NCBI GenBank assembly: GCA_963708135.1
Contig: OY970192.1
Coordinates: 3,232,001 to 3,296,000, forward strand
Length of the DNA stretch: 64,000 nt
Direction of reading: 5' to 3'
Source of the DNA: an uncultured Gemmatimonadales bacterium
GTDB taxonomy: Bacteria > Gemmatimonadota > Gemmatimonadetes > Longimicrobiales > RSA9
Program-made: the position numbers and the translations under genes
Part shown: piece by piece, positions 1-64,000 of the stretch
Position numbering within the stretch: position 1 is the stretch's first letter
Layout of the letters: each line of letters begins with the position of its first letter
The notes under the pieces: generated by a model
The model's input: the letters and a program-made list of their open reading frames with translations, nothing else
The model's database searches: none
What the model was told of the DNA's origin: nothing

Positions 1-2530
1 ACCGCACGTGCACCGGCCTTTCTCCGACCGGGCGCACGCCTCCCCCTTTTCCCACCAGAGTGGGAGAGTGGGAGAGTGGGAGACCGGGGCGACGTTCGCG
101 GCGGCCGACCGCGGCCGGGCCTCGCACCGTGCCGGGTACCGCACGTGCAGGGCCCTTCCTCCGGACCGGGCGACACCTCCGACTCCGAACGGCCTTCGCA
201 GGCAACGAGGCCTGCGGAAACGCCGGCATCCTGGCCTGCCCGGCGCTGCACCCACTCTCCCACTCGCCCACTCCCTCCCCCAGAGTGGGAGAGTGGGAGA
301 GTGGGAGACCGGGGCGACGTTCGCGGCGGCCGACCGCGGCCGGGCCTCGCACCGTGCCGGGTACCGCACGTGCAGGGCCCTTCCTCCGGACCGGGCGACA
401 CCTCCGACTCCGAGCTGCCTTCGCGGGCAACGAGGGCCGCGGAAACGCCGGCATCCCGGCCTGCCCGGCGCTGCACCCACTCTCCCACTCGCCCACTCCC
501 TTCCCCAGAGTGGGAGAGTGGGAGAGTGGGAGACCGGGGCGACGTTCGCGGCGGCCGACCGCGACCGGGCCTCGCACCGTGCCGGGTACCGCACGTGCAG
601 GGCCCTTCCTCCGGACCGGGCGACACCTCCGACTCCGAACGGCCTCCGCAGACAACGAGGGCCGCGGAAACGCCGGCATCCCGCCCTGCCCGGCGCTGCA
701 CCCACTCTCCCACTCGCCCACTCCCTTCCCCAGAGTGGGAGAGTGGGGGAGTGGGAGACCGGGGCGACGTTCGCGGCGGCCGACCGCGACCGGGCCTCGC
801 ACCGTGCCGGGTACCGCACGTGCAGGGCCCTTCCTCCGGACCGGGCGACACCTCCGACTCCGAGCTGCCTTCGCGGGCAACGAGGGCCGCGGAAACGCCG
901 GCATCCTGCCCTGCCCGGCGCTGCACCCACTCTCGCACTCGCCCACTCCCTCCCCCAGAGTGGGAGAGTGGGGGAGTGGGAGACCGGGGCGACGTTCGCG
1001 GCGGCCGACCGCGACCGGGCCTCGCACCGTGCCGGGTACCGCACGTGCAGGGCCCTTCCTCCGGACCGGGCGACACCTCCGACTCCGAGCTGCCTTCGCG
1101 GGCAACGAGGGCCGCGGAAACGCCGGCATCCTGCCCTGCCCGGCGCTGCACCCACTCTCCCACTCGCCCACTCCCTCCCCCAGAGTGGGAGAGTGGGAGA
1201 GTGGGAGACCGGGGCGACGTTCGCGGCGGCCGACCGCGACCGGGCCTCGCACCGTGCCGGGTACCGCACGTGCAGGGCCCTTCCTCCGGACCGGGCGACA
1301 CCTCCGACTCCGAACGGCCTCCGCAGACAACGAGGGCCGCGGAAACGCCGGCATCCTGCCCTGCCCGGCGCTGCACCCACTCTCGCACTCGCCCACTCCC
1401 TCCCCCAGAGTGGGAGAGTGGGGGAGTGGGAGACCGGGGCGACGTTCGCGGCGGCCGACCGCGACCGGGCCTCGCACCGTGCCGGGTACCGCACGTGCAC
1501 CGGCGTTTCTCCGACCGGGCGCGCGCCTCCGGTTCCGAGCTGCCTTCGCGGGCAACGAGGGCCGCGGAAACGCCGGCATCCTGCCCTGCCCGGCGCTGCA
1601 CCCACTCTCGCACTCGCCCACTCCCTCCCCCAGAGTGGGAGAGTGGGGGAGTGGGAGACCGGGGCGACGTTCGCGGCGGCCGACCGCGACCGGGCCTCGC
1701 ACCGTGCCGGGTACCGCACGTGCAGGGCCCTTCCTCCGGACCGGGCGACACCTCCGACTCCGAGCTGCCTTCGCGGGCAACGAGGGCCGCGGAAACGCCG
1801 GCATCCTGCCCTGCCCGGCGCTGCACCCACTCTCCCACTCGCCCACTCCCTTCCCCAGAGTGGGAGAGTGGGGGAGTGGGAGACCGGGGCGACGTTCGCG
1901 GCGGCCGACCGCGACCGGGCCTCGCACCGTGCCGGGTACCGCACGTGCAGGGCCCTTCCTCCGGACCGGGCGACACCTCCGACTCCGAACGGCCTCCGCA
2001 GACAACGAGGGCCGCGGAAACGCCGGCATCCTGCCCTGCCCGGCGCTGCACCCACTCTCCCACTCGCCCACTCCCTCCCCCAGAGTGGGAGAGTGGGGGA
2101 GTGGGAGACCGGGGCGACGTTCGCGGCGGCTGACCGCGACCGGGCCTCGCACCGTGCCGGGTACCGCACGTGCAGGGCCCTTCCTCCGGACCGGGCGACA
2201 CCTCCGACTCCGAACGGCCTCCGCAGACAACGAGGGCCGCGGAAACGCCGGCATCCTGCCCTGCCCGGCGCAGCACCCACTCTCCCACTCGCCCACTCCC
2301 TCCCCCAGAGTGGGAGAGTGGGGGAGTGGGAGACCGGGGCGACGTTCGCGGCGGCCGACCGCGACCGGGCCTCGCACCGTGCCGGGTACCGCACGTGCAG
2401 GGCCCTTCCTCCGGACCGGGCGACACCTCCGACTCCGAACGGCCTCCGCAGACAACGAGGGCCGCGGAAACGCCGGCATCCCGCCCTGCCCGGCGCTGCA
2501 CCCACTCTCCCACTCGCCCACTCTCCCACT
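1..2530. repeat. Tandem array of 225-bp units (11 full copies plus a partial one at the window edge), each bounded by (GAGTGGGA)3 ... (CCCACTCT)3 inverted arms
   Basis: GAGTGGGA block starts at 58, 283, 508 ... 2308, an exact 225-bp period; copies are near-identical with a few recurrent variants. Confidence 0.97.
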
Positions 2531-2980
2531 CTGGCGGGGGGGAGTGGGAGGGCGGGAGGGGCGCCCGCCTCCGACTCCGAACTGCCTTCGCAGGCAACGA
2601 GGCCCGCGGAAACGCCGGCATCCCGCCCTGCCCGGCGCTGCACCCACTCTCCCACTCGCCCACTCTCCCACTCTGGCGGGGGGAGTGGGAGGGCGGGAGG
2701 GGCGCCCGCCTCCGGTTCCGAGCTGCCTTCGCGGGCAACGAGGCCCGCGGAAACGCCGGCATCCCGCCCTGCCCGGCGCTGCACCCACTCTCCCACTCGC
2801 CCACTCTCCCACTCTGGCGGGGGGAGTGGGAGGGCGGGAGGGGCGCCCGCCTCCGACTCCGAACTGCCTTCGCGGGCAACGAGGGCCGCGGAAACGCCGG
2901 CATCCTGCCCTGCCCGGCGCAGCACCCACTCTCCCACTCGCCCACTCTCCCACTCTGGCGGGGGGAGTGGGAGGGCGGGA
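2531..2980. repeat. Three ~141-bp shortened derivatives of the 225-bp unit plus a partial fourth
   Basis: CTGGCGGG starts at 2531, 2673, 2814, 2955; shares the CCGCGGAAACGCCGGCATCC...CCCACTCTCCCACTC segment with the long unit. Confidence 0.93.
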
Positions 2981-3003
2981 TCGCGAAGATTCAGGCCGCG
3001 CGT

Positions 3004-3399
3004 TCACCGGATCTTCCATTGGCCTGGGCGGGCGGACATCACGGCGAGGCCGGCGATGATGCCGTCGTAGCGGGCGTCGTGGGCCTTCGCGGCTTCGGCA
3101 TCCATCCAGCCGGAGAGCTCCGCGAATTCGATCCAGACCCGCGTCTCCCCGGCCTCGCCCGCCGCTTCGGTCAGCTTGGCGACGAAGGCGGCGGGGTAGC
3201 GTCGCTTCTGCCAGGCCTCGGCAATGTTGGCGCAGACGGAGCGGGACGAGCGACGCATCTGGGATGTCAGCGCGTAACGCTCATCCCGCGGGAAGTGCTG
3301 GCTGGCCTCGAAGAGAGCCATGGCCGCATCGCGCGACTCACGGTAGACGCGGAGCTGCCGGTGGTCGAGGATCCGGCCCTGCCATCTGTCCTGAGGCAT
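3004..3399 (-). CDS. Four helix bundle protein (TIGR02436 / 23S rRNA-IVP family, Avd-like)
   Basis: 131 aa; L.VY...FP.DERYALTSQMRRSSRSVCANIAEAW.KRRY...F...GEAGET..W signature; GGAG upstream of ATG. Confidence 0.92.
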   Translation of the reverse strand: MPQDRWQGRILDHRQLRVYRESRDAAMALFEASQHFPRDERYALTSQMRRSSRSVCANIAEAWQKRRYPAAFVAKLTEAAGEAGETRVWIEFAELSGWMDAEAAKAHDARYDGIIAGLAVMSARPGQWKIR

Positions 3400-3436
3400 T
3401 GGCGTTCACTCCGGGCGTTGTCGTGCGCGGACGCAG

Positions 3437-3795
3437 AGAGTGGGAGAGTGGGAGACCGGGCGACGTTCGCCGGGGCCGAACGTGCCCGGGCCTCGCAGCG
3501 CTCGCAGCCGGGCGGCTTCGCCGGGGCGCCGAACGTTTCCGGCGGCTCCCCCTCCCTCGGACCCGCGTCGGCCCGATTCAACCCGCCTGCCAGCGCTCCC
3601 GGCGACCACAAGCCTGCACCGCGCCGGCAACCCGGCGCAGCCGTGGCAGCCTGCACCGCACCGCAGCCCGGCGCAGCCGTGAGCGCCCGCACCGCGCCGG
3701 CAACCCGGCGCAGCCGAGCGGAGCCTCCGCAGCCCGCGCCCCCGCCCCGCCCGGCAGCTCTCCCACTCTCCCACTCTCCCACTCTCCCACTCTCG
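3437..3795. repeat. Diverged single copy of the array unit with GAGTGGGA left arm and (CTCTCCCA)4 right arm
   Basis: GAGTGGGAGACCGGGCGACGTTCGC...CCGGGCCTCGCA matches the start of the 225-bp unit; internal duplication of GCACCGCGCCGGCAACCCGGCGCAGCCG. Confidence 0.8.
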
Positions 3796-3922
3796 CCGGC
3801 GCGGACGAACAAGCGGCCCGACCCACCCCCCACCAGCAAACCCCGGCCCACCCGGGGCACGGCCACCCGCCTGGCCGGAGCTCCTGCCGGCCGTCATCCC
3901 GCCGGAAAGACCCGGCCGGCCG

Positions 3923-4927
3923 TCATCCTCCTGCAAAGATCAGCGCGCCCAGCACCTTCCCGACGACCTCCAGCCCGACGGGCGAGGTATGCGCGACGGT
4001 GTCCTCGAGCGTGTGCCAGTATGCGTTTCCGGGGCCGTAGTCGAAGTCGATGATGTCGATGGTGTGGATGCCGGCCTTGTTGAGGGGGATGTGGTCGTCA
4101 TCGATCGCCATGCCCTCGGTGCGGGGGAAGTACTGGCCGAAGCCGAGCTGCTCGGCGGTGCGCCAGACGCGGTCGACGACCTCGGGGGCCTGCTGCTCCG
4201 AGGTGGGCTCGATCGGATAGACGGGGCTCTGGTCGCCCACCATGTCCACGAGAATGCCGTAGAGGGGCTTGTAGCCGGGCGGCATGTTGGCGGCGAAGTG
4301 TGTCGAGCCGAGGTACATGTCGCCGGTGTAGTCCTCGCCGTCCACGAAGAGTAGGTCCACGCCGATCGGCGGGGAATGGCGTTTCAGGACATCGGCAAGC
4401 TCCATCAGGACGGCGACGCCGCTGCCGCCGTCGTTGGCGCCCTGGATCGGCTTGATCTTCGCGCTGTCGGTCTCGTTGTCGGCGGTGGGGCGGGTGTCCC
4501 AGTGGGCGAGCAGCAGGACGCGGTCGTGGGCGGAAGGGTTGAAGCGGGCGAAGACGTTGGAGAGGTGGAGCGTCTTGCCGGCGGCCTGCGCGTCGAAGCT
4601 GTGCACCTGCACGGTGTCGGCGCGCGTCTTCAGGTAGTCGACCATCCACTGGAGCTGCTTTTCGTGGCCGGGGGTGCCCGGCACGCGCGGGCCGAAGGCG
4701 ACCTGCTGCCGGATCAGGTCCTCGGCGGCCGCGCCGCTGAAGTCGGGCGCCACGAGCGGCTTCCCCGCCGCCGTCTCCGCGCCCTGGGCGTTGCCCGACC
4801 CGCCGGACCCGGCGGACCCGCCGGAGCGCTCGCACGCGGGCAGCGCCATCCCGACCAACAGCAGCATGCAGGCGACGAGCCCGCCGCGGATCCAGCGCGG
4901 CAGTCGGCGTTCGCGGACGGCTCCCAC
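3923..4927 (-). CDS. M28 family peptidase / glutaminyl-cyclase-like lipoprotein (start uncertain: GTG 4927 or ATG 4867)
   Basis: QVAFGPRVPG, LAHWDTRP, GANDGGSG, DGED, DMVGD, DDH, YWHT motifs; lipobox LPAC. Confidence 0.88.
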   Translation of the reverse strand: MGAVRERRLPRWIRGGLVACMLLLVGMALPACERSGGSAGSGGSGNAQGAETAAGKPLVAPDFSGAAAEDLIRQQVAFGPRVPGTPGHEKQLQWMVDYLKTRADTVQVHSFDAQAAGKTLHLSNVFARFNPSAHDRVLLLAHWDTRPTADNETDSAKIKPIQGANDGGSGVAVLMELADVLKRHSPPIGVDLLFVDGEDYTGDMYLGSTHFAANMPPGYKPLYGILVDMVGDQSPVYPIEPTSEQQAPEVVDRVWRTAEQLGFGQYFPRTEGMAIDDDHIPLNKAGIHTIDIIDFDYGPGNAYWHTLEDTVAHTSPVGLEVVGKVLGALIFAGG

Positions 4928-4992
4928 CCGCGCCCGCGGTCGCAGTCGCAGCTCGAGCGGGCCGGCGATGGGCGGCGCGCCGCGTCGCCTGC

Positions 4993-7900
4993 TCAATGGG
5001 GCAGGTCCGAGGGGAGCTGGCCGGCGGAGAGGTCGAACTGGCCGAAGATGCCGAGCTGGAACTGGCTGGTCCCGTTCAGGGTGCCGATGTGGCTCTGGCG
5101 GGAGTTGTAGCTCATCTGGACGCCGACGTTCAGGTCGGAGAGCATGGTGTCGAAGGTCAGGTCGATGCGGCGGTTCATGTAATCCACGTAAGGGACGCAT
5201 CCGGAGCTCTCCGTGGTGGTCTGGACGAAGCGGCACGAGCGCTCCCCCTGCTGGGAGAGGGAGAGCGAGACGTGCAGCGGGCTCTTGAGCTTGTCGCGGA
5301 ACATCGGGGGTGCCCTGAACGCGCCGGAGAGCTGGACGGTGTGGTTCGTCTGGTCCTCCTGCGCGTTGCCGGTCGGGTCCGCGGTGCTGCCGTGCGTGAT
5401 GGAGCCGGTGTAGGTGGCGGTGCCAATGGTGCCGACGCCGAGGCTGAGCTGGAGCGGGTAGCGGCTCTGCACGGTGCTGCGGACCTGGGCGCGGGTCGCG
5501 CCGGCCCCGCCGCCGCCGGGGCCGCCGGCGCCGCCCTCGAGGACGAGGCCGGCGCCGCCCAGCACGTTGCGCTGGTCGGTGTGCTGGTACCCGGTGGTCA
5601 TGGAGAGGTGGCGGAAGACGGGCCGGGCGAAGCCGGGGATCGGGATGCTGCCCCACTGCAGCTGGATGTCGGGCCAGGTGGCCTGGTGCTGCGTGCGCTG
5701 CCCGCCGCGGGTGTCGAGGTAGCTGTTGTCGGACCCGTCGTAGGAGAGGGCGAGCTGGGTCTGGAAGGGCAGGGCGAGGCCGGTGCGGGCGCGGAAGGCG
5801 CTGCGCTGGTTGGTGGAGACGGCGGTGTCCTGGCCGATGACGCGGAAGCCGCCCAGCCCGCCGAGGCCGAGCTGGTAGCCGGTGCCGGGGTCGCCGTCGG
5901 CGCGCTCGAACTGGGAGCCGAGGCCGTCGATCCAGGTGAGGTCGATCGGGCGGACGGCGGAGCCGATGCTCCGCAGCACGCGCGAGGCGCGGCCGGCGGT
6001 CGAGTCGCGGCGGGCGCCGAACAGGGTGCTCATGAGGCCGCCCGGGTCGATCTGAAGCGTGCGGTTGAGCGTGCGGTCCGCCTGGAACTGCCGCTGCAGC
6101 GCGGCGCTGCTGTCGGCGCCGTCGGCGATGATCCGCAGGTAGGACGGGTTGCGGGCCGTGCCGAAGTGGGCCGAGTAGGAGAGGCCGGGCTGGAGCCAGG
6201 AGGCGACGCGGGGGCGGAACGCGAAGCTCGTGGTCATGTTGCGCGCGGTCTCCCACCCGATGTCGAGGCCGCCGACGCTGCCGCGGGCATCCCGGATGGC
6301 CTGGCGCTGGAGCGGCGCGGTGGTGGCGCGGTCGGCGGGCAGCAGGTCGCGTGTGCTGTTGACGGAGACGGACGCGCTCATGGTCTCGAAGGGGCGCAGC
6401 GAGAGGCGGGCGGTGTTCTGGAGCCCCATGCGCGGCGACTCGACGGGCGCCACGAGCGTGTCGGAGGGCAGCGCGAGGATCGTGCTATAGCGGTACGCGC
6501 GGCTCTGCTGGTTCGAGTAGCTGGTGGAGAAGGAGATCGCGTCGGGGCTCCAGCGCAGCTTCGCCCCGGTGAGCTCCTTGAAGAGCTGGCTCTTCTCGAG
6601 GAAGGCGGGAAAGAGCGCGTGGACGAGGCCGTCCACGAAGCCGGGGGTGATGTCGAGCTCGTGGGCGTCGATCTTCCGGTCGTAGGTGAGCGCGGCGTCG
6701 AGCCCGCCGGCCTGGGAGAGGGAGGTGATGTTGCCGTTGCTCGCGGCGCTGTAGCCGAGGCGCAGCGCGGTGCCGTCGAGGAGCAGCCCGAGCCACGGGT
6801 TGGACGCGGGCGTGGTGCGGCGGAGCGCCAGGTCCACGCGGGTCCGCGAGGCGCCGGTGAAGCGCAGGTTCGAGAGCTGGTTGGCCAGCACGTCGCTCTG
6901 CTGGAGGAACATCGGGTCGAGCCCGGTGTGGGCGTAGCTCACCGTGAGCGGCGCCTCGATGCCCCAGCCGGTGGGGGCGAGGTGGCCGAGCTCGGCGCGG
7001 GCGTTGAGCCCCATGTCGGCGGACCGCTGGTAGGACGCTCCCTGCCCGAGCTGGTGGAAGAGCGCGCCCTGGTGCGAGTAGGAGGCGGTGGCCGCGATGA
7101 AGTCGCCGCCGCGCACATCGAGGTTCACGGCGCCGGCGAAGCCGGGGTCGGTGAGCGCGGAGCCGAGGCGGACGTCGTCGATCCAGACCTCGGCGGGCTC
7201 GGGCGCGATGCCGCCGTTGTAGATGGAGAAGGAGAGCTCGCGCACGGCGGCCAGGTTCGGAGCGCGGGCGCGGTCCTGGAGCACGACGCCGTAGGTGCTG
7301 TCGGCGCTCCAGAGCACGAGCGGGGCGGTCCGGTCGGGCTGCTGGATGAGGGCCTCCTCGGCGGCGGCGCGGAGCTCGAACCAGGGCTCGAAGTCGATGG
7401 CGATCTCGGGCAGCCAGTCGGACGCCTTCGCGCCCGCGCCCGGGACGGGCGCGGCGAGGCGGGTGCGGTAGAGGTAGTAGTTGGCGTCGTCGTTGCCGAC
7501 CTTGATGAGGAGCTGCTCGTCGCCGCTCGGTCCCCAGTTGCCCTGCCGCGCCACCGCCCACACGCGCATCTGGCGGTAGCTCAGGAAGTTGCGTGGCTGC
7601 TGCGGGTAGCGGTAGTAGACCTCCGCGCGACTGTCCGGCTGGAGCGCCGTGACGCTCAGCCGGAGCGCCTTCTCGTTGATCTCGACGCTGCTCACGCCGA
7701 GCGCGCTGGTCGGGTCCTGGAGCTGGTCGGTGACGCCGGGCGGGCTCGCGTAGCCGCTGTCGTTCACGCGGCTCACGGGGCCGACGCGGAAGCCGGCCGC
7801 GTCGCCAGGCGCGCCGGGGTCCGTGCGGTCGAGGCCGTCCACGATGCCGCTCACCCCGCGCTTGGCCCAGCGGGAGCCGATGATGTTCATGCGCGCAAGC

Positions 7901-10900
7901 AACACCTGCCCGGGCCTCTCCCCGACGGTGGCGGCCACGGTGATGCGCAGGTCCTTGATGAAGCGCCAGGTGCCTTCGGTCGCGCCGCCGATCGGGATGG
8001 CATCCATGCCGCGCAGCGGGATGCGGTAGAGCTGGAAGTGAGTGCCGGTGATGGAGGTGTCGCGCACGAGGTAGGGCGTCATGCGGTCGAGCGGCACGAC
8101 GTAGCGGAAATAGGCGCCGTCGGAGAGGTCGGGCACGCCGTTGCCGTCGAGGTCCTCGCTGTCCAGCATGCCGTTGCCGCGGGTGCAGTCGGCGCGCGGG
8201 TCGCCGAGCGGGTAGGTCTGGCCGGGCGCGGCGTGGCAGTCCTGGTTCCAGAGGCCGAGCGAATCGGAGACGGCGCTCCAGACCTCGTGGCGGGCGACGT
8301 TCACCTCCTGGTCGAGGGTGCCCTGCCCCCACGGCGTGCCATCGGGGTAGGTGCCCGTGACCTGCCCCTGCGCGTCGTAGTAGAACGCATCCTCGCCCAC
8401 GGTGCCGAGGTCGAGGATGAGGGCGGCATCCTGGCCGACCGTGTGGGCGACATAGAACTCGAGGTACTCGCTCCGGCTGAGGTCGCGGCCGGTGGTCGAG
8501 AGCACGGTGGTCAGGGAGCGCCAGCGGCGTGCGCCGGGCGTCATGGCCGAGTCGCCGTAGGTCATGTAGAGCACGGGCTCGCCGCCGGCGCCGGAGGTGC
8601 CGACGACCTTGATGCTGTCGTCGATCTGGGTCGTCGGGTCGAGGAGCCCGGCAATGACGCCATCGCTGGTGCGATAGTCGTGCTGCCAGACGAGGCGCAT
8701 GGCGCTGGCCGCGTCGAGCACGGGCGGGAGCACGGCCCCGGCGCCCGTGAGGTCGGCGGGCCTGGAGCCGAGGCGCCAGACGGGGCGGTCGAGGGAGAGC
8801 GAGATCTGGTCCGTGGACTCGAAGTCGTCCACGTAGGTGGCGCCCTGCCGGTTCGGGTTGGGCGAGGAGAGGGCCAGCTCCCCGGTGAGCTTGACGCTGG
8901 AGGCGCCGTTCAGCCGGAGCCCCGGCAGCCGGGCCAGCGCGCGGTCGAGCAGGCGGCCGCCGAGGTCCATGCGGCCGCTCACGCCGCCGAGCATGATGGA
9001 GCCGGGCTCGTTGCCGAGCTGGGGGCGTGCGTTGATGGAGCGCTGGGCCTGGTAGAGGCCCATGAAGTCGAGCTCTCCGCGCTTGCCGAGCGCGTACTTC
9101 GTGTTCAGCCCGAAGACGCTGGTGGGCGCGATCTGGAACTGCGACTTCTGCTCCCAGGTGGCCTGGATCTGCGCGTCCGGAGTGGTGCCGAAGAGCGACT
9201 CGGGGTTGGTCAGCGTGACCTGCCCAATGTCGTAGTCGATGGTATAGTCGGTGCCGCGCGCCAGCGGCTTGCCGCCGATGGTGATCTTCTCGCTGCCCTC
9301 CCGGATGCCGAGTGCGCCCAGGCTGAAGGTCGAGACCAGGCCGTCCACCTTGACGCGGTAGTCGAAGCTCAGGCGGAAGCGGCTGCTCGACTCGCGCGTG
9401 ACGGGGTCGGGGTTCTCGTAGATGTCGCTGTTCGCGTCCGTGCCGAGCGCCGCGCGCGACTGCGCGCTGTCCAGCCCCGCGGCCGGCACGGGCGGCGGCG
9501 CCTCGAAGGGCTGCAGCGTGGGGAAGACGATGAAGGTGCCGCCGACGGTGGGCGCGCCGCCGCCGCCGCCGCCCGCCGCGCCGCCGCCGAAGCCGTTGTC
9601 GGCCGCGGGCTGGTAGATCTGCGCGTTGTCGATCTGGTCGGCGGGCGCGTTCTCGTCCAGCCCGAAGAGGCGCAGGTAGGTGACCTGGTCGGCGCCGACC
9701 TGGGCGAACGTCTTGCCGCCCGACAGCTCGCCCAGCGAGATCGTGAGGTTCACGCTCGAGGGGTCCACGCCGCTCGAGCTGTCCAGCCGGTAGACCTGGT
9801 GCATCTCGTACTTCCAGGTCGCGGCTCCCGGCTGGTGGATCGTGGTCGGGCCGCGCAGCAGCCGGAGCGTCGGCGTGACGCCGGCGGGCGAGTTCTCGGC
9901 GTCGAGCGCGCCCACGGTGTCGCCGGCGGCGGTCACGTACGAGACGGCTAGCGCCTCGTCGTCGCGCAGCGGCTGGCGCAGCACGATCCACAGCCCGCTC
10001 GAGTGCACGATGTAATCCTCGCCCTGCACCAGGCGACGGAACTGGCCGCTGTGCTTCAGGCTGCCGTCCGGCGTCGTCGCGTCCGCCAGGAAGTAGCCGA
10101 GCTGCGCCTGCTGCTGCTGGTTGGCGGCGCTCGGCCGCTCGTCGCGGTAGACCTGGATGGCGCTGCCGCCCGCGGGGCGGAGCGAGGCGGGCGCATCCTC
10201 GAGCCGGAGCTGGAGGATGTTCACGTGCGGCGCGCCGGCGAGGCTGTCGGGATCCAGCAGGAAGAAGAACTGCCCCTTCACGTAGCTGGCGTCGTCCAGC
10301 ACGATCGACTGGTCCTGGACCAGCCCGGCGCTGCCCTGGTTGCCGTTCAGCCGGAACTCGCGCCTGGAGACATCGCCGCGCTGCTGGGCCCACACGGCCT
10401 GGAAGTCCATCGGCCCCATCTGGCCGGTGGCCTTGAAGCCGAAGTTGCCGGCCGGGATGCCCTGCGTGAGGTAGCGCGACTGCGGCAGCTGGATGGAGAC
10501 GTCGCCCACCTCGAGGCGCTGCAGGATCTCGTCGGGCAGCCCCTGATAGTAGACGTTGATGTTGTTGGCCGCGTCGAACTCGCGCCGCTGGTCGTAGTCC
10601 ACGTCCAGATGGATGCGGTCCGAGATCGTGCCGCCCACGCGCAGCCCGAACTGGAGGTCCGGCTTGAGCTGCGGGAAGAGCGAGGGGTTGCAGTCGAGCC
10701 GCAGCCCCGGGTCGCACGGGTGGTAGCGGTTCCACGCCCCGCCCATCTCGCCGCGGCCGGTGATGATCATGCCGACATCGGCATACTGGGACAGCGACGG
10801 CGGCAGCACGAGCTGCCGGGGCGCAGGCGCGCCGGGCACCCCCGCCACGCCGGCGGGCGGCGAGATCGTCGGCCCGCCGGGCGGCCTGCCCGGGCCGCCC

Positions 10901-11394
10901 TTCCCCGTATCCGCGGCGGCGGCAAGGGCGGCGGAGTCGAGACCGACCGTGCGCCAGAGCTCCTCGAGCCCGCTCGTGAGCTGCGCACGCGCGTGGCGCG
11001 CCCAGCCACCCGACCAGTCCTCGAAGCGCGGGCGGAAGCGCAGCATGTCGGTCCAGAACGGCGGCGAGAGGCGGACGGCGAAGAGGTGGGCGAGCGACTC
11101 GAGGCCGAGGAAGACGGTGTCGGGCGCGGCAGCGGTGACGGAATCGGCGGCGGGGAGGGAATCGGCGGGCGGGGCGCGGAGCACGGAGTCGGGCCTTGCG
11201 ACGGGGGAGTCCGCCGGCGCGCGCAGGCGGCTGGAATCCGCGCGCGCGGGTAGCAGGCTGGAGTCCGCGCGCGCGGGTAGCCGAAGCGAGTCCGTCGCCG
11301 GACGGGCCCGGGCCGAGTCGGGCGTGCCCTGTGCGGCGGCGGGTGCCGCGGCGGCGAGGAGCAGCGCGGGGATCAAAAGCCAGCGTGCGTGCAT
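4993..11394 (-). CDS. sprA: SprA/Sov-like very large outer-membrane beta-barrel protein
   Basis: ~2130 aa with signal peptide; GTISDRIHLDVDYDQRREFD..NNINVYYQG..DEILQRLEVGDVS, GSEKITIGG..L.RGTDYTIDY and YVDDFES segments resemble SprA. Confidence 0.75.
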   Translation of the reverse strand: MHARWLLIPALLLAAAAPAAAQGTPDSARARPATDSLRLPARADSSLLPARADSSRLRAPADSPVARPDSVLRAPPADSLPAADSVTAAAPDTVFLGLESLAHLFAVRLSPPFWTDMLRFRPRFEDWSGGWARHARAQLTSGLEELWRTVGLDSAALAAAADTGKGGPGRPPGGPTISPPAGVAGVPGAPAPRQLVLPPSLSQYADVGMIITGRGEMGGAWNRYHPCDPGLRLDCNPSLFPQLKPDLQFGLRVGGTISDRIHLDVDYDQRREFDAANNINVYYQGLPDEILQRLEVGDVSIQLPQSRYLTQGIPAGNFGFKATGQMGPMDFQAVWAQQRGDVSRREFRLNGNQGSAGLVQDQSIVLDDASYVKGQFFFLLDPDSLAGAPHVNILQLRLEDAPASLRPAGGSAIQVYRDERPSAANQQQQAQLGYFLADATTPDGSLKHSGQFRRLVQGEDYIVHSSGLWIVLRQPLRDDEALAVSYVTAAGDTVGALDAENSPAGVTPTLRLLRGPTTIHQPGAATWKYEMHQVYRLDSSSGVDPSSVNLTISLGELSGGKTFAQVGADQVTYLRLFGLDENAPADQIDNAQIYQPAADNGFGGGAAGGGGGGAPTVGGTFIVFPTLQPFEAPPPVPAAGLDSAQSRAALGTDANSDIYENPDPVTRESSSRFRLSFDYRVKVDGLVSTFSLGALGIREGSEKITIGGKPLARGTDYTIDYDIGQVTLTNPESLFGTTPDAQIQATWEQKSQFQIAPTSVFGLNTKYALGKRGELDFMGLYQAQRSINARPQLGNEPGSIMLGGVSGRMDLGGRLLDRALARLPGLRLNGASSVKLTGELALSSPNPNRQGATYVDDFESTDQISLSLDRPVWRLGSRPADLTGAGAVLPPVLDAASAMRLVWQHDYRTSDGVIAGLLDPTTQIDDSIKVVGTSGAGGEPVLYMTYGDSAMTPGARRWRSLTTVLSTTGRDLSRSEYLEFYVAHTVGQDAALILDLGTVGEDAFYYDAQGQVTGTYPDGTPWGQGTLDQEVNVARHEVWSAVSDSLGLWNQDCHAAPGQTYPLGDPRADCTRGNGMLDSEDLDGNGVPDLSDGAYFRYVVPLDRMTPYLVRDTSITGTHFQLYRIPLRGMDAIPIGGATEGTWRFIKDLRITVAATVGERPGQVLLARMNIIGSRWAKRGVSGIVDGLDRTDPGAPGDAAGFRVGPVSRVNDSGYASPPGVTDQLQDPTSALGVSSVEINEKALRLSVTALQPDSRAEVYYRYPQQPRNFLSYRQMRVWAVARQGNWGPSGDEQLLIKVGNDDANYYLYRTRLAAPVPGAGAKASDWLPEIAIDFEPWFELRAAAEEALIQQPDRTAPLVLWSADSTYGVVLQDRARAPNLAAVRELSFSIYNGGIAPEPAEVWIDDVRLGSALTDPGFAGAVNLDVRGGDFIAATASYSHQGALFHQLGQGASYQRSADMGLNARAELGHLAPTGWGIEAPLTVSYAHTGLDPMFLQQSDVLANQLSNLRFTGASRTRVDLALRRTTPASNPWLGLLLDGTALRLGYSAASNGNITSLSQAGGLDAALTYDRKIDAHELDITPGFVDGLVHALFPAFLEKSQLFKELTGAKLRWSPDAISFSTSYSNQQSRAYRYSTILALPSDTLVAPVESPRMGLQNTARLSLRPFETMSASVSVNSTRDLLPADRATTAPLQRQAIRDARGSVGGLDIGWETARNMTTSFAFRPRVASWLQPGLSYSAHFGTARNPSYLRIIADGADSSAALQRQFQADRTLNRTLQIDPGGLMSTLFGARRDSTAGRASRVLRSIGSAVRPIDLTWIDGLGSQFERADGDPGTGYQLGLGGLGGFRVIGQDTAVSTNQRSAFRARTGLALPFQTQLALSYDGSDNSYLDTRGGQRTQHQATWPDIQLQWGSIPIPGFARPVFRHLSMTTGYQHTDQRNVLGGAGLVLEGGAGGPGGGGAGATRAQVRSTVQSRYPLQLSLGVGTIGTATYTGSITHGSTADPTGNAQEDQTNHTVQLSGAFRAPPMFRDKLKSPLHVSLSLSQQGERSCRFVQTTTESSGCVPYVDYMNRRIDLTFDTMLSDLNVGVQMSYNSRQSHIGTLNGTSQFQLGIFGQFDLSAGQLPSDLPH

Positions 11395-11472
11395 ACCAAT
11401 CCAGGAACGGGGGCAGCATCCCCCGGCATTCACGAAGAGACGGCGGCGCCGAGCGGGGCGCGGGGTCGAGGG

Positions 11473-11501
11473 TTGTCGCTCACGGAAGCCGTAAATATAC
11501 T
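11473..11501 (+). promoter_or_regulatory. Probable sigma70 promoter for lptFG
   Basis: TTGTCG-17 nt-TATACT in the only AT-rich patch of the divergent intergenic region, about 75 bp before the lptF start. Confidence 0.6.
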
Positions 11502-11575
11502 AACTGTTTACACACCTCTCAACGCCGGATCGGTCCGTCGATGCAGACGTCGGGAACAGGGAGCCGCGTGAGCCC

Positions 11576-13003
11576 GTGCGGATCCTGACACGCTATCTGC
11601 TGAGGGCCCACGTGGCGCCCTTCCTGTTCGCGCTGATCGCGCTGACGAGCATCCTGCTGGTGAACACGGTGGCGCGGCAGCTGGAGAACCTGGCGGGCAA
11701 GGGGCTCCCGGCGTCGGCATTCGTCGAGGTGTTCGGCCTCTCGGTGCCGCACGTGGTGGCGCTGACGCTGCCGATGGCCGTGCTGGTGGCGGTGCTGTAC
11801 ACGTTCAGCCAGCTGACGGCGGAGAACGAGATCACGGCGATGAAGGCGAGCGGGGTCAACCTGCTGCGGCTGCTCGTGCCGGTGCTCGGGGCCGGCGTGC
11901 TGCTGGCAGTCTTCATGGTATGGTTCAACGACCAGGTGCTGCCGAACGCGAACCACCGGCTGGCCAACCTGCTGCTCGACATCGCGCGCAAGACTCCGAC
12001 GCTGCAGCTCAAGGAGCAGGTGATCAACGAGATCGACTCGGGCGACATGCGCTCGCGCTACTACCTGCAGGCGGCGAACATCGACGCGGGCACGAACCGG
12101 CTGAAGGACGTGGTGATCTACGACCTGAGCGATCCGGCGAAGGCGCGGACGGTGTACGCCGACAGCGGGCGGATGGCTTTTAACCGGGAGCGGACGGATC
12201 TGTTCCTGGAGCTTCGCTCGGGGTGGGTCCACGACCTGAGCACGCGCCAGCCGGACCAGTTCCAGCGGACCCGCTTCGACAGCTACCTGCTCGACCTGAA
12301 GGACGTGGGCAACCAGTTCGAGCACAGCGGCGACAGCTACCGCGGCGACCGGGAGATGGGGCTCGCCGAGCTGCGGGCCGAGGCGGAGAGCGCGCGCAAG
12401 GAGCTCGCGCGCGTGGGCCAGGACGCGGCCGCACGCTCGGGGCGCGCGGTCACGCTGGCGCTGCAGGGTGTCGAGCGGCGGCCGCCGCCGCCGGTGTACG
12501 CGACGCCTCCGGCGCAGCCGGAGCACCCGCGCTACCGGCCGGAGGACGAGATGGTGCGGCAGACGGCGCTCGAGCTGCGCGTGCTCCGCGACCGGCAGAG
12601 CGCGCTGCAGGACCGCCTGAACTCCTACGAGGTGGAGTACCACAAGAAGTTCGCGATCCCCTTCGCGTGCATCGTGTTCGTGCTGATCGGCGCGCCGCTG
12701 GCCGTGCGCTTCCCGCGCGGCGGCATGGGAATGGTGATCGCGATCTCGCTGTCGATCTTCGGGATCTATTACGTGGGGCTGATCGGCGGGGAGACGCTCT
12801 CGGACAACGGGCTGCTGGCGCCGTTCTGGGCCATGTGGGCGGCCAACATCCTCTTCCTCGCCGCGAGCGTGTGGGGGCTGGTGCGGATCGGCCACGAGGC
12901 CTCGACCACGCGCGGCGGCGGCTGGGACGACCTGCTGCACACCCTGCGCGGCGCCGCGCTCCACCCGGTGCGGGTACTGCTCGGCCGCGGAAGAGCGGCG
13001 TGA
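11576..13003 (+). CDS. lptF: LPS export ABC permease LptF
   Basis: MRILTRYLL, LTLPMAVLVA, ENEITAMKASGV, EYHKKFAIPFAC. Confidence 0.88.
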   Translation: MRILTRYLLRAHVAPFLFALIALTSILLVNTVARQLENLAGKGLPASAFVEVFGLSVPHVVALTLPMAVLVAVLYTFSQLTAENEITAMKASGVNLLRLLVPVLGAGVLLAVFMVWFNDQVLPNANHRLANLLLDIARKTPTLQLKEQVINEIDSGDMRSRYYLQAANIDAGTNRLKDVVIYDLSDPAKARTVYADSGRMAFNRERTDLFLELRSGWVHDLSTRQPDQFQRTRFDSYLLDLKDVGNQFEHSGDSYRGDREMGLAELRAEAESARKELARVGQDAAARSGRAVTLALQGVERRPPPPVYATPPAQPEHPRYRPEDEMVRQTALELRVLRDRQSALQDRLNSYEVEYHKKFAIPFACIVFVLIGAPLAVRFPRGGMGMVIAISLSIFGIYYVGLIGGETLSDNGLLAPFWAMWAANILFLAASVWGLVRIGHEASTTRGGGWDDLLHTLRGAALHPVRVLLGRGRAA

Positions 13004-14076
13004 TGTTCCGCCTGCTCGACCGCTACATGAGCCGGGAGTTCACGCGCATCTTCATCGTGTTCGTGCTGGGCGCGCCGCTGCTCTTCGTGATCGGCGACCT
13101 GGTGGACAACCTCGGCCACTACCTCGACCGCGGCCTCAGTCCCGGCCAGGTCGCGCTCGGCTACGTCTACCAGATGCCGCAGTTCATCCTCTTCTCCTTC
13201 CCCGTGGCCGCCCTCATCGCGACGGTCTTCACCGTGGGCAACATGACGCGGCACTCCGAGATCGCCGCGGCCAAGGCGGGCGGCGTGAGCTTCCACCGGC
13301 TGACGCTGCCGCTGCTGCTGCTCGGGGTGCTGCTGACCGGCGCCGGCTTCGGCCTCTCGGAGCTCGTGCCGATCGGGATCCGCAAGCGCGCCGAGGTCAT
13401 GGGCGAGCGCGGCCCCGCCCAGGCCGCCCGCACCGACTTCGTCTACCGCGCCCCCGACGGCGAGGTCTACGCCGTGCGCCGCCTCGACGTGGCCGCCGGC
13501 CGCATCGAGGGCCTCTCCATGGAGCGGGAAGGCGACGAGCCGCGCGTCCCCGGCGTCAGCGTCTTCGCCAGCAGCGCCTACTACGCGAAGGGCGCCGGCT
13601 GGCTGCTGCGCGAGGGCTACCTGCGCCTGTTCGTGGGGCCGGGCCAGGAGCGCAGCTGGGAGTTCCAGACACTGCACCCCGTCGGCCTCACGGCCACGCC
13701 CGAGCAGCTGCTCGCCATCCCGAAGTCCCCCGACGAGATGGGTTACCGCGAGCTCGGTCGCTTCATCGACATCCTGCGCCACTCCGGCGGCAAGCCGTTC
13801 CAGCTCATGGTCAAGCGCGCGCAGAAGATCGCCATCCCCGTGGCCACCCTCATCATCATCCTCTTCGGCGCGCCACTCGCCAACAGCTCCGCGCGCGGCG
13901 GCGCCGCCTACGGCATCGGAATCTCCCTCGGCATCACGGTCATCTACATGATGCTGCTCCGCGTGTCCGGGGGAATGGGCGCGGGCGGCTCGATCCCGCC
14001 GCTGCTGGCGGCATGGCTGCCGAATCTGGTGTTCTTCGTTGCGGGGGTGGGGCTGCAGGCGAGGGTGAAGACGTAA
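13003..14076 (+). CDS. lptG: LPS export ABC permease LptG
   Basis: ATG overlaps the lptF stop; LLDRYMSREF, HSEIAAAKAGGVS, LAAWLPNLVF. Confidence 0.88.
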   Translation: MFRLLDRYMSREFTRIFIVFVLGAPLLFVIGDLVDNLGHYLDRGLSPGQVALGYVYQMPQFILFSFPVAALIATVFTVGNMTRHSEIAAAKAGGVSFHRLTLPLLLLGVLLTGAGFGLSELVPIGIRKRAEVMGERGPAQAARTDFVYRAPDGEVYAVRRLDVAAGRIEGLSMEREGDEPRVPGVSVFASSAYYAKGAGWLLREGYLRLFVGPGQERSWEFQTLHPVGLTATPEQLLAIPKSPDEMGYRELGRFIDILRHSGGKPFQLMVKRAQKIAIPVATLIIILFGAPLANSSARGGAAYGIGISLGITVIYMMLLRVSGGMGAGGSIPPLLAAWLPNLVFFVAGVGLQARVKT

Positions 14077-14148
14077 CGGCGGGCCCGGGGCCCGAGGCTC
14101 GGGCTTCGGGGCCCGGGGGTCGCGCTTCGACCTCCGGGCGGGAGCACA

Positions 14149-14613
14149 TCAGTCGGCGGAGAGGGCGCCCCCGTGGCCGTCGTCGTGATCGGCGTCGGGA
14201 CCGCGCGGGCGGGTGGACGAGGTGGCCGGCGGAGGACGGCCGATGCGGGACTCGACCTCGTGCAGCACGCGCACGGGGGAAACCGGCTTCTCCAGGTAGC
14301 GGCAACACCCGGCCTCGCGGGCGGCGGCGCCCATCTCGGCTTCGGGGCGGCCCGAGAGGACGATGACGTGGATGTCCGACGTCGCCTCATCGTCCTTCAG
14401 GATCCCGCAGAACTGCAGTCCGTCGAGCCGCGGGATCATCAGGTCGAGCAGCACCAGGTCCGGATGGTGCGCCTGCGCCATCTCGAGCCCCTCCACGCCG
14501 TCGTGGGCGAAGAGGACGTCGAAGCCGTTGTACCAGAGGACCCGCCCGTAAATCTCGCGGTCGTGGGGGTCATCCTCCACGACGAGCACGAGCTGCCGCT
14601 TCAGTCTCGTCAT
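14149..14613 (-). CDS. Single-domain response regulator
   Basis: LVVEDD, PDLVLLDLMIP..DG, YLEKP. Confidence 0.88.
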   Translation of the reverse strand: MTRLKRQLVLVVEDDPHDREIYGRVLWYNGFDVLFAHDGVEGLEMAQAHHPDLVLLDLMIPRLDGLQFCGILKDDEATSDIHVIVLSGRPEAEMGAAAREAGCCRYLEKPVSPVRVLHEVESRIGRPPPATSSTRPRGPDADHDDGHGGALSAD

Positions 14614-14768
14614 CCGGCCCCCGACTCAAAAGCCAAAGCATCTCATTGCGGTGCCGCAAGTTGCACGCCCGGAGGGCAGGCGCCAGGGGAATCGCGCGCC
14701 TGCTGGAAGGTCCGTGGAGCGACTGTGCCGGGGGTGGGGGAAAAGGGACGGGAACGGGGGGAACTGGG

Positions 14769-14878
14769 GGGGCACGGGCACACGTTTACGTTCACGTGGA
14801 CGGGCATCAACGGAAGGCAGAAACGGAAGGCAGGGGCAGGTTCAGGGGCAGGTTCAGGGGCAGGGGCAGGGGCAGGTT
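14769..14878. repeat. Hexamer repeats: (CAGGGG/CAGGTT)8 at 14831-14878 and a CACG/TACG-type tract
   Basis: Read directly; abuts the stop codon of the DapF-like gene. Confidence 0.85.
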
Positions 14879-15757
14879 CTACTCCGCGGCGAGCCGGCTC
14901 GTGAGCTCCTCCGTCAGCTCCCCCTCGAGGATGATCTCGACATCGCCGCGCAGGCGCACGGAGTAGTCGTCGGCCACCCTCACTCTCACGCTCCCGCCCT
15001 CCATCTCGACCGTGAGCTCGTCGCCGCGGGAGACGAGGCCGAGGCGGGTGGCGATGGCGGCTACGGCGCAGGCGCTCGAGCCGGAGGCCAGGGTCTCGCC
15101 GGCGCCGCGCTCCCAGATCCAGGCCTGGAGGCGGTCGGGGCCGAGGACGCGGGCGAGCTGGACGTTGGTGCCGGCGGGGAAGGCGGCGTGGGTGGCGAGC
15201 TGCGGGCCGCGGCGCAGGAAATCGGCGCGGTCGAGCGGGCCGTCGAGCAGCACGACGCAGTGGGGGTTGGCCAGCGAGACGGGATTGACCTCGAGGACCT
15301 CGCCGTCGGGCAGCTCGAGCGGTGTACGCAGCGCCTCGCCCGGCACGGGCGTGAAGCCTACGGCCTCGCCGCGGAAGTCGGCGCGGCCCATCTCGACGGT
15401 GATGTCGAGGATGCCGGTCGCCGGCGCGGCCTGGATGGTCATGGTGACCTCGTCGCGCGGGAGGCGGACGGTGAAGGCGTCGCCTGCCACGAGGCCGCGG
15501 CGGTGCAGGAAAGCGCCGAAGATGCGCAGCCCGTTGCCGCTCTTCTCGGCCGTGGTGCCGTCGGGATTGAAGATCTCGAGGCGGAACGGCGGCCCGTCCA
15601 GGTGGCCGAGCAGGATGCCGTCGGAGCCGATGCCGCGGTGGCGGTCGCAGAGGCGACGCACGCGCGCGGGCGTGAGCGGCCAGGGCAGCGCGGCCGCGTC
15701 GAGGACGATGTAGTCGTTGCCCAGGCCGTGGCCGCGGGCGAAGGCGAGGCGGCTCAC
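14879..15757 (-). CDS. dapF: Diaminopimelate epimerase-fold protein (both catalytic Cys positions are Ser)
   Basis: GHGLGNDY, RHRGIGSDG, IFNPDG..AEKSGNG, NPHCV, TNVQ, WERGAGETLASGSS; GTG start inferred. Confidence 0.75.
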   Translation of the reverse strand: MSRLAFARGHGLGNDYIVLDAAALPWPLTPARVRRLCDRHRGIGSDGILLGHLDGPPFRLEIFNPDGTTAEKSGNGLRIFGAFLHRRGLVAGDAFTVRLPRDEVTMTIQAAPATGILDITVEMGRADFRGEAVGFTPVPGEALRTPLELPDGEVLEVNPVSLANPHCVVLLDGPLDRADFLRRGPQLATHAAFPAGTNVQLARVLGPDRLQAWIWERGAGETLASGSSACAVAAIATRLGLVSRGDELTVEMEGGSVRVRVADDYSVRLRGDVEIILEGELTEELTSRLAAE

Positions 15758-15870
15758 CGGACGAGCTCGGGCGCGGGTGCAACCATGAAACCTCCCATCG
15801 GTATCTACGTAAGGGAAACGCGAGCCCGCGGGCGGGCTCCGCACCCGATCATCGAGAACGAAAGACGCGC

Positions 15871-18621
15871 ATGCAGAATAGATACGCGACGATGTTCCCG
15901 GCCCGGCCGAGTCGGGCCTGGCCGCTGGCCGCCGCGCTCGCCCTCCTCACCGCCGGCGGCCTTTCCGCGCAGAAATCGGAGCGCCTGGCGGCACAACCCG
16001 CGCCGGCGGCCGCTCGTCCCGCGCCGAAGCGGAACGCGCCGCGCGAGATGACGGCGGAACGGATCCCCGCGCACGCGTCGGCGCCGGTCATCGACGGCCG
16101 GCTGGACGACGCGGTATGGGCCGACGCCCGCGTGGCGGACGCGTTCACGCAGATCCAGCCGGATCCGGGCGCCGCCGCGACGCTGCGCACCGAGGTCCGT
16201 ATCGCCTACGACGCGGACGCGATCTACGTGGCGGCGCGGATGTACGACCCGCACCCGGACTCGATCGCGGCACAGCTGACGCGGCGGGACGAGGTCGGGT
16301 ACTCGGGCCAGTTCCTCGTCGCCTTCGACAGCTACCACGACCACCGCACGGGCTACGCGTTCGCGCTGACGCCGAGCGGCGTGAAGCAGGACGTCTTCCT
16401 GTACGACGACACGAAGAGCGACGTGAGCTGGGACGCCGTCTGGGACGGCGCGGCGAGGGTGGACTCGCTCGGCTGGACGGCGGAGTTCCGGATCCCGCTG
16501 TCGCAGCTGCGCTTCAACCTGAAGGAGCGGGGCGAGGACGGCAAGCTGGTCTGGGGGGTGGACTTCAAGCGGACGATCGCGCGCTACAACGAGCAGGCGG
16601 TGTGGGCGCCGATCCCGCGCGAGGTGGACCGGGTGGTCTCGCTGTTCGGCGAGCTGCACGGGCTCAGCGGGCTGGCCTCTCCGCGGCGGCTCGAGGTGGT
16701 GCCGTACAGCGTGGCGCGGCTGACGCGCGCGCCGGCGGACCCCGGCGATCCGTTCCACAGCGCGAACGACCTGTCCACGACGGCGGGCGCGGACGTGAAG
16801 TACGGGCTCGGCCCGGACCTGACGCTGACCGCGACGGTGAACCCGGACTTCGGGCAGGTCGAGGCGGACCCGTCGGTGGTGAACCTGTCGGCGTACGAGA
16901 CCTTCTTCCCGGAGAAGCGGCCGTTCTTCGTGGAGGGCGCCGACATCTTCCGCTTCGGCATCGGCTTCGGCGACGGCTCGATGGGCAACGAGCAGCTCTT
17001 CTACTCGCGCCGCATCGGCCGCTCGCCGCAGGGGCCGGTGCCGGACAGCGCGGCGTTCAGCAGCATGCCGTCCTCGACGACGATCCTGGGCGCGGCCAAG
17101 CTGTCGGGCAAGACGGCGAGCGGCTGGTCGGTCGGCGTGCTGGATGCGGTCACCGGGCAGGAGAACGCGCGCACGGCCGGCCCTCAGGGCGGACGGCTCG
17201 GCAGGATTCCCGTCGAGCCGCTGACCAACTACGGCGTGGCGCGGCTGATCCGCACGTCCAGCGACGGGCAGAGCGCCGTCGGCGGCGTGTTCACGGCGAC
17301 GAACCGCCGGCTCGACGACCCCTCGCTCGACTTCCTGCGCAGCGCGGCGTACTCCGGCGGTGCGAACGTGCGGCACCGCTGGGGCGGCGGCAACTACGAG
17401 GTCACGGGGTGGCTGCTGGGCAGCGAGGTGCTGGGCAGCGACTCCGCGATCGCGCAGACGCAGCGCTCCTCGACCCACTACTACCAGCGGCCGGATGCCG
17501 GCTACCTGCACTACGACCCGACGCGCACCTCGCTGGCGGGGTGGGCGGCCGACCTGAGCGTGGCCAGGACCGGCGGCGGGCACTGGAGCGGCGGCTTCAT
17601 CGGCAACGTGCGCTCGCCCGGCTTCGAGGTGAACGATCTCGGCTACCAGCAGAACGCCGACCTGGTGATCTCGGGCCTCTACGGCTCCTACAGCGAGTAC
17701 CGCCCCGGCCCGCTGCTGCGGGACTGGCGCGTGAACGCGAGCGCGTTTGGCGGCTGGAACTTCGGCGGCGATCCGCTCGACCGCGAGCTGAACGTGAACG
17801 GCCACTTCACTCTGCTCAGCAACTGGGGCGGCGGGCTCGGAGTGAACCGGAACATGGCGCGTATCGAGACGGGCGCGCTGCGCGGCGGCCCCTCGATCCA
17901 GGCGCCCGGCCGCACGAGCCTGAACGCATGGGTCTACAGCGACGACCGGAACCCGGTGAGCGTCTCGCTGAGCGGCTGGCTGAACCGCGAGGACGGCACC
18001 GGCGGCCGCTCGGGCGGGCTGTCGCCGAACATCAGCGTGCGGCCGTCGGGCAACGTGCAGCTCTCGCTGGGGCCGAGCATCGACTGGAACCGCGATGCCT
18101 GGCAGTACGTGGCCGAGGCGGACACCCCCGGCGGCGCGCGCTACGTCTTCGGCTCCCTGCGCCAGACCACGGTCTCGCTCACGACCCGGCTGAACTACAC
18201 GTTCTCGCCCACGCTCTCGCTCCAGCTCTACGCGCAGCCGTTCGTGAGCGCGGGCCGCTACAGCCGGTTCCGGCAGATCGTGGACCCGCGCGCGGCCGCG
18301 TTCTCGGATCGCTTCCACACCTACGCGCCCTCCGAGATCCACTACGACCCGGGCGCGGAGAGCTACACCGTGGACCCCGGCGCGGGGGCGCGGGCGTTCA
18401 GCTTCGACCAACCGGACTTCGGGGTGCGGGAGCTGCGCTCGAACGCGGTACTGCGCTGGGAGTACCGGCCGGGCTCGACGCTCTTCATCGTGTGGAGCCA
18501 GGGCCGCTCCATCGATGACAGCGACGGCTCGTTCCGCTTCTCCCACGACGCGCGGGCGCTCTTCTCGGCACCCGGAACGAACGTGCTGCTGGTCAAGTTC
18601 AGCTACTGGCTGGGGCTGTAG
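15871..18621 (+). CDS. DUF5916 outer-membrane protein with N-terminal CBM9-like domain
   Basis: PVIDGRLDDAVW, NPDFGQVEAD, FFPEKRPFF, LFYSRRIG, C-terminal KFSYW. Confidence 0.85.
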   Translation: MQNRYATMFPARPSRAWPLAAALALLTAGGLSAQKSERLAAQPAPAAARPAPKRNAPREMTAERIPAHASAPVIDGRLDDAVWADARVADAFTQIQPDPGAAATLRTEVRIAYDADAIYVAARMYDPHPDSIAAQLTRRDEVGYSGQFLVAFDSYHDHRTGYAFALTPSGVKQDVFLYDDTKSDVSWDAVWDGAARVDSLGWTAEFRIPLSQLRFNLKERGEDGKLVWGVDFKRTIARYNEQAVWAPIPREVDRVVSLFGELHGLSGLASPRRLEVVPYSVARLTRAPADPGDPFHSANDLSTTAGADVKYGLGPDLTLTATVNPDFGQVEADPSVVNLSAYETFFPEKRPFFVEGADIFRFGIGFGDGSMGNEQLFYSRRIGRSPQGPVPDSAAFSSMPSSTTILGAAKLSGKTASGWSVGVLDAVTGQENARTAGPQGGRLGRIPVEPLTNYGVARLIRTSSDGQSAVGGVFTATNRRLDDPSLDFLRSAAYSGGANVRHRWGGGNYEVTGWLLGSEVLGSDSAIAQTQRSSTHYYQRPDAGYLHYDPTRTSLAGWAADLSVARTGGGHWSGGFIGNVRSPGFEVNDLGYQQNADLVISGLYGSYSEYRPGPLLRDWRVNASAFGGWNFGGDPLDRELNVNGHFTLLSNWGGGLGVNRNMARIETGALRGGPSIQAPGRTSLNAWVYSDDRNPVSVSLSGWLNREDGTGGRSGGLSPNISVRPSGNVQLSLGPSIDWNRDAWQYVAEADTPGGARYVFGSLRQTTVSLTTRLNYTFSPTLSLQLYAQPFVSAGRYSRFRQIVDPRAAAFSDRFHTYAPSEIHYDPGAESYTVDPGAGARAFSFDQPDFGVRELRSNAVLRWEYRPGSTLFIVWSQGRSIDDSDGSFRFSHDARALFSAPGTNVLLVKFSYWLGL

Positions 18622-18638
18622 GAGGGAACGGAGAGGGT

Positions 18639-18748
18639 TCGCGGGGGGCTCACCCGGGCGCTCGCGGGGGCTCACCTGCGCGCTCGCGGGGGCTCACCTG
18701 CGCGCTCGCGGGGGCTCACCTGCGCGCTCGCGGGGGCTCACCCGCGCG
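18639..18748. repeat. Five tandem 22-bp repeats (TCGCGGGGGCTCACCTGCGCGC)
   Basis: GGCTCACC at 18647, 18669, 18691, 18713, 18735. Confidence 0.92.
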
Positions 18749-18780
18749 GCGATTCGACCTTCCAACTGCTTGTCAGGGAG

Positions 18781-18960
18781 TGAACGGAGGCAACGGAGAA
18801 CGGATCCTTCCTTTTCCCCGCACCGCCCGGCCGGCCGCATTCCCGGGCGCGGCGGACGGATGAAAGAAATGGGCGGGGTCGTGCGGATGCCGGGAGGCGG
18901 CGCTCGCCCGGGTAGCGGCGCCCGCCGGCTCCGTTGCCTCCGTTCCTCCGTTTCCTCGGG
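18781..18960. repeat. Element with inverted ACGGAG-type short-repeat arms
   Basis: GAACGGAGGCAACGGAGAACGGA ... CTCCGTTGCCTCCGTTCCTCCGTTTCCTC. Confidence 0.75.
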
Positions 18961-19084
18961 TAACATCGCTGTTCGGCTGCCCGACCCTCGCCCAGACGCG
19001 CGCCCTCGCGCCAGCCCCGCGATGCCCGACGCCGCGCCCCTCGCGCCAGCCCCGCCGAGCTGTCTGGTCCCTCAGTGCGCTCCC

Positions 19085-20194
<1,110 letters not shown>

Positions 20195-20208
20195 ACGCCC
20201 TCCCCCGC

Positions 20209-21561
20209 ATGAGCGAAGATGCGCGCTTCCCCGACGGCTTCCTCTGGGGCGCCGCGACGTCGGCGTACCAGATCGAGGGCTCGCCGCTGGCCGACGGCGC
20301 CGGGCCGAGCATCTGGCACCGCTTCTCGCACACGCCCGGCCGCACGCGGGACGGCGAGACTGGCGACCTGGCGTGCGACCACTACCACCGCTGGGAGCGC
20401 GACGTCGCCCTCATGGGCGAGCTGGGCCTCACGGCCTACCGCCTGAGCATCTCCTGGAGCCGCATCCTGCCGGAGGGGACAGGGCGCGTCAACCAGGCGG
20501 GGCTCGACTTCTACAGCCGGCTCGTGGACGCGCTGCTCGAGCGCGGCATCACGCCGAACGTCACCCTCTACCACTGGGACCTGCCCGCGGCGCTCGACGA
20601 CCGCGGCGGCTGGCTCAACCGCAACGTGGCCGGCTGGTTCGCCGACTACGCGCAGGTGGTCTTCCGCGCCCTCGACGACCGCGTCCGGCTCTGGGCCACG
20701 CTCAACGAGCCGTGGGTGGTGAGCGATGGCGGCTACCTGCGCGGCGCGCTCGCGCCCGGCCACGCCAACCTGTTCGAGGCCCCGCGCGCCAGCCACAACC
20801 TGCTGCGCGCGCACGGCGCGGCCGTGGACGCGTACCGCGCGGAGGGCAGGCACGAGATCGGCATCGTCGTCAACCTCGAGCCCAAGTACCCGGCCTCCGA
20901 CAGCGACGCCGACCGCGCGGCTACGCGGCGCGCGGACGCCTACATGAACCGGCAGTACCTGGACGCCGTCTTCCTCGGGCACTACCCGGAGGAGATGGCG
21001 GAGATCTTCGGCGAGGCGTGGCCGGACGTGGCGGCGGCGGACCTGGACGCCATCCGCCGGCCGATCGACTTCCTGGGGATCAACTACTACACCCGCAGCG
21101 TGACACGCGACGATCCCGCCGCGCCCCCCGTGCGCGCCTCCAGTGTCCGGCAGCCGCAGAGCGCCTACACCGAGACCGGCTGGGAGGTCTACCCGCCCGC
21201 GCTCACCGACGTGCTCGTGTGGGTCAGGGAGCGCTACGGCGCGCCGCCGACCTACATCACCGAGAACGGCGCCGCGTTCTACGATCCGCCGCGGCCGGTC
21301 GAGGGGCGGATCGACGACCCGCTGCGCGTGGCCTACCTGCGCGACCACCTGCGCGCCGGCCGCGAGGCCATGCGGCGCGGCGTGGACCTGCGCGGCTACT
21401 TCGCCTGGTCGCTGCTCGACAACTACGAGTGGAGCCTCGGCTACTCGAAGCGCTTCGGCCTCGTTCACGTGGACTACACGACCCTCGAGCGGACCGTCAA
21501 GGCGAGCGGGCGGTTCTACGCCGACGTCGTCCGGACGAACGGAGCCGTCCTGGCGGATTGA
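20209..21561 (+). CDS. GH1 beta-glucosidase
   Basis: [33 protein letters not shown]. Confidence 0.96.
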
Positions 21562-21570
21562 GCCGGCACC

Positions 21571-22090
21571 GCGGAGGCGGGCGGGCGCCCCCTCGGGGCC
21601 AGCACCGTCCTCGCGGCTCCGCCGCTGCGGTCGGCGAATGTCCCCTCCGGGGCGCCCGCCCGCCTCCGCTCCAGCCACCACGCGCGTCGGATCCCTCGCC
21701 AGGCCGGCGCCGCGGCGCGTGTTGAGGGGGACGGTACTGGCAAGCAGGTGGATCTTGCCTCGGGGGTCCCGGCCGGACTCGGCGGGGGCGCGTGTGGGGC
21801 ACCGACGCGAGAGGGCGCGGCCAAGGGCGGGTCGCTCGTCGGCGGCGGTGGGAGGCGCCGGACACACCGGCGTATGGGCGCCGCGGAAATCCACCGGCGC
21901 GTACGGAGGCCGGGATCGGCTCCCACTCCCCCACTCTCCCACTTGCCCACTCTCGCGCTTCGGCGCGCGCCGCGGCCGCCGCCACGCGCCGCGGGCGATG
22001 CTTCGCCCGGTGAGGCCGGCGGAAATCCGCGCGCGCTTGCGGTCGCCGGAAGCGGCTCCCACTCCCCCACTCTCCCACTCCCCCACTCTC
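21571..22090. repeat. Composite intergenic element: 21-bp inverted repeat plus two GCGGAAATCC...(CCCACTCY)n modules
   Basis: IR 21571-21591/21649-21669; 8-mer tracts 21921-21954 and 22057-22090; blocks homologous to 27278-27965. Confidence 0.8.
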
Positions 22091-22091
22091 A

Positions 22092-25000
22092 TCACCGGTA
22101 CCTCAGCTCCACCACCGCCGGCATCCGCGTGCCCGGCGGGACGCGCACATACCCATCCTCCAGCGCGACCTTCCGGCCGTTCAGCAGCGCGGCGGCCAGG
22201 GGCCGGCCGATCTCGGGCGGGCGCAGCAGGAGCCCGGCGGCCGGAACCCGGAAGGGGCCGGCGGGTGCGGCGCGGACGGCGAGGGTCGCGTGGACGACGT
22301 CGCCCGAGCGGGTCATGCGGAGATCCAGCGAGCCGTAGCGCGTGCGCAGCCCCTCGATGCGGAGGCCGGGGCCGACGAGCCAGGAGGCGTCCACGGCGGC
22401 GCCGAGGACGAGGGCGCCATCGCGGGCGCGGACGTAGGCCAGCATGTCGAGCACGGAGCGGATGAAGTCGGTGCCGACCCAGGCGTGCGGGATGTCGCCG
22501 ATGAAGCGGGGCAGGGCCGCGTCGTGCCAGACGACCTCCGCCCACGCGTTCCAGGCGGGCGGGCGGCGGCCGCGCATGAGGAAATCGGCCAGCGCGTGGG
22601 CGCGCGCGGGCTCGCCCAGCCGCACGAACGCGCCGACGCCGCGCCACTCGTACGGCGTGTAGGCGTCCCACGCGGTGTCGCCGGCGGCGCGCGCGCGGAC
22701 GAAGCGGAAGTAGCGCTCGAAGGTGTTCCGCAGCGCGGGCTCGGGCAGCCATGGCAGCCCGCCCGCGGGCTCGAGACCGATGGTGGTCGAGGTCGCATCG
22801 AAGTCGCCGAGCTCGGCGGAGCCGGGGATGTAGTCGATCCCGTGCTCCCGCATCGACAGGCGCATGGAGGCCAGGATGTCGGCCTGGAAGGTGTCGGCCT
22901 TCAGCGAGATGGCGCGGCCGAGCCCGGGCCGGCCGAGCGTGTCGGCCAGCCACGCCGCGTCGCGATAGCCGACGAGCCCCCACAGGTCGTCCCAGTACGA
23001 GTGCTCCGGGTGCGCCGAGTAGCCCTCGTGGCTGATCGACGCGGGCAGCAGCCCGAAGAACTTCCGCCCCTCCCCTTCCCGCTCGGTCGGTCCCATCTGG
23101 CTCGCCCGGAGCGAGTCCATGTAGGCGACGGCGCCCGCGACGTGCTCCCATTCCTCCGCCGCCAGCGCCGTATCGCCCGTGAAGCGGACGTACTCGGCGA
23201 TGAGGTGGATGAGCTCGCCGTGGCTGTCGTTTTCGGGCACGGGATCCGCGCCGCGGTGGTCCACGCAGCACGGCACCTTGCCATCCGGGAACTGGTAGGG
23301 CGCGTACCAGCGGATGAACGCGGCCACGGGCGCCACGTCGCCGAGGCGGAGCAGCGCGTTCGAGATGAGCGCGCCATCGCGGATCCACGCGCGGGCGTAG
23401 GCGCGCGAGCCGGGCTGGAGCGCGGCGCCATCGGCGTCGATCAGGACGTACGCGTGGTTCGCGCGGATGGCACGCGCCAGCGCCGCGCCCCGGCCCGGCA
23501 GCTCGATCCGGACGCGGCCGAGCCGGGTCCGCCACGCGGCTATGGTGGCGGCGAGCAGGGAGTCGGCGGGCGCGAGCGCGCGGGCGGAGGGAGTCGGGGC
23601 ACCTGGATTCGCGCCGGTCGCCGCCGCCTCGCCGAGTCCCGCGGCGGCGACGCCGGGGGCCACCGGCGCATCCGCATAGAACGGCGCGGCGATCCACACG
23701 TCCCTCGCCTCGCCCGGTCTCAGCGAAAGGGAATAGCCGAGCGCGCCGCCGGCATGGTGGAACGGGTCGTGGACGGAATCTGCGGGCGGCACGGTGCCAC
23801 GTGCGAGCCAGTCGGGGACGGCGCCCATGTGGAAGGTGGTGGCGCCGAAGCTGTCGGGCGGCGTGAGCAGGACGAGGCGGCGCTCGCCATCGACCTCGAT
23901 CGTGCGGCCGTGGCGGGCGACGTCCGTGACCTCGGCCACGCCGCCGGGCGTGTTCAGGAACTGCCACGGCGGGTTCACCTGGAAGGCGCGCAGGGCGAGG
24001 AACAGGGTGAGGCGGCGCGGCCGGCGGGAGCGGTTCTCCACGCGGTAGCGGGCGTAGAGGGTGGAGCCGCCGGTGTCGCCCGCGGTGAAGGCGGTCACGG
24101 TGAGCCCCAGCGAGTCGGCGCTCCAGCGGACGGACGGCACGGGCACGTCGCCATCGGGGAGCGACTGCGCGGTGGCCGCATCGGCCCAGCCGAGGAGCCG
24201 GCCATCGGCGTGGAGGAACGGCTCGATGGAGAAGGAGGCCTGGCGCGTCTCGAGGCGGCCGTCGGTGTCGAGCAGCGCCTCGCGCCGGTCGGCCGCGGCG
24301 CCGACCACGGTCCAGTACGTCTGGAGGCCGAGGTAGGCGCGCGGGAAGCGGCCGCGGGGCGAGGCGCGGGCGATGCCCTCGAAGAAGGTGTCGATGGAAG
24401 CGCCGAAGGCGACGGGCTCGACCGTGAGCTCGCGGAGGGAGTAGGTGCCGGGACTCGTGGTTCGGGGGTCGGGGCTCGGGGCGGCCGCGGCGCTCGCCGC
24501 GGGCCGCAGCAGGACGAGGCGGAGGTATCTCGCCTCGGAGTCCGGCAGATAGAGCCAGTCGCGGCCGCCGTCGCTCTGACGGACGGAGTCCACGGTCTCC
24601 CAGCGCGCGCCGTCGCCGGAGAGCTGGACATCGTAGTCGGCGGCGTGCGGCTCGCCCCAGTCGAGCGCGAGGCCGCCGAACTCGCGGCGCTCGAGGAAGT
24701 CTAGCGTGAGCGTCTCGCGGCCGCCGGGCGCGTGCCAGGCGGTGGCGGTGTCGCCGTCGAGGGCGTTCCGGGGGCCGGCGCCGGGCAGCGACGCCGTCGC
24801 CTGGACGGTGGGCGTGCGGGTGTAGGGGTGCGGCGGCGGCAGCGGGCGCAGCACCAGGTCCGCGATCCAGACGGTGCCCTTGCCGCCCGTCCCGGCGGTC
24901 ACGACGAGCTCCATGCTGGCGGCGTGGCGGATCTCGCCGCCGCCGGCCGGCCCCCAGGCGAAGTGGATCTGGCGCTTGCGGGTGATCAGCGTGCGCCACG

Positions 25001-25427
25001 CCTCCGGGAAGTGGAAGAGCAGGCGGTCGTCCCACCAGACGTTTTCACCGCTCGCGTCGATCAGCTTGAACTCGAGGTTCTCCGGCGGCGCCCTGCCGCG
25101 GACGCGGAAGGTGAACTCGTAGTTCTCCGGCAGGTCCAGGTCGAGCGCGCGCCGGGCGATGGCGTAGCCGGCGTGGCCGTGGAAATCGAAGTCCAGGCGC
25201 ATGGTGGGGACGCCGTCCACGGTGTCGGCCGTGATCTCCAGCGTGACGCCGTCCGAGGGGTGGGGCGACCAGGCCTGGACGGTCGTGAAGGCATCCAGCG
25301 TCGCGGCCCCGGCGGGCTGCTGCTGGCCGGCGGACGGGCCAGGGAGGAGCAGGACGCCGGCGAGGAGCAGGACGGCGGAAGCCGCCTCCCCCTTCCCCCA
25401 CCCGACGCGGGGCCGGCGCCCGCTCAC
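22092..25427 (-). CDS. Secreted discoidin (F5/8 type C) domain protein with C-terminal (alpha/alpha)6 glycoside-hydrolase-like domain
   Basis: GTG overlaps the permease stop; signal peptide; NALDGDTATAW, LSGDGARW; YARAWIRDG, SISHEGY, HSYWDD. Confidence 0.8.
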   Translation of the reverse strand: MSGRRPRVGWGKGEAASAVLLLAGVLLLPGPSAGQQQPAGAATLDAFTTVQAWSPHPSDGVTLEITADTVDGVPTMRLDFDFHGHAGYAIARRALDLDLPENYEFTFRVRGRAPPENLEFKLIDASGENVWWDDRLLFHFPEAWRTLITRKRQIHFAWGPAGGGEIRHAASMELVVTAGTGGKGTVWIADLVLRPLPPPHPYTRTPTVQATASLPGAGPRNALDGDTATAWHAPGGRETLTLDFLERREFGGLALDWGEPHAADYDVQLSGDGARWETVDSVRQSDGGRDWLYLPDSEARYLRLVLLRPAASAAAAPSPDPRTTSPGTYSLRELTVEPVAFGASIDTFFEGIARASPRGRFPRAYLGLQTYWTVVGAAADRREALLDTDGRLETRQASFSIEPFLHADGRLLGWADAATAQSLPDGDVPVPSVRWSADSLGLTVTAFTAGDTGGSTLYARYRVENRSRRPRRLTLFLALRAFQVNPPWQFLNTPGGVAEVTDVARHGRTIEVDGERRLVLLTPPDSFGATTFHMGAVPDWLARGTVPPADSVHDPFHHAGGALGYSLSLRPGEARDVWIAAPFYADAPVAPGVAAAGLGEAAATGANPGAPTPSARALAPADSLLAATIAAWRTRLGRVRIELPGRGAALARAIRANHAYVLIDADGAALQPGSRAYARAWIRDGALISNALLRLGDVAPVAAFIRWYAPYQFPDGKVPCCVDHRGADPVPENDSHGELIHLIAEYVRFTGDTALAAEEWEHVAGAVAYMDSLRASQMGPTEREGEGRKFFGLLPASISHEGYSAHPEHSYWDDLWGLVGYRDAAWLADTLGRPGLGRAISLKADTFQADILASMRLSMREHGIDYIPGSAELGDFDATSTTIGLEPAGGLPWLPEPALRNTFERYFRFVRARAAGDTAWDAYTPYEWRGVGAFVRLGEPARAHALADFLMRGRRPPAWNAWAEVVWHDAALPRFIGDIPHAWVGTDFIRSVLDMLAYVRARDGALVLGAAVDASWLVGPGLRIEGLRTRYGSLDLRMTRSGDVVHATLAVRAAPAGPFRVPAAGLLLRPPEIGRPLAAALLNGRKVALEDGYVRVPPGTRMPAVVELRYR

Positions 25428-26245
25428 CCTTTGACGCTCCCCAGCATGATGCCCTGGATGTAGTAGCGCTGGAGCACGAGGAAGACGGCGAGGACGGGGG
25501 CGACGGTCAGGACGGCGCCGGCCATCATGAGCTCGGTGTCCATGACGTGCTCGCCGGAAAGGTTGGCGAGGGCGACGGGCAGCGTGTAGTGGGCGGCGTC
25601 GCTGAGCACGATGAGGGGCCACATGAAGTCGTTCCAGGTGGCCAGGAAGGTCCAGATGGCGAGGGTGGCGAGGATCGGCGCGATGACGGGGAGCACGATG
25701 GCCGTGTAGATCCTCCACTCGGAGGCGCCGTCGATGCGGGCGGCGTCGAGCAGGTCGTCGGGCAGCGCGATGGTATACTGGCGGACGAGGAAGATGCCGA
25801 AGATGCTGGCCAGCCCGGGCAGGATCACGCCGGCGTAGCTGTTGATGAGGTGGAGCTCCTTCATGAGCAGGAAGAGCGGCAGCATCGAGACCTGGACGGG
25901 CACGAGCAGCCCGGCGCTGAGGGCGCGGAAGGCGCGGTCGCGGTGGCGGAAGCGGAGCTTGGCGAAGGCGTAGCCGGCCATCGAGTTCACGACCAGCGAG
26001 AACAGCGTGACGGCGCTGGCGATGAGGGTGCTGTTCAGGAAGTCGCGGCCGAGCGCCAGGCGGGTGAAGAGGTCGCGGTAGTGGGCGAAGGTGACGTGGC
26101 GCGGGAACAGGTGCGGCGGGTACGTGTTGGCCTCGCCCGTCGGCATGAGGGAGGCGGAGACCATCCAGACGAGCGGGATCAGGCAGAGGATCGCGCCGAG
26201 CACGAGGAGCGTGTAGAGAAGGAGGCCGGGAAGACGTCGCCTCAC
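25424..26245 (-). CDS. Carbohydrate ABC permease (MalG-like)
   Basis: LLDAARIDGASE loop, WNDFMWP; GTG overlaps the upstream stop. Confidence 0.93.
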   Translation of the reverse strand: MRRRLPGLLLYTLLVLGAILCLIPLVWMVSASLMPTGEANTYPPHLFPRHVTFAHYRDLFTRLALGRDFLNSTLIASAVTLFSLVVNSMAGYAFAKLRFRHRDRAFRALSAGLLVPVQVSMLPLFLLMKELHLINSYAGVILPGLASIFGIFLVRQYTIALPDDLLDAARIDGASEWRIYTAIVLPVIAPILATLAIWTFLATWNDFMWPLIVLSDAAHYTLPVALANLSGEHVMDTELMMAGAVLTVAPVLAVFLVLQRYYIQGIMLGSVKG

Positions 26246-27210
26246 GGGGCCTCCGAGCGCTGGAGCCGCACCTGCACGAGCGTGAAGGCGATGATGATGA
26301 GGAAGAGGATGAAGGCGATGGCGGCGGCGAAGCCCATGCGCCACCAGCGGAATCCCTGCTGGTACATGTAGAGGACCATGCTGAGGGTGCTGTTCAGCGG
26401 GCCGCCGGAGGTCATGACGTACGGCTCGGCGAAGAGCTGGAAGTAGCCGATCATGGTGACCACGCCGACGAAGAGCATGGTGGGCCCGAGCATCGGCCAT
26501 GTGACGTGGCGGAATCGGCGCACGGCGCCGGCGCCATCCAGCTCGGCGGCCTCGTACAGATCGCGCGGGATGGCCTGCAGCCCGGCGATGAAGATGAGCA
26601 TGTTGTAGCCGAAGTTCTTCCACACGGCCATGACGATGATGGCGCCCAGCGCGGTGTGCGGGTTGCCGAGCCAGTCTACGGGCGGGATGCCGAAGGCGCC
26701 GAGCCCGTAGTTGAGCAGCCCGTACTTCGCGTGGTAGAGGTAGCGCCAGACGATGGCGACGGCGACGAGCGTGGTGACGAAGGGCGTGAAGTAGACGGTG
26801 CGGAATAAGCCGCGGAAGCGGACGAGCGGCGCGTTCAGGAGCAGCGCCGCGCCGAGCGAGGCGGCCACGGTGAGCGGACCGCCGATGAGCGCGAACTCGA
26901 GGGTGTTGCGCAGCGCGAGCCAGAAGTCGCCGGTGTGCAGCAGCGTCAGGTAGTTGGCCAGGCCGACCAGGCGGACGTTGTGCGGGTCGGCGACGGCGTA
27001 GATGTCGAAGTCGCTGAAGCTGAGCAGGAACGAGGCGGCGATCGGCAGGAAGAAGAAGACGCCGATGAGGACGAGCGCCGGCGCGACGAACCACCACCCG
27101 GCGCTGCCGGCCCCTGGCTCCGCCAGGCGACGCCGGCGTCCGCGCGGCGCCGGCGCGGGAGCGGCGAGCGCGGAGTCGGCGAGGTGCTCGGCGCGGGAGC
27201 CTTCGGTCAT
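26242..27210 (-). CDS. Carbohydrate ABC permease (MalF-like)
   Basis: VWKNFGYNM, LYEAAELDGAG. Confidence 0.93.
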   Translation of the reverse strand: MTEGSRAEHLADSALAAPAPAPRGRRRRLAEPGAGSAGWWFVAPALVLIGVFFFLPIAASFLLSFSDFDIYAVADPHNVRLVGLANYLTLLHTGDFWLALRNTLEFALIGGPLTVAASLGAALLLNAPLVRFRGLFRTVYFTPFVTTLVAVAIVWRYLYHAKYGLLNYGLGAFGIPPVDWLGNPHTALGAIIVMAVWKNFGYNMLIFIAGLQAIPRDLYEAAELDGAGAVRRFRHVTWPMLGPTMLFVGVVTMIGYFQLFAEPYVMTSGGPLNSTLSMVLYMYQQGFRWWRMGFAAAIAFILFLIIIAFTLVQVRLQRSEAP

Positions 27211-27277
27211 CGGCGCGGCTCACGGGCGCGGCGGCGGCGCACCGGCTCCGGGCGGTTCCGCTTGCCGGCGCGGCGTC

Positions 27278-27366
27278 GGTGGGCGGGCGCACCGGCGCGG
27301 CAGGAAATGCCCTCGCGGCTACGCCGCTCGGGACATTTGACAGCCGCGCCGGTGCGCCCACCCACC
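27278..27366. repeat. REP-like long hairpin (24-bp stem, inner GCGGCTACGCCGC hairpin)
   Basis: 27278-27301 is complementary to 27343-27366 with one mismatch. Confidence 0.8.
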
Positions 27367-27621
27367 TCCGCTGCGGGTTCCCGGAAAGGCGGACGCATCG
27401 CGGGGGCGGCGCCGCAGCCGGAGTGTTTGGGGACATCTTCGGTCGGCGCGTGGATCTTTCCTCGGGCTTCCCGGCCCGACCCGGCGACAGGCGGTGCGGC
27501 GCACCGCGGCGCACGGGCATGGCCGGGCGTGGGACGCTCGTCGGGGGCGACAGGCGGCGCGGCGCGCCGCGGCGCGCGGGCGCGGCTGGACGCGGGACGC
27601 TCGTCCGCAGCCGCAGCCGCA

Positions 27622-27965
27622 GCGCCGAACCCGGATGCCCGGGCGCACCCACGTGCGCCGCGGAAATCCGCCGGCGAATGCGGGCGCCCGGATCGGCTCC
27701 CACTCCCCCACTCCCCCACTCCCCCACTCTCGCCCGCGCCGGACCCGGATGCCCGGGCGCACCCACGTGCGCCGCGGAAATCCGCCGGCGAATGCGGGCG
27801 CCGGGATCGGCTCCCACTCCCCCACTCCCCCACTCCCCCACTCTCGCCCGCGCCGGACCCGGATGCCCGGGCGCACCCACGAGCGCCGCGGAGATCCGCC
27901 GGCGAATGCGGGCGCCCGGATCGGCTCCCACTCCCCCACTCCCCCACTCCCCCACTCTCGCCCGC
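27622..27965. repeat. Three tandem 114-bp repeats ending in (CCCACTCC)n
   Basis: CCCGGATGCCCGGGCGCACCCAC at 27630, 27744, 27858. Confidence 0.95.
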
Positions 27966-28012
27966 GGCTCCCGTCGCCGCGGCGCAAGGACAAGAGTGGG
28001 CCATTGTCGGGT

Positions 28013-29719
28013 TCAACGCGCGCCTCCGGCGGACTGCCGCGCCAGCATCCAGCGGCGCTTGGCGAGGACGGCGTCCACATCGCTGTCGAGCGCCTTCATG
28101 GCGGCATCGACCGGCATGCCACCGCGGATGATCTTCTCGCCGTAGTCGGCGAGAGTGTTCGAGATCAGCTCGATCTCGGGGACCTTGGGTAGCGGGCGCA
28201 CGCGCTGGAGCTGGAGCCAGAAGGCGTGGGCGTAGGGGTTGTCCACGAGGCTGGAGTCGCGCCACGCTGCGAGCGAGGGCGGCAGGTCGCCGGTCAGGTG
28301 GTAGAACTGGCGCTGCCGGTCGGGGCGGGACAGGAACTCGATCAGCTTCCACGCGGCGGCCGCGTGGCGCGAATGGCGGAAGACGGAGAGCGAGGAGCCG
28401 CCGGCCATCGAGATGCCGGGCCAGCTCGTGTCCGGGCTCGGCATCGGCGCGGTGCCCCACCGGGTCTGCAGGCTGTCGGGCAGGCGGTTCCGGAACTCGC
28501 TGATGTACCACGGGCCGCTGATGTACATGGCGAAGGTGCCGCGCGCGAACTCCTGGAAGATGTTCGAGATGTCGTTGTTCGAGACCGCCGGCGCCAGCCC
28601 GCGGCGGAAGAGGTCGACGTAGAAGGTGTAGCCGCGCTCGAAGGCGGGCGACTCGAAAGCGCCGTACCGGCCGCTGTCGCCGAGCACGGTGCCGCCGGTC
28701 GCCATGCCCATGATCATCGGCTGTGGCCACTCGTTGATGGGCAGCAGGATCGCCCAGCGGCCGGCGCCGCCCTGCGCCTTGAGCCGCTCCATGGCGCGCA
28801 GCCAGTCCGCCCACGTCTTCGGGAAGCTCGGGTAGCCGGCCTTCGCGAGCAGGTCCGTGCGGTAGAAGACGAGCCGCGTGTCGACGTACCAGGGGATGCC
28901 GTAGACGCTGTCGCCGATGACGTTGGTGTCCCAGATGCCGCGGAAGAAGTCGGCGGCGTGGAGCGTAGGCGACGCGGCCACCAGCGAGTCCAGCGGCAGC
29001 AGCGCATCGATGGCGGTGAACTCCGGGATCCACGTGTTGCCGATCTGCGCCACGTCCGGCGTGGCCTCGCCCACGAACGCGGTGAGCAGCTTCTCGTGCG
29101 CGGCCGTCCACGGGATCTGCTGGAGCTCGACGCGGATCCCCGGGTTCAGCTTCTCGAACTCGCGCACCATCGGTGCGACGACGTCGCCCTCGTGCCCCAT
29201 CGCCCAGAACCGCAGCGTCACCGGGCCGGGCGCGGGCCGGCCGGGGCGGGAACAGGCGGAGAGGCCCAGCAGTGCGAGGAGCAGCAGAGCGGCCCGAACA
29301 GATTCCGGCCCGCGCCTCCTGCCGGGCGGCTGCTGCGGTGGGGAGGCCCTCTCCGGCCCTGCGGAACGCTCGGCCCACCGCAACCACCTCCGCACCACCC
29401 ACCCCGCCACCTGCCTCGCGGACGGCAGTCCTCGGTCCTCCGAGGGCCTCCCCGCCTCCGCCCAACGCTCCAGGGGCCGGGCCATGCGCCGCGGCGCCCG
29501 ACGGGCCCGGGTGGTCCCGCCGGGCGGACCAGCGCGCCGCGTCAGCGCGGGACCGGCCCACGTGGTCTCCGCCGCCGAACCAGCGCGCGGCGTGGACGGG
29601 CGTCCCGAAGCGCGTGGCGCCGGGCGGCTCGCGCGGCGAGGCGAGGCTGGCCGCGCGCCCCCACTCCCCCACTCTCGCGCCAGCTGGCCGCGCCCCGGCG
29701 CGGCGCAGAGGCGCCGCAT
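28013..29719 (-). CDS. Sugar ABC substrate-binding lipoprotein (true start uncertain; conserved part begins near 29300)
   Basis: LLLLALLGLSAC lipobox, LRFWAMGHEG, QIPWTAAHEKLLTA, PWYVDTR. Confidence 0.88.
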   Translation of the reverse strand: MRRLCAAPGRGQLAREWGSGGARPASPRRASRPAPRASGRPSTPRAGSAAETTWAGPALTRRAGPPGGTTRARRAPRRMARPLERWAEAGRPSEDRGLPSARQVAGWVVRRWLRWAERSAGPERASPPQQPPGRRRGPESVRAALLLLALLGLSACSRPGRPAPGPVTLRFWAMGHEGDVVAPMVREFEKLNPGIRVELQQIPWTAAHEKLLTAFVGEATPDVAQIGNTWIPEFTAIDALLPLDSLVAASPTLHAADFFRGIWDTNVIGDSVYGIPWYVDTRLVFYRTDLLAKAGYPSFPKTWADWLRAMERLKAQGGAGRWAILLPINEWPQPMIMGMATGGTVLGDSGRYGAFESPAFERGYTFYVDLFRRGLAPAVSNNDISNIFQEFARGTFAMYISGPWYISEFRNRLPDSLQTRWGTAPMPSPDTSWPGISMAGGSSLSVFRHSRHAAAAWKLIEFLSRPDRQRQFYHLTGDLPPSLAAWRDSSLVDNPYAHAFWLQLQRVRPLPKVPEIELISNTLADYGEKIIRGGMPVDAAMKALDSDVDAVLAKRRWMLARQSAGGAR

Positions 29720-31170
29720 CACCCACCTCCCGCCGGCGCCGAATCCAGCCAGCCACCCGTGAACCCGGCGCGGCGTAGGCCGCGGACGATGTAGGGGTTC
29801 TGCCGCAGCAGCTTCCAGATGAGGCCGCTGCGGTAGTTCTCGATCATGGCGACGATCGGGCCCTCATCGATGCCGAGGTAGTCGGTGTCGAACCAGCCCA
29901 GCGCGGGATCCGTCCTCCCCGCCGTGGCGCCGGGCACGCGCAGCGTGGGGTTGAAGGCGTCGAGGAAGCCGTAGGTGGAATACAGGGCGTCGCCGTAGCG
30001 GTCCTTCATGGCCATGAGCGCGGGGACGGCGATCTCGGGGGCGAAGGCGATGGAGCCGCCGGCCGCGGTGGCGGCGAGGGTGCCGTCGTCGCGGACCTCG
30101 GTGAAGTCGGCGCCGCGCGCGGCGTAGCCCATGAAGGTCCGGCTGCGGCCGTCGATGGTGGCGGTGAAGTCGCCGGGACCATCGGAGGCGGTGAGCCCCC
30201 AGATGTCGGCGCCGTAGCCTGTCCAGCCGGCGGGGTCGGCCGTGGCGTAGGCGCGCTGGGCGAGGGTGGCGCGGCGCGAGTTCTCGAAGTAGTCGATGCC
30301 GTGGGCGCGCATGAAGGCGTCCCGGATGCCGCGGAAATCGACCCAGATCTGCGAGTACTGGTGCCCGAAGAGCGGCGCGAAGCCGAGGTGCTCCTGGCCG
30401 TAGTAGGCGCCCCAGCGGTAGGTGCTCGTGAAGTAGTCCCACGCGCCGTCCGCGGCGGGGTGGGTGGGCGAGCCGAGCGCCAGGATGTAGAGGATCATCG
30501 CCTCGTTGTAGCCGTGCCAGTCCATGGCGTGGAAGCCGGCCTCGGGCGTCCATCCCATGGCGACGCCGGGCGGCCGCGGCGAGAACCACGCCCAGTCCGC
30601 TCGGCGGTAGAGCGAGTCGGCGAGCGCGCGGATCGAGTCCTCGGGCGGCGTCGCCTGCGCGAAGTACTGCTGGCAGGCGAGCACCCCCGCGAAGAGCAGC
30701 GCGGAATCGATCGAGGAGAGCTCGATCTTCTGGTAGCGCCGGCCCGTCTGCATGTCGAGGAAGTGGTAGAAGAAGCCGTGGTAGCCGGCGGCGTCGGTCG
30801 TGGAGTCCTGGGGCGCGGTCCATAGGAAGCGGAGCGTGGTGAGCACGCGGGCGTCGGCGTCGGCGCGGGAGACCCAACCGCGCTCGACGCCGATCGGGTA
30901 GGCGGTCAGCGCGAATCCGACCGCGGCGATGCTCGAGAAGGTCGGGGTCGGCCAGCGGTCGGGCGTGAGTCCGTTGGCGGGGTTCGACCGCTCCCAGAAG
31001 AACTCGAAGGTGCGGTGCTCGAGGTCCTGGAGGAAGGCATCGGCCCCGGGCGGGAGCGGGCCGGGCGCCGGCGTGGTGGGGGTGGTGGCCGTGCGGGCGC
31101 AGGCGGCCAGCCCCGAGACGGCGAGCACGAAAGCAAAGCTGAGAGTCTGGGCGGCGCGCGATGGTCGCAT
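29719..31170 (-). CDS. GH144-like (glucoamylase-like DUF3131) glycoside hydrolase lipoprotein, probable endo-beta-1,2-glucanase
   Basis: SIAAVGF, GFFYHF, ELSSID, GYNEAM, PLFGHQYS, WGLTASDGP, YLGIDEGP. Confidence 0.85.
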   Translation of the reverse strand: MRPSRAAQTLSFAFVLAVSGLAACARTATTPTTPAPGPLPPGADAFLQDLEHRTFEFFWERSNPANGLTPDRWPTPTFSSIAAVGFALTAYPIGVERGWVSRADADARVLTTLRFLWTAPQDSTTDAAGYHGFFYHFLDMQTGRRYQKIELSSIDSALLFAGVLACQQYFAQATPPEDSIRALADSLYRRADWAWFSPRPPGVAMGWTPEAGFHAMDWHGYNEAMILYILALGSPTHPAADGAWDYFTSTYRWGAYYGQEHLGFAPLFGHQYSQIWVDFRGIRDAFMRAHGIDYFENSRRATLAQRAYATADPAGWTGYGADIWGLTASDGPGDFTATIDGRSRTFMGYAARGADFTEVRDDGTLAATAAGGSIAFAPEIAVPALMAMKDRYGDALYSTYGFLDAFNPTLRVPGATAGRTDPALGWFDTDYLGIDEGPIVAMIENYRSGLIWKLLRQNPYIVRGLRRAGFTGGWLDSAPAGGG

Positions 31171-31321
31171 CCGGCTCCTGGGGCGCGAAGGCAGCGGTGC
31201 GGGCAGTCTATCGCGGCCCGCAGAACGCGGGCCGCCCGGACGCACCAGACCGTTGCGCGCCCGGGCGGCACCGACTCGACGGGGGCGACGCCCCGCCGGG
31301 TCGCCGAGCTCGGTTCCGCCG

Positions 31322-34264
31322 CTAGAAGTTCGCCTCCGCGCCCAGCTGGAAGTGGCGCGCGTCGGTGACGAGACAGGTCGGCACGCCAAAGTTGGCGTCC
31401 GTGCGGTTGCCCGTCTGGTAGCAGCCGTAGTTGTTGTGGTTCAGCGCGTTGAAGATGTCGAGCGTGAGCCCGTACTTCACGCTGGAGCCGAACGCGTACA
31501 GGTCCTTGCGGAAGCGCAGGTCGAGGTTCTGGTACGGGAACGTGCCCGGCACGCTGAACCCGCCGCGCTGGTAGGCGTTTCCGGTGGTCCCGACACCGCA
31601 GAAGCGGCCGGGGCAGCCCACGTCCAGCGTGTACTTGCCGCCGAGCGTGAGGAGGCCGGAGGCCTGGATCCCCCAGAGGTAGGGGATGTCGGTGATGGCG
31701 TTGGCGACGAGCCGATACCGCTCATCATTGGACGGATGCCTCGGGATGCTCGCCGCGTTGGGGAAGGCGAAGTCGTCGTTCAGGAGGTCGGCCCCCGCCA
31801 CGTCGCGCCAGGCATACGTGAAGGCGAGGCCTGCGCCCCAGCCAAACCTGCTGTCCCCGGCCCGCGAATAGGGCCGCTGGATCTTGCCCTCGAGCCCCTT
31901 GTACCACGTCTGCTTCTGGTTCGAGGCGTAGATGAAGTTGCTGAAGCCGTGCTCGCCGACGTTGAAGGACGCGCAGCAGGTGCCGTCCGGGTTGAGCCCG
32001 AAGTTCGCCCAGTTGAGGATCGGCAGGTCGATCCCGTGCACATACGAGTAGTTGAGCGTGACCAGGAAGCTCGAGATCGCCTGCCGGACGCCGATCGCCG
32101 TCTGGATGGAATGCGGCGGCTTGAGGTCGTTCGGGATGAACCAGGCCTCCGGCTGCCCGCTGGTGTGAACCAGCTGGTCCAGCACGGCACGGTTCGCCGT
32201 GAGATAGGACGGATTCCAGGCGACCTGGTTCCCCGTCGGCGTCGTGCCGGGCTGCGCGAAATTGACCGTGTAGACCGGGTGGCTGATCTTCTGCACCGGA
32301 TCGACTCCGTACAGGTCGAACCCGATGCGGTCGTAGTAGATGCCCCAGCCGCCGAAGATCGTGGTGCGCTGGTTCCTGTCGAGAGCGTACGAAAAGCCGA
32401 GCCGCGGCTGGACCGCGCCGTAGAAGGTCGCGTTCTTCCCGGTCCGGATGTAGCGGTTCAGGTCGAGCGGCGTGATGAGCTGGCTGTTGTAGGCGCGCAG
32501 CGTGTCGGCGCTGGCCTGGGGCGTCGAGTAGTTCGAGTTCAGCATGTTGGTCTCGACATCCCAGCGCAGGCCCAGGTTCAGCGTCAGCCGGTCGACCGGC
32601 GTCCAGTCATCCTGCGCGTAGACTCCGAACTCGGTGTTGTTGGCCTTGAGGAACGGGTTCCCTGTGCCGTACTCGAGCAGGTAGGGTGTCGCGTACCCGT
32701 AGTCCGCGTTGAAGTGGAAGAGCGGAGTCCCGCTGTTGTCCTTGTTGATGTCATACTTCACGAAATCGACGCTCGCGCCCGTCTTGAAGACGTGCTGCCC
32801 GCCCCAGTCCGCGACCGAGTAGGTGAGGTCGTTGCGCAACCCCACGGAGGACTGGATGAAGTCCTGCGTGCTGCGCGCGCTTCCGAGGATCGCGTTGCCT
32901 GCGGGGAACTCGTACTGCAACTCCGGCTGCCCGGGCTCATTGGGGCTCGGATTCCGGCGCCACCGCGTGTAGTCGACCTTGGCCTCGTCCACCATCGAGC
33001 CGCGGAAGTACTTGTACGCGAGCTGACCGATGGAGACGTCCTGCCGGTAATTGTTCGCCGCGGTGAATGCCGTCGCGCCACCGAAGTCGCGGATATCGGT
33101 CTCGTGGCGGTTGTTGAAGCTGAGCTCGAACGTCGAGGAAGGGCCGGCCGAGTAATCGGCCTTGCCGAAGAACAGGTTCTCGCGGAACGGCGAGGTGAAG
33201 GAGCCCAGGTACTGGTTGAAGTCGATCGAGCCGAGCGCGGGATATCCCGTCGGGATCGTGGGGAAGGTCACCCGGTTCGCCCGGTTCTGGTAGTTGCCCT
33301 CGTAGGACACGAAGATGTGCGCCTTGTCCTTGATCAGCGGGCCGCCGATGCTGAGCGCGGTCAGCGTGCGGGAGTAGTCGGGCTTCTGGAAGGTCGAGGG
33401 GTTGGCCCGCTTGTCCGCCTGCTGGAAGGTGTCGAGCTGAATCAGGTTCTTGTTCTGGAAGCCGACGAGCACGTCACCGGACCAGGTGTTGCCGCCGGAC
33501 TTTGTGGTCGCGCTGATGATGGCGCTCGAGGACTTCTGGTACTCGGCCTTGAAGTTCTGCGTGATGACGCGGTACTCCTGAATCGCGTTGCGCGGGAACG
33601 GATTGCCCCGACTCGCGTCCTGCCCCGCCACGCCGCCGGCCGTCAGATCGTTCTTCAGGCTGGTCCCGTCGATGAAGACGTTCACGTTGTTGGGGCTCTG
33701 CCCGTTCGCGGAGAACGTACGGAACTGCTGGCTGTTGATGCGGTCCTCCGTGACGGTCACGCCCGGCGTGAGTTGCGCGAGGTCCAGGAAGTTGCGCGTG
33801 GGGCTGGGCAGCTGCTGGATCTGTTCGGGACTCACGTTGGTCGCGACCTCCGACGTGCGCGTCTCGATGGCGCGCTGCCCCGTGACCGTGATTCCCTGGA
33901 GCACGATGGCCTGCGTCGACAGCTGGAAGTCCGCCACCAGGCTCTGCCCGATCATTACCTGCAGCGTCCGGGACTCCGTCGCCTTGCCCAGCGCAGACAC
34001 CGTGATTCGGTACGTCCCGGGCCGCAGCCCCAACAGAGCGTAGGCCCCGTTCGCGCCGGCAATGGCCTGACGCTGATACCCGCTCGCGGTGTCCACCGCG
34101 ACGATCTCCGCGGAGGGCATGGGAGCGCCCGCCTCATCCCGCACGGTTCCACGAATCGTCGCGGTGCTGGTCTGCGCCGCGGCCGGGAGCGCCGCGAGCA
34201 GGCACAGCACCGCACCCGTCACCGGCGCCATCCACTGGCGTCGCATGATCCTCATCGTCCTCAT
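31322..34264 (-). CDS. TonB-dependent receptor (OAR-like)
   Basis: Signal peptide, carboxypeptidase-regulatory N-domain, [20 protein letters not shown], terminal Phe. Confidence 0.92.
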
Positions 34265-34337
34265 GGCCGACCTCCGTTGAGGGAATCCATCCTGGAATCC
34301 AAGAACCGCAACTCACGCCGCGCAGCCGGCCGCGCGC

Positions 34338-35348
34338 TCACGCCGCGGCGGCCCCGCACGACCTCCGTATCACCAGCTCCGTCGCCAGCACCTCCCGGCG
34401 ACGCACGTGCTCGCTGCCCGCCCGCACCGCCTCCAGCAGCCGCAACAGCGCACGCTCCCCGAGCTCCGCGATCGGCACCCGCACGGACGTCAGCGGCGGC
34501 GTCAGGTAGCGCGCGATCGGGATGTCGTCGAAGCCGACGACGGCCAGCGTCCCCGGCACGGCCACTCCCGCCTCCGCCAGCGCCGACAGCGCACCCACGG
34601 CCATCGCGTCGTTCGCGGCGAACAGCGCGTCCGGCAGCGGCCCCGACTCGAGCAGCGCCAGGGCCGCCGCGTGCCCCGAGCGCTCCGTGAAATCGCCCGC
34701 GAGCTCGAGCGCGCAGGCCGGCACCCCGGCCTCCGCCAGCGCGTCATGGTAGCCGCGCTGCCGCTCGGCCGCGTCGTGGTTGCGCGCCGGACCCGTGAGA
34801 AACACGATGCGGCGGCGGCCGTGCGCCAGCAGGTGCCGGACCATGGCCACCGCCCCGCCGTAGTTGTCGATGATGATCGAGTCCAGAAGCCGGCGCCCCG
34901 CGGGACAGTTGAGCAGCACGACCGGAAGGCTGGGGGGGAGCTCCGCCTCCAGCGCCGCGGGATCCGCATCCGGCGACATGATCACCAGACCGTCCACCCG
35001 ACGGTGCATCGCCCGGAACGCCGCCGTGATCTCGCCGTGGTCGTTGTGCGAGCCCGACAGCAGCAGGTGGTAGCCGTGCCGCTGCGCCCCCTGGTCGATC
35101 CCCCGGATCACCTCGGAGTAGAACTCGCCGTAGAGATCCGGCAGGATCACCCCGAGCGTCTCCGTCGTCCGGCGGATCAGCGTCCGCGCAGCCTCGTTCG
35201 GCACGTACCGGAGCGACTTGGCCACGCTCCAGACGCGCGCGCGCGTCTCCTCCCGCACCGGACCGCTGTCGTTGAGCACCCGCGACACCGTGGCCACGCT
35301 GACTCCCGCCTCCCTGGCGACGTCCCGTATGGTGACCGAGGGTTTCGT
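34338..35348 (-). CDS. LacI-family repressor, apparent ACG start codon
   Basis: TIRDVAREAGVSVATVSRVLN HTH, YVPN..AR, VVGFDD, PPLTSV; GGAGG lies 7 nt before an in-frame ACG. Confidence 0.9.
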   Translation of the reverse strand, partial: TKPSVTIRDVAREAGVSVATVSRVLNDSGPVREETRARVWSVAKSLRYVPNEAARTLIRRTTETLGVILPDLYGEFYSEVIRGIDQGAQRHGYHLLLSGSHNDHGEITAAFRAMHRRVDGLVIMSPDADPAALEAELPPSLPVVLLNCPAGRRLLDSIIIDNYGGAVAMVRHLLAHGRRRIVFLTGPARNHDAAERQRGYHDALAEAGVPACALELAGDFTERSGHAAALALLESGPLPDALFAANDAMAVGALSALAEAGVAVPGTLAVVGFDDIPIARYLTPPLTSVRVPIAELGERALLRLLEAVRAGSEHVRRREVLATELVIRRSCGAAAA

Positions 35349-35388
35349 GGCTGAGCCTCCGCTGCACGGGTTCGGGCTTCGTCCCGCG

Positions 35389-35404
35389 ATGTAAACGTTT
35401 ACAT
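35389..35404. promoter_or_regulatory. LacI-type operator ATGTAAACGTTTACAT
   Basis: Perfect 16-bp palindrome with central AAACGTTT, about 40 bp upstream of lacI, adjoining a candidate TTGCCC-17-TATCAA promoter on the minus strand. Confidence 0.85.
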
Positions 35405-35580
35405 TGATACGTTCGTGACAGGGGGAGGGCAAGAGATTCGCGGGCCGGCCAACGAATGCGTGCGGCGGGAGCGACCTCTCGAGGCGGCGTCCGGCCGCAC
35501 GTTGCGCGGGCGACGTTCGGCCGCACGTTGCGGGGGTACTTCCAGCCGCGCGCGACTCAGGCGCCCAACTGCCTTTTGAC

Positions 35581-35800
35581 ACAGAGGGAACGGAGGAGAC
35601 GGAGGGAACGGAGAACGGATTTCCTATTTCCCCCGCCACCGCTCCAGGAGTGCGGGTCGTACCTCCCGTGTGGGGTGGGCCGGGCGCGTCGGAGAAAGGA
35701 AAACGAGAGGGCCCGAAGCTGGCGGGGCCGCGGGCCCTCGGACGCACCGGTTCCCGGACCCGCCCGCTCCGTGTCCTCCGAGTCCTCCGTTTCCTCCGTG
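35581..35800. repeat. Element with inverted 9-mer arms (ACGGAGGRR / YYCCTCCGT)
   Basis: ACAGAGGGAACGGAGGAGACGGAGGGAACGGAG ... CTCCGTGTCCTCCGAGTCCTCCGTTTCCTCCGTG. Confidence 0.78.
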
Positions 35801-35905
35801 ACCACTGCTGTTCTTGCAGCCTCGCCCGGATGCCGACGTCGCGCCCGCGCGGCGGCCCGGCGAGCGCCAACGCCGCGGCCTGGCGTCAGCCCGCCTCGCG
35901 CCAGC

Positions 35906-36283
35906 TCAGCCGCCGGCGGCGGTTCCGATGAGGGCCTCGATCTTGGACAGCAGGCGGGCGAACTCGACGGGCTTGGTGTCGTAGTCGTCGCAGCCGGCTT
36001 CGATAGCCCTGTCCTTGTCGCCGGCCATGGCGTGGGCGGTGAGGGCGATGACGGGGATGTCGCGCAGCCCGGCGTCGTCCTTGATCTCGCGGGTGGCGGT
36101 CCAGCCGTCCTTCACGGGGAGGCTCATGTCCATGAGGATGAGGTGGGGCAGCTCGCTACGGGCGCGGGCGATGCCATCGTCACCATCGACGGCGACGACG
36201 ACGTGGTAACCCTTGCGCTCGAGGCGGCGCGAGAGCATGTCGCGGTTCATCTCGTTGTCTTCGACCAGCAGGATCTTCGGCAT
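35906..36283 (-). CDS. Single-domain response regulator (DivK-like)
   Basis: ILLVEDN, LILMDMSLP, ALTAHAM.GD, TKP. Confidence 0.93.
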   Translation of the reverse strand: MPKILLVEDNEMNRDMLSRRLERKGYHVVVAVDGDDGIARARSELPHLILMDMSLPVKDGWTATREIKDDAGLRDIPVIALTAHAMAGDKDRAIEAGCDDYDTKPVEFARLLSKIEALIGTAAGG

Positions 36284-36306
36284 TCCCCGGCTCTCCGGCT
36301 CGTGGT

Positions 36307-39300
36307 TCAGGCGCCGCCCGCGGGCGCGGTGCGCCTTCCTGCGTGTACGGCCCTGCGCAGCTCTTCGATGAGGTCGGCCGCGGAGCTCTCGCCCTTCTGG
36401 ATGACGCGCAAGGCGCCCTTCAGCCGCTGGCGGTCGTCCTCGGTCAGGGTCTTGGCGGTCAGCACGATGATGGGCGTCATGGCGTGGGTGCCGCGCGCGC
36501 GGACGACCTCGAGGAAGGCGAAGCCGTCCATCTCGGGCATCATGAGGTCGAGCAGCACGACCGCGGGGGTGTGGTCGAGCATGCGGTCGAGGGCGACGCG
36601 GCCGTTCTCGGCCTCGACCACGCGCCAGCCGTCCTTCTCCAGGGTGCGGCGCAGCATCTCGCGGACGTCGGGGTCGTCATCGACGACGAGCACCGGGCCG
36701 GCGGCGCCATCGGCGCGCACGCGCCTGAGGGCATCGGCGAGGCGGTCGCGCTCGACGGGCTTGGTGAGATAGTCGGCGGCGCCGAGGGCGAAGCCGAGGT
36801 TTCGGTCGTCGATGACGGTGACGACGACCACCGGGATGTCGGCGGTGGCGGCGTCGCCCTTGAGGCGGGAGAGGACGCCCCAGCCGTCGAGGCCGGCCAT
36901 CAGCACATCGAGCGTGATGACGTCGGGGTGCTCCTCCCGCGCCGCGCGCAGCCCGTCCTCGCCCGATGCGGCGAGGCGGACGTTGTAGCCCTCGCGGGCG
37001 AGCATGCGGGCGAGCATCTCGCGGGCGGTGGGGTCGTCATCGATGACGAGCACGGTGGCGCCGCCGCCGCCCTGTGGTAGCGGAATCTCGCGGGGCGCCC
37101 CGGCGGGCTGGGCCGGCCGGATGGTCTCGGCGTCGATGGGGAGCAGTACGGTGAAGCTGGTGCCCTGGCCGGGCTCGCTCGCCATCTCGATGGTGCCGCC
37201 CATCATCTCGCAGAAGTGGCGGGTGATGGTCAGCCCGAGGCCGGTGCCGCCGTACTTCTTGGTGGTGGAGGCATCCGCCTGGGTGAACGGCTGGAACAGG
37301 CGGGCCATCTGCTCGGCGGTCATGCCGATGCCGGTGTCGGAGATGCGGAACGTGACCTGCTCGCCGGTGCGTGCGGCGGCGAGCGAGATGGTGCCGTGCT
37401 CGGTGAACTTGGATGCGTTGGAGAGCAGGTTGAAGAGGATCTGGCGCACCTTCACCTGGTCGAGCCTGGCGCGGCCGAGATCGGGGGCGAGATCCAGGGC
37501 GAGCGCGTTCTCGTTCTTCTCGATGAGCGGCCGGATGGTGTTTGCGACCTCGTCGATCATGGCGGCGATCTCGAAGGTCTCGAGGTAGAGCTCCATGCGG
37601 CCGGCCTCGATCTTGGACAGGTCGAGGATGTCGTTGATGAGGCCGAGCAGGTGGCGGCCGGAGGTGTGGATCTTCTGGAGGTCGGGGACGTAGACGTCGT
37701 CGGCCGCGTCCGCGGCCTCCTCGATCAGCATCTCGCTGTAGCCGATGATGGCGTTGAGCGGGGTGCGCAGCTCGTGGCTCATGTTGGCGAGGAACTGGCT
37801 CTTGGCCTGGTCGGCGGCCTCGGCCTCGCGGCGCGCGCGGATGAGGTCGGTGATGTCGTGGTAGAGCGCGACCAGTCCGCGCGGCTCGCCGTTGACGAAC
37901 ACGGAGACGGCCAGCACCTCGACGTCCACCCACTCGCCGTCCTTGCGGCGGCGGCGCGTGATGCGGTGCACCGTCTCTCCAGTGGCCGCCTGCGTGATGG
38001 CCGCCGCCTCCTCGTGCATCGCCTCGTCGGTGATCAGGGCATCCAGGTCCCGGCCGTGGATCTCGGACTCGGTCCAGCCGAAGAGCCGCTCGAAGGCGGG
38101 ATTCGCCGACAGGATCCTGGACTCGAGGTCGCACGTGACGATGGCGACGGGGCTGTTCACGACCACCGACTCGAAGTACTCGCGCTGCTCCTGCGCCTCG
38201 GTGTAGAGGCGGGCGTTCTCGATCGCGACGGCCGCCTGCTGGGCGAACATGTTGAGCAGGCGGAGGTCGCCCTCGGAGAACTGGCGCTCCGGATCGTGGT
38301 GCCACACGGCGATGGCGCCCATGGGCCGCTGCCCGATGAGCAGCGGGGCCACGACCATGGCATGGGAGTCAACACCCTCGTACTGGGCGGAGCGGCCCTC
38401 CCAGGCATGGTAGTCCGGGATCATCAGCTGCTTCTGGCCGCGGATGGCGTGGCCCATGGCGCCGTCGTGCATGCCCAGCCTCATGCCCACGGTCGAGGTC
38501 GGCATGTGCTGGTTGGCCATGACCACGAGCTCCTGCCTGGCCTCGTCGACGATGGCCAGCTCGCCGCCGGCCGTGTCCATCAGCGTCACGGCGCGCTCGA
38601 GCACGGAGTCGAGCAGGCGGGCCAGCTCGAGCTGCCCCGACAGGTCGGCCATGGTGTCGATGAGCGCCTGCTGCTCCATGGCGCGCTGGCGCTCGCGCGT
38701 CATCTGCTGCTCGAGCGCCGCCGTGCGCTCGCCGACCTTGGCCTCGAGCGAGCGGTTGCTCTCGGACAGCTCGTTCGACAGGCGCTCGAAGCCCTGCGCG
38801 GTACGCGCGAAGCCGTAGGCCAGGTAGAGCGACGGCGCGAAGGCGAGGCCGAGGGAGGAGAAGTAGACCAGCCAGAGCGCGTGCGGCGCCATCTGCACCA
38901 CGCCGAAGATGCCCAGCAGGTAGTAGCCGAAGCCGGCGAGCGTCACGGCCAGGCCGGCGGCGAGCATGGCCGCGCCCTCCGTCCGGCGCGAGACGGCCAG
39001 GGCGAGAACGCGGACGGCCTCCGCGGCAAGGCCGAGGATGGCCAGGAAGCCGACGCGGCTCCACACCCGTCCGGACCCTGCCCCCGCGTGCGGCCGCAGC
39101 ACCACCAGCACGGCCACGAGGCCGATCACCGTCAGGACCAGCGGAACGGTGAAGGCGCGCGGGATGCGCCGGTAGAACATGGTGTAGAGGAAGCTCACGA
39201 GCGCGAGCAGCCCGAGCAGGCAGGAGACGCCGCCGACCAACTCGAGCGTGGTCCGAACGCGGAACGAGCCGCTGCCGTGCGCCAGGTACAGCATGAGCAG

Positions 39301-40092
39301 CAGCACGGCGAAGTGGCCGGCGAACGCCGCGTAGTGCAGGTTCGAGACGGGCTTCCGCAGCAGCAGGTACAGCACGAAGTAGAGGGCGCCGACGGCCAGG
39401 AACAGGCCGAACAGGCCGAGCAGGAGGGCGCCGTCGAAGCGCTGCGCCCGGGCGACGCCCGCGATCGCCGCGCCGGGCAGCACGCCGGCCCGGAAGAGCG
39501 CGCTGTCGGGCGCGCTGCGCGCCACATCGAGCGCGGAGCCGAGGTGGTAGCGCACGGCGAGCAGGGCCGAGGCGCTGTCGAACAGGATCGGGATCGGCAG
39601 GAGCGGCACCTCGATGGCCGCGTGGCCTCCGGCGCGGTCGAGATCGCCGAGATCGCGCAGCTTGCGGCCGTCCAGGAACAGCTCCGCGGCGCCACGATTG
39701 GCGAACTGCAGGGCGAGTGGCTGCCGGATCAGCATGCGCTCCGGCTCGATGTGCAGCCGGAACCAGCCAATGGCCGGGACGCCGCTCTTCTCCAGCTGCC
39801 GGACCCGGGCCCTCACGCTGTCGGGGAGCGGCCGGGAAGGGTCGAGCGGAGTCCAGTCCGAATCGTCGTAGGTCGGCAGCGACCAGCTCGGATTGTCTCC
39901 CAGCCGGAACTCCCAGCGCCCGTCCAGCGGGACGCCCTCCGCCTCCACGCGGCGCGCGGAGATCAGCTGGCTGGAGAGGAGCGAGCCGGCCGGGGACTGG
40001 GCGTGCAGGCGGTCGGCGCCGGCGCCGAGGGCGAGCGGGAAGAGGACCGCTAGCAGAAGCCTGAGACCACCACGACGCAGAGACCGGGGCAT
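36307..40092 (-). CDS. Hybrid sensor histidine kinase (extracellular sugar-binding-like domain, multi-TM region, GAF, PAS, HisKA, HATPase, two REC)
   Basis: [41 protein letters not shown], two receiver domains. Confidence 0.92.
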
Positions 40093-40322
40093 GCGATCCT
40101 TTGACGGGTGGCGCGAGGCGCGTCACCGGCTGGGTCGGCCGACCAGGGATTTGGAGATGACCCGTAAAGATCGACGACGCCCGCCCTTCCGGCAAGCTTC
40201 TTACATCATCGCTCTTGTTCGGGGACCATGCGCCGGTCATCTTAATAGGCTATCCTTCCCAAATCACTCCGCTCGCGACCGGCACCGGCGACGCGCGGCC
40301 ACACCTCTTCCCCCGGAGGCGA

Positions 40323-41873
40323 ATGAAGCACGCACGGCAGGTGATCGGGTCGTCCATCGTCGCGCTGGTGCTGGCGGCGTGCGGCAACGGCATGCCCCAG
40401 GACAAGACGGCGCGGACGAACCAGACCCTCGCTCTCTGGCCGGTCACGACCTCCTCGGCCCAGGCTCGGCAGGAGGTCACGGACGGCATCCGGGAGTACG
40501 ACGGGGAGCGGTGGCCCGAGGCGGAGCAGCACTTCGACCGCGCGGTCGCCGCGGACTCGGCGCTCGCCACGGCCCAGCTCTGGGCGGCGCTGGCGGCGCC
40601 GACCGCGGAGGAAGGGAGCGCGCATATGGAGCGGGCCGTGCAGCTCGCGCCCGGTGCCGGCGCGATCGAGCGCCTCATCATCCACGTCTATCAGAAGGAC
40701 CGCGCCGGCGACGAGCAGGGCGGCCGCGCGCTCGCCGTGCAGCTCGTGAAGCAGACGCCGGGCAACCCGCGCTCCTGGATGCTGCTGTCGCAGCAGGACT
40801 CGCTGCTCGGCAACATCGCCCAGCAGCGGGTGGACCTGGACAGCGCGATCGCCGTCGCGCCGGCCTTTGCCCCGGCGTACGCCGCGCTCAGCTCTTCGCT
40901 CGTGCAGAACGAGCCGTACGAATACGCCAGGGGCGAGCAGATGGCGCGCAAGGCGGTGGAGCTCGAGCCGCAGGAGGAGGCGGCGTACCGCGTCCTCGGT
41001 AGCTCGCTGCGGTCACAGGGGCGGCTGGCCGAGGCCGCGCAGGCGTATACCAAGGAGGCGGAGCTCAATCCCACGCAGGGGCTCGGGCTGCAGCAGCGGG
41101 CGCACGCCAATTCGTTCCTGGGACACTACGCGGAAGCCCGCGCGGACTACGAGGCCGCCGTGGCGCGGGAGACCGATCCGGGGAACAAGTTCGGCTACAT
41201 CACGTTCCGGCCCAACGTCTACCTCTTCGAGGGGAACGGGCGCGGCGGCTACGCGGAGCTCGATTCGCTCTACAGGTTCGTGGACGACGAGAAGGTTCCG
41301 GACCCGGCCGGGGACAAGCTCTACCTGGCCCTGTCCCAGATCTCGGTGGCCGTCCACTACCGCCTGCTCCCCGAGGCCGAGCGTGCTTACGGGAGAGCGG
41401 ACTCGCTCGCGTCGGTGGTAGCGAAGGAGCTGGGAACGGAGACGTTCCGGCGTCGCCTGCAGGCGCAGATGGCGCTGGAGGCGGGTTACCTGGGCCTGGC
41501 GAAGAAGGACTACGCGGGTGCGGAGAAGGGGGCCGCGGAGTACATGCGGCTCGTCGCCTCGGACCAGTCCCAGACCAAGGACCGGCCCGCCCACCTGTTG
41601 CGCGCGCTCATCCTGCTCGAGCAGGGCAAGGCTTCCGACGCGCTCGGCGAGTTCGACCAGGCGCCGGTCACGACGTCGAACGTGTACGGGTTCAACGGGA
41701 TTCTGGACGTCGTGTACGCCAACTATTACCACGGCGTGGCGCTGGAGCAGGTCGGGCGCACGGCCGAGGCACGGAAGTACTACCAGAAGGTCGCAAGCTA
41801 CTACTTCAACTCGATCGACGCCGCGCTGGTCCACAACGACGCTGTCGCCAAGCTGAAGAAGCTCGGCGCCTGA
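40323..41873 (+). CDS. TPR-repeat lipoprotein
   Basis: GGAGG RBS, LAAC lipobox, multiple TPR-like helical repeats. Confidence 0.8.
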   Translation: MKHARQVIGSSIVALVLAACGNGMPQDKTARTNQTLALWPVTTSSAQARQEVTDGIREYDGERWPEAEQHFDRAVAADSALATAQLWAALAAPTAEEGSAHMERAVQLAPGAGAIERLIIHVYQKDRAGDEQGGRALAVQLVKQTPGNPRSWMLLSQQDSLLGNIAQQRVDLDSAIAVAPAFAPAYAALSSSLVQNEPYEYARGEQMARKAVELEPQEEAAYRVLGSSLRSQGRLAEAAQAYTKEAELNPTQGLGLQQRAHANSFLGHYAEARADYEAAVARETDPGNKFGYITFRPNVYLFEGNGRGGYAELDSLYRFVDDEKVPDPAGDKLYLALSQISVAVHYRLLPEAERAYGRADSLASVVAKELGTETFRRRLQAQMALEAGYLGLAKKDYAGAEKGAAEYMRLVASDQSQTKDRPAHLLRALILLEQGKASDALGEFDQAPVTTSNVYGFNGILDVVYANYYHGVALEQVGRTAEARKYYQKVASYYFNSIDAALVHNDAVAKLKKLGA

Positions 41874-41880
41874 GGCCCAC

Positions 41881-43782
41881 GTGACCGGGACGCCCCTCGC
41901 CCCGATCCGCGCGTTTCTGCGCGAGGCGAAGCGCCGCCGCATCTACACGTCGGCGGTCGCCTACCTCGCGGTGGCCGCGGGCGTGATCGAGGTCGGCGGC
42001 AACATCCTGAACGCCGTCCTCCCGCCGCAGTACATGTGGCTGCAGAAGCTGCTGGTCGTGCTGCTGCTGCTCGGCTTCCCGATCGTGCTCGTGCTCGCCT
42101 GGATCTTCGACATCGGCCCGGCGGGCATCACGCGCACGGCGGCCGCCGCCGAGGGGCCGGCGCTGCCCGCCCGTTCGACGGGCGGCGCGCCCGTGGCGGG
42201 CCGGGTGCGAACCGCGCCGAAGACGATCGAGCTGGTGGAGGAGGCGCCCGACCCGGAGCGCGTCCGGCGCGCATCGATCGGCTTCGTCCGCCACGAGCTG
42301 CGGACCCCGGTCAACGCCATCCTCGGCTACACCGAGATGCTCCTCGAGGACGCGCGCGACGAAGGCGACGACATCGCCGCCGCGGACCTCGAGCGGATCC
42401 TCCACTGCGGCCGCGACATCCTCACGCTCATCGAGCGCAGCCTCGACCCCGAGCGCGTCTCCGCCGAGCAGGGCCGCGACCTGGGCAGCTACGGCAAGCA
42501 GGTCCGCGCCGACCTGCGCGACCCGCTGGGCGCCATCACCGGCTACACGGAGCTGCTGATCGAGATCAGCCGCGAGGACGGCAACGAGCCGCGCGCCCGC
42601 GACCTGGAGCGCGTGCTGGCGGCCTCGCGCAAGCTGCTCGAGCTGTCCAGCGACATCGTGGCCGTGGCGACGGCGGCGCCGGAGACCTCCGGGCTGGCGC
42701 GCGCGGCCTCGATGGCCGAGGGCGTGCTGGCCAAGATCCGGGCGATGCCGGCGGAGACGGCGTCCGACCGGGAGGGCTCGCTGCTGGTGGTGGACGACAG
42801 CGCCATGAACCGCGACCTGCTCGCCCGGCAGCTCGCCCGCAAGGGCTACGTGGTGGCGACCGCGGAAGGCGGGGAGCAGGCGCTGCGCACGCTCGACGAG
42901 CAGCCGTTCGACCTCGTGCTGCTGGACGTCTTCATGGACGGCATGGACGGGATCGAGGTGCTCCGGCGCATGAAGAGCTCGGAGCGGCTGTGCGACATCC
43001 CGGTCATCATGATCTCCGCGCTCGACGAGGTGGACAGCATTGTGCGCTGCCTGGAGATCGGCGCGGCCGACTTCGTGAGCAAGCCCTTCCATCCGACGCT
43101 GCTGGACGCGCGTATCCAGGCGACGCTCGCGGCCACGAGCGCGCGCGCCGCGCCGCGCGAGGCCGGTGGGGAGATCGAGCGGCTCGTTGCCGGGACCTTC
43201 CCGGCGTACCTGCTCCAGCGGCTCCGGGCCGGCACCGTCCAGTCCCTGGACAGCAGCACGAGCGCGGCCGTCTGCTTCATCGACATCGACCAGGCCGTGG
43301 CCGCGACGGATCCGCGCGAGCGGGCCGGGCGGGTGGAGACCCTCATCGACGCGGCTTACGCCGTGGCCGGGGAACACGGCGCCACGGTGCTGCTGCACGG
43401 GATCGGGCTGCTGGTGGCGGCCGGCTTCCCCGACGCGGTCCCGGGCGCGGCCGAGCGCGTCGCGCGGACCGCGCTGGCGTTCGCTCAGCACGCGCAGGCG
43501 CACGGGCTGCCCTGCCGCTCGGCGCTGCACACGGGCGCGCTGCACGGCGCGGTGATCGGGCGGGACCGGCTGGCGTACTCCGTCTGGGGCGACGCGGTGG
43601 ACCTCGCGCGCCGGATGGCGCTGGGCGCCGAGCGCGGGGAGATCATCGTCTCGAGCGCCTGCTACGGGCTGATCAAGGAGGAGTTCGCGCTCCGGAACCG
43701 CGGCATCATCGACGTCGCGGGGCGGGGACAGATGCGGGCATATTCGCTGGAACGGGAAGGGGTGAGGGCGGGCGCGCCCTGA
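41881..43782 (+). CDS. Membrane-anchored HisKA-HisKA-REC-class III nucleotide cyclase-like protein
   Basis: EAKRRRIY..AVAY TM hairpin, RHELRTPVNAILGY, RADLRDPLGAITGY, LVVDD/LLDVFM/KP, ALHTG..GAVIG...YSVWGD. Confidence 0.82.
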   Translation: MTGTPLAPIRAFLREAKRRRIYTSAVAYLAVAAGVIEVGGNILNAVLPPQYMWLQKLLVVLLLLGFPIVLVLAWIFDIGPAGITRTAAAAEGPALPARSTGGAPVAGRVRTAPKTIELVEEAPDPERVRRASIGFVRHELRTPVNAILGYTEMLLEDARDEGDDIAAADLERILHCGRDILTLIERSLDPERVSAEQGRDLGSYGKQVRADLRDPLGAITGYTELLIEISREDGNEPRARDLERVLAASRKLLELSSDIVAVATAAPETSGLARAASMAEGVLAKIRAMPAETASDREGSLLVVDDSAMNRDLLARQLARKGYVVATAEGGEQALRTLDEQPFDLVLLDVFMDGMDGIEVLRRMKSSERLCDIPVIMISALDEVDSIVRCLEIGAADFVSKPFHPTLLDARIQATLAATSARAAPREAGGEIERLVAGTFPAYLLQRLRAGTVQSLDSSTSAAVCFIDIDQAVAATDPRERAGRVETLIDAAYAVAGEHGATVLLHGIGLLVAAGFPDAVPGAAERVARTALAFAQHAQAHGLPCRSALHTGALHGAVIGRDRLAYSVWGDAVDLARRMALGAERGEIIVSSACYGLIKEEFALRNRGIIDVAGRGQMRAYSLEREGVRAGAP

Positions 43783-43909
43783 GCCTTCCGGGCTCCACTC
43801 GCGTTCGAACCTTCGCGGGCGCGTCAGCCTGCCGACCGCTTTGACACGGACCCGGTGTGACCTGCGCCCCGCCCACGAGATCGGCGGCCAGTAGTCGGCG
43901 CCGGCCTCC

Positions 43910-45832
43910 CTACCTCGCCGGCGGCCTGAACCCCAGCGTCTCCCCGGGGTCCAGCACTTCCTCGCCGACATCGCTGCGGATCCCCTCGACGCCGTCGAAG
44001 ACCTGCAGCGCGAAGGGGACCTTGCCGAAGGGGGCGCTGACCTGGAGGCCGCGCACGGCGGGGCGGACGCGCTCGAACATCTCGCGGGCGATGGCGATGC
44101 CCTCGGCCAGCGCGTGCTCCTTCCCCCTCTCGCTGGCGCGGCGCATCCGGACGAGCACGTCCTCGGGCACGACCACGCCGGGCACCTCGTTGGCGAGGAA
44201 CTCGGCGTTGCGGGCGGAGACGAGCGGCCAGATCCCGGCGACGATCGGGATCCAGATGCCGCGCTTCTCGAGCTCGGCGGTGAAGTCGAGGAGCTGGTCG
44301 GCGTCGAAGACGGGCTGGGTGACGGCGTACTCGGCGCCGGCCTCGACCTTCCAGTAGAAGCGCTCGAGCTCGTGCTCGCGGTCGGCGGCACCGGGATTCA
44401 CGCCGACGCCGATGGCGAAGGATGTCGGCTCGCCGATGGGGTTGCCGCCCGGGTCGAGCCCGTGGTTCAGCCGCACGACCAGGTTGGTGAGGCCGATGGA
44501 GTCGATGTCGAAGACGGCCGTGGACTCCGGGTACGGCCCCATCTTGGGCGGGTCGCCGGTGATGACGAGCAGGTTGCGCAGCCCGAGCGCGTGGGCGCCG
44601 AGCAGGTCGGAGAGCATGCCGAGCAGGTTCCTGTCCCGGCACGAGTAGTGGAGCACGGTCTCGATGCCGACGGTCTGCTCGATGAGCACGGCGGTGGCCA
44701 GCGCGCCCATCCGCATCTGGGCGCGCGGGCCATCCGGCACGTTGACGCCGTCGATGCCCGCGCGCTCGAGCAGCCGCACGCCCGCCAGCATCTTCGCTGG
44801 GCTGATCCCCTTGGGCGGCACGATCTCGACGGTGGTGACCAGCTCGCCGCCGGCGAGCTTCCGCCCCCAGCGCGAGCGGTCCGCCAGCGGCGTCACGGCC
44901 ACGTCGGGGGCGGCGGACTCGGGCCGGCCGACGTGCGTCGAGACGGTGCGCGGCGAAAGGGAGCGCACGGCGTCGCTTATCTGCCGGATGTGGTCGGGCG
45001 TGGTGCCGCAGCAGCCGCCCACGAACTTGACGCCGGCGCGGATGAGGCGCTGCGCGTACTTGGCCACGTACTCGGGCGAGGCCATGTACATCTTGCGGCC
45101 CGAGATCTCGCGCGGCATGCCCGCGTTCGGCTGCGCCGAGAGCTTCCTGCGCGTGACCGCGGCGGCCTTCTCGATCGCATCGAGGATCCCCGCGGGACCG
45201 ACGGAACAGTTGAAGCCGATGACGTCGGCGCCCCACTCGTCGAGCCGGACCGCGCAGACCTCGGGCGTCGTGCCGTACGTGGTCTTGCCGTCCTCCTGCA
45301 CCGTCATCTGCGCAACGACCGGAAACGTGCACGCCTCGCGCACGGCGAGCAGCGCCTCGTGGATCTCCGCGAGGTCGCTGAAGGTCTCGAGCACGAAGAA
45401 CTGCGCGCCACCCTCGAGGAGTCCTTCCGCCTGCTCCCTGAAGAACTCCCGCGCTTCCGCGAGCGATGTCGGCCCGTACGGCTCGATGCGGATCCCGAGC
45501 GGGCCGATCGAGCCGCCCACCAGCGCCCGCTCGCCCGCCGCCTCCCGCGCCACCCGCGCCGCCGCCGCGTTGATCTCGCGCACCTGCGCCTCGAGCCCGT
45601 ACTGCGCGAGCTTCACGCGGTTCGCGCCGAACGAGTTGGTCTCCAGCAGCTCCGCCCCCGCCCGCACGTACTCGCGGTGGACCTGCCGCACGAGATCGGG
45701 ATCGCGCAGGTTCAGCTCGTCATAGCAGCGGTTGATGAAGACCCCCTTCTGGTACAGCATCGTCCCCATCGCGCCGTCGAAGACGTGGGGCCGAGCGTCG
45801 GAGAGGAGGTCGAGGAAGCTGAGCTCAGGCAT
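43910..45832 (-). CDS. yitJ: Bifunctional homocysteine S-methyltransferase / methylenetetrahydrofolate reductase
   Basis: DGAMGT, GFNC, PNAG, GGCCG followed by MTHFR domain (CRDRN, ITGDPP, KVEAGA, TQPVF). Confidence 0.92.
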   Translation of the reverse strand: MPELSFLDLLSDARPHVFDGAMGTMLYQKGVFINRCYDELNLRDPDLVRQVHREYVRAGAELLETNSFGANRVKLAQYGLEAQVREINAAAARVAREAAGERALVGGSIGPLGIRIEPYGPTSLAEAREFFREQAEGLLEGGAQFFVLETFSDLAEIHEALLAVREACTFPVVAQMTVQEDGKTTYGTTPEVCAVRLDEWGADVIGFNCSVGPAGILDAIEKAAAVTRRKLSAQPNAGMPREISGRKMYMASPEYVAKYAQRLIRAGVKFVGGCCGTTPDHIRQISDAVRSLSPRTVSTHVGRPESAAPDVAVTPLADRSRWGRKLAGGELVTTVEIVPPKGISPAKMLAGVRLLERAGIDGVNVPDGPRAQMRMGALATAVLIEQTVGIETVLHYSCRDRNLLGMLSDLLGAHALGLRNLLVITGDPPKMGPYPESTAVFDIDSIGLTNLVVRLNHGLDPGGNPIGEPTSFAIGVGVNPGAADREHELERFYWKVEAGAEYAVTQPVFDADQLLDFTAELEKRGIWIPIVAGIWPLVSARNAEFLANEVPGVVVPEDVLVRMRRASERGKEHALAEGIAIAREMFERVRPAVRGLQVSAPFGKVPFALQVFDGVEGIRSDVGEEVLDPGETLGFRPPAR

Positions 45833-45850
45833 CAGCCATCTCTCTCAGCA

Positions 45851-45935
45851 GTTCACGCTTTCGCATTCGCATTCGCATTCGCATTCGCATTCGCTTTCGG
45901 CGGTTCGGCGGTTCGGCGGTTCGGCGGTTCGGCGG
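45851..45935. repeat. (TTCGCA/TTCGCT)n hexamer tract followed by (CGGTTCGG)4
   Basis: Read directly; left arm of the second four-helix gene. Confidence 0.92.
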
Positions 45936-45981
45936 CCCCACCCCAGCACGGACGCCGCGCCCGGATTCTGGCACACGCCGC

Positions 45982-46347
45982 TCATTCGCCTCTCCCTTTC
46001 CCTTTCCCCAGCAGTCCCGTGAGCATCGCCACGATCCGGTCCAGCAGCTCGCGCCCGGACCCGAGCTCGGTCTCGTCCGCGAGATGCAGCACTTCGAGGA
46101 CGTCGAGCACCGCCGCGCATTCCGTGGCCGAGCGACGCGCGAAGCGGAAGAACCGCGCCTTGTCCGCCTTGCTGAACTCGCCCGCGCCCTCGGCGATGTT
46201 CAGGGCCATGGACGTCGCGGCGCGCCGGAGCTGGTCGACCAGGTAGCCGTGCCCGGCCGGCAGCCGCTGCACGAGGGCGTTCGCCACGGCCACGAACTCG
46301 ATCGCGGCGCGGTAGACATCCATCTTCTCGTGAAAGAACGTGGGCAT
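45982..46347 (-). CDS. Four helix bundle protein (TIGR02436 / 23S rRNA-IVP family)
   Basis: HEKMDVY, DQLRRAATSMALNIAEG.G, RFF..ARRSA.EC; GGGAG RBS; GKGKG tail encoded by a hexamer repeat. Confidence 0.92.
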   Translation of the reverse strand: MPTFFHEKMDVYRAAIEFVAVANALVQRLPAGHGYLVDQLRRAATSMALNIAEGAGEFSKADKARFFRFARRSATECAAVLDVLEVLHLADETELGSGRELLDRIVAMLTGLLGKGKGRGE

Positions 46348-46462
46348 GGTTGACTCCCGTGTCGAACATGGCAGCGTGCACCCTACCGCCTCCCGGGGGC
46401 GAGGGGGGCCTCGCCCCGCCTCACCTTCGCCCGCGGAGGGCACCCTCCCCCCGCCCCCGTTT

Positions 46463-46490
46463 CGAAAGCGAAAGCGAAAGCGAAAGCGTG
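46463..46490. repeat. (CGAAAG)4CGTG tract, inverted partner of 45854-45898
   Basis: Reverse complement CACGCTTTCGCTTTCG matches the left arm CACGCTTTCGCATTCG. Confidence 0.9.
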
Positions 46491-46509
46491 CCCCGACAGA
46501 CTCGTCCGC

Positions 46510-49500
46510 TTACGCCGAGAAATATTTGGCCTCGGGATGATGCACCACCAGCGCCGCGGTGCTCAGCTCGGGAACGAGCGCGCCGGCCTCGGTGAGCTCC
46601 ATGTCCAGCCGCTCCCTCGCCGGCAGCAGCTCGAAGAGCGTGAAGTGCTGGCGGTGATCCGGGCACGCGGGATAGCCCCACGAGTAGCGCAGCCCGCGGT
46701 CCTCCGGGATCCCCAGCTCGCGGCGGATGCGGCGGTGCAGCCACTCGGCGGCGGCCTCGGCCAGGCGCACGCCGAAGCCGTGCAGGAAATAGCCCTCGCC
46801 GTAGTCGCCGCTCTTCATGAGGGCGGCGGAGCGCTCGAGCAGGCGGTCGCCGATGGTGACGACCTGGAAGGCGACGATGTCGGGGGCCCCGTTCGTGGCG
46901 GGCGCGAAGTAGTCGGCCAGGCAGAGACGGTCGCGGTCGGCCTGGCGTGGGAAGGGGAAGCGCGCGAGCTCGCGGCCGGCGTCGCCGGGAGCGTAGACGA
47001 CGAGATCGTCGCCTGCCGAGGCCGCGGGGAAGAAGCCGTAGGCGGCGCGCGGCGCGAGCAGGCCGGCGGCCTGGACCTCCCGGCGGTAGCGGCGCAGGCG
47101 CGGCTCGAACTCGTCGGTCACGAGCCGCTCCCACTCCTCGCCCTTGGCGTTCCTGGCGCCCCAGTGCAGGCGGTAGAGGGTGTTGAGCTCGATGTCCTCG
47201 TAGAGCTCCGCCAGCGGAGGGCGGTCGAGCACCTTGACGCCGAGGAACGGCGGCCTGGGGATGGCGACATCGCGCGAGGGGCCGCCGCCGTCCCGCGCCG
47301 GCCGGCCCGCCCGGGCGCGCGCCTGGAGCTCGGCGCGCCGGGCCACGCCCTCCCGGACATCCCGCTGCCGGTCGGCGATGAAGCCCTCGCGGCGGCCGGG
47401 ATCGAGCAGCGCGTCCACCGTGGCCAGCCCCTCGAACGCATCCTTGCAGTAGTAGACGCCGGGGGCGTAGAGGGCGCCGGCGTCGCCATCCACGAAGGAG
47501 GCGGCGCGCACGAAGGAGGGGTTGATGGCCGCGCCGCCGACCATGACGGGGAACGAGAGGCCGCGCGCGTGCAGCTCCTGGACGCACAGCGGCATCTGCT
47601 TCGACGTCGAGACGAGCAGCGCGGAGAGGCCGATCACGTCCGCGCCGACCTCCTGGGCGCGCTCGATGATGGTGTTGACCGGGACCTGCTTGCCGAGGTC
47701 GTGGACGGTATAGCCGTTGTTGGAGAGAATGGTGCCGACCAGGCTCTTGCCGATGTCGTGGACATCGCCGAAGACCGTGGCCAGGACGACCTTGCCCTTG
47801 GTCTCGCCTTCGACCTTCTCGAGGAAGGTCTCCAGCCGGGCGACGGCGCGCTTCATGACCTCCGCCGACTGCAGCACGAACGGCAGGATCAGCTCGCCCG
47901 CGCCGAACTTGTCGCCCACCTCCTTCATGGCGGGGAGGAGCACGTGGTTCAGGACGTGGACGGCCGCGCGGTGGGTGGGGCCGGGCCCGCCGGCCCCGCC
48001 GTTCACGCTTTCGCTTTCGCCTTCGCTTTCGCTTTCGATCCGTTCCGATTCCGGATCCAGAATTCGCCGCTGCTTCCCGATTGCCCTTTCCACCAGCTCC
48101 TCCACACCGTCCTTCTTCCGGTGCAGGATCTTCCAGTGGATGGCCTGCTCGGGCTCCATCTCCGCCGTGGGATCGACCGCCTCCTCGGCCTCGGCCTCGT
48201 GGGACTCGTAGAAGGCGATGAAGCGGGCGAGCGCATCCTCGCGGCGGTCGAAGATGAGGTCGTCGGCCAGCGCGCGCTGCTCGGCGTCGATCTCGGCGTA
48301 AGGGGTGATGTGCGCGGGGTTCACGATGGCCATGTCGAGCCCCGCCTCGACGCAGTGGTGCAGGAACACGGAGTTCAGCACCGCGCGCGCGTGGCGGGCC
48401 AGCCCGAAGCTGACGTTCGAGACGCCCAGCGAGGTGAGCACGCCCGGCAGCTCCCGCTTGATCAGCCGGATCCCCTCGATCGTGTCCACCGCGGAGTGGC
48501 GGAACTCGGCGTCGCCGGTGGCGAGCGTGAAGGTCAGCGCATCGAAGATGAGCGCGTCCGGGGCGAGGCCGTACTCCTGGGTCGAGATCTGGTGGATGCG
48601 GTGCGCCACCTCGAGCTTGCGCTCCGCCGTCTTGGCCATCCCCTCCTCGTCGATCGTCAATGCGACGACGGCGGCCCCGTGCTCCACCGCGTACGGCAGC
48701 ACCGCCTCGATGCGCTGCCGCCCGTTCTCCAGGTTGATCGAGTTCACGATCGCGCGGCCGGGGTACTGCTCGAGCGCGGCGCGCACGACGTCGTACTCGG
48801 TGGTGTCCACGACGAGCGGCGCCTCGACCCCCTGCGCGAGCAGCTTCACCAGCGCGCCCATCTGCGCTGCCTCGTCCTGCCGCTCGGTCACGGCCACGCA
48901 CACATCCAGCAGGTGCGCGCCGCCCTCGACCTGGCCGCGCGCGACCTCGAGGATGCCGTCGTAGTCCTCCGCCAGCAGCAGCCGCTTGACCGCGCGCGAG
49001 CCCTGCGCGTTCACCCGCTCGCCGATCAGCGTCGGCGCCGGCTGCTGCGCGAGCGCCGTGGCCGTCATGGCGCTGGCGACGCGGGCCACGTAGGCGACGT
49101 CGCGCGTGCGCGGCTTCTTCCCCCACACGCGTTCCACCACCTGCCGCAGGTGCTCCGGCGTGGTGCCGCAGCAGCCGCCGACCACGTTCACGCCGAGCTG
49201 CTCGACGAACTCGCCGTGCGCCTCCGCCAGCGCCTCCGGCGTGAGCGGATAGACGGCGCAGCCGGCCTCGTTGTGCGGGATGCCGGCGTTCGGGATCACG
49301 CTGATGGGTAGCCGCGTGTTGTCCGAGAGCCAGCGCACGGGCTGGCGCATGTGCTCGGGGCCGGTCGAGCAGTTGAGCCCGATCAGGTCGGCGCCGATCG
49401 CCTCGATGATGACCGTGGCCGCCTCGATGTCCGTGCCCAGCAGCATCCGGCCGGAGGTGTCCAGCGTGACCTGCACCTGCAGCGGCCGCCACGTGCCCAG

Positions 49501-50061
49501 CTCCGCGAGCGCCCGCCGGATCCCCGTCACCTGCGCCTTGACCTCGAGGATGTCCTGGCTGGTCTCGATCAGCAGCACGTCCACGCCGCCCTCGACGAGC
49601 CCCCGCGCCTGCTCGCGGAACACCTCCGCCAGCTCGCCGTACGTGGTGGCGCCGAGCGTCGGATCGGAGGTGCTCGGCAGGAACCCGCTCGGCCCGATGC
49701 TGCCCGCAACGAAGCGCGGCCGCTCCGGCGTGGCGAAGCCATCCGCCACCCGCCGGGCCAGGGAGGCGGCGGCGCGGTTCATCTCGACGATGCGGTCCTC
49801 GAGCCCGTACTCGCGCATGGTGAGGCGGTTGGCGCGGAAGGTGTCGGTCTCGACCACGTCGCAGCCGACCTCCAGGAACGAGGCGTGGATGCCCTCGACC
49901 ACCTCCGGCCTGGAGAAGACCAGGTGGTCGTTGCACCCCTCCAGGCCCGGACCACCGAAGTCGGCGGCCGCGAGCCCCAGCGCCTGGATGCTCGTCCCCA
50001 TGGCGCCGTCGAACACCAGCACGCGCTCCTTCAGCACATCGAGATACCGGCTCTCGCGCAT
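46510..50061 (-). CDS. metH: Cobalamin-dependent methionine synthase
   Basis: DGAMGT, LNCSTG, GGCCG, IGERVN pterin domain, DVHDIGK B12 motif, RYSWGYPACPD. Confidence 0.96.
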   Translation of the reverse strand: MRESRYLDVLKERVLVFDGAMGTSIQALGLAAADFGGPGLEGCNDHLVFSRPEVVEGIHASFLEVGCDVVETDTFRANRLTMREYGLEDRIVEMNRAAASLARRVADGFATPERPRFVAGSIGPSGFLPSTSDPTLGATTYGELAEVFREQARGLVEGGVDVLLIETSQDILEVKAQVTGIRRALAELGTWRPLQVQVTLDTSGRMLLGTDIEAATVIIEAIGADLIGLNCSTGPEHMRQPVRWLSDNTRLPISVIPNAGIPHNEAGCAVYPLTPEALAEAHGEFVEQLGVNVVGGCCGTTPEHLRQVVERVWGKKPRTRDVAYVARVASAMTATALAQQPAPTLIGERVNAQGSRAVKRLLLAEDYDGILEVARGQVEGGAHLLDVCVAVTERQDEAAQMGALVKLLAQGVEAPLVVDTTEYDVVRAALEQYPGRAIVNSINLENGRQRIEAVLPYAVEHGAAVVALTIDEEGMAKTAERKLEVAHRIHQISTQEYGLAPDALIFDALTFTLATGDAEFRHSAVDTIEGIRLIKRELPGVLTSLGVSNVSFGLARHARAVLNSVFLHHCVEAGLDMAIVNPAHITPYAEIDAEQRALADDLIFDRREDALARFIAFYESHEAEAEEAVDPTAEMEPEQAIHWKILHRKKDGVEELVERAIGKQRRILDPESERIESESEGESESVNGGAGGPGPTHRAAVHVLNHVLLPAMKEVGDKFGAGELILPFVLQSAEVMKRAVARLETFLEKVEGETKGKVVLATVFGDVHDIGKSLVGTILSNNGYTVHDLGKQVPVNTIIERAQEVGADVIGLSALLVSTSKQMPLCVQELHARGLSFPVMVGGAAINPSFVRAASFVDGDAGALYAPGVYYCKDAFEGLATVDALLDPGRREGFIADRQRDVREGVARRAELQARARAGRPARDGGGPSRDVAIPRPPFLGVKVLDRPPLAELYEDIELNTLYRLHWGARNAKGEEWERLVTDEFEPRLRRYRREVQAAGLLAPRAAYGFFPAASAGDDLVVYAPGDAGRELARFPFPRQADRDRLCLADYFAPATNGAPDIVAFQVVTIGDRLLERSAALMKSGDYGEGYFLHGFGVRLAEAAAEWLHRRIRRELGIPEDRGLRYSWGYPACPDHRQHFTLFELLPARERLDMELTEAGALVPELSTAALVVHHPEAKYFSA

Positions 50062-50116
50062 CCCCGCCTGCTCCCTGGAAGACTGCCCGCACCCGCGGCC
50101 GGCGCCCCCGGCCAGC

Positions 50117-50150
50117 AAAAAACCCCCGGCCACTCTGAAAGTGCGGGGGT
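50117..50150 (-). terminator. Intrinsic terminator in the metH leader
   Basis: Minus strand CCCCCGCACTTTCAGAGTGGCCGGGGG followed by TTTTTT. Confidence 0.75.
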
Positions 50151-50172
50151 CGCCCTGGGGCGGATCCTTCAT

Positions 50173-50285
50173 CCCGGCACTTTAGCTTTTGTGCGACGAC
50201 GCCGCGAGCGTGCCGGGCTGGGTGCGCCCTCCCTCGCGGTCGTCGTCCGGCGGTAGCAAGCGGCCTGCAAATCCCTCCGCCGGTT
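50173..50285 (-). ncRNA. SAM-II-like riboswitch aptamer with inserted hairpin
   Basis: Minus strand CCGGCGG..GATTTG..GCCGCTTGC..CCGCCGG-[hairpin]-ACAAAAGCTAAAG follows the SAM-II GAUUU/UUGC/GCUAAA pattern; located upstream of metH. Confidence 0.7.
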
Positions 50286-50979
50286 CAACCCTTCATCGTC
50301 ACGAATGTAGGGGTGCCCCCCACGCGGGTCAACCCACTGCCACGCCGGCATTTCTCGGGAGTCGGCATTGCAGGCGACGGGATAACAAGCGAGCAGTGAT
50401 CCGTCAGGTTCTGACGGCTCGTCGGTCAGACATCATCGACGGAAACGTGAACGGCAAAACGGCCACGGCTCGACACGAAGGGCCCGGAGGGAGCGGAGGG
50501 AACGGACCCCCCCGCGGCACCACCCTGTCCGGCAGCGGGCGCATCGGGATGCCACGCCCACACGGCGACGGACGAGGTCGGGACGCGGGACCTGCTGCGG
50601 TCGGGGCAGGGCAGCGGGGTCGCGGTGGCGCGCGGCGGGTCGCGGGGTGCACAGCCTGCCACTCGCCAACCTCCGGCGCGTGAGGGGCGGCTCGTGCACC
50701 CCAGGCCGGCCCAACTCGCCGCCCGCTTTCTCCGGCTTCATCGAGTGGCGGATCGGGACGGTTCTGCCTGCCCGATCCGACTCTCGTTTCCGCAGCCAGG
50801 ACGAGTGGCGGGTTGTGCAGGGATGAGGTCCCCCGCCCCGGTGCGGCCGATGGCCCGCGGCGCCCGGAGGGGTGCGCGGGCCGCCGAGCCGGAAGGTGAG
50901 CCGCACGGCGTCGGCCTGGATCGTGGAGGAAGAAGGTGGGCAGCCCGAACACACGCATACGCACCCGCGGTGCGACGCC

Positions 50980-51400
50980 TCAAGAGCCTCTGACGCCTCG
51001 GAGTCCTCCGGCACACCCGAGCCCTCTGACGCCTCGGAGTCCTCCGGCACGCCCGAGCCCTCTGACGCCTCGGAGTCCTCCGGCACGCCCGAGCCCTCTG
51101 GCTCCGCCGAGCCCTCGGACTTCCCCGCGCCCTCCGACGCCCGAGCCCTCCGACGCCCGAGCCCTCCGACGCCCGAGCCCTCCGACGCCCGAGTCCTCTG
51201 ACGCCTCGGAGCCTTCGACGCCCCCCGAGCCCCGGTCCCCAACCCCGAGCCCGCTACCGAGCCCGCGCCCCGCGTCCCCGAGCCCGCGCCCCCGAGCCCG
51301 CGCCCCGGGCGCGAGCCAGATCCCGATCCCGATCCCGATCCCGATCCCGATCCCGATCCCGATCCCGAGCCCCGATCCCGAGCCCCGAGCCCCGCGGCCC
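50980..51400. repeat. Nested tandem repeats: 36 bp x3, 16 bp x4, (GATCCC)8 and CCCGAG-type tracts
   Basis: CTCTGACGCC at 50988/51024/51060; CCTCCGACGCCCGAG at 51131/51147/51163/51179; GATCCC 51319-51366. Confidence 0.92.
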
Positions 51401-51438
51401 GGCTCCCGCGCCCATGGTAGCGGAGCGCCTCCGCTCTC

Positions 51439-53700
51439 TCACACCCCGAGGGGCACGCGGCAGGGGAGGCGCACGGTGAACGTGGAGCCGGCGCCGGGCT
51501 CGCTCACGACCGAGATGCTTCCCCCGAGCAGCCGGGCGAGGCGGGCGGCCACGCTGAGGCCGAGGCCAGTGCCCTCCTGGTGGCGGGTGCCGGGGTCCTC
51601 CACCTGCCAGAAGGGCTCGAAGATGCGGGCGAGGTGATTGCGGCGGATCCCGATTCCGGTGTCGCGGACCTCGAAGACGATGTCGTCGCCGGCATGGGAG
51701 GCCTCGAGGGAGACGGTGCCCTCGCGCGTGAACTTCACGGCGTTGTAGAGGAGGTTGAGCAGGATCTGGCGGACCTTGCCGGGATCGGTGCGGATCAGGC
51801 CGTCGCTCTGGGGGCCGTGGACGACGAAGCGCAGGCGCTTCTCCTCGGCGATCGGGCGCATGAGGCTGTCGATCTCGTCGAGGAGCACGCCCAGGTCGAC
51901 GTCCTCGGGAGCGATCTGCTCGCGGCCGGCCTCAGTGCGGGCGAAGGCGAGCACCTCGTCGATGAGGTGCAGCAGGTGGCGCGCGCTGAGGAGGATGCGC
52001 CGCAGCTGGCCCTGCTGCTTCTCGGTCACGGGGCCGGAGATGCCGGCGGTCAGGATGTCGGCATACCCCATGATGGCGGTGAGCGGCGTGCGCAGCTCGT
52101 GGCTCATGACGGCGAGGAAGTTGGCCTTGGCGCGGTCGGCCACGACGGCCTCCTCGTAGAGGCGGGCGTTGTCCACGGCCAGGGCGGCCCGGCCGGCCAG
52201 CGACTCGAGGCGCGTCCTCTCGACGGGGCCGTAGCGGCGCTCCGGATCGGTGCTGCCCGCGGTGATGGCGCCGAGCACGCGCTCGCGCGCGACGAGCGGG
52301 ATGATGGCGAGCGAGCGGAGCCCGATGTCGCGGAGCGCGGCGAGGTGGGCGTCGTCCTGCGCGAGGTCCTGGAGCACGGCGGCGTCCACCTCCGCCTGGA
52401 CCTCGGCCTTTCCGGTCGCGAGCACGCGGGCGATGGCGCCCCGGCCGCCGTGCTCGGGCACCCAGCGGCGGCGCAACTCGCGGTCGAGCGGCGCGCGCGC
52501 CGGGTCGGCGCTCGTCGCCTCCACGCGGCGCACCTCTCCCGTCTCCTCCAGGGCGTCGACCACGCACCAGTCGGCGAGGCGGGGAACGGCGAGCTCGGCC
52601 AGGGTTCGGAGCGTGCGGTCCACGTCGAGCGAGCCGGCCAGTCGGCGGCCGGCCTCCGCCAGGAAGCGGGACCAGTCCGCAGCATCCAGCGCATCGACAC
52701 GCGCGACGTGCGCCGCCTTGCGCTGCCGCTCGAGCTCGTCGACGGTGGCCTCGAGCTCCGCCGCGGCCTGCTCCAGCCGCTCCTGCTGCCGCATCCGTTC
52801 GCTCGCATCGCGGATGATGCCGGTGAACACCGGGACCCCGTCCTGCACGAAGCTGCCGAAGGAGATCTCGAGGGGGACGTGCGTACCGTCGCGGCGGAGT
52901 CCCGGCAGCTCGACACCGTCCCAGGGGATGTTGCGGCGGCCGGTCTCGATGTAGCGCCGGAACCCGCGCAGGTGGCGCTCGCGCATCTCGGGCGGCATGA
53001 GCATCGTGAGCGGCTGCCCGACCAGCTCTTCCGGGGGGTAGCCGAAGACCCGCCGCACGGCTGGGTTCACGGACAGGATGGTGCTCGAGGCGTCGATGGT
53101 GATGATGACATCCGTCGAGGTCTCGGCCAGCAGCCGGTAGCGCCGCTCGCTCGCGGCGAGCTCGTCCGCGGCGCGGCGGCGCTGGGTGAAGAGGCCGATC
53201 TGCGCCCCCACGGCGGCCATGGTCTCGAGCAGCTCAGGATCGGACTGGCGCGGCGCCTCGGTGTAGCACTCGAGCGCGCCCAGGAACTCGCCGCCGAGAG
53301 CGACCGGGAACGCGAAGCCGCTCGACAGTCCGGCGCGAGCCGCCGCGGCCGCGCGCGGGTAGTTCGGGTCGGCGGACAGGTCGGGGATCCAGGCGGGCTC
53401 TCCGGCGGCCCAGACGCGGCCGGGCAGGCCGACCCCGCGCTCGAAGGTGGACTCGCGCGTGAGGGCCTCGAACGCATCGAGCCGCGCCGCGTCCCCTCGC
53501 CGCCAGATGGAGCGCGCCACCAGCCGCGCCGGGGCTTCCTCGAGCGCCCAGTAGACGCCGACGGCCCAGCCGAGGCTCTCGGTGACCGCCTCGACCACGC
53601 CGTCCAGCATGGCCTGCACGCTTTCGGCCTCGATCAGCACCTGCGCGGCGGCGTTGTGCGCCGCCAGCCGTCGGATCGTTTCCTCTCGCTCCGAGCCCAT
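51439..53700 (-). CDS. Cytoplasmic sensor histidine kinase (GAF-PAS-GAF-HisKA-HATPase)
   Basis: [39 protein letters not shown]. Confidence 0.92.
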   Translation of the reverse strand: MGSEREETIRRLAAHNAAAQVLIEAESVQAMLDGVVEAVTESLGWAVGVYWALEEAPARLVARSIWRRGDAARLDAFEALTRESTFERGVGLPGRVWAAGEPAWIPDLSADPNYPRAAAAARAGLSSGFAFPVALGGEFLGALECYTEAPRQSDPELLETMAAVGAQIGLFTQRRRAADELAASERRYRLLAETSTDVIITIDASSTILSVNPAVRRVFGYPPEELVGQPLTMLMPPEMRERHLRGFRRYIETGRRNIPWDGVELPGLRRDGTHVPLEISFGSFVQDGVPVFTGIIRDASERMRQQERLEQAAAELEATVDELERQRKAAHVARVDALDAADWSRFLAEAGRRLAGSLDVDRTLRTLAELAVPRLADWCVVDALEETGEVRRVEATSADPARAPLDRELRRRWVPEHGGRGAIARVLATGKAEVQAEVDAAVLQDLAQDDAHLAALRDIGLRSLAIIPLVARERVLGAITAGSTDPERRYGPVERTRLESLAGRAALAVDNARLYEEAVVADRAKANFLAVMSHELRTPLTAIMGYADILTAGISGPVTEKQQGQLRRILLSARHLLHLIDEVLAFARTEAGREQIAPEDVDLGVLLDEIDSLMRPIAEEKRLRFVVHGPQSDGLIRTDPGKVRQILLNLLYNAVKFTREGTVSLEASHAGDDIVFEVRDTGIGIRRNHLARIFEPFWQVEDPGTRHQEGTGLGLSVAARLARLLGGSISVVSEPGAGSTFTVRLPCRVPLGV

Positions 53701-53801
53701 GCGAACCGTTACCCGGGATCCCCGCGCGCGGCTGAGCGGCGCGGGCTGAAAAGACGCGCAAGTCGTGTCAAGAACGCAAGGTACGTACCCGGGAGCCGGC
53801 G

Positions 53802-55130
53802 TCAGTCGGCGCCGCCGATCATGGCTTCGAGCGACTCGGGGTCCGCGGGCAGCGCGGCGCTGAGGAGCTCCGCGCCGGTGAGCGTCACGGCCAGGTCGTC
53901 CTCGATGCGGATGCCGGTGCCGCGCAGGTGCGCGGGCGCGGCCTCGGCGTCGGCGGGGATGTAGAGGCCGGGCTCGATGGTGAGGACCATCCCCGGGCGC
54001 AGCGGGACGGGCGCGCCGTCGCGGCTGTAGCCGCCCACGTCGTGGACCTCGAGGCCGAGCCAGTGGGACGTGCGGTGCGGGTACCACGCGCGGAGCGCCT
54101 GCGCCTCCTCGATCGCCTGGTCCACGGTGCCCTCGAGCAGGCCGGCGTCGATCATGCCGCCGACCAGCACCTCGAGCGCGGCGTGGTGCGCCTCCTCGAG
54201 GGTGGCGCCCGGGCGAATGGTGGCGATCGCGGCATCGCGGGCGGCGAGCACGGTCTCGTAGAGAGCGCGCTGGTCGGGGGTGAAGCCGCCGGAGACGGGG
54301 AAGGTGCGCGAGAGGTCGGCCGCGTAGAGGCCGTAGGCGGCGCCGCCGTCCACCAGCAGGAGCTCGCCCGCCTGCATGGCGCGGTCGTTGTCCACGTAGT
54401 GCAGATAGGCCGCGTTCTCGCCGGAGGCGACGATGGTCTGGAACGCGAAGCCGTCGGCGCCGCGGCCGCGGAACGCGGCCTCGAGGGCGGCCTCGACCTC
54501 GTATTCGCCGGCGCCCGGCCGGATCACGGCGGCGGCCTCGCGGAAGGAGGCGGCGCTGATGCGGGCGGCCTCGCGGATGAGCTCGAGCTCGTGGGCATCC
54601 TTGACCAGCCGCATCTCGTCGAGCACGGCGCCGGGATCGACGAGCGCCTCGGGGCCGGTGCCGGTGCGCTGGCGCGAGAGGCGGGCGCGCCTGAGCACGT
54701 CGCGCAGGATGTCGTCCACGTCGGGGCGGCCGCTCTCGAGGCGCGCGTAGAGGGTGTCCGCGCCCGCGACGAGCGAGCGCAGCCGGGCGTCCAGCTCGAC
54801 CACGGACCAGGTGGCATCGGCGCCGAAGCGCTCGGCCGCGCCCTCCACCCCGAGCCGGCGTCCGCTCCACCGCTCGCGCTCCGCGTCGCGCGGCCGCACG
54901 AACAGCGTGAACGGCTGCTCCGCCTCGGGCGCGAGCACGAGCACGGCCTCGGGCTCCGTGCACCCGGTCAGGTAGTACAGCTCGGGGGCGGGGCGGTAGC
55001 GCAGCTCGAGGTCGCGGCCCACGCGCAGCTCGGGCGCCGCGGCGATCACCATCGCGGCGCGCGGCCCCACGGCCTCCAGCGCGCGGGCGCGCCGCTCGGC
55101 GTGCGCGGACGGCGGGACGGCCCGGCTCAC
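53802..55130 (-). CDS. pepP: Xaa-Pro aminopeptidase
   Basis: YYLTG..EP, RLVKD..E, LHY, VDGG, ADLSRT, H.TSHWLGLEVHD, TIEPG, GIRIEDD; GTG overlaps the upstream stop. Confidence 0.92.
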   Translation of the reverse strand: MSRAVPPSAHAERRARALEAVGPRAAMVIAAAPELRVGRDLELRYRPAPELYYLTGCTEPEAVLVLAPEAEQPFTLFVRPRDAERERWSGRRLGVEGAAERFGADATWSVVELDARLRSLVAGADTLYARLESGRPDVDDILRDVLRRARLSRQRTGTGPEALVDPGAVLDEMRLVKDAHELELIREAARISAASFREAAAVIRPGAGEYEVEAALEAAFRGRGADGFAFQTIVASGENAAYLHYVDNDRAMQAGELLLVDGGAAYGLYAADLSRTFPVSGGFTPDQRALYETVLAARDAAIATIRPGATLEEAHHAALEVLVGGMIDAGLLEGTVDQAIEEAQALRAWYPHRTSHWLGLEVHDVGGYSRDGAPVPLRPGMVLTIEPGLYIPADAEAAPAHLRGTGIRIEDDLAVTLTGAELLSAALPADPESLEAMIGGAD

Positions 55131-55858
55131 GACGCGCCTCCCGCGCCCGGCGTGACGAGCACGGTCCAGTGGAGCCGCTCGTCGAGGCCGAGCAGCGCCT
55201 GGTAGTCGCCGGGCGAGAGGATCAGCGACACGGACTCGAAGAGCTGCAGCGTCACGAACACCTGGTCTCCTTCCGCCGCGGGAACGAACTGGGATGGCAC
55301 CCGGATCTCCTCCGGTGGCAGGCCGTCGCCGCCGATGCGGATGCTGTGCGCCGGCCCGCGCAGCTCGAGCTGCCACGTCCGGACCGTGGGCTCCGGCGTG
55401 GACCCCGGGGGCGGCGGCGCGACGTGGAAGATCACGTCGCCGCCCGCGGGGGCGCGGATCGTGTCCGGATCCAGCTTCTGCACCGTGTACCAGCGCAGCG
55501 ACGGCGGCGAGGCCTCGACCTCCGCCACGGCGGGGCCGGTGAGCGTGACGACGGCCGGGATGCTGTCGGTCTCGAGCGTCGCGTTGTAGCTGCGCTCGCC
55601 GGAGCGGTACGTGGTGGTGGGCGCGACCGGCTGCCCGAGCACCATGATGGTGTCATCGGGCACGGCGCGAAACTCGTGCGCGGCGTCGAGCCCGGGCCGG
55701 AGATCCGCCTCGAGGCTGGCCTGGTGCGGCGAGAGCAGCCGGACCGTGGCCGTGAGCAGCGCGGCGCCCGGCTTCGGCAGCGACGGGTCGACGAAGGTCA
55801 CGCAGCCGGCCAGCCCGAGGAGCGACGCCAGCGCGAGCGGGGGGAGGCGTCGCCTCAC
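55127..55858 (-). CDS. Hypothetical lipoprotein
   Basis: LLGLAGC lipobox; start and stop overlap neighbouring genes. Confidence 0.7.
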   Translation of the reverse strand: MRRRLPPLALASLLGLAGCVTFVDPSLPKPGAALLTATVRLLSPHQASLEADLRPGLDAAHEFRAVPDDTIMVLGQPVAPTTTYRSGERSYNATLETDSIPAVVTLTGPAVAEVEASPPSLRWYTVQKLDPDTIRAPAGGDVIFHVAPPPPGSTPEPTVRTWQLELRGPAHSIRIGGDGLPPEEIRVPSQFVPAAEGDQVFVTLQLFESVSLILSPGDYQALLGLDERLHWTVLVTPGAGGAS

Positions 55859-56898
55859 GGATGCTTGGCCAGATAGTCCGCCTCGACCTCCCACGGGCGG
55901 GCATCGTGGCGGCTGAAGAGCGGCCCGAGCGCCTGCAGCAGCTGCTCCGAGAGGTTCACGTCCACGCGCCGGTCCAGCCAGGCGCCGCCCGGCACGCGCG
56001 GGAGCAGCCGGTCGAGGACCGGGTCGATCACCGTGAGGAAGACGGCATCGTGCTGCAGCACGTGCACCCGCTCGTGAGCCCTCGTGCGGGTGTCGAAGAC
56101 CGGCCCCCAGACGGGCACATCGCTGACCATCACCATGCCCGGTTCCGCGAGGCCGGCGGCGTCCACGTTCTTCCCCGCCTTGATCAGCTTGTCGCGCGCC
56201 AGGAAGACGGGCACGCCCGCGGAGAGCGAGCGGCCGGCGTCGAAGCGGAGCTCCGGGCGCGTGGCGCCGTAGAGGATCCACCCCGCGGCCACCGCATCCA
56301 GGTGCGCGCGCACCCGCCACGGCGAGGCCGGCTCGACGTAGAAGTTCACCGGGCCAACCGGCAGCATCACCTTCTCCAGCAGCCCACGCCCCTCGCCCGC
56401 GTTCCGCACCATGGAGGCGCCCGTGGCCGAGAGCTCCCGCCCCAACAGCCCCGCGCCGTCGAAGCGCTGGGCCGCAACGCGCTTGCCGCCGTAGATCACC
56501 GCGCCGCCGAGCACGCCGCGGGCGAAGCCATCGCGGAACGAGCCGCCCCGCAGCAGCTGGAGGAGGCCGCCCGCCGCACCGCCGACGAGCGCGTTCACCG
56601 CGAGGTCCGAGGCCTGCCCGACCCAGTACGCGGCGCCGGGCGGCACCGGCAGCGTATCGGGCACGAAGGTCTGGATCCCCTGCGCGGCCGCTCCGCCCGG
56701 GGCCAGCACGAGCGCGGGGGCGAAGAGTGCCGGGGCGAGGAGCACGGGCGCGAGAAGCGCGGGCGGGCACGGACGGGCGGAGCGGCACCAGGCCGCAAGC
56801 ACGATCGGCAGACGCACGCCGCCGGGCGGGCCGCGACGGCGCCGGGCGCGAGCGGGACGACCCGGTCCCGGCCGCCAACGCCGCCCGGCCTCGCTCAA
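55855..56898 (-). CDS. Hypothetical exported/membrane protein with HExxH motif (start uncertain)
   Basis: Signal-like segment, Gly-rich helices, AHERVHVLQ...WEVEA. Confidence 0.65.
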   Translation of the reverse strand: MSEAGRRWRPGPGRPARARRRRGPPGGVRLPIVLAAWCRSARPCPPALLAPVLLAPALFAPALVLAPGGAAAQGIQTFVPDTLPVPPGAAYWVGQASDLAVNALVGGAAGGLLQLLRGGSFRDGFARGVLGGAVIYGGKRVAAQRFDGAGLLGRELSATGASMVRNAGEGRGLLEKVMLPVGPVNFYVEPASPWRVRAHLDAVAAGWILYGATRPELRFDAGRSLSAGVPVFLARDKLIKAGKNVDAAGLAEPGMVMVSDVPVWGPVFDTRTRAHERVHVLQHDAVFLTVIDPVLDRLLPRVPGGAWLDRRVDVNLSEQLLQALGPLFSRHDARPWEVEADYLAKHP

Positions 56899-57167
56899 TC
56901 CAGCGCCTCGCGCATGGCGGTGGTGACGTGCGGGGTGAGCTCCGCCCAGGTCGCGTCCGCCGACTTGGTCACGGTCACGAAGTCCTCGACCATGAAGATG
57001 GCGACCACGCCCTCCAGCGCGAAAAGCGCCGAGGCCAGCCGGTCGCCGGCGGCGGCGGCCGGCGTGGCGAACGAGCGCGGCCGGTTGCCCTCGACCAGCC
57101 GCCTGCTGGCGATGAACTTGGCGGCGTTCGGGTTGGGCGTCGCCTGGAATCGGATCTCCGTCGCCAT
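56895..57167 (-). CDS. NifU N-terminal (Nfu_N) domain protein
   Basis: TPNPNAAKF, LF.LEGV..IF...DFVTVTK...W; GGAGAGG RBS. Confidence 0.88.
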   Translation of the reverse strand: MATEIRFQATPNPNAAKFIASRRLVEGNRPRSFATPAAAAGDRLASALFALEGVVAIFMVEDFVTVTKSADATWAELTPHVTTAMREALD

Positions 57168-57236
57168 TCCTCTCCTCCCGGGTGTCGCGGCAGCGGAGTG
57201 CCGCGGCAGGGCGTGCGTGACTACCGGCCGGTCATG

Positions 57237-58898
57237 TCAGGGGTGCACCGGCATGGGCGGCATGGCCGGGACCGGCTGCCGGCCGCGCAGCACCTTGCCG
57301 GGCCGTGCTCCCGTGAGCGAGCCGTCGCGCAGCACGCGCACGCCGTTCACCCACACATCGTCGATGCCGACGGAGAACCGGTGCGGGTCGGCGTAGGTCG
57401 CGCGGTCCTGCACGCGGGCGGGATCGAACACGGCGAGGTCGGCCGCGAGCCCCTCGGCGATCCGGCCGCGCTCCGGCCGGCCGAAGCGCCACGCCGGCAA
57501 AGACGTCATCTTGCGCACCGCCTCCTCCAGCGTGAGCACGTGCCGGTCCCGCACGTACTCGGCCAGCACGCGGGCGTGCGCGCCGTAGTTGCGGGGGTGC
57601 GGGTGGGCGTGGCCGAGCACGCCGATGGCGCCATCCGAGGAGACCATGGTCCACGGGTAGCGCATGATGCGCTCGAGGTCCGTCTCGTCGATCACGTGCC
57701 ATACGCCGCTCGCGCCGCCGTGCGTCTGGATCTCGATGGCCAGCGCCGCGGCGAAGTCGAGCGTCGGCGCCTGCCCGCGCTCCTTCGCGATGTCGGCGAA
57801 GGTGAGCCCGTTCCACGCCGGATGGTAGGGCACGCTGGCCATCTGGATGCGCGAGAGGTCGCCGCCGCCCCGCTCCTCGACGATCGTCGCCTTGATCGAG
57901 GCGACGATGCTGTCCTTCGCCGCCGGGCGCGCCAGGCGCGCCTTCAGCGAGTCCGGCCCCCCGGCCAGCGCCCACGACGGGAACAGCACGGCGGTCGAGG
58001 TCGACGTGGCGTCGTAGGGGTACTGGTCGAGGGTGATGTCCACCCCCGCGGCGCGCGCGGAGTCCACCAGCGCCAGCGTGTTCACGCTCTCGCCCCACTG
58101 CGGCTGCCCCATCAGCTTGTGGTGCGTGATCTGTCCCGGCAGCCCGCCCTCGCGCGCGATCCGGATCAGCTCCTTCACCGCCTCGATCGAGCCCGCGCCC
58201 TCGTCGCGCATGTGCGAGCTGTACATGCCGTGGTAGCGCGCGGCCACCTTCGCCAGCGCGATCACCTCGTCCGTCGTCGCGTACGTGGCCGGCACGTAGC
58301 GCAGCCCGCTCGACAGGCCGATCGCGCCCGCGCGCATCGCCGTGTCCACCATCGCCTCCATGCGCGCCAGCTCCGCGGCCGTGGGCGCCCGGTCCGCCGT
58401 CCCCATCACCCGCTCGCGGGCCGTGTTGTGCCCCGCGAAGAACGCCGCGTTCGGCCCGATCCCCTGCTTCTCCAGCCGCGCGAGAAACGGCGCGAACGGC
58501 CATGGCATGCCGCCGTCCGCCGCGTAGATCACCGTCGTCACGCCCTGCCGGATCTCGCTCTCCACCAGCGGCCGCCGGTCGATCTGCTCGATGTGCGCGT
58601 GCGCATCGAAGAAGCCGGGCGTCACCACCCGCCCGCGCGCGTCGACCACCTCCGCCGCCAGCGCAGGGTCCAGCGGCGTGCGCGAGACCCGCGCGATCCG
58701 GCCTCCCTCGAGCGCCACGTCGGCCGCATAGCCGGGAGCGCCGGTGCCGTCGATCACCGTGCCGCCCCGGATCAGCACGTCGTAGGCAGGCGACGCGGGC
58801 GCACGCCCGCTCCCCGCCCGCGCCGCCGCCGGGCGCTGTCCCGCCGCCGGCGACGCCGCCAGGAACGCCAGCGCCAGCAGCGCCCCCGCACACCTCAC
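57237..58898 (-). CDS. N-acyl-D-amino-acid deacylase (amidohydrolase), exported
   Basis: IRGGTVIDGTG, PGFFDAHAH, SHMRDE, DQYPY, HPHPRNYG, ADLAVFDP. Confidence 0.9.
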   Translation of the reverse strand: MRCAGALLALAFLAASPAAGQRPAAARAGSGRAPASPAYDVLIRGGTVIDGTGAPGYAADVALEGGRIARVSRTPLDPALAAEVVDARGRVVTPGFFDAHAHIEQIDRRPLVESEIRQGVTTVIYAADGGMPWPFAPFLARLEKQGIGPNAAFFAGHNTARERVMGTADRAPTAAELARMEAMVDTAMRAGAIGLSSGLRYVPATYATTDEVIALAKVAARYHGMYSSHMRDEGAGSIEAVKELIRIAREGGLPGQITHHKLMGQPQWGESVNTLALVDSARAAGVDITLDQYPYDATSTSTAVLFPSWALAGGPDSLKARLARPAAKDSIVASIKATIVEERGGGDLSRIQMASVPYHPAWNGLTFADIAKERGQAPTLDFAAALAIEIQTHGGASGVWHVIDETDLERIMRYPWTMVSSDGAIGVLGHAHPHPRNYGAHARVLAEYVRDRHVLTLEEAVRKMTSLPAWRFGRPERGRIAEGLAADLAVFDPARVQDRATYADPHRFSVGIDDVWVNGVRVLRDGSLTGARPGKVLRGRQPVPAMPPMPVHP

Positions 58899-59131
58899 CA
58901 CTCGTCCGGCTCGTCCCATGGCTCCCCCCAGAAGCGGTCCTCTTCGTCCCGGATCTCCTCGAGGTCCAGCGGCTCGTCCACCTCCACCCGCCCCTGCTCC
59001 TCGATCTGCCGCAGCACGTCGTCGGTCACACCCGTACCCCGTCCGCGCCTCCGGCGCAGCAGGTCGCGCGTGAACACGAACCCCGCCGCCGCCGCCAGCG
59101 CCGCGAACAGTGCGAGGAAGATCGATCCCAA
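58895..59131 (-). CDS. Small membrane protein with acidic Trp-rich C-terminus (start uncertain)
   Basis: One TM helix then DEPLDLEEIRDEEDRFWGEPWDEPDEW; stop overlaps the next start. Confidence 0.6.
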   Translation of the reverse strand: MGSIFLALFAALAAAAGFVFTRDLLRRRRGRGTGVTDDVLRQIEEQGRVEVDEPLDLEEIRDEEDRFWGEPWDEPDEW

Positions 59132-59396
59132 GTCAGGTCGGAGTTGCGAGGAATCCAGGGTCGTGAAGCTACGTCGGCCGGCACCGGAGTCAACCGGCCG
59201 CCTCACCGCCGCGGGTGCGGGAGGCGGCCTCGCTCAATGCGGGGGAAGGCGTCCGGCGCGGCGCGGCCGGCGGCGGACACGCGGAGCGGGCGGGCACGAC
59301 TGCGCGGCGAACGAATCCGAACCCGAACCCGGGCGCGAAGCCCCGGAATCCGAACCCGGTCGTTCCCCGTGCGCCCTGCTCCGCCACCGCGCCTCT

Positions 59397-59792
59397 CTAC
59401 GCGGCAACACGGCGGAACGGGCCCTCCTCAGCGGCGCGCTGGCAGTCCAGGCAGAGCCCGGCCCAGGGGATGATGTCCAGCCGGTCGAAGGCGATCGCCC
59501 GGCCGCAGTCGCGGCACACGCCGTACGCCTTCGGGTTCCGGTACAGCGTCCGCAGCGCCTCGTCGATCTGGTAGACCAGCCGCCCCTCCTTGCTCATCAG
59601 CACGAACTCCGTCTCCTGCTCGATCGTGTCCGTCCCCTCGTCCGCGGGATGGAACGGCGTCCGCGTCAGGTCGCCATCCTCGTCCCCCGACGCCGCCCGC
59701 GCCGACTCGTCCAGCCGCACCAACGCCTGCACCGCGCGCTCCCGCTCGCGCAGAAGCCGTCGCTCCAGGTGGTCCCTCTGCTTCCGGTTCAT
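59397..59792 (-). CDS. TraR/DksA C4 zinc-finger protein
   Basis: HPADEGTD, IDEAL, YGVCRDCG..I..DRL..IPW..LC..C. Confidence 0.9.
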   Translation of the reverse strand: MNRKQRDHLERRLLRERERAVQALVRLDESARAASGDEDGDLTRTPFHPADEGTDTIEQETEFVLMSKEGRLVYQIDEALRTLYRNPKAYGVCRDCGRAIAFDRLDIIPWAGLCLDCQRAAEEGPFRRVAA

Positions 59793-59925
59793 GGGTCCCT
59801 CGCAGTCCTTCATTGATCGCGGTCTCCTGATCGCGCGCGCGGGCCCGTCCACGGGGCGTGCCGGGCGCGATCGACGGCGGATGGTAGTGGCAACAACCGT
59901 ACCGCCCAAAACATGTGTTTGAAGC

Positions 59926-61224
59926 TCAGCGCGGGATGCTGTCCCGGCCGCGGTGCGGCGTGCGCACAGCGGGGCTGTCGATGGGGTGGCCGAGGAGGTG
60001 GACGCCGGGCGGCAGCGCGGGCGAGCGGAGGCCGGCACCGGGCTGCTCGGGCGCCGCGGCGGCCACGCCTTCGGCGGGGCGGCGGAAGCGGTCGAGGGCG
60101 GCAGAGTCCGCGGCGAGGGTGTCGGGCGCGGGCGGGAAGAGGTAGGGCGTCGCGCGGGCGTGGTAGAAGCGGTCGAGCCGGGCGGCCGAGTCGGGGGACA
60201 GGCTGGCAAAGATGGCCGGGTCGAGCGGCGGCGCCGGCGGCGGCGGCAGGAGGAAGGCGGGGATGGCGAAGCGGGCCTGGCGGCGGGACTCGAAGCGGCC
60301 GTCGCCGTCGGGGTCCCACATCTCGAGGTCCACGGTGCTGTCGCCGTCGAGGTCGAAGAGGTACTTGCGGGGCTTGCGATCGACGAAGAGGACGAGGAAC
60401 CGGCCGCCGTTCCCGGTGCGCCAGACTTGGGTGCTGACGACGAGGGGGTCCTCGGGGGCGCCGCACCGGGCCGTGGCGGTGCCGGCGAAGCGGAGCGTCC
60501 CCATCTGGGGCAGCGGCTGCCCGGCGTTGGCGACGTCGGTGTCGAAGATTGGCGGCGTGGGCGCCGCGTGGGCGCGCACCAGGCTGCTGTCGATGCGGAT
60601 GTCGAGAAGCCCGGTCTGGCGCCCGCGCAGATCGGCTCCGACGAAGGAGTAGAACATCTCGATGTTGGCGAGCAGGCCGGCATCGGGCGGCGTGGCCGGG
60701 ATGAAGTCGGGGACGGAGTCGGCGCCGGCCACGCAGTAGAGCGCGGGCACGACGGGCTCGAGCCAGAGGGTGTCGAGGCCGGGCGGCACGACCGGCAGGC
60801 GGCCGGGCTCGAGGGTGGTCCGGAGGCCGGCGGCCACGGTGTAGCGGACGAGCGGGCTGGTGGGTGAGAATCGGTGCGGCAGCTCCTGTCCATCGCTGGT
60901 GAGCAGGCGGTAGCGCCCGGGGACGCTCAGCTCGAGCGAGCTCGGCGTGGCGGGGCTGCTGCCGGTGTTGAGGAGCGCGAGGACGAGCGGCACGCGGGCG
61001 GTGGCGCCGTAGCTGCCGGTGAAGCTGGTGTCCGCCCACTGGAGCGGGATGCGGGCGGTGTCCTGGAAGCGGCCGCTGGCGTCCAGCGCGACGAGCGCGA
61101 GCGCGGGCCGGACCCCGGCGTGGGGCAGGAGGACGTAGACGCCGGCAAGGATCCCGAGGACGACGAGTACCACGCCGATGCGCCGCTGGATGCGGGCTCC
61201 GATTCGCGTCGCTATGGGCTGCAT
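59926..61224 (-). CDS. Hypothetical membrane-anchored protein
   Basis: GGAGG RBS, N-terminal TM helix, DLDGD/DPDGDG loops. Confidence 0.7.
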   Translation of the reverse strand: MQPIATRIGARIQRRIGVVLVVLGILAGVYVLLPHAGVRPALALVALDASGRFQDTARIPLQWADTSFTGSYGATARVPLVLALLNTGSSPATPSSLELSVPGRYRLLTSDGQELPHRFSPTSPLVRYTVAAGLRTTLEPGRLPVVPPGLDTLWLEPVVPALYCVAGADSVPDFIPATPPDAGLLANIEMFYSFVGADLRGRQTGLLDIRIDSSLVRAHAAPTPPIFDTDVANAGQPLPQMGTLRFAGTATARCGAPEDPLVVSTQVWRTGNGGRFLVLFVDRKPRKYLFDLDGDSTVDLEMWDPDGDGRFESRRQARFAIPAFLLPPPPAPPLDPAIFASLSPDSAARLDRFYHARATPYLFPPAPDTLAADSAALDRFRRPAEGVAAAAPEQPGAGLRSPALPPGVHLLGHPIDSPAVRTPHRGRDSIPR

Positions 61225-61264
61225 TCGCCCTCCGCGCGGTGCACGGCCCGTGCCGGGCGTGGCG

Positions 61265-62443
61265 TCACGGAGTCGTGTACTTGAGACCGCTCCCGGTGTT
61301 GAACAGGACGACCTCCTCGCGCGCGTCGAGCAGGCCGCGCTCCCGCAGCAGCGGCACCGCCGCGGCGGTGGCGGCGCCCTCGGGCGCGGCGAAGACGCCG
61401 GTGGTGCGGCCGACCAGGCGGACGGCATCCGCCATGGCCTCGTCGGAGACGGCGATGGCGGCGCCGCCCGACTCGCGGATGCCGCGCAGGATCAGGAAGT
61501 CGCCGACGGCGCGCGGGACGCGCAGCCCGGCCGCGTAGGTGTGGGCGTCCGCCCACGGCTCCGCGGCCTCCTCGCCGCGCTCCCAGGCGCGCACGATCGG
61601 GGCGCATCCCGCTGCCTGGACGGAGATCATGCGCGGCCGCTCGGCGCCGATCCAGCCGAGCGCCTCCATCTCGGCAAAGGCCTTCCACATCCCGACCAGC
61701 CCCGTGCCGCCGCCGGTCGGGTAGATGATGACGTCGGGCAGCCGGCCGCCGAGCTGCTCGAACAGCTCGTAGCCCATGGTCTTCTTCCCCTCCACGCGGT
61801 ACGGCTCCTTCAGGGTGGAGAGGTCGAACCAGCCGTGCGCGGCCGCGCCCTGCGCCACCCGAGCGCCCGCATCCGTGATGAGCCCGGGGACGAGCTGGAG
61901 GTCGGCGCCGAGCGAGCGGATCTCCTGCACGATCGGCGACGGCGTGTCCTCCGGCACCACCACGTGCGCCACCATCCCGGCGGCCGCCGCGTACGCGGCC
62001 GTGGCGGAGCCCGCGTTGCCGGCGGATGGGATGGCGACCTCGCCCACCCCGAGCTCCCGCGCGCGCGCGACCGCCATGGCCAGCCCGCGCGCCTTGAAGC
62101 TGCCCGTCGGGTTCTGCCCCTCGTCCTTGACCCACAGCTTCTCCACGCCGAGCTCCGCGGCGAGGCGCGGCGCGGCGAGCAGCGGCGTGAAACCCTCGCC
62201 CAGCGTGAGCCGGAACGCCGCCTCCCGCACCGGCAGCACCTCGGCGTAGCGCCAGAGCGTGGGCGCGCGGCCGGTCAGGTCGAAGGGGCGGAAATGCGGA
62301 CGGATGGCGTCCAGGTCGTAGCGCGCGTAGAGCGGCTTCTCGCAGCACGGCGAGAGCCGCCACGGCCGCTCGCTCTCGTAGTGCTCGCCGCACCGCGTGC
62401 ACTCCAGGTACGCGGCGCCTTTCCTGTTCAGCAGAATGGACAT
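61265..62443 (-). CDS. thrC: Threonine synthase
   Basis: LGEGFTP, NPTGSFKARG, PSAGNAG, EGKKT, YPTGGGTG, FNTGSGLKY. Confidence 0.92.
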   Translation of the reverse strand: MSILLNRKGAAYLECTRCGEHYESERPWRLSPCCEKPLYARYDLDAIRPHFRPFDLTGRAPTLWRYAEVLPVREAAFRLTLGEGFTPLLAAPRLAAELGVEKLWVKDEGQNPTGSFKARGLAMAVARARELGVGEVAIPSAGNAGSATAAYAAAAGMVAHVVVPEDTPSPIVQEIRSLGADLQLVPGLITDAGARVAQGAAAHGWFDLSTLKEPYRVEGKKTMGYELFEQLGGRLPDVIIYPTGGGTGLVGMWKAFAEMEALGWIGAERPRMISVQAAGCAPIVRAWERGEEAAEPWADAHTYAAGLRVPRAVGDFLILRGIRESGGAAIAVSDEAMADAVRLVGRTTGVFAAPEGAATAAAVPLLRERGLLDAREEVVLFNTGSGLKYTTP

Positions 62444-62515
62444 CCTGGCTCTCGGCTGAGGTACGGCCCGGAAGATAGCGCCCGGCCGGCCGTTCTGCAC
62501 CGGGGCGATAACGGC

Positions 62516-62628
62516 GAGAGTGGGAGACCACGGGCCAGCGGCGCGGGCTACGCGGCTCCCGGGGCCTCGCGCCCCGCCCGGCGCGCCGCGCGCCGGCCGC
62601 ATCCCCCACTCCCCCACTCTCCCACTCC
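62516..62628. repeat. Miniature element with GAGTGGGA / CCCACTC inverted arms
   Basis: GAGAGTGGGAGACC ... CCCCCACTCCCCCACTCTCCCACTCC. Confidence 0.75.
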
Positions 62629-62652
62629 GGGAACGGGCGGGCGAGGGGAGGC

Positions 62653-62931
62653 CTACTCCTCCCGCAGGTCCGTCATGACCTTGCCGGGGCGGCCGTAATG
62701 GTCGCCGCCGATCGGACGGGCGCGCGCGAAGGCGGCGCGCAGCGCGTCCTCGTCCATGTCCTCGAGCGAGCCGGCGGGCACCGCGGCGCGGCGCGGTGGC
62801 CGGTTCGCGGCGCTCGTGCGGAACTCGAGCACCTCCTGCGCCTCGGCGATCTCCGCGCCGCTCGCCTCCGTCTCACTGGTGACGGGGCGCACCTCCCACT
62901 CGCACCCTTCGGCCTCGATCTTCTGCCACAT
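62653..62931 (-). CDS. Small hypothetical protein
   Basis: GAGGTG RBS; plausible composition (LEFR...PPRR..VPAGSL...ARPIGGDHYGRPGK). Confidence 0.65.
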   Translation of the reverse strand: MWQKIEAEGCEWEVRPVTSETEASGAEIAEAQEVLEFRTSAANRPPRRAAVPAGSLEDMDEDALRAAFARARPIGGDHYGRPGKVMTDLREE

Positions 62932-63083
62932 CGGCCACACCTCTCGTCTCGCGTTCGGGACCCTCGCCGTGTCCGGCGGTGTCGGAGGAAAGGAACAGGA
63001 GCAAGGGGAATGCCGGCGAGGACGGCGCCGTCGGATTCATGCCGGGCAACCCTGGCGGGCGGCCACGGCATCAGAGGGAGCAC

Positions 63084-63650
63084 ATGAGCACCGCAGCGGA
63101 CGAACAGGTACTGCTGGCACGGGCCCGCGAGGGCGACCGCGACGCGATGCAGGCGCTCTACCGGCGCCACGCGCCACGCGTCTATGCCGTGGTACGTCGG
63201 CTGGCGGGGGAGGATGCGCTCGCGGAGGACTGGGCGCAGGAGGCGTGGATCCGGGCGTTCCGGGCGCTGCCGCGGTTCCGGGGCGAGTCGAAGTTCTCGA
63301 CGTGGCTGCACCGCGTGGCCGTGAACGCGGCGCTGCACGCGCGCCGGCGGAGCGAGCGGCGGCGGGGCCGCGAGGAGCCGCTCGACCCGACGCTCGCCTC
63401 GCCGCCGGTTCCCGGCGACGGGCTGCTGCGGGCGCGGCTGGAGCGGGCGCTCGAGCGGCTGCCGGAGGGAATGCGGGAGGTGCTCGTGCTGCACGACGTG
63501 GAGGGACACACGCACGAGGAGATCGGGGCACTGCTCGGCATCGCGCCGGGCACCTCGAAGAGTCAGCTGTTCAAGGCCCGGGCCCACATGAGGCGGATGC
63601 TGCGCCCCGCGCCCGAGGCGAGCAACGGAGAAGAGGTATGTCGCATTTGA
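63084..63650 (+). CDS. ECF RNA polymerase sigma factor
   Basis: AEDWAQEAWIRA, FRGESKFSTWLHRVAVN, region 4 HEEIG..LG...GTSKSQL. Confidence 0.93.
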   Translation: MSTAADEQVLLARAREGDRDAMQALYRRHAPRVYAVVRRLAGEDALAEDWAQEAWIRAFRALPRFRGESKFSTWLHRVAVNAALHARRRSERRRGREEPLDPTLASPPVPGDGLLRARLERALERLPEGMREVLVLHDVEGHTHEEIGALLGIAPGTSKSQLFKARAHMRRMLRPAPEASNGEEVCRI

Positions 63651-64000
63651 GCCTGGAATCGCTGGCGCGGCTCGTGGACGAGCCGCCGGGGCCGGCCGAG
63701 GCGGAGCACCTGCGGGCGTGCGCGCCGTGCCGGGCCGAGCTGGAGGCGCTGCGCGAGCAGGCGGCGGCGCTCGCGGCGCTGCCCGACCCCGCGCCGCCGT
63801 CGGAGGGGTGGGAGCGCCTCGCGGCGCGGCTTGACGCGGAGCGGGCGCCGACCCCGCGCCCCTGGGCCGCGCGCCACCCGTGGGTCATCCGGGCCGCGGC
63901 GTCGATCGGGATCTTCCTGCTCGGCGGCGTGGCCGGCGCGGCGGCCGTGCGCGCCGGCGTCGCCCCCGCCGGTGCGGCGCGATCCGCGGCCGCCGTCACG
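63638..64000 (+). CDS. Zinc-binding anti-sigma factor (truncated by window end)
   Basis: Read from the sequence: MSHLSLESLARLVDE...EHLRACAPCRAE (HxxxCxxC) followed by a TM helix; overlaps the sigma stop. Confidence 0.85.
   Translation, partial: MSHLSLESLARLVDEPPGPAEAEHLRACAPCRAELEALREQAAALAALPDPAPPSEGWERLAARLDAERAPTPRPWAARHPWVIRAAASIGIFLLGGVAGAAAVRAGVAPAGAARSAAAVT

Follow-up and report, generated by a model that had tools for sequence, protein, structure and literature searches.

Organisation of the locus

The stretch of DNA analysed here (the window, 64,000 nucleotides) carries near its left end a short four-helix-bundle gene embedded in tandem repeats and lying beside a host M28 peptidase gene (Table 1). 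In relatives comEA directly follows the M28 peptidase gene, and the insertion site of the cassette is thereby defined. Scores of 82.6 bits against TIGR02436 (cut-off 24) and 88.7 bits against PF05635 (cut-off 33.8) bear out the family assignment made in the original prediction; the subfamily, which we name A1, is that with the loop motif W-[RQ]-K-R-R-Y. No terminator was found in 2900-4000, nor a sigma-70-like promoter, and for want of the latter the gene is probably transcribed by read-through from the upstream operon. The C-rich arm to the left of the gene and the G-rich arm to its right that had been described are both present (2925-2956 and 3436-3456), and to these we add the degenerate arm that lies between the former and the gene.

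Table 1. Repeats, arms and genes located in the window (strand: + or -; a point where none applies).
Feature	Position	Strand	Remarks
Partial repeat unit, tail	1-56	.	Unit starts ~60 bases to the left of the window start, close upstream of a comEA-like gene start
Tandem array of 11 gene-less elements	50-2523	.	11.0 copies of 225 bp, 96% matches (TRF); unit = (GAGTGGGR)3 + 170-nt core + (CCCACTCN)3 + 9-nt spacer
141-bp array	2426-2980	.	3.9 copies (TRF); right half of the 225-bp unit + C4 arm + degenerate G arm
(CCCACTCN)4 arm	2925-2956	+	Closes the last 141-bp unit
Degenerate third arm	2957-2980	-	Directly after the stop codon of gene 3004-3399
Four-helix-bundle gene, TIGR02436/PF05635	3004-3399	-	131 aa; subfamily A1
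GGAG, plausible ribosome binding site	3409-3412	-	9 nt upstream of the ATG
Gene-less element	3436-3794	.	G arm 3436-3456; 309-nt core containing a 37-bp repeat (3611-3716); C4.6 arm 3758-3794
Host M28 peptidase gene	3923-4870	-	Start not fixed
CCCACTC arms	21920-22090	.	Same family as the main array
114-bp x 3 array	27622-27966	.	(CCCACTCC)4 arm ends each unit
Second four-helix-bundle cassette	45856-46488	-	Gene 45982-46347, clade A2; inverted hexamer arms 46463-46488 and 45856-45899

The 225-bp array begins ~60 bases upstream of the window start, and its 11 units are all mutually distinct (1-26 pairwise differences per 225 bases). Its junctions are, as proposed, 23-bp stems with a 9-nt loop: the arms 251-273 / 283-305 show Watson-Crick complementarity at 22/23 positions and are predicted to form such a stem (DNA z = -7.0), whilst in the predicted fold of a single unit the arms form the closing stem (z = -4.9). 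The proposal that the array belongs to the system did not survive, because similar arrays without a gene occur at three other loci of the same genome (termed G000, other G numbers denoting relatives; 539824-541444, 3128500-3130014 and 4709242-4710794), which separates the long array from the design of the system. It is incidental to the system: one member of a genome-wide family has been amplified locally, which would have happened at a later stage, in tandem and between direct arm copies; neighbouring arms in C-then-G order occur almost exclusively at array junctions.

Several other identities for the array were considered and rejected. An assembly artefact is unlikely given the 11 distinct units and a short-read unitig depth (run X1, possibly the source sample) of 7-18.5 in the repeat vs 3-4.6 in unique DNA, a depth that fits several copies and gives no exact copy number. 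The cores are near-identical copies, not the unique spacers between identical repeats of a CRISPR array, and a repeat-encoded protein is without support, the long ORFs across the array being open in GC-rich frames of both strands. Among known RNA families only eukaryotic miRNA hairpin models matched, far under their gathering scores, and 1-4000 contains no rRNA match. Compared with a simple shuffle, the periodicity of element cores has weak maxima near 9, 18, 36 and 54.

Inverted arms accompany family genes

Under a strict rule, 104 of 188 family genes (the best-scoring matches listed, in which relatives are not independent) lie between inverted arms, vs 17 of the 4346 other genes called in this genome, the single control genome, for which a crude gene caller was used; under a loose rule the counts are 136/188 and 606/4346. 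This comparison, suggested as a check on the original prediction, supports its claim that gene and arms form one unit, and the link between clade and period and the cognate repeat matrix, both described below, agree with it. The unit is gene plus arms in the polarity G-arm, gene, C-arm: the upstream arm is G-rich on the coding strand in 64 of 67 homologues, in place of the C-gene-G pairing originally envisaged. Given this polarity, 3758-3794 and 2957-2980 form the cognate pair at this locus, the former, read on the coding strand as 3794-3758, being the G-rich upstream arm of the cassette. The gene thus occupies the position of an element core, and not the equivalent of the 9-nt junction loop to which it had been assigned.

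Terminal inverted repeats, together with dispersed full-length families, would also be expected if the gene-less units were common MITEs that a different, conventional transposase or nuclease moves, with the four-helix-bundle gene as cargo or non-essential binder trapped between their ends. Other mobile elements do occur in this genome, in which one family gene is split by a ~1.3-kb insertion, and a PF13366 gene also carries short inverted 9-mer arms. Against this explanation, the octamer stands in strict inverted arms at just 2/4346 other called genes, both of them ordinary host genes between two elements. In this flank screen no partner transposase with the same ends was seen, and the profile searches covered Y1, RT, GIY-YIG and PF13366. 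The whole genome gives no match to Y1_Tnp (PF01797) and two to GIY-YIG, both in long frames; moreover, a passenger gene would not predict period across >10 phyla. We regard conventional MITEs as quite unlikely. The whole genome (97.65% complete) likewise has no match to RVT_1 (PF00078), which extends the earlier observation that the window lacks a reverse transcriptase. No recurrent enzyme fusion was found, the 7 longer homologues all being singletons, although this is weak evidence.

An RNA-level cassette, resembling a 23S rRNA intervening sequence, has also to be weighed. Here the arms would pair in the transcript, leading to loop-out or removal by RNase III, and the protein would bind its own mRNA arm, serving in autoregulation at a GGAG-rich leader or as an RNA chaperone and having no role in DNA movement, with dispersal left to passive host recombination. 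Such a reading gains from the Coxiella intervening sequence, with its terminal inverted repeats, heptamers before the S23p ORF and cutting by RNase III (PMC4990558), from RNA binding by Avd (10.1101/2023.10.23.563531), from the long closing stem predicted for a single unit, and from the A1 upstream G arm, whose end lies a median of ~35 nt ahead of the gene and in which GGAG is frequent. However, in the fold predicted for the cassette the stem from the gene's canonical arms is not dominant, the G4.6 arm pairing with a nearer C arm. Solitary arms between co-oriented genes are without mRNA-strand bias (G strand on the mRNA in 11, C strand in 15), 35 of the 61 intergenic solitary arms lie between convergent or divergent genes, and the joint switching of the dispersed family and the gene-adjacent unit (see below) would be left unexplained. 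An RNA-level cassette therefore seems unlikely. A joint skipping the gene was absent from three DNA contig sets, a result that is non-probative for excision.

The unbiased strand on mRNA also leaves without support a TRAP-like regulon, one part of the originally proposed oligomer reading a periodic motif; the other part, motif reading itself, is the idea that fits best. A domesticated host regulator, TRAP-like or G-quadruplex-related, that controls or protects host transcripts via the arms could draw on the strong conservation of the protein, on the long residence of the family gene at one site in six genera, and on the formation of G-quadruplexes in vitro by G-rich heptamers of this kind (PMC4692102). 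The same lack of strand bias nevertheless weighs against it, as do the patchy distribution of the A1 gene (8/61 genomes), the 14 of 32 distinct A1 octamers that contain no GGG run, the three-unit length of most arms in this genome, and the repeats of PMC4692102, for which that paper reported no role in regulation. We judge a host regulator to be extremely improbable.

Repeat period follows protein clade

Period follows clade across >10 phyla. Amongst genes for which a period could be called, arms are 8- or 16-mers in 49/67 of A1 (78 examined), 6-mers in 33/33 of A2 (66 examined, half of the A2 genes having no arm call) and 7- or 14-mers in 32/34 of A4 (41 examined). The period of a clade is nevertheless a mode, not a rule: the remaining A1 calls comprise 9 heptamers, 7 nonamers and 2 hexamers, proteins 85% identical can carry 8- and 9-mers, and no residue singly explains the switches. 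On the tree the period changes 9 times; 200 shuffles of the 104 labels gave 53 changes on average and never fewer than 44. Co-inheritance of gene and arm accounts for part of this signal. Different clades keep different periods in one host (8, 6 and 14 in G000; 8 and 7 in G004), so the period is not dictated by the host polymerase. XCC0516 (2GSC) served as an out-of-sample check: the profile of the heptamer clade gives it 127 bits, and a published table (PMC4692102 supplement 2) places an array of four GGGAATC-type units at its start codon; no downstream arm appears in that supplement, which confirms the upstream array alone.

The repeat unit is itself conserved. When aligned, the 32 distinct octamers of A1 agree on G-G-x-G (0.88, 0.97, -, 0.97) with an information of 4.73 vs <=3.57 in 50 shuffles and share a GG-D-G core; core conservation is significant only in A1 (A4, 3.40 vs a maximum of 3.38; A2, 2.90 vs 2.98). 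Judged by sequence divergence, the family protein is under strong purifying selection (median dN/dS 0.054, 70/145 pairs), with synonymous sites saturated among some arm-bearing genes.

These observations bear upon an explanation without any recognition, in which the arms come from one polymerase slippage event and are inherited with the gene, their period being kept by whole-unit slippage and their spread caused by ectopic recombination. Slippage has been proposed for bacterial heptamer repeats (cited in PMC4692102), the local arrays resemble slippage or unequal crossover at short homologies, and close proteins may differ by one-base period shifts. Yet arms of 3-5 units persist beside genes with saturated synonymous sites, polarity is fixed and the GG-D-G core conserved, several periods coexist in one host, each beside its own clade, and purifying selection acts strongly on a protein without other known role, all of which make this explanation very unlikely.

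Dispersed repeats match the resident gene

The octamer beside the A1 gene of the window bounds 73 gene-less elements across the genome, and in five genomes the dispersed octamer is that beside the genome's own A1 gene. Trimers of the gene-adjacent octamer number 185 in G000 vs 1 in 60 relatives; those of G006, G004, G048 and G031 number 197, 44, 197 and 176 at home vs <=1, 0-7, <=3 and 0 elsewhere, respectively, and the octamer patterns of these four score 0 in G000. In other phyla, cognate arrays at positions other than beside the gene number 15 (9/56 loci), whereas 1.2 would be expected from non-cognate units. Matches to a generic octamer pattern have a median of 44 among the 8 genomes with an A1 gene and of 1 among the 53 without, the counts being used raw, without a reversed-pattern control, since that control is high in G000 and G006, where units partly match backwards. 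G060 has 82 octamer matches and no PF05635 match (1020 contigs, 92% complete), G027 has 34 and no A1 gene, and G004 possesses an A1 gene with just 4 generic-pattern matches; G000 itself holds two orphan heptamer families (8 and 6 loci) and no heptamer-clade gene. The family is very widespread, with genes in 98 of 151 sampled genomes of Gemmatimonadota.

Of the 49 distinct elements, 22 possess a full-length homologue at another locus. Since identity between dispersed copies is mostly 69-88%, no recent burst is seen. Empty sites, the search for which in relatives had been suggested, do exist: of 30 loci, 10 have 0-78 nt between M28 and comEA, 4 have the gene there and a further 3 have other armed repeats. 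Similarly, in 5 of the 8 relatives parsed the queA loop has a length of 19-22 aa, whilst in G006 its own octamer element is inserted there in frame and in the genome of the window the loop contains 7 copies of its own element. As far as sequence comparison can establish it, the empty sites and separate queA insertions show mobility of both gene-bearing and gene-less units. No target-site duplication was definable, the homology at the queA junctions being short and no close relative having an empty site. A search of viral contigs gave no relative of A1 and a single locus with the A2 query.

Structure and possible mechanism

A pentamer structure of the TIGR02436 family dates from 2006. The model of the A1 protein (pLDDT 90, four helices) most closely matches 2GSC (TM 0.81/0.90, rmsd 1.3) and 2RLD, then Avd (4DWL). 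By analogy with 2GSC and 2RLD, which contain five chains each, and with PMC4990558, the A1 protein would be a homopentamer. Avd binds RNA with all five protomers, crevices between which take flipped-out bases (10.1101/2023.10.23.563531).

Our results suggest that proteins of this family recognise a class of bacterial repeats of previously unexplained origin and cause its spread. On balance, we consider it somewhat probable that an Avd-like pentamer binds a periodic G-rich single strand and drives its spread in the manner of RAYT and REPIN, i.e. that gene and repeats form a two-part selfish repeat system. The gene-bearing unit consists of a G-rich arm, the four-helix-bundle gene and a C-rich arm, and the gene-less unit of a G arm, a mosaic core of 100-300 nt and a C arm, with intergenic DNA and tolerant protein loops as insertion sites. 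The protein would sit as a pentameric ring on the G-rich single strand of the arm, one motif per subunit interface, a geometry that would favour period 8 and arms of 3-5 units. Binding may occur when arms become single-stranded, by hairpin extrusion, at a replication fork or in a transcript, and the bound ring might then promote copying or insertion of the arm-bounded segment via host repair or recombination enzymes; pairing of the arms could loop the insert out of the transcript, so that insertion into an operon would stay cheap. A stronger version, which we put forward only tentatively and with some doubt, is that the pentamer is itself the engine, a minimal mobiliser of a new class whose ring geometry sets the period and which, acting alone or recruiting a host polymerase as Avd does its reverse transcriptase, would both make the arm-bounded elements and insert them. 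The six polar residues conserved in all three large clades (Q47, R50, S54, N58, E61 and E85) could be an active or docking site.

Relation to known systems

Tests for membership placed the system outside REPIN/RAYT, intervening sequences (IVS), diversity-generating retroelements (DGR) and TRAP; the mechanism itself we infer. With REPIN/RAYT it shares a single gene between cognate inverted repeats, a dispersed family without genes that numbers tens to hundreds of copies and tracks the cognate gene in abundance, local tandem arrays, repeat classes that vary by lineage (PMC3686654) and a dispersed family matching the repeats that flank the resident gene (here, in five genomes). Unlike REPIN/RAYT, the protein is a 131-aa four-helix bundle and no HUH tyrosine transposase, the ends are microsatellite arms of tandem octamers instead of short palindromes, and period, besides sequence, is clade-specific. 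Nor is the core self-complementary: a long hairpin was rejected because cores fold no better than shuffles (median z -0.3), and their inner ends are never of the same type (0/49). MITEs are similar in being short and non-coding, with terminal inverted repeats, dispersed copies and in-frame gene insertion (as in queA), but the terminal repeats here are tandem with variable unit number, and no target-site duplication is definable.

The ORF-bearing 23S rRNA intervening sequences of Coxiella and Leptospira have the PF05635 protein in common with the cassette, and in them too an ORF lies in the loop of an inverted-repeat stem with tandem heptamers before it (PMC4990558); the cassette, in contrast, is located in a protein-coding operon (M28 peptidase to comEA), has a gene whose family is under purifying selection and shares its arms with a genome-wide gene-less family. 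Avd of diversity-generating retroelements has the same fold (4DWL, TM 0.74-0.89) and is a pentamer with base pockets between protomers (10.1101/2023.10.23.563531), and the Pfam bAvd match of the A1 protein (E = 6.5e-4) lies under the cut-off; however, no reverse transcriptase and no template/variable repeat pair was seen here, and identity to Avd is 14%.

Bacterial tandem repeats of 6-9 nt have so far been attributed to polymerase slippage or G-quadruplexes, and cyanobacterial STRR are another long simple sequence repeat family of this size. Like the repeats described here, the long SSRs of Xanthomonas (GGGAATC), Nostoc (GGGGAYT) and Beggiatoaceae (TAACTGA) form intergenic arrays of ~four units, which often occur as convergent inverted pairs, 70 of them in Xcc (PMC4692102). 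The passages of those papers that were searched name no cognate protein, whereas the present families are tied to a four-helix-bundle gene. A literature search, with most subscription papers outside its scope, returned no paper linking the PF05635 family to dispersed repeats. The association joins the function of an orphan protein family with the origin of abundant bacterial 6-9-nt tandem repeats. If the pentamer is the engine, TIGR02436 would be the common cause of unexplained 6-9-nt repeat families across many phyla, with the 23S rRNA intervening sequences representing one of the sites into which elements of this class insert. Should the protein mobilise DNA without a known catalytic domain, it would represent a new kind of mobile element; should it only bind, the family would be a natural set of small rings that read periodic nucleic acid in single-stranded form. 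Predictions of the oligonucleotide, its spacing and the effect of a clade swap follow from the clade-to-period rule and the cognate matrix; for the A1 protein the oligonucleotide would be (GAGTGGGA)n. The second cassette of Table 1, with its A2 gene and hexamer arms, provides a control for the clade-to-period rule within the window.

Inverted arms at the four-helix-bundle genes

Both tandem arrays, the junction stem and the family membership of the window gene reported in the original prediction were borne out: the arrays were recovered by TRF, the gene passes the family cut-offs (see table), and the stem at 251-273/283-305 pairs at 22/23 positions, folding far above shuffles. The model of ORF 3004-3399(-) has four helices and matches 2GSC and 2RLD, both five-chain structures, and then Avd. 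The source genome, G000, holds ten family genes above the cut-off and one split gene; under a loose rule eight of the ten have inverted short-repeat arms, with a unit that differs from gene to gene.

Features of the window and the basis of each call
Feature	Position	Strand	Basis or note
225-bp tandem array, 11.0 copies	50-2523		TRF
141-bp tandem array, 3.9 copies	2426-2980		TRF
Four-helix-bundle gene	3004-3399	-	above TIGR02436 and PF05635 cut-offs
Cognate arms of this gene	3794-3758 upstream, 2980-2957 downstream		A1 polarity
Second four-helix-bundle cassette, clade A2, hexamer arms	45856-46488		within window

Homologues drawn from genomes (top 80 of at least 543), from metagenomes (top 80 of at least 550), from viral contigs (1) and from relatives gave 221 distinct family genes, of which 33 with flanks <150 nt were left out. 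Among the 188 scored, inverted arms were found at 104 (strict rule) or 136 (loose), versus 17 and 606 of 4346 other G000 genes called by a crude codon-based gene finder, a comparison that the original prediction had proposed. The gene-arm system is real, beyond chance. Median dN/dS is 0.054 over the 70/145 close pairs with finite dS <3, pairs that are not independent. The clade of the window gene, A1, has a W-R-K-R-R-Y loop and spans >10 phyla; its arms have a median of ~4 units, and the upstream arm is G-rich on the coding strand in 64/67 cases. This polarity identifies the cognate arm pair of the window gene, which accordingly occupies the place of a core between G-rich and C-rich arms, rather than that of a junction loop as first described.

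A hexamer-armed family gene interrupted by an insertion-sequence-like insert of ~1.3 kb lies at G000:C1:2369211-2370796 (L011, L012).

Repeat period and protein clade

Period, the length of the repeat unit, was called for 67/78 A1 genes (48 octamers, one 16-mer, 9 heptamers, 7 nonamers, 2 hexamers), 33/66 A2 genes (hexamer in all 33) and 34/41 A4 genes (30 heptamers, two 14-mers, 2 octamers), whilst the three A3 genes have units of 14-15 nt by eye. On a FastTree of all rows, with 104 strict labels and 14- and 16-mers folded to 7 and 8, period changes 9 times, whereas 200 shuffles averaged 53 changes and never fell below 44. Because kin share labels, the tree signal alone falls short of showing recognition; the stronger point is that several periods occur in a single host (G000, and its relative G004), each adjoining its own clade, and A1 and A2 genes are both present in the window. 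Set beside these within-host differences, slippage and co-inheritance alone appear very unlikely as an explanation.

The 32 distinct A1 octamers align on G-G-x-G better than all 50 shuffles; the same shared-core test is marginal in A4 and fails in A2. Period in A1 is not rigid, the clade containing heptamer subgroups (Chloroflexota, Acidobacteriota) and nonamers (cyanobacteria), and no residue accounting for these off-period A1 subgroups was found. Two small groups in the heptamer clade bear octamer arms (L031, L035, L123), so that period 8 arose more than once. By eye, the A2 cassette is flanked by two genes resembling parts of a methionine synthase, and hexamer arrays resembling A2-type arms lie at 14809-14879 and 50987-51392 of the window (GGCAGG; CCCGAG and GATCCC).

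Cognate repeats and dispersed elements

The repeat (CCCACTCN)3 has 185 copies in G000 versus one across 60 relatives. The units adjoining A1 genes in the relatives G006, G004, G048 and G031 number 197, 44, 197 and 176 in their own genomes, 0-7 in the other four genomes tested and 0 in G000. Across 56 loci of other phyla, 15 cognate arrays were located at a distance from the gene, spread over 9 loci, versus 1.2 expected from non-cognate units. The median number of matches to a generic octamer pattern, which was partly derived from the same genomes in which it was counted, is 44 for the eight genomes (of 61) with an A1 gene versus 1 for the 53 without; 5/8 versus 2/53 have at least 30. Exceptions are G060 (whose 1020 contigs gave 82 matches but no family gene), G027 (34 matches), G004 (only 4 matches despite its A1 gene) and G000 itself, which has two heptamer families, AGCCCCG and ATCCCGC, but lacks any gene of the heptamer clade; these families are possibly relics of a lost gene. 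The two families often adjoin (G000 loci 214225, 445395, 2865718, 2886809, 5177431 and others).

Allowing one mismatch, we count 255 octamer arms in G000 (233 intergenic) and 73 gene-less elements built as G arm, core, C arm; the cores measure 94-597 nt, and a single similarity group takes in 69 of them. Collapsing tandem copies leaves 49 distinct elements, 22 with a full-length homologue at a different locus, mostly at 69-88% identity and in both orientations. The cores of these 49 fold no better than shuffles, and pairing is therefore confined to the arms. Inner element ends draw on a small, freely mixed pool of ~12-nt motifs, with both ends of the same type in 0/49 elements versus ~6 expected (estimated from type frequencies). 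The interval G000:C1:870000-2180000 is nearly free of octamer arms (2/255 in 1.0-2.0 Mb), and the maximum of cumulative GC skew falls near 1.05 Mb. Another repeat family, ~190 bp long and marked by inverted GGACCAAA motifs, is dispersed over G000:C1:5074105-5074295 and ~17 other intergenic sites, one copy being nested within an octamer-armed element.

The idea that a gene-embedding array is the design of the system was refuted. Since the family is genome-wide, at least three further G000 arrays have no family gene, and C-then-G arm neighbours are almost confined to tandem-array junctions, the 225-bp array is a local amplification. No two of its 11 units are identical, G000 is a single 5.45-Mb contig, and short-read unitig depth, from a run that may be the source sample, is 7-18.5 in the repeat versus 3-4.6 in unique DNA.

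Known systems and possible mechanism

In Coxiella, heptamer repeats precede the S23p ORF of an intervening sequence that RNase III excises, according to the accessible part of PMC4990558. Xanthomonas campestris has 186 GGGAATC arrays, with 70 convergent pairs and four units preferred, for which the accessible text reports neither role nor mobile partner (PMC4692102); a table there gives one array at the start codon of XCC0516, a gene absent from the main text. XCC0516, the 2GSC protein, scores 127 bits against the heptamer-clade profile, and its upstream heptamer array fits membership of that clade. The accessible parts of PMC4679880 and PMC8700078 draw no repeat-family link of this kind; in that of PMC3686654, RAYT genes and REP sequences are matched in the same cognate fashion. 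We found no description of this gene-plus-repeat system in a literature search whose coverage excluded most subscription papers; the period rule with its shuffles, the genome-by-repeat matrix, the arm polarity and the XCC0516 check are contributed here. In its working the system resembles RAYT/REPIN, and in its appearance an rRNA intervening sequence; a defining test separates it from each of them, as from DGR and TRAP.

A search of the genome for reverse transcriptases and Y1 transposases found neither, which extends to all of G000 the claim that the former are absent; both GIY-YIG matches in the genome lie within long frames. With these three families covered, a MITE moved by a separate transposase is judged unlikely. 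There is no mRNA-strand bias among solitary arms (11 vs 15), which argues against the TRAP-like regulon first suggested and for DNA-level, largely neutral insertion; a host regulator is extremely unlikely, and an RNA-level cassette with passive dispersal is possible but doubtful. The reading we cautiously favour is modelled on Avd, in which one RNA element is contacted by each of the five protomers, flipped-out bases entering inter-protomer crevices (10.1101/2023.10.23.563531, accessible part). A putative pentamer would bind the G-rich strand in single-stranded form, each interface taking up one G-G-x-G motif, which would favour period 8 and 3-5 units; it would also promote the copying, by enzymes of the host, of DNA bounded by arms.

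Insertion sites

Of 30 M28 peptidase loci, ten run into comEA within 0-78 nt, supplying the empty sites sought in the original prediction, four carry the gene (G000, G004, G006, G018) and three carry other armed repeats; in G025 and G030 the gene likewise precedes comEA. This site reflects either a single old insertion plus losses or repeated use. A loop of queA spans 19-22 residues in 5/8 parsed relatives; in G006 it holds an in-frame element built on that genome's octamer, and in G000 the G000 element in seven copies. Target duplications could not be delimited. Both the loop and the M28-comEA gap have the look of landing places used in common. Different inserts of 20-25 codons occupy the loop in G007 and G037 (L281, L285), and repeats with hexamer or heptamer arms occupy the gap at L256, L266 and L251.

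A second small-gene family, PF13366 (PDDEXK_3), may share the armed layout: one gene, which we take to be GxxExxY-like, has short inverted 9-mer arms at G000:C1:3137568-3137954 (L274), and a remnant of this type lies between inverted arms in the M28-comEA gap of the relative G001 (L248).

Follow-up and report, generated by a model that had tools for sequence, protein, structure and literature searches.

Between metH and a yitJ-like gene in the window analysed here, a stretch of 64,000 nt, lies a small gene whose 121-aa product belongs to the Avd / S23p family of four-helix-bundle (fh) proteins. Short tandem repeats frame this gene as two arms, and gene and arms together are referred to below as the cassette. 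That a four-helix paralog interrupts the metH-yitJ pair had been read from the sequence letters in the original prediction, and the features of the locus, given here by window position, bear this out.

43910-45832, minus strand: yitJ-like gene, the downstream neighbour, matching homocysteine S-methyltransferase (PF02574, 2.9e-73) and MTHFR (PF02219, 4.5e-33)
45854-45899, minus strand: downstream arm, found by TRF as (CGCATT)7.3 with a score of 74, as inverted repeats I1/I2 and in the fold
45896-45935, no strand assigned: second tandem repeat, (TTCGGCGG)5, abutting the downstream arm (TRF, 100% matches)
45982-46347, minus strand: fh gene, 121 aa (PF05635 / TIGR02436)
46348-46462, minus strand: leader of 115 nt, from the upstream arm to the start codon (inverted-repeat search and fold)
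46463-46490, minus strand: upstream arm (TRF, 100% matches; inverted repeat I1)
46510-50172, minus strand: metH, the upstream neighbour, cobalamin-dependent methionine synthase of 1220 aa with six Pfam domains, the complete MetH set
48003-48037, minus strand: third arm copy, in frame within metH (TRF; inverted-repeat match to the upstream arm)

The 121-aa product matches PF05635 (23S_rRNA_IVP) across domain positions 1-106 of 106 with an E value of 1.1e-21 (77.5 bits; cut-off 33.8), and TIGR02436 ('four helix bundle protein') with an E value of 4.7e-21 (75.1 bits; cut-off 24). Its closest solved structure is 2gsc, XCC0516 (E 1.8e-11), an entry with five chains, and by homology to this entry the protein is predicted to be a pentamer-type four-helix bundle. 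The family motif GxxRxxxSxxxNxxE was taken from PMC3936711 and checked in a 17-sequence alignment. The R-x3-S-x3-N-x2-E portion is present as R42, S46, N50 and E53, which are invariant or nearly so across the 17 aligned sequences, and the first motif position is Q39 instead of G. At 45989-46008, a short (CCTTTC)3.3 repeat supplies the codons for the C-terminal tail of the protein, GKGKGRGE.

Mirror-image repeat arms around the gene had also been predicted, and they were recovered from the sequence, by TRF and by inverted-repeat search. On the plus strand the downstream arm reads CACG, CTTTCG, (CATTCG)5, CTTTCG, which in mRNA sense is the purine-rich (CGAAAG)(CGAATG)5(CGAAAG)CGTG. The upstream arm reads (CGAAAG)4.3 and then CGTG on the plus strand, or pyrimidine-rich CACG(CUUUCG)4 in mRNA sense. 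The inverted-repeat search pairs 45854-45881 with 46463-46490 over 28 nt at 89% complementarity, with a spacing of 581 nt; in the arm duplex, U·U mismatches recur periodically. The adjoining (TTCGGCGG)5 repeat is without an inverted partner, and its doubled unit occurs at no other locus in the genome. The cassette precisely fills the interval from the stop codon of metH to the start codon of yitJ. The upstream arm starts 19 nt beyond the former, and the latter lies 21 nt beyond the end of the downstream arm. No target duplication is visible beside the arms at this junction.

Flanks were scored as ungapped inverted repeats (match +1, mismatch -3). The junction locus scores 16; in the same genome, just one random position out of 300 scores as high (null mean 9.9, sd 1.4, 99th percentile 13, maximum 19). 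An RNAduplex comparison of 350-nt flanks was dropped in favor of this local score because the genome is so GC-rich that the energies were uninformative; random flanks already averaged -292 kcal/mol, and the loci could not be told apart from them. The leader contains a GC-rich internal hairpin (46394-46406 with 46447-46459; inverted repeat I15, also in the fold), and GGGAG lies about 8 nt ahead of the fh ATG. A scan of positions 45700-46700 for sigma-70-like promoters and terminators yielded 0 sites, using a pattern that may not suit this phylum. An Rfam search of the whole window produced no match, and PADLOC produced no match to any defence system.

The third arm copy, which the original prediction had not noticed, reads GTTCACG(CTTTCG)5 on the plus strand and encodes ...ESERIESESEGESESVN... 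in the loop that follows the first helix of the B12 cap domain of MetH. It matches positions 46463-46488 of the upstream arm as an inverted repeat at 25 of 26 positions (genome pair 3278463/3280006), and it has the end GCGAAAGCGTGAAC (mRNA sense) in common with the downstream arm.

Ten of 21 related genomes hold such a cassette at the metH-yitJ junction, with arms that are clear in nine and weak in one. The neighbouring genes are 65-86% identical, and the repeat unit differs from genus to genus. In seven of the ten occupied genomes the same metH loop carries an in-frame insert built from that genome's own unit, and all arms at one locus, whether at the junction or within metH, change together between genera. 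Arrays at a single locus can also differ at an adenine position, as with CGAAAG and CGAATG at the present junction and AGGCTAATC and AGGCTAGTC in genome G012. In G022, the junction arms are identical to those around that genome's sole fh gene, which is located elsewhere. A tree of the junction copies (119 columns, quick search) is too poorly resolved to distinguish one origin from several. A comparable interruption of two operon genes is the 23S_rRNA_IVP gene between cmr3 and cmr2 in a cas operon, which has been interpreted as a functional association with CRISPR-Cas; the relevant passage of that account leaves flanking repeats unmentioned (PMC3936711).

The original prediction drew a general rule from two paralogs about 43 kb apart, each with arms of its own repeat. 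Both are confirmed in the sequence, the second being as follows.

About 3007-3405, minus strand: second PF05635 gene (E 1.3e-24), within an element at 2925-3455

Its arms, (CCCACTCT)4 at 2925-2956 and (GAGAGTGG)2.5 at 3436-3455, are complementary at 19 of 20 positions, and it is embedded among arrays of gene-less units that carry its octamer. Beyond these two examples, flanking inverted repeats accompany 8 of the 11 paralogs in this genome (3 are without) and 19 of 26 testable loci in relatives. Among 69 loci from many phyla, a sample that covers only the protein clade near the query because the first alignment was too diverse for the contig scan and a narrower one was used, inverted arms were found at 40, compared with 7 direct and 2 mirror arrangements as controls. 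In a wide metagenome sample the corresponding counts were 32 of 68, 3 and 0. About half of the family loci in the wide samples are without arms. The cassette layout is typical of the PF05635 family across phyla, and the proposed rule holds.

Two further elements of the prediction fared less evenly. Genes without arms in relatives, or no link between protein clade and repeat, had been named as findings that would speak against it; 7 of the 26 loci in relatives are without detectable arms, and the association between clade and repeat is present. The statement that each paralog is co-oriented with its upstream gene did not prove general. Two of the 11 paralogs seem to run antisense to the genes on either side, and in genome G007 the junction copy is inverted and likewise antisense to its neighbours. 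Expression by read-through is therefore not a general property of these genes.

The pairing of each paralog with its own repeat is borne out descriptively. Repeat units vary from locus to locus (an octamer, GGGTGA and TGCCCG at other paralogs of this genome), sister paralogs have related units, and close relatives show periods anywhere from 6 to 15 nt. When protein phylogeny is compared with the repeat motif, as had been suggested, the period tracks two deep protein clades. It is 7-8 nt at all 11 loci of clade A and 6 nt at 19 of 22 loci of clade B. In wider samples, 33 of 35 clade-A loci have a period of 7-8 nt, including 30 of 35 with heptamers, which are dominant only around clade-A genes, and all 32 clade-B loci have a period of 6 nt. 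On the tree, this link reduces to roughly a single deep split (3 changes), and joint inheritance could explain it without physical contact between protein and repeat.

The arms are also oriented in a fixed way with respect to the gene, and this polarity goes with the protein clade. Of 35 loci, 33 have AG in the upstream unit and 11 have it in the downstream unit; of 32 loci, 22 have CCCG in the upstream unit and 5 in the downstream unit. The arms keep their sequence despite the base composition of the host: among 11 AT-rich hosts, GC content is 33-45% for the gene but 60-87% for the arms.

The units are not confined to cassettes. This genome holds 4813 tandem-repeat arrays, and gene-less hairpins and solo arms with cassette units are dispersed throughout it. 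The (CGAAAG) family has five other loci, a mini-hairpin at genome positions 5085150-5085236 and solo arms at four. The octamer family comprises 211 arrays, with 55 intervals running from a G-arm to a C-arm. These gene-less hairpins, together with the heptamer arms of clade-A cassettes, resemble the short tandemly repeated repetitive (STRR) heptamers of filamentous cyanobacteria, tandem 7-bp repeats that may form hairpins between the operon genes hupS and hupL, and for which roles in transcript stability or translational coupling have been proposed (PMC2670836). In contrast, the present unit is 6 nt and the host is not a cyanobacterium. Gene and arms also duplicate as a single unit. In genome G005, three arm-gene-arm cassettes are 92-98% identical over about 800 bp, the similarity stops within the arms, and the flanks are unrelated.

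The mechanistic core of the original prediction was that the arms might fold the ORF into a looped-out RNA reminiscent of rRNA intervening sequences (IVSs). Such folding is plausible; both the MFE and centroid folds of the cassette pair the two arms. The whole-cassette fold is no better than those of shuffled sequences (z -1.06). On the gene's sense strand, the arms contain G·U pairs and A·C mismatches at similar frequency (89 versus 81, p 0.59, with 285 other mismatches), and hence no excess of G·U. This counts against an RNA stem because selection on such a stem would be expected to produce an excess.

No RNase III domain was matched in this genome by PF14622, PF00636 or TIGR02191, and none was found in 31 genomes of the order or 42 of the class (about 72 genomes of the class besides this one). 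The search does work on this phylum, because 18 of 19 genomes from its other classes match. The likeness to an IVS stands for the arm stem and the protein family, and probably does not extend to excision by RNase III.

We favor, with a probability of roughly one half, an explanation in which the cassette is a widespread insertable element whose own arms are recognised by the protein it encodes. The cassette comprises a small gene for a predicted pentamer-type four-helix bundle within two inverted tandem-repeat arms of about 30 nt, and would be transcribed together with the operon. Co-transcription is suggested by the empty promoter and terminator scan and by arms that abut the ORF in many relatives. 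In the RNA, the arms would pair as a stem from which the ORF is looped out, and this stem would here stay uncut by RNase III because the class appears to be without the enzyme. The encoded pentamer would recognise its own repeat arms, much as Avd recognises a stem-loop beside its gene, and might thereby control what becomes of its own mRNA and of any other transcript bearing the unit. Nearby arms may be kept alike by gene conversion, and occasional copying could give rise to the gene-less derivatives.

Recognition of the arms is inferred by analogy with Avd, a PF05635-type protein of diversity-generating retroelements (DGRs; PMC10053308). All five protomers of the Avd pentamer contact an 11-bp stem-loop, with flipped-out bases held in crevices between protomers (10.1101/2023.10.23.563531). 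The present protein would share with Avd a homologous, pentameric and positively charged four-helix bundle (10.1101/2023.10.23.563531; PMC10053308), and its putative target, like the stem-loop bound by Avd, is encoded right beside the gene. The ligands would differ, with a repeat-built stem of about 30 bp or single strands here as opposed to the 11-bp stem with tetraloop bound by Avd.

The alternative that survives best, which we regard as unlikely, is a mobile element acting purely at the level of DNA, of the foldback type or MITE-like. Its arms would be terminal inverted repeats used by the host for hairpin- or cruciform-mediated copying or recombination, the RNA stem and protein binding would be irrelevant, and the protein would be cargo or a DNA-level helper. 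The three near-identical copies in G005, which end in arms and have unrelated flanks, are what such an element would leave, as are arms in common with gene-less families. The copy at the junction in G030 has a GC content of 47% against 62% in its surroundings and suggests separate acquisition at the same site. The gene is inverted between its arms in G007 and at 5 of 32 clade-B loci, G·U pairs are not in excess, and gene conversion would suit the way in which arms 1.5 kb apart change in concert. However, a transposase is absent in and near the cassette, the genome is without Y1/RAYT and without reverse transcriptase, and the inverted ends are not accompanied by a target duplication at the junction. 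The fixed arm polarity and the compact arm-ORF-arm layout point instead to a strand-specific role at the transcript level, and the junction copy may have stayed put across genera, as the tree allows for a single origin.

A RAYT gene is flanked by inverted, hairpin-forming REPs, gene-less doublets of which are dispersed through the genome, and each gene has its own repeat population. The present cassette similarly has a single gene between inverted repeat copies and dispersed gene-less hairpin doublets of the flanking repeat. Unlike in REPIN-RAYT systems, the flanked gene is a PF05635 gene and not a Y1/HUH transposase, of which the genome has none, and the repeats are arrays of 6-8-nt units and not one palindromic REP. 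A RAYT-based reading was rejected, as PF01797 has no match in this genome and matches in 6 of 14 controls.

A less likely possibility, and a rather improbable one, is that the classical IVS mechanism has moved to mRNA, such that cleavage of the stem by a nuclease specific for double strands releases the fh mRNA and ends the coupling between metH and yitJ. In 23S rRNA IVSs, the loop likewise encodes a member of this protein family; examples are the helix-45 IVS of Coxiella burnetii, which encodes S23p, and other ORF-bearing IVSs such as those of Leptospira (PMC4990558). In the 23S rRNA IVS as described there, RNase III cleaves the 28-bp terminal stem in vitro, and tandem heptamers in the 5' part vary in number between strains (PMC4990558). 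The cassette has in common with these IVSs terminal inverted repeats of about 28 bp, short tandem repeats, and insertion into a transcribed region with survival of the host function. A closing stem in the range of about 20-30 bp seen in IVSs is available here (28 nt, 89%), its arms pair in the MFE and centroid folds, and they directly adjoin the metH stop and yitJ start codons. In contrast to the IVSs, the cassette sits between the protein-coding genes metH and yitJ and not in a 23S rRNA helix (25 or 45), its arms are hexamer arrays, gene-less arm copies exist, including the in-frame one within metH, and the excising enzyme was not found in the host class. The apparent lack of RNase III in this genome, order and class speaks against excision, as does the missing G·U signal. 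Moreover, the 25/26 duplex between the metH-internal and upstream arms would then destroy the metH mRNA. The cassette is of the insertable IVS type, but its excision by RNase III is unlikely here.

A DGR-like system, in which an Avd-family protein and a reverse transcriptase copy one array onto others, would account for the protein family (PMC10053308) and for the A-to-T and A-to-G differences at adenine positions. This reading was rejected as close to refuted, because reverse transcriptase is missing: RVT_1 has no match in a genome that looks complete and matches in 3 of 14 controls, and the locus has no template repeat, variable repeat or target protein of the usual kind. Chance, or slippage in GC-rich spacers that yields complementary arrays unlinked to the gene, is hardly credible even in a genome so rich in tandem repeats and with one random position of 300 scoring 19, since in each of three independent sets inverted pairs greatly outnumber the direct and mirror controls, which refutes a chance origin, and the arms have fixed polarity, resist the base composition of the host and co-vary between genera.

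We know of no function for PF05635 proteins outside DGRs, about thirty years after the ORF was found in rRNA intervening sequences, and to our knowledge the short tandem-repeat hairpins between bacterial genes are likewise unexplained. A literature search of limited coverage returned no paper on PF05635 genes with repeat arms outside rRNA and no published link between STRR and a four-helix-bundle gene. The present locus and its relatives tie the two together, with gene and arms forming one heritable unit. The protein clade predicts the period and polarity of the repeat, and the concerted evolution of arms at a locus extends even to a copy translated within methionine synthase. New here are the per-genus units at a shared junction, the in-frame copies in metH, the gene-less copies, the period and polarity linked to clade, the apparent absence of RNase III, and arms without a G·U excess. 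Because this apparent class-wide absence removes excision, the usual explanation, a direct interaction between protein and repeat becomes the hypothesis to test. If binding proves specific, the cassettes would constitute a natural set of orthogonal protein-repeat pairs and would offer a handle on the spread of such elements into operons and coding regions.

A bolder, TRAP-like extension of arm recognition, which we consider unlikely as a whole, is that rings of PF05635 proteins read tandem repeats with one unit per protomer, each paralog having private sites. The unit would then be a conserved core (AGK or CCCG) plus a variable spacer, giving 6 nt or 7-8 nt according to clade. The sites, as RNA or single-stranded DNA, would be a protein's own arms and the gene-less copies by or in metH and yitJ. 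The PF05635 family, rRNA intervening sequences and short tandem-repeat hairpins would all be parts of one system, which would be able to flourish, coding regions included, in a class without RNase III. One form of this idea, that each arm holds five cores to match a pentamer, was rejected, as in-phase core counts peak at 3-5 and at 4 and not sharply at five. Arm lengths cluster at 28-35 nt, and among the arm measures compared with the pentamer idea, length is the only one that is tight.

The 121-amino-acid protein encoded between metH and yitJ matches the whole PF05635 profile ('23S rRNA-intervening sequence protein') with an E value of 1.1e-21, as well as TIGR02436 ('four helix bundle protein'). 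Its closest solved structure is XCC0516 (2gsc, E 1.8e-11), an entry that holds five chains. The original prediction described a segment in which this gene is flanked by inverted hexamer arms and an extra array, and the sequence bears out that description at the following places:

43910-45832, minus strand: yitJ-like gene
45854-45899: left flank arm (downstream in the mRNA sense), read on the plus strand as CACG, CTTTCG, (CATTCG)5, CTTTCG
45896-45935: extra tandem array (TTCGGCGG)5, adjoining the left arm
45982-46347, minus strand: PF05635 gene
46463-46490: right flank arm (upstream in the mRNA sense), read on the plus strand as (CGAAAG)4.3 CGTG
46510-50172, minus strand: metH
48003-48037 (an addition to the original description): in-frame arm copy within metH, GTTCACG(CTTTCG)5, encoding …ESERIESESEGESESVN…

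The two flanking arms are complementary at 89% over 28 nt. In the mRNA sense, 19 nt lie between the metH stop and the upstream arm, and 21 nt between the end of the downstream arm and the yitJ start. Inverted repeats were measured by a local ungapped score of the flanks, with arms counted at scores of at least 15; the junction flanks score 16, a value reached by 1 of 300 random positions in this genome. The extra array has no inverted partner, and a genome-wide look found its doubled unit at no other position. A (CCTTTC)3.3 repeat at 45989-46008, possibly left over from an earlier arm, encodes the C-terminal tail of the protein, GKGKGRGE. In relative G030, the downstream arm itself encodes a similar tail, GKGEGKGKG.

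metH and yitJ are adjacent in all 21 genomes with a readable junction (the genome under study, G000, and 20 relatives). A PF05635 gene occupies the junction in 10 of them (G000, G012, G009, G007, G008, G018, G014, G016, G004, and G030), although the copy is inverted in G007, truncated in G016, and frameshifted in G004. The junction is only 0-200 nt long in eight others (G017, G005, G003, G013, G020, G021, G019, and G025) and is otherwise filled in three. In one of these, G010 (L023), there is a 1.9-kb ORF of about 630 amino acids with many hydrophobic stretches; G022 (L024) and G028 (L025) carry a small conserved ORF and REP-like GC-rich palindromes, which in G022 lie inside gene-less arms. 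Clear inverted arms abut both neighbor genes at nine of the 10 occupied junctions, G016 having only a short inverted repeat. The arm unit is genus-specific, with types AGGCTAGTC, AGGGCT, GGGCCGG, GGGCTG/13-mer, GGCGGGGGCGTT, CGAACT, CCCTTG, and GGTGGGG.

Identity to G000 is only 41-51% for the junction proteins, compared with 65-86% for the neighboring genes. The nine intact junction copies group together more than shuffled labels do on a 71-domain tree: they require five changes against a mean of 8.6, and none of 500 shuffles was as low. The junction copies may share a single origin; the tree is poorly resolved. With a GC content of 47% in a context of 62%, the G030 copy points to at least one independent arrival at this site.

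The arm copy inside metH falls in the B12 cap domain, in the loop that follows its first helix. It matches the upstream arm 1.5 kb away in inverted orientation at 25 of 26 positions, and its end is common to the downstream arm. An insert built of the genome's own arm unit is present in this loop in seven of the 10 genomes with a junction cassette (the gene with its two arms). Four carry one arm (G000, G012, G009, and G018), and the 35 nt of G009 are identical to its upstream arm. G007, G008, and G014 carry both arms, forming an in-frame mini-hairpin that encodes GAGAGAG…SPSPSPS or …PGPGPGP. Except for a 21-nt repeat in G003, no repeat-built insert was found in this loop in genomes without the junction cassette. 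These own-unit inserts indicate that all arms of one locus change together. Such concerted change would reflect either sequence exchange (gene conversion) or arms that are held complementary.

The original prediction proposed this architecture as a general rule, and it holds well past the junction. The G000 genome (5.45 Mb in one contig, 72% GC) has 11 PF05635 matches, eight of which have flanking inverted repeats scoring at least 15. The units differ at each of the eight armed loci and include CCCACTCT, CGCTTT/CGAATG, GGGTGA, TGCCCG, TGGTTG, and a 14-mer. Of 30 relatives in the same order, 20 contain PF05635, and 19 of the 26 loci with enough flank (28 were fetched) reach this score, these counts being non-independent across related genomes. 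A proposed rule of co-orientation with neighboring genes did not always hold, as the inverted G007 copy illustrates; within G000, where orientation was judged by a crude GC3 criterion, two of the 11 paralogs appear to run opposite to the genes on either side.

Some of these data come from unpublished genomes. G016 is the source of the truncated junction copy and of loci L007, L021, L051, L083, L084, L091, and L092, and its loci enter the junction contents, arm scores, 71-domain tree, and period counts. G015 (L004 and L039) enters the arm scores, tree, and period counts, G020 supplies an empty junction (L026), and G087 enters the class-level counts of RNase III and PF05635.

Two wider samples, both chosen by sequence patterns and each limited to the best 80 loci, extend the rule beyond relatives. 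The first represents the clade near the query (clade B, with 6-nt arms) and was obtained by a pattern scan with a narrow alignment and one genome per species. Its loci come from Planctomycetota, Chlamydiota, Myxococcota, Acidobacteriota, Gammaproteobacteria, Lentisphaerota, Gemmatimonadota, and others, and its top match is a Longimicrobiales MAG at 69%. The second, from a metagenome scan, represents the other deep clade (clade A, with 7-8-nt arms). Inverted arms exceed the direct and mirror controls in both:

Loci with flank scores of at least 15 in the two wide samples
Near-query sample, 69 loci with enough flank: inverted 40, direct 7, mirror 2
Metagenome sample, 68 testable loci: inverted 32, direct 3, mirror 0

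Paired tandem-repeat arms occur at 32 near-query loci, always with period 6 and usually as (CGTGCC)n, and at 35 metagenome loci, with periods of 7 (30), 8 (3), 6 (1), and 21 (1). Arms are mostly 28-35 nt long, equivalent to 5.3 hexamers or 4.4 heptamers, and the protein match lies a median 44-49 nt from the preceding arm and 22-34 nt from the following one. The expected association between protein clade and repeat type was found within the order, where the period is 7-8 at 11 of 11 clade A loci and 6 at 19 of 22 clade B loci. This link corresponds to about one deep change on the tree (three changes in all) and so is no statistical proof of coevolution. The arms also have polarity. In clade A, AG is present in the upstream unit at 33 of 35 loci versus 11 of 35 downstream, and AGT at 21 versus 2; in clade B, CCCG is present upstream at 22 of 32 loci versus 5 of 32 downstream. 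At 11 near-query loci in surroundings of 38%-49% GC, the gene is 33%-45% GC and the arms are 60%-87%. This indicates that arm sequence is held against host composition.

Arms also occur without the gene. The (CGAAAG) unit is found at five further places in G000: an intergenic mini-hairpin at 5085150-5085236, an in-frame copy close to another protein's N-terminus, and three solo arms ending GCGAAAGCGTGA directly before start codons. The second paralog, 43 kb from the junction gene, has an octamer that makes up a genome-wide family of 211 arrays, with 55 units of G-arm and C-arm (median spacing 173 nt, some in tandem) whose cores cluster as 31, 17, and 7. Gene-less examples in the window are as follows:

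50-2523: 225-bp unit repeated 11 times, with octamer arrays of this family, AGAGTGGG / CCCACTCG, in each unit
2426-2980: 141-bp unit repeated 3.9 times, with the same octamer arrays in each unit
18777-18957: inverted pair (GGAGGAAC)3.4 / (CTCCGTTC)3.4, about 125 nt apart
35584-35800: inverted pair (GAGGAAACG)3.3 / (CTCCGTGTC)3.8, about 154 nt apart

No four-helix-bundle gene with the units of the last two pairs was seen in G000. The gene-less junction arms of G022 share the unit that flanks its single PF05635 gene on another contig. In G005, three cassettes (L074, L075, and L076) share 92%-98% identity across some 800 bp, ending within the arms. Gene and arms therefore duplicate as a unit, and the arms spread on their own as well. 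Neither a reverse transcriptase nor a Y1/RAYT transposase was found in the G000 genome. The three G005 cassettes have composite arms, in which a unit of 48-70 nt, (GCACGA)n plus a nonrepeat part, is present in two to six copies per side.

The nearest described system is the ORF-bearing intervening sequence (IVS) of 23S rRNA, which has the same protein family in its loop, a 28-bp terminal stem, tandem heptamers of strain-variable number, and excision by RNase III (PMC4990558). The one understood member of the family is Avd, from diversity-generating retroelements (DGRs). All five protomers of the Avd pentamer bind an 11-bp stem-loop encoded beside its own gene, and flipped-out bases occupy crevices between protomers (preprint 10.1101/2023.10.23.563531). 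We favor the reading that the arms are the ligand of the encoded, predicted pentamer, which would bind them in stem or single-stranded form. Gene conversion would keep the arms alike, and occasional copying would yield gene-less derivatives.

The main rival to binding by the encoded protein is a purely DNA-level foldback element. Pointing toward an RNA-level role are the predicted folds of a 671-nt segment, in which both arms are paired in the MFE and centroid structures, and a pattern scan that found no promoter- or terminator-like pattern in the cassette. Despite the likeness to IVSs, their usual mechanism, nuclease excision of the cassette RNA, ranks low because RNase III appears to be missing, G·U pairs are not in excess among arm mismatches on the gene's strand at 96 loci (89 G·U against 81 A·C, with 285 of other kinds), the predicted fold of the whole cassette is no more stable than those of shuffled sequences (z -1.06), and its orientation sometimes differs from that of its neighbors.

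Searches with PF14622, PF00636, and TIGR02191 found no RNase III domain in G000. Nor was one found in any of 31 genomes of its order or any of 42 genomes of its class, whereas the domain is present in 18 of 19 genomes from the remaining classes. PF05635 is present in 38 of the 42 genomes of this class (176 matches) and in seven of the 19 others (22 matches, several with internal stops), a contrast that amounts to one lineage split and is a lead rather than proof by itself.

In the limited collection of papers searched, we found none in which PF05635 genes outside rRNA are described as having repeat arms. A PF05635-type gene between cmr3 and cmr2 has been noted (PMC3936711), and the STRR heptamer hairpins of cyanobacteria have been described as unexplained (PMC2670836). 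The junction locus adds the hexamer class of cassette, the link of repeat period and polarity to protein clade, the concerted change of arms (including the in-frame metH copy), and the resistance of arm sequence to host base composition. It also draws attention to a whole class that appears to have no RNase III and to the greater frequency of PF05635 there.

Translated repeats present two further observations. The metH gene of G014 (L020, G014:C2:42800-47500) has an apparent frameshift at its repeat insert, with matching pieces 130 nt apart and a stop in the read-through, and its N-terminal domain is also split into two matches; either the gene is broken or the repeats were misassembled. Outside the window, in a second instance of translated arm sequence, (CGAAAG)4 at G000:C1:3923300-3923420 is read in frame close to the N-terminus of a CPYCGVG-motif protein as …FESESESESGKG…, and a partly complementary stretch precedes the repeat.
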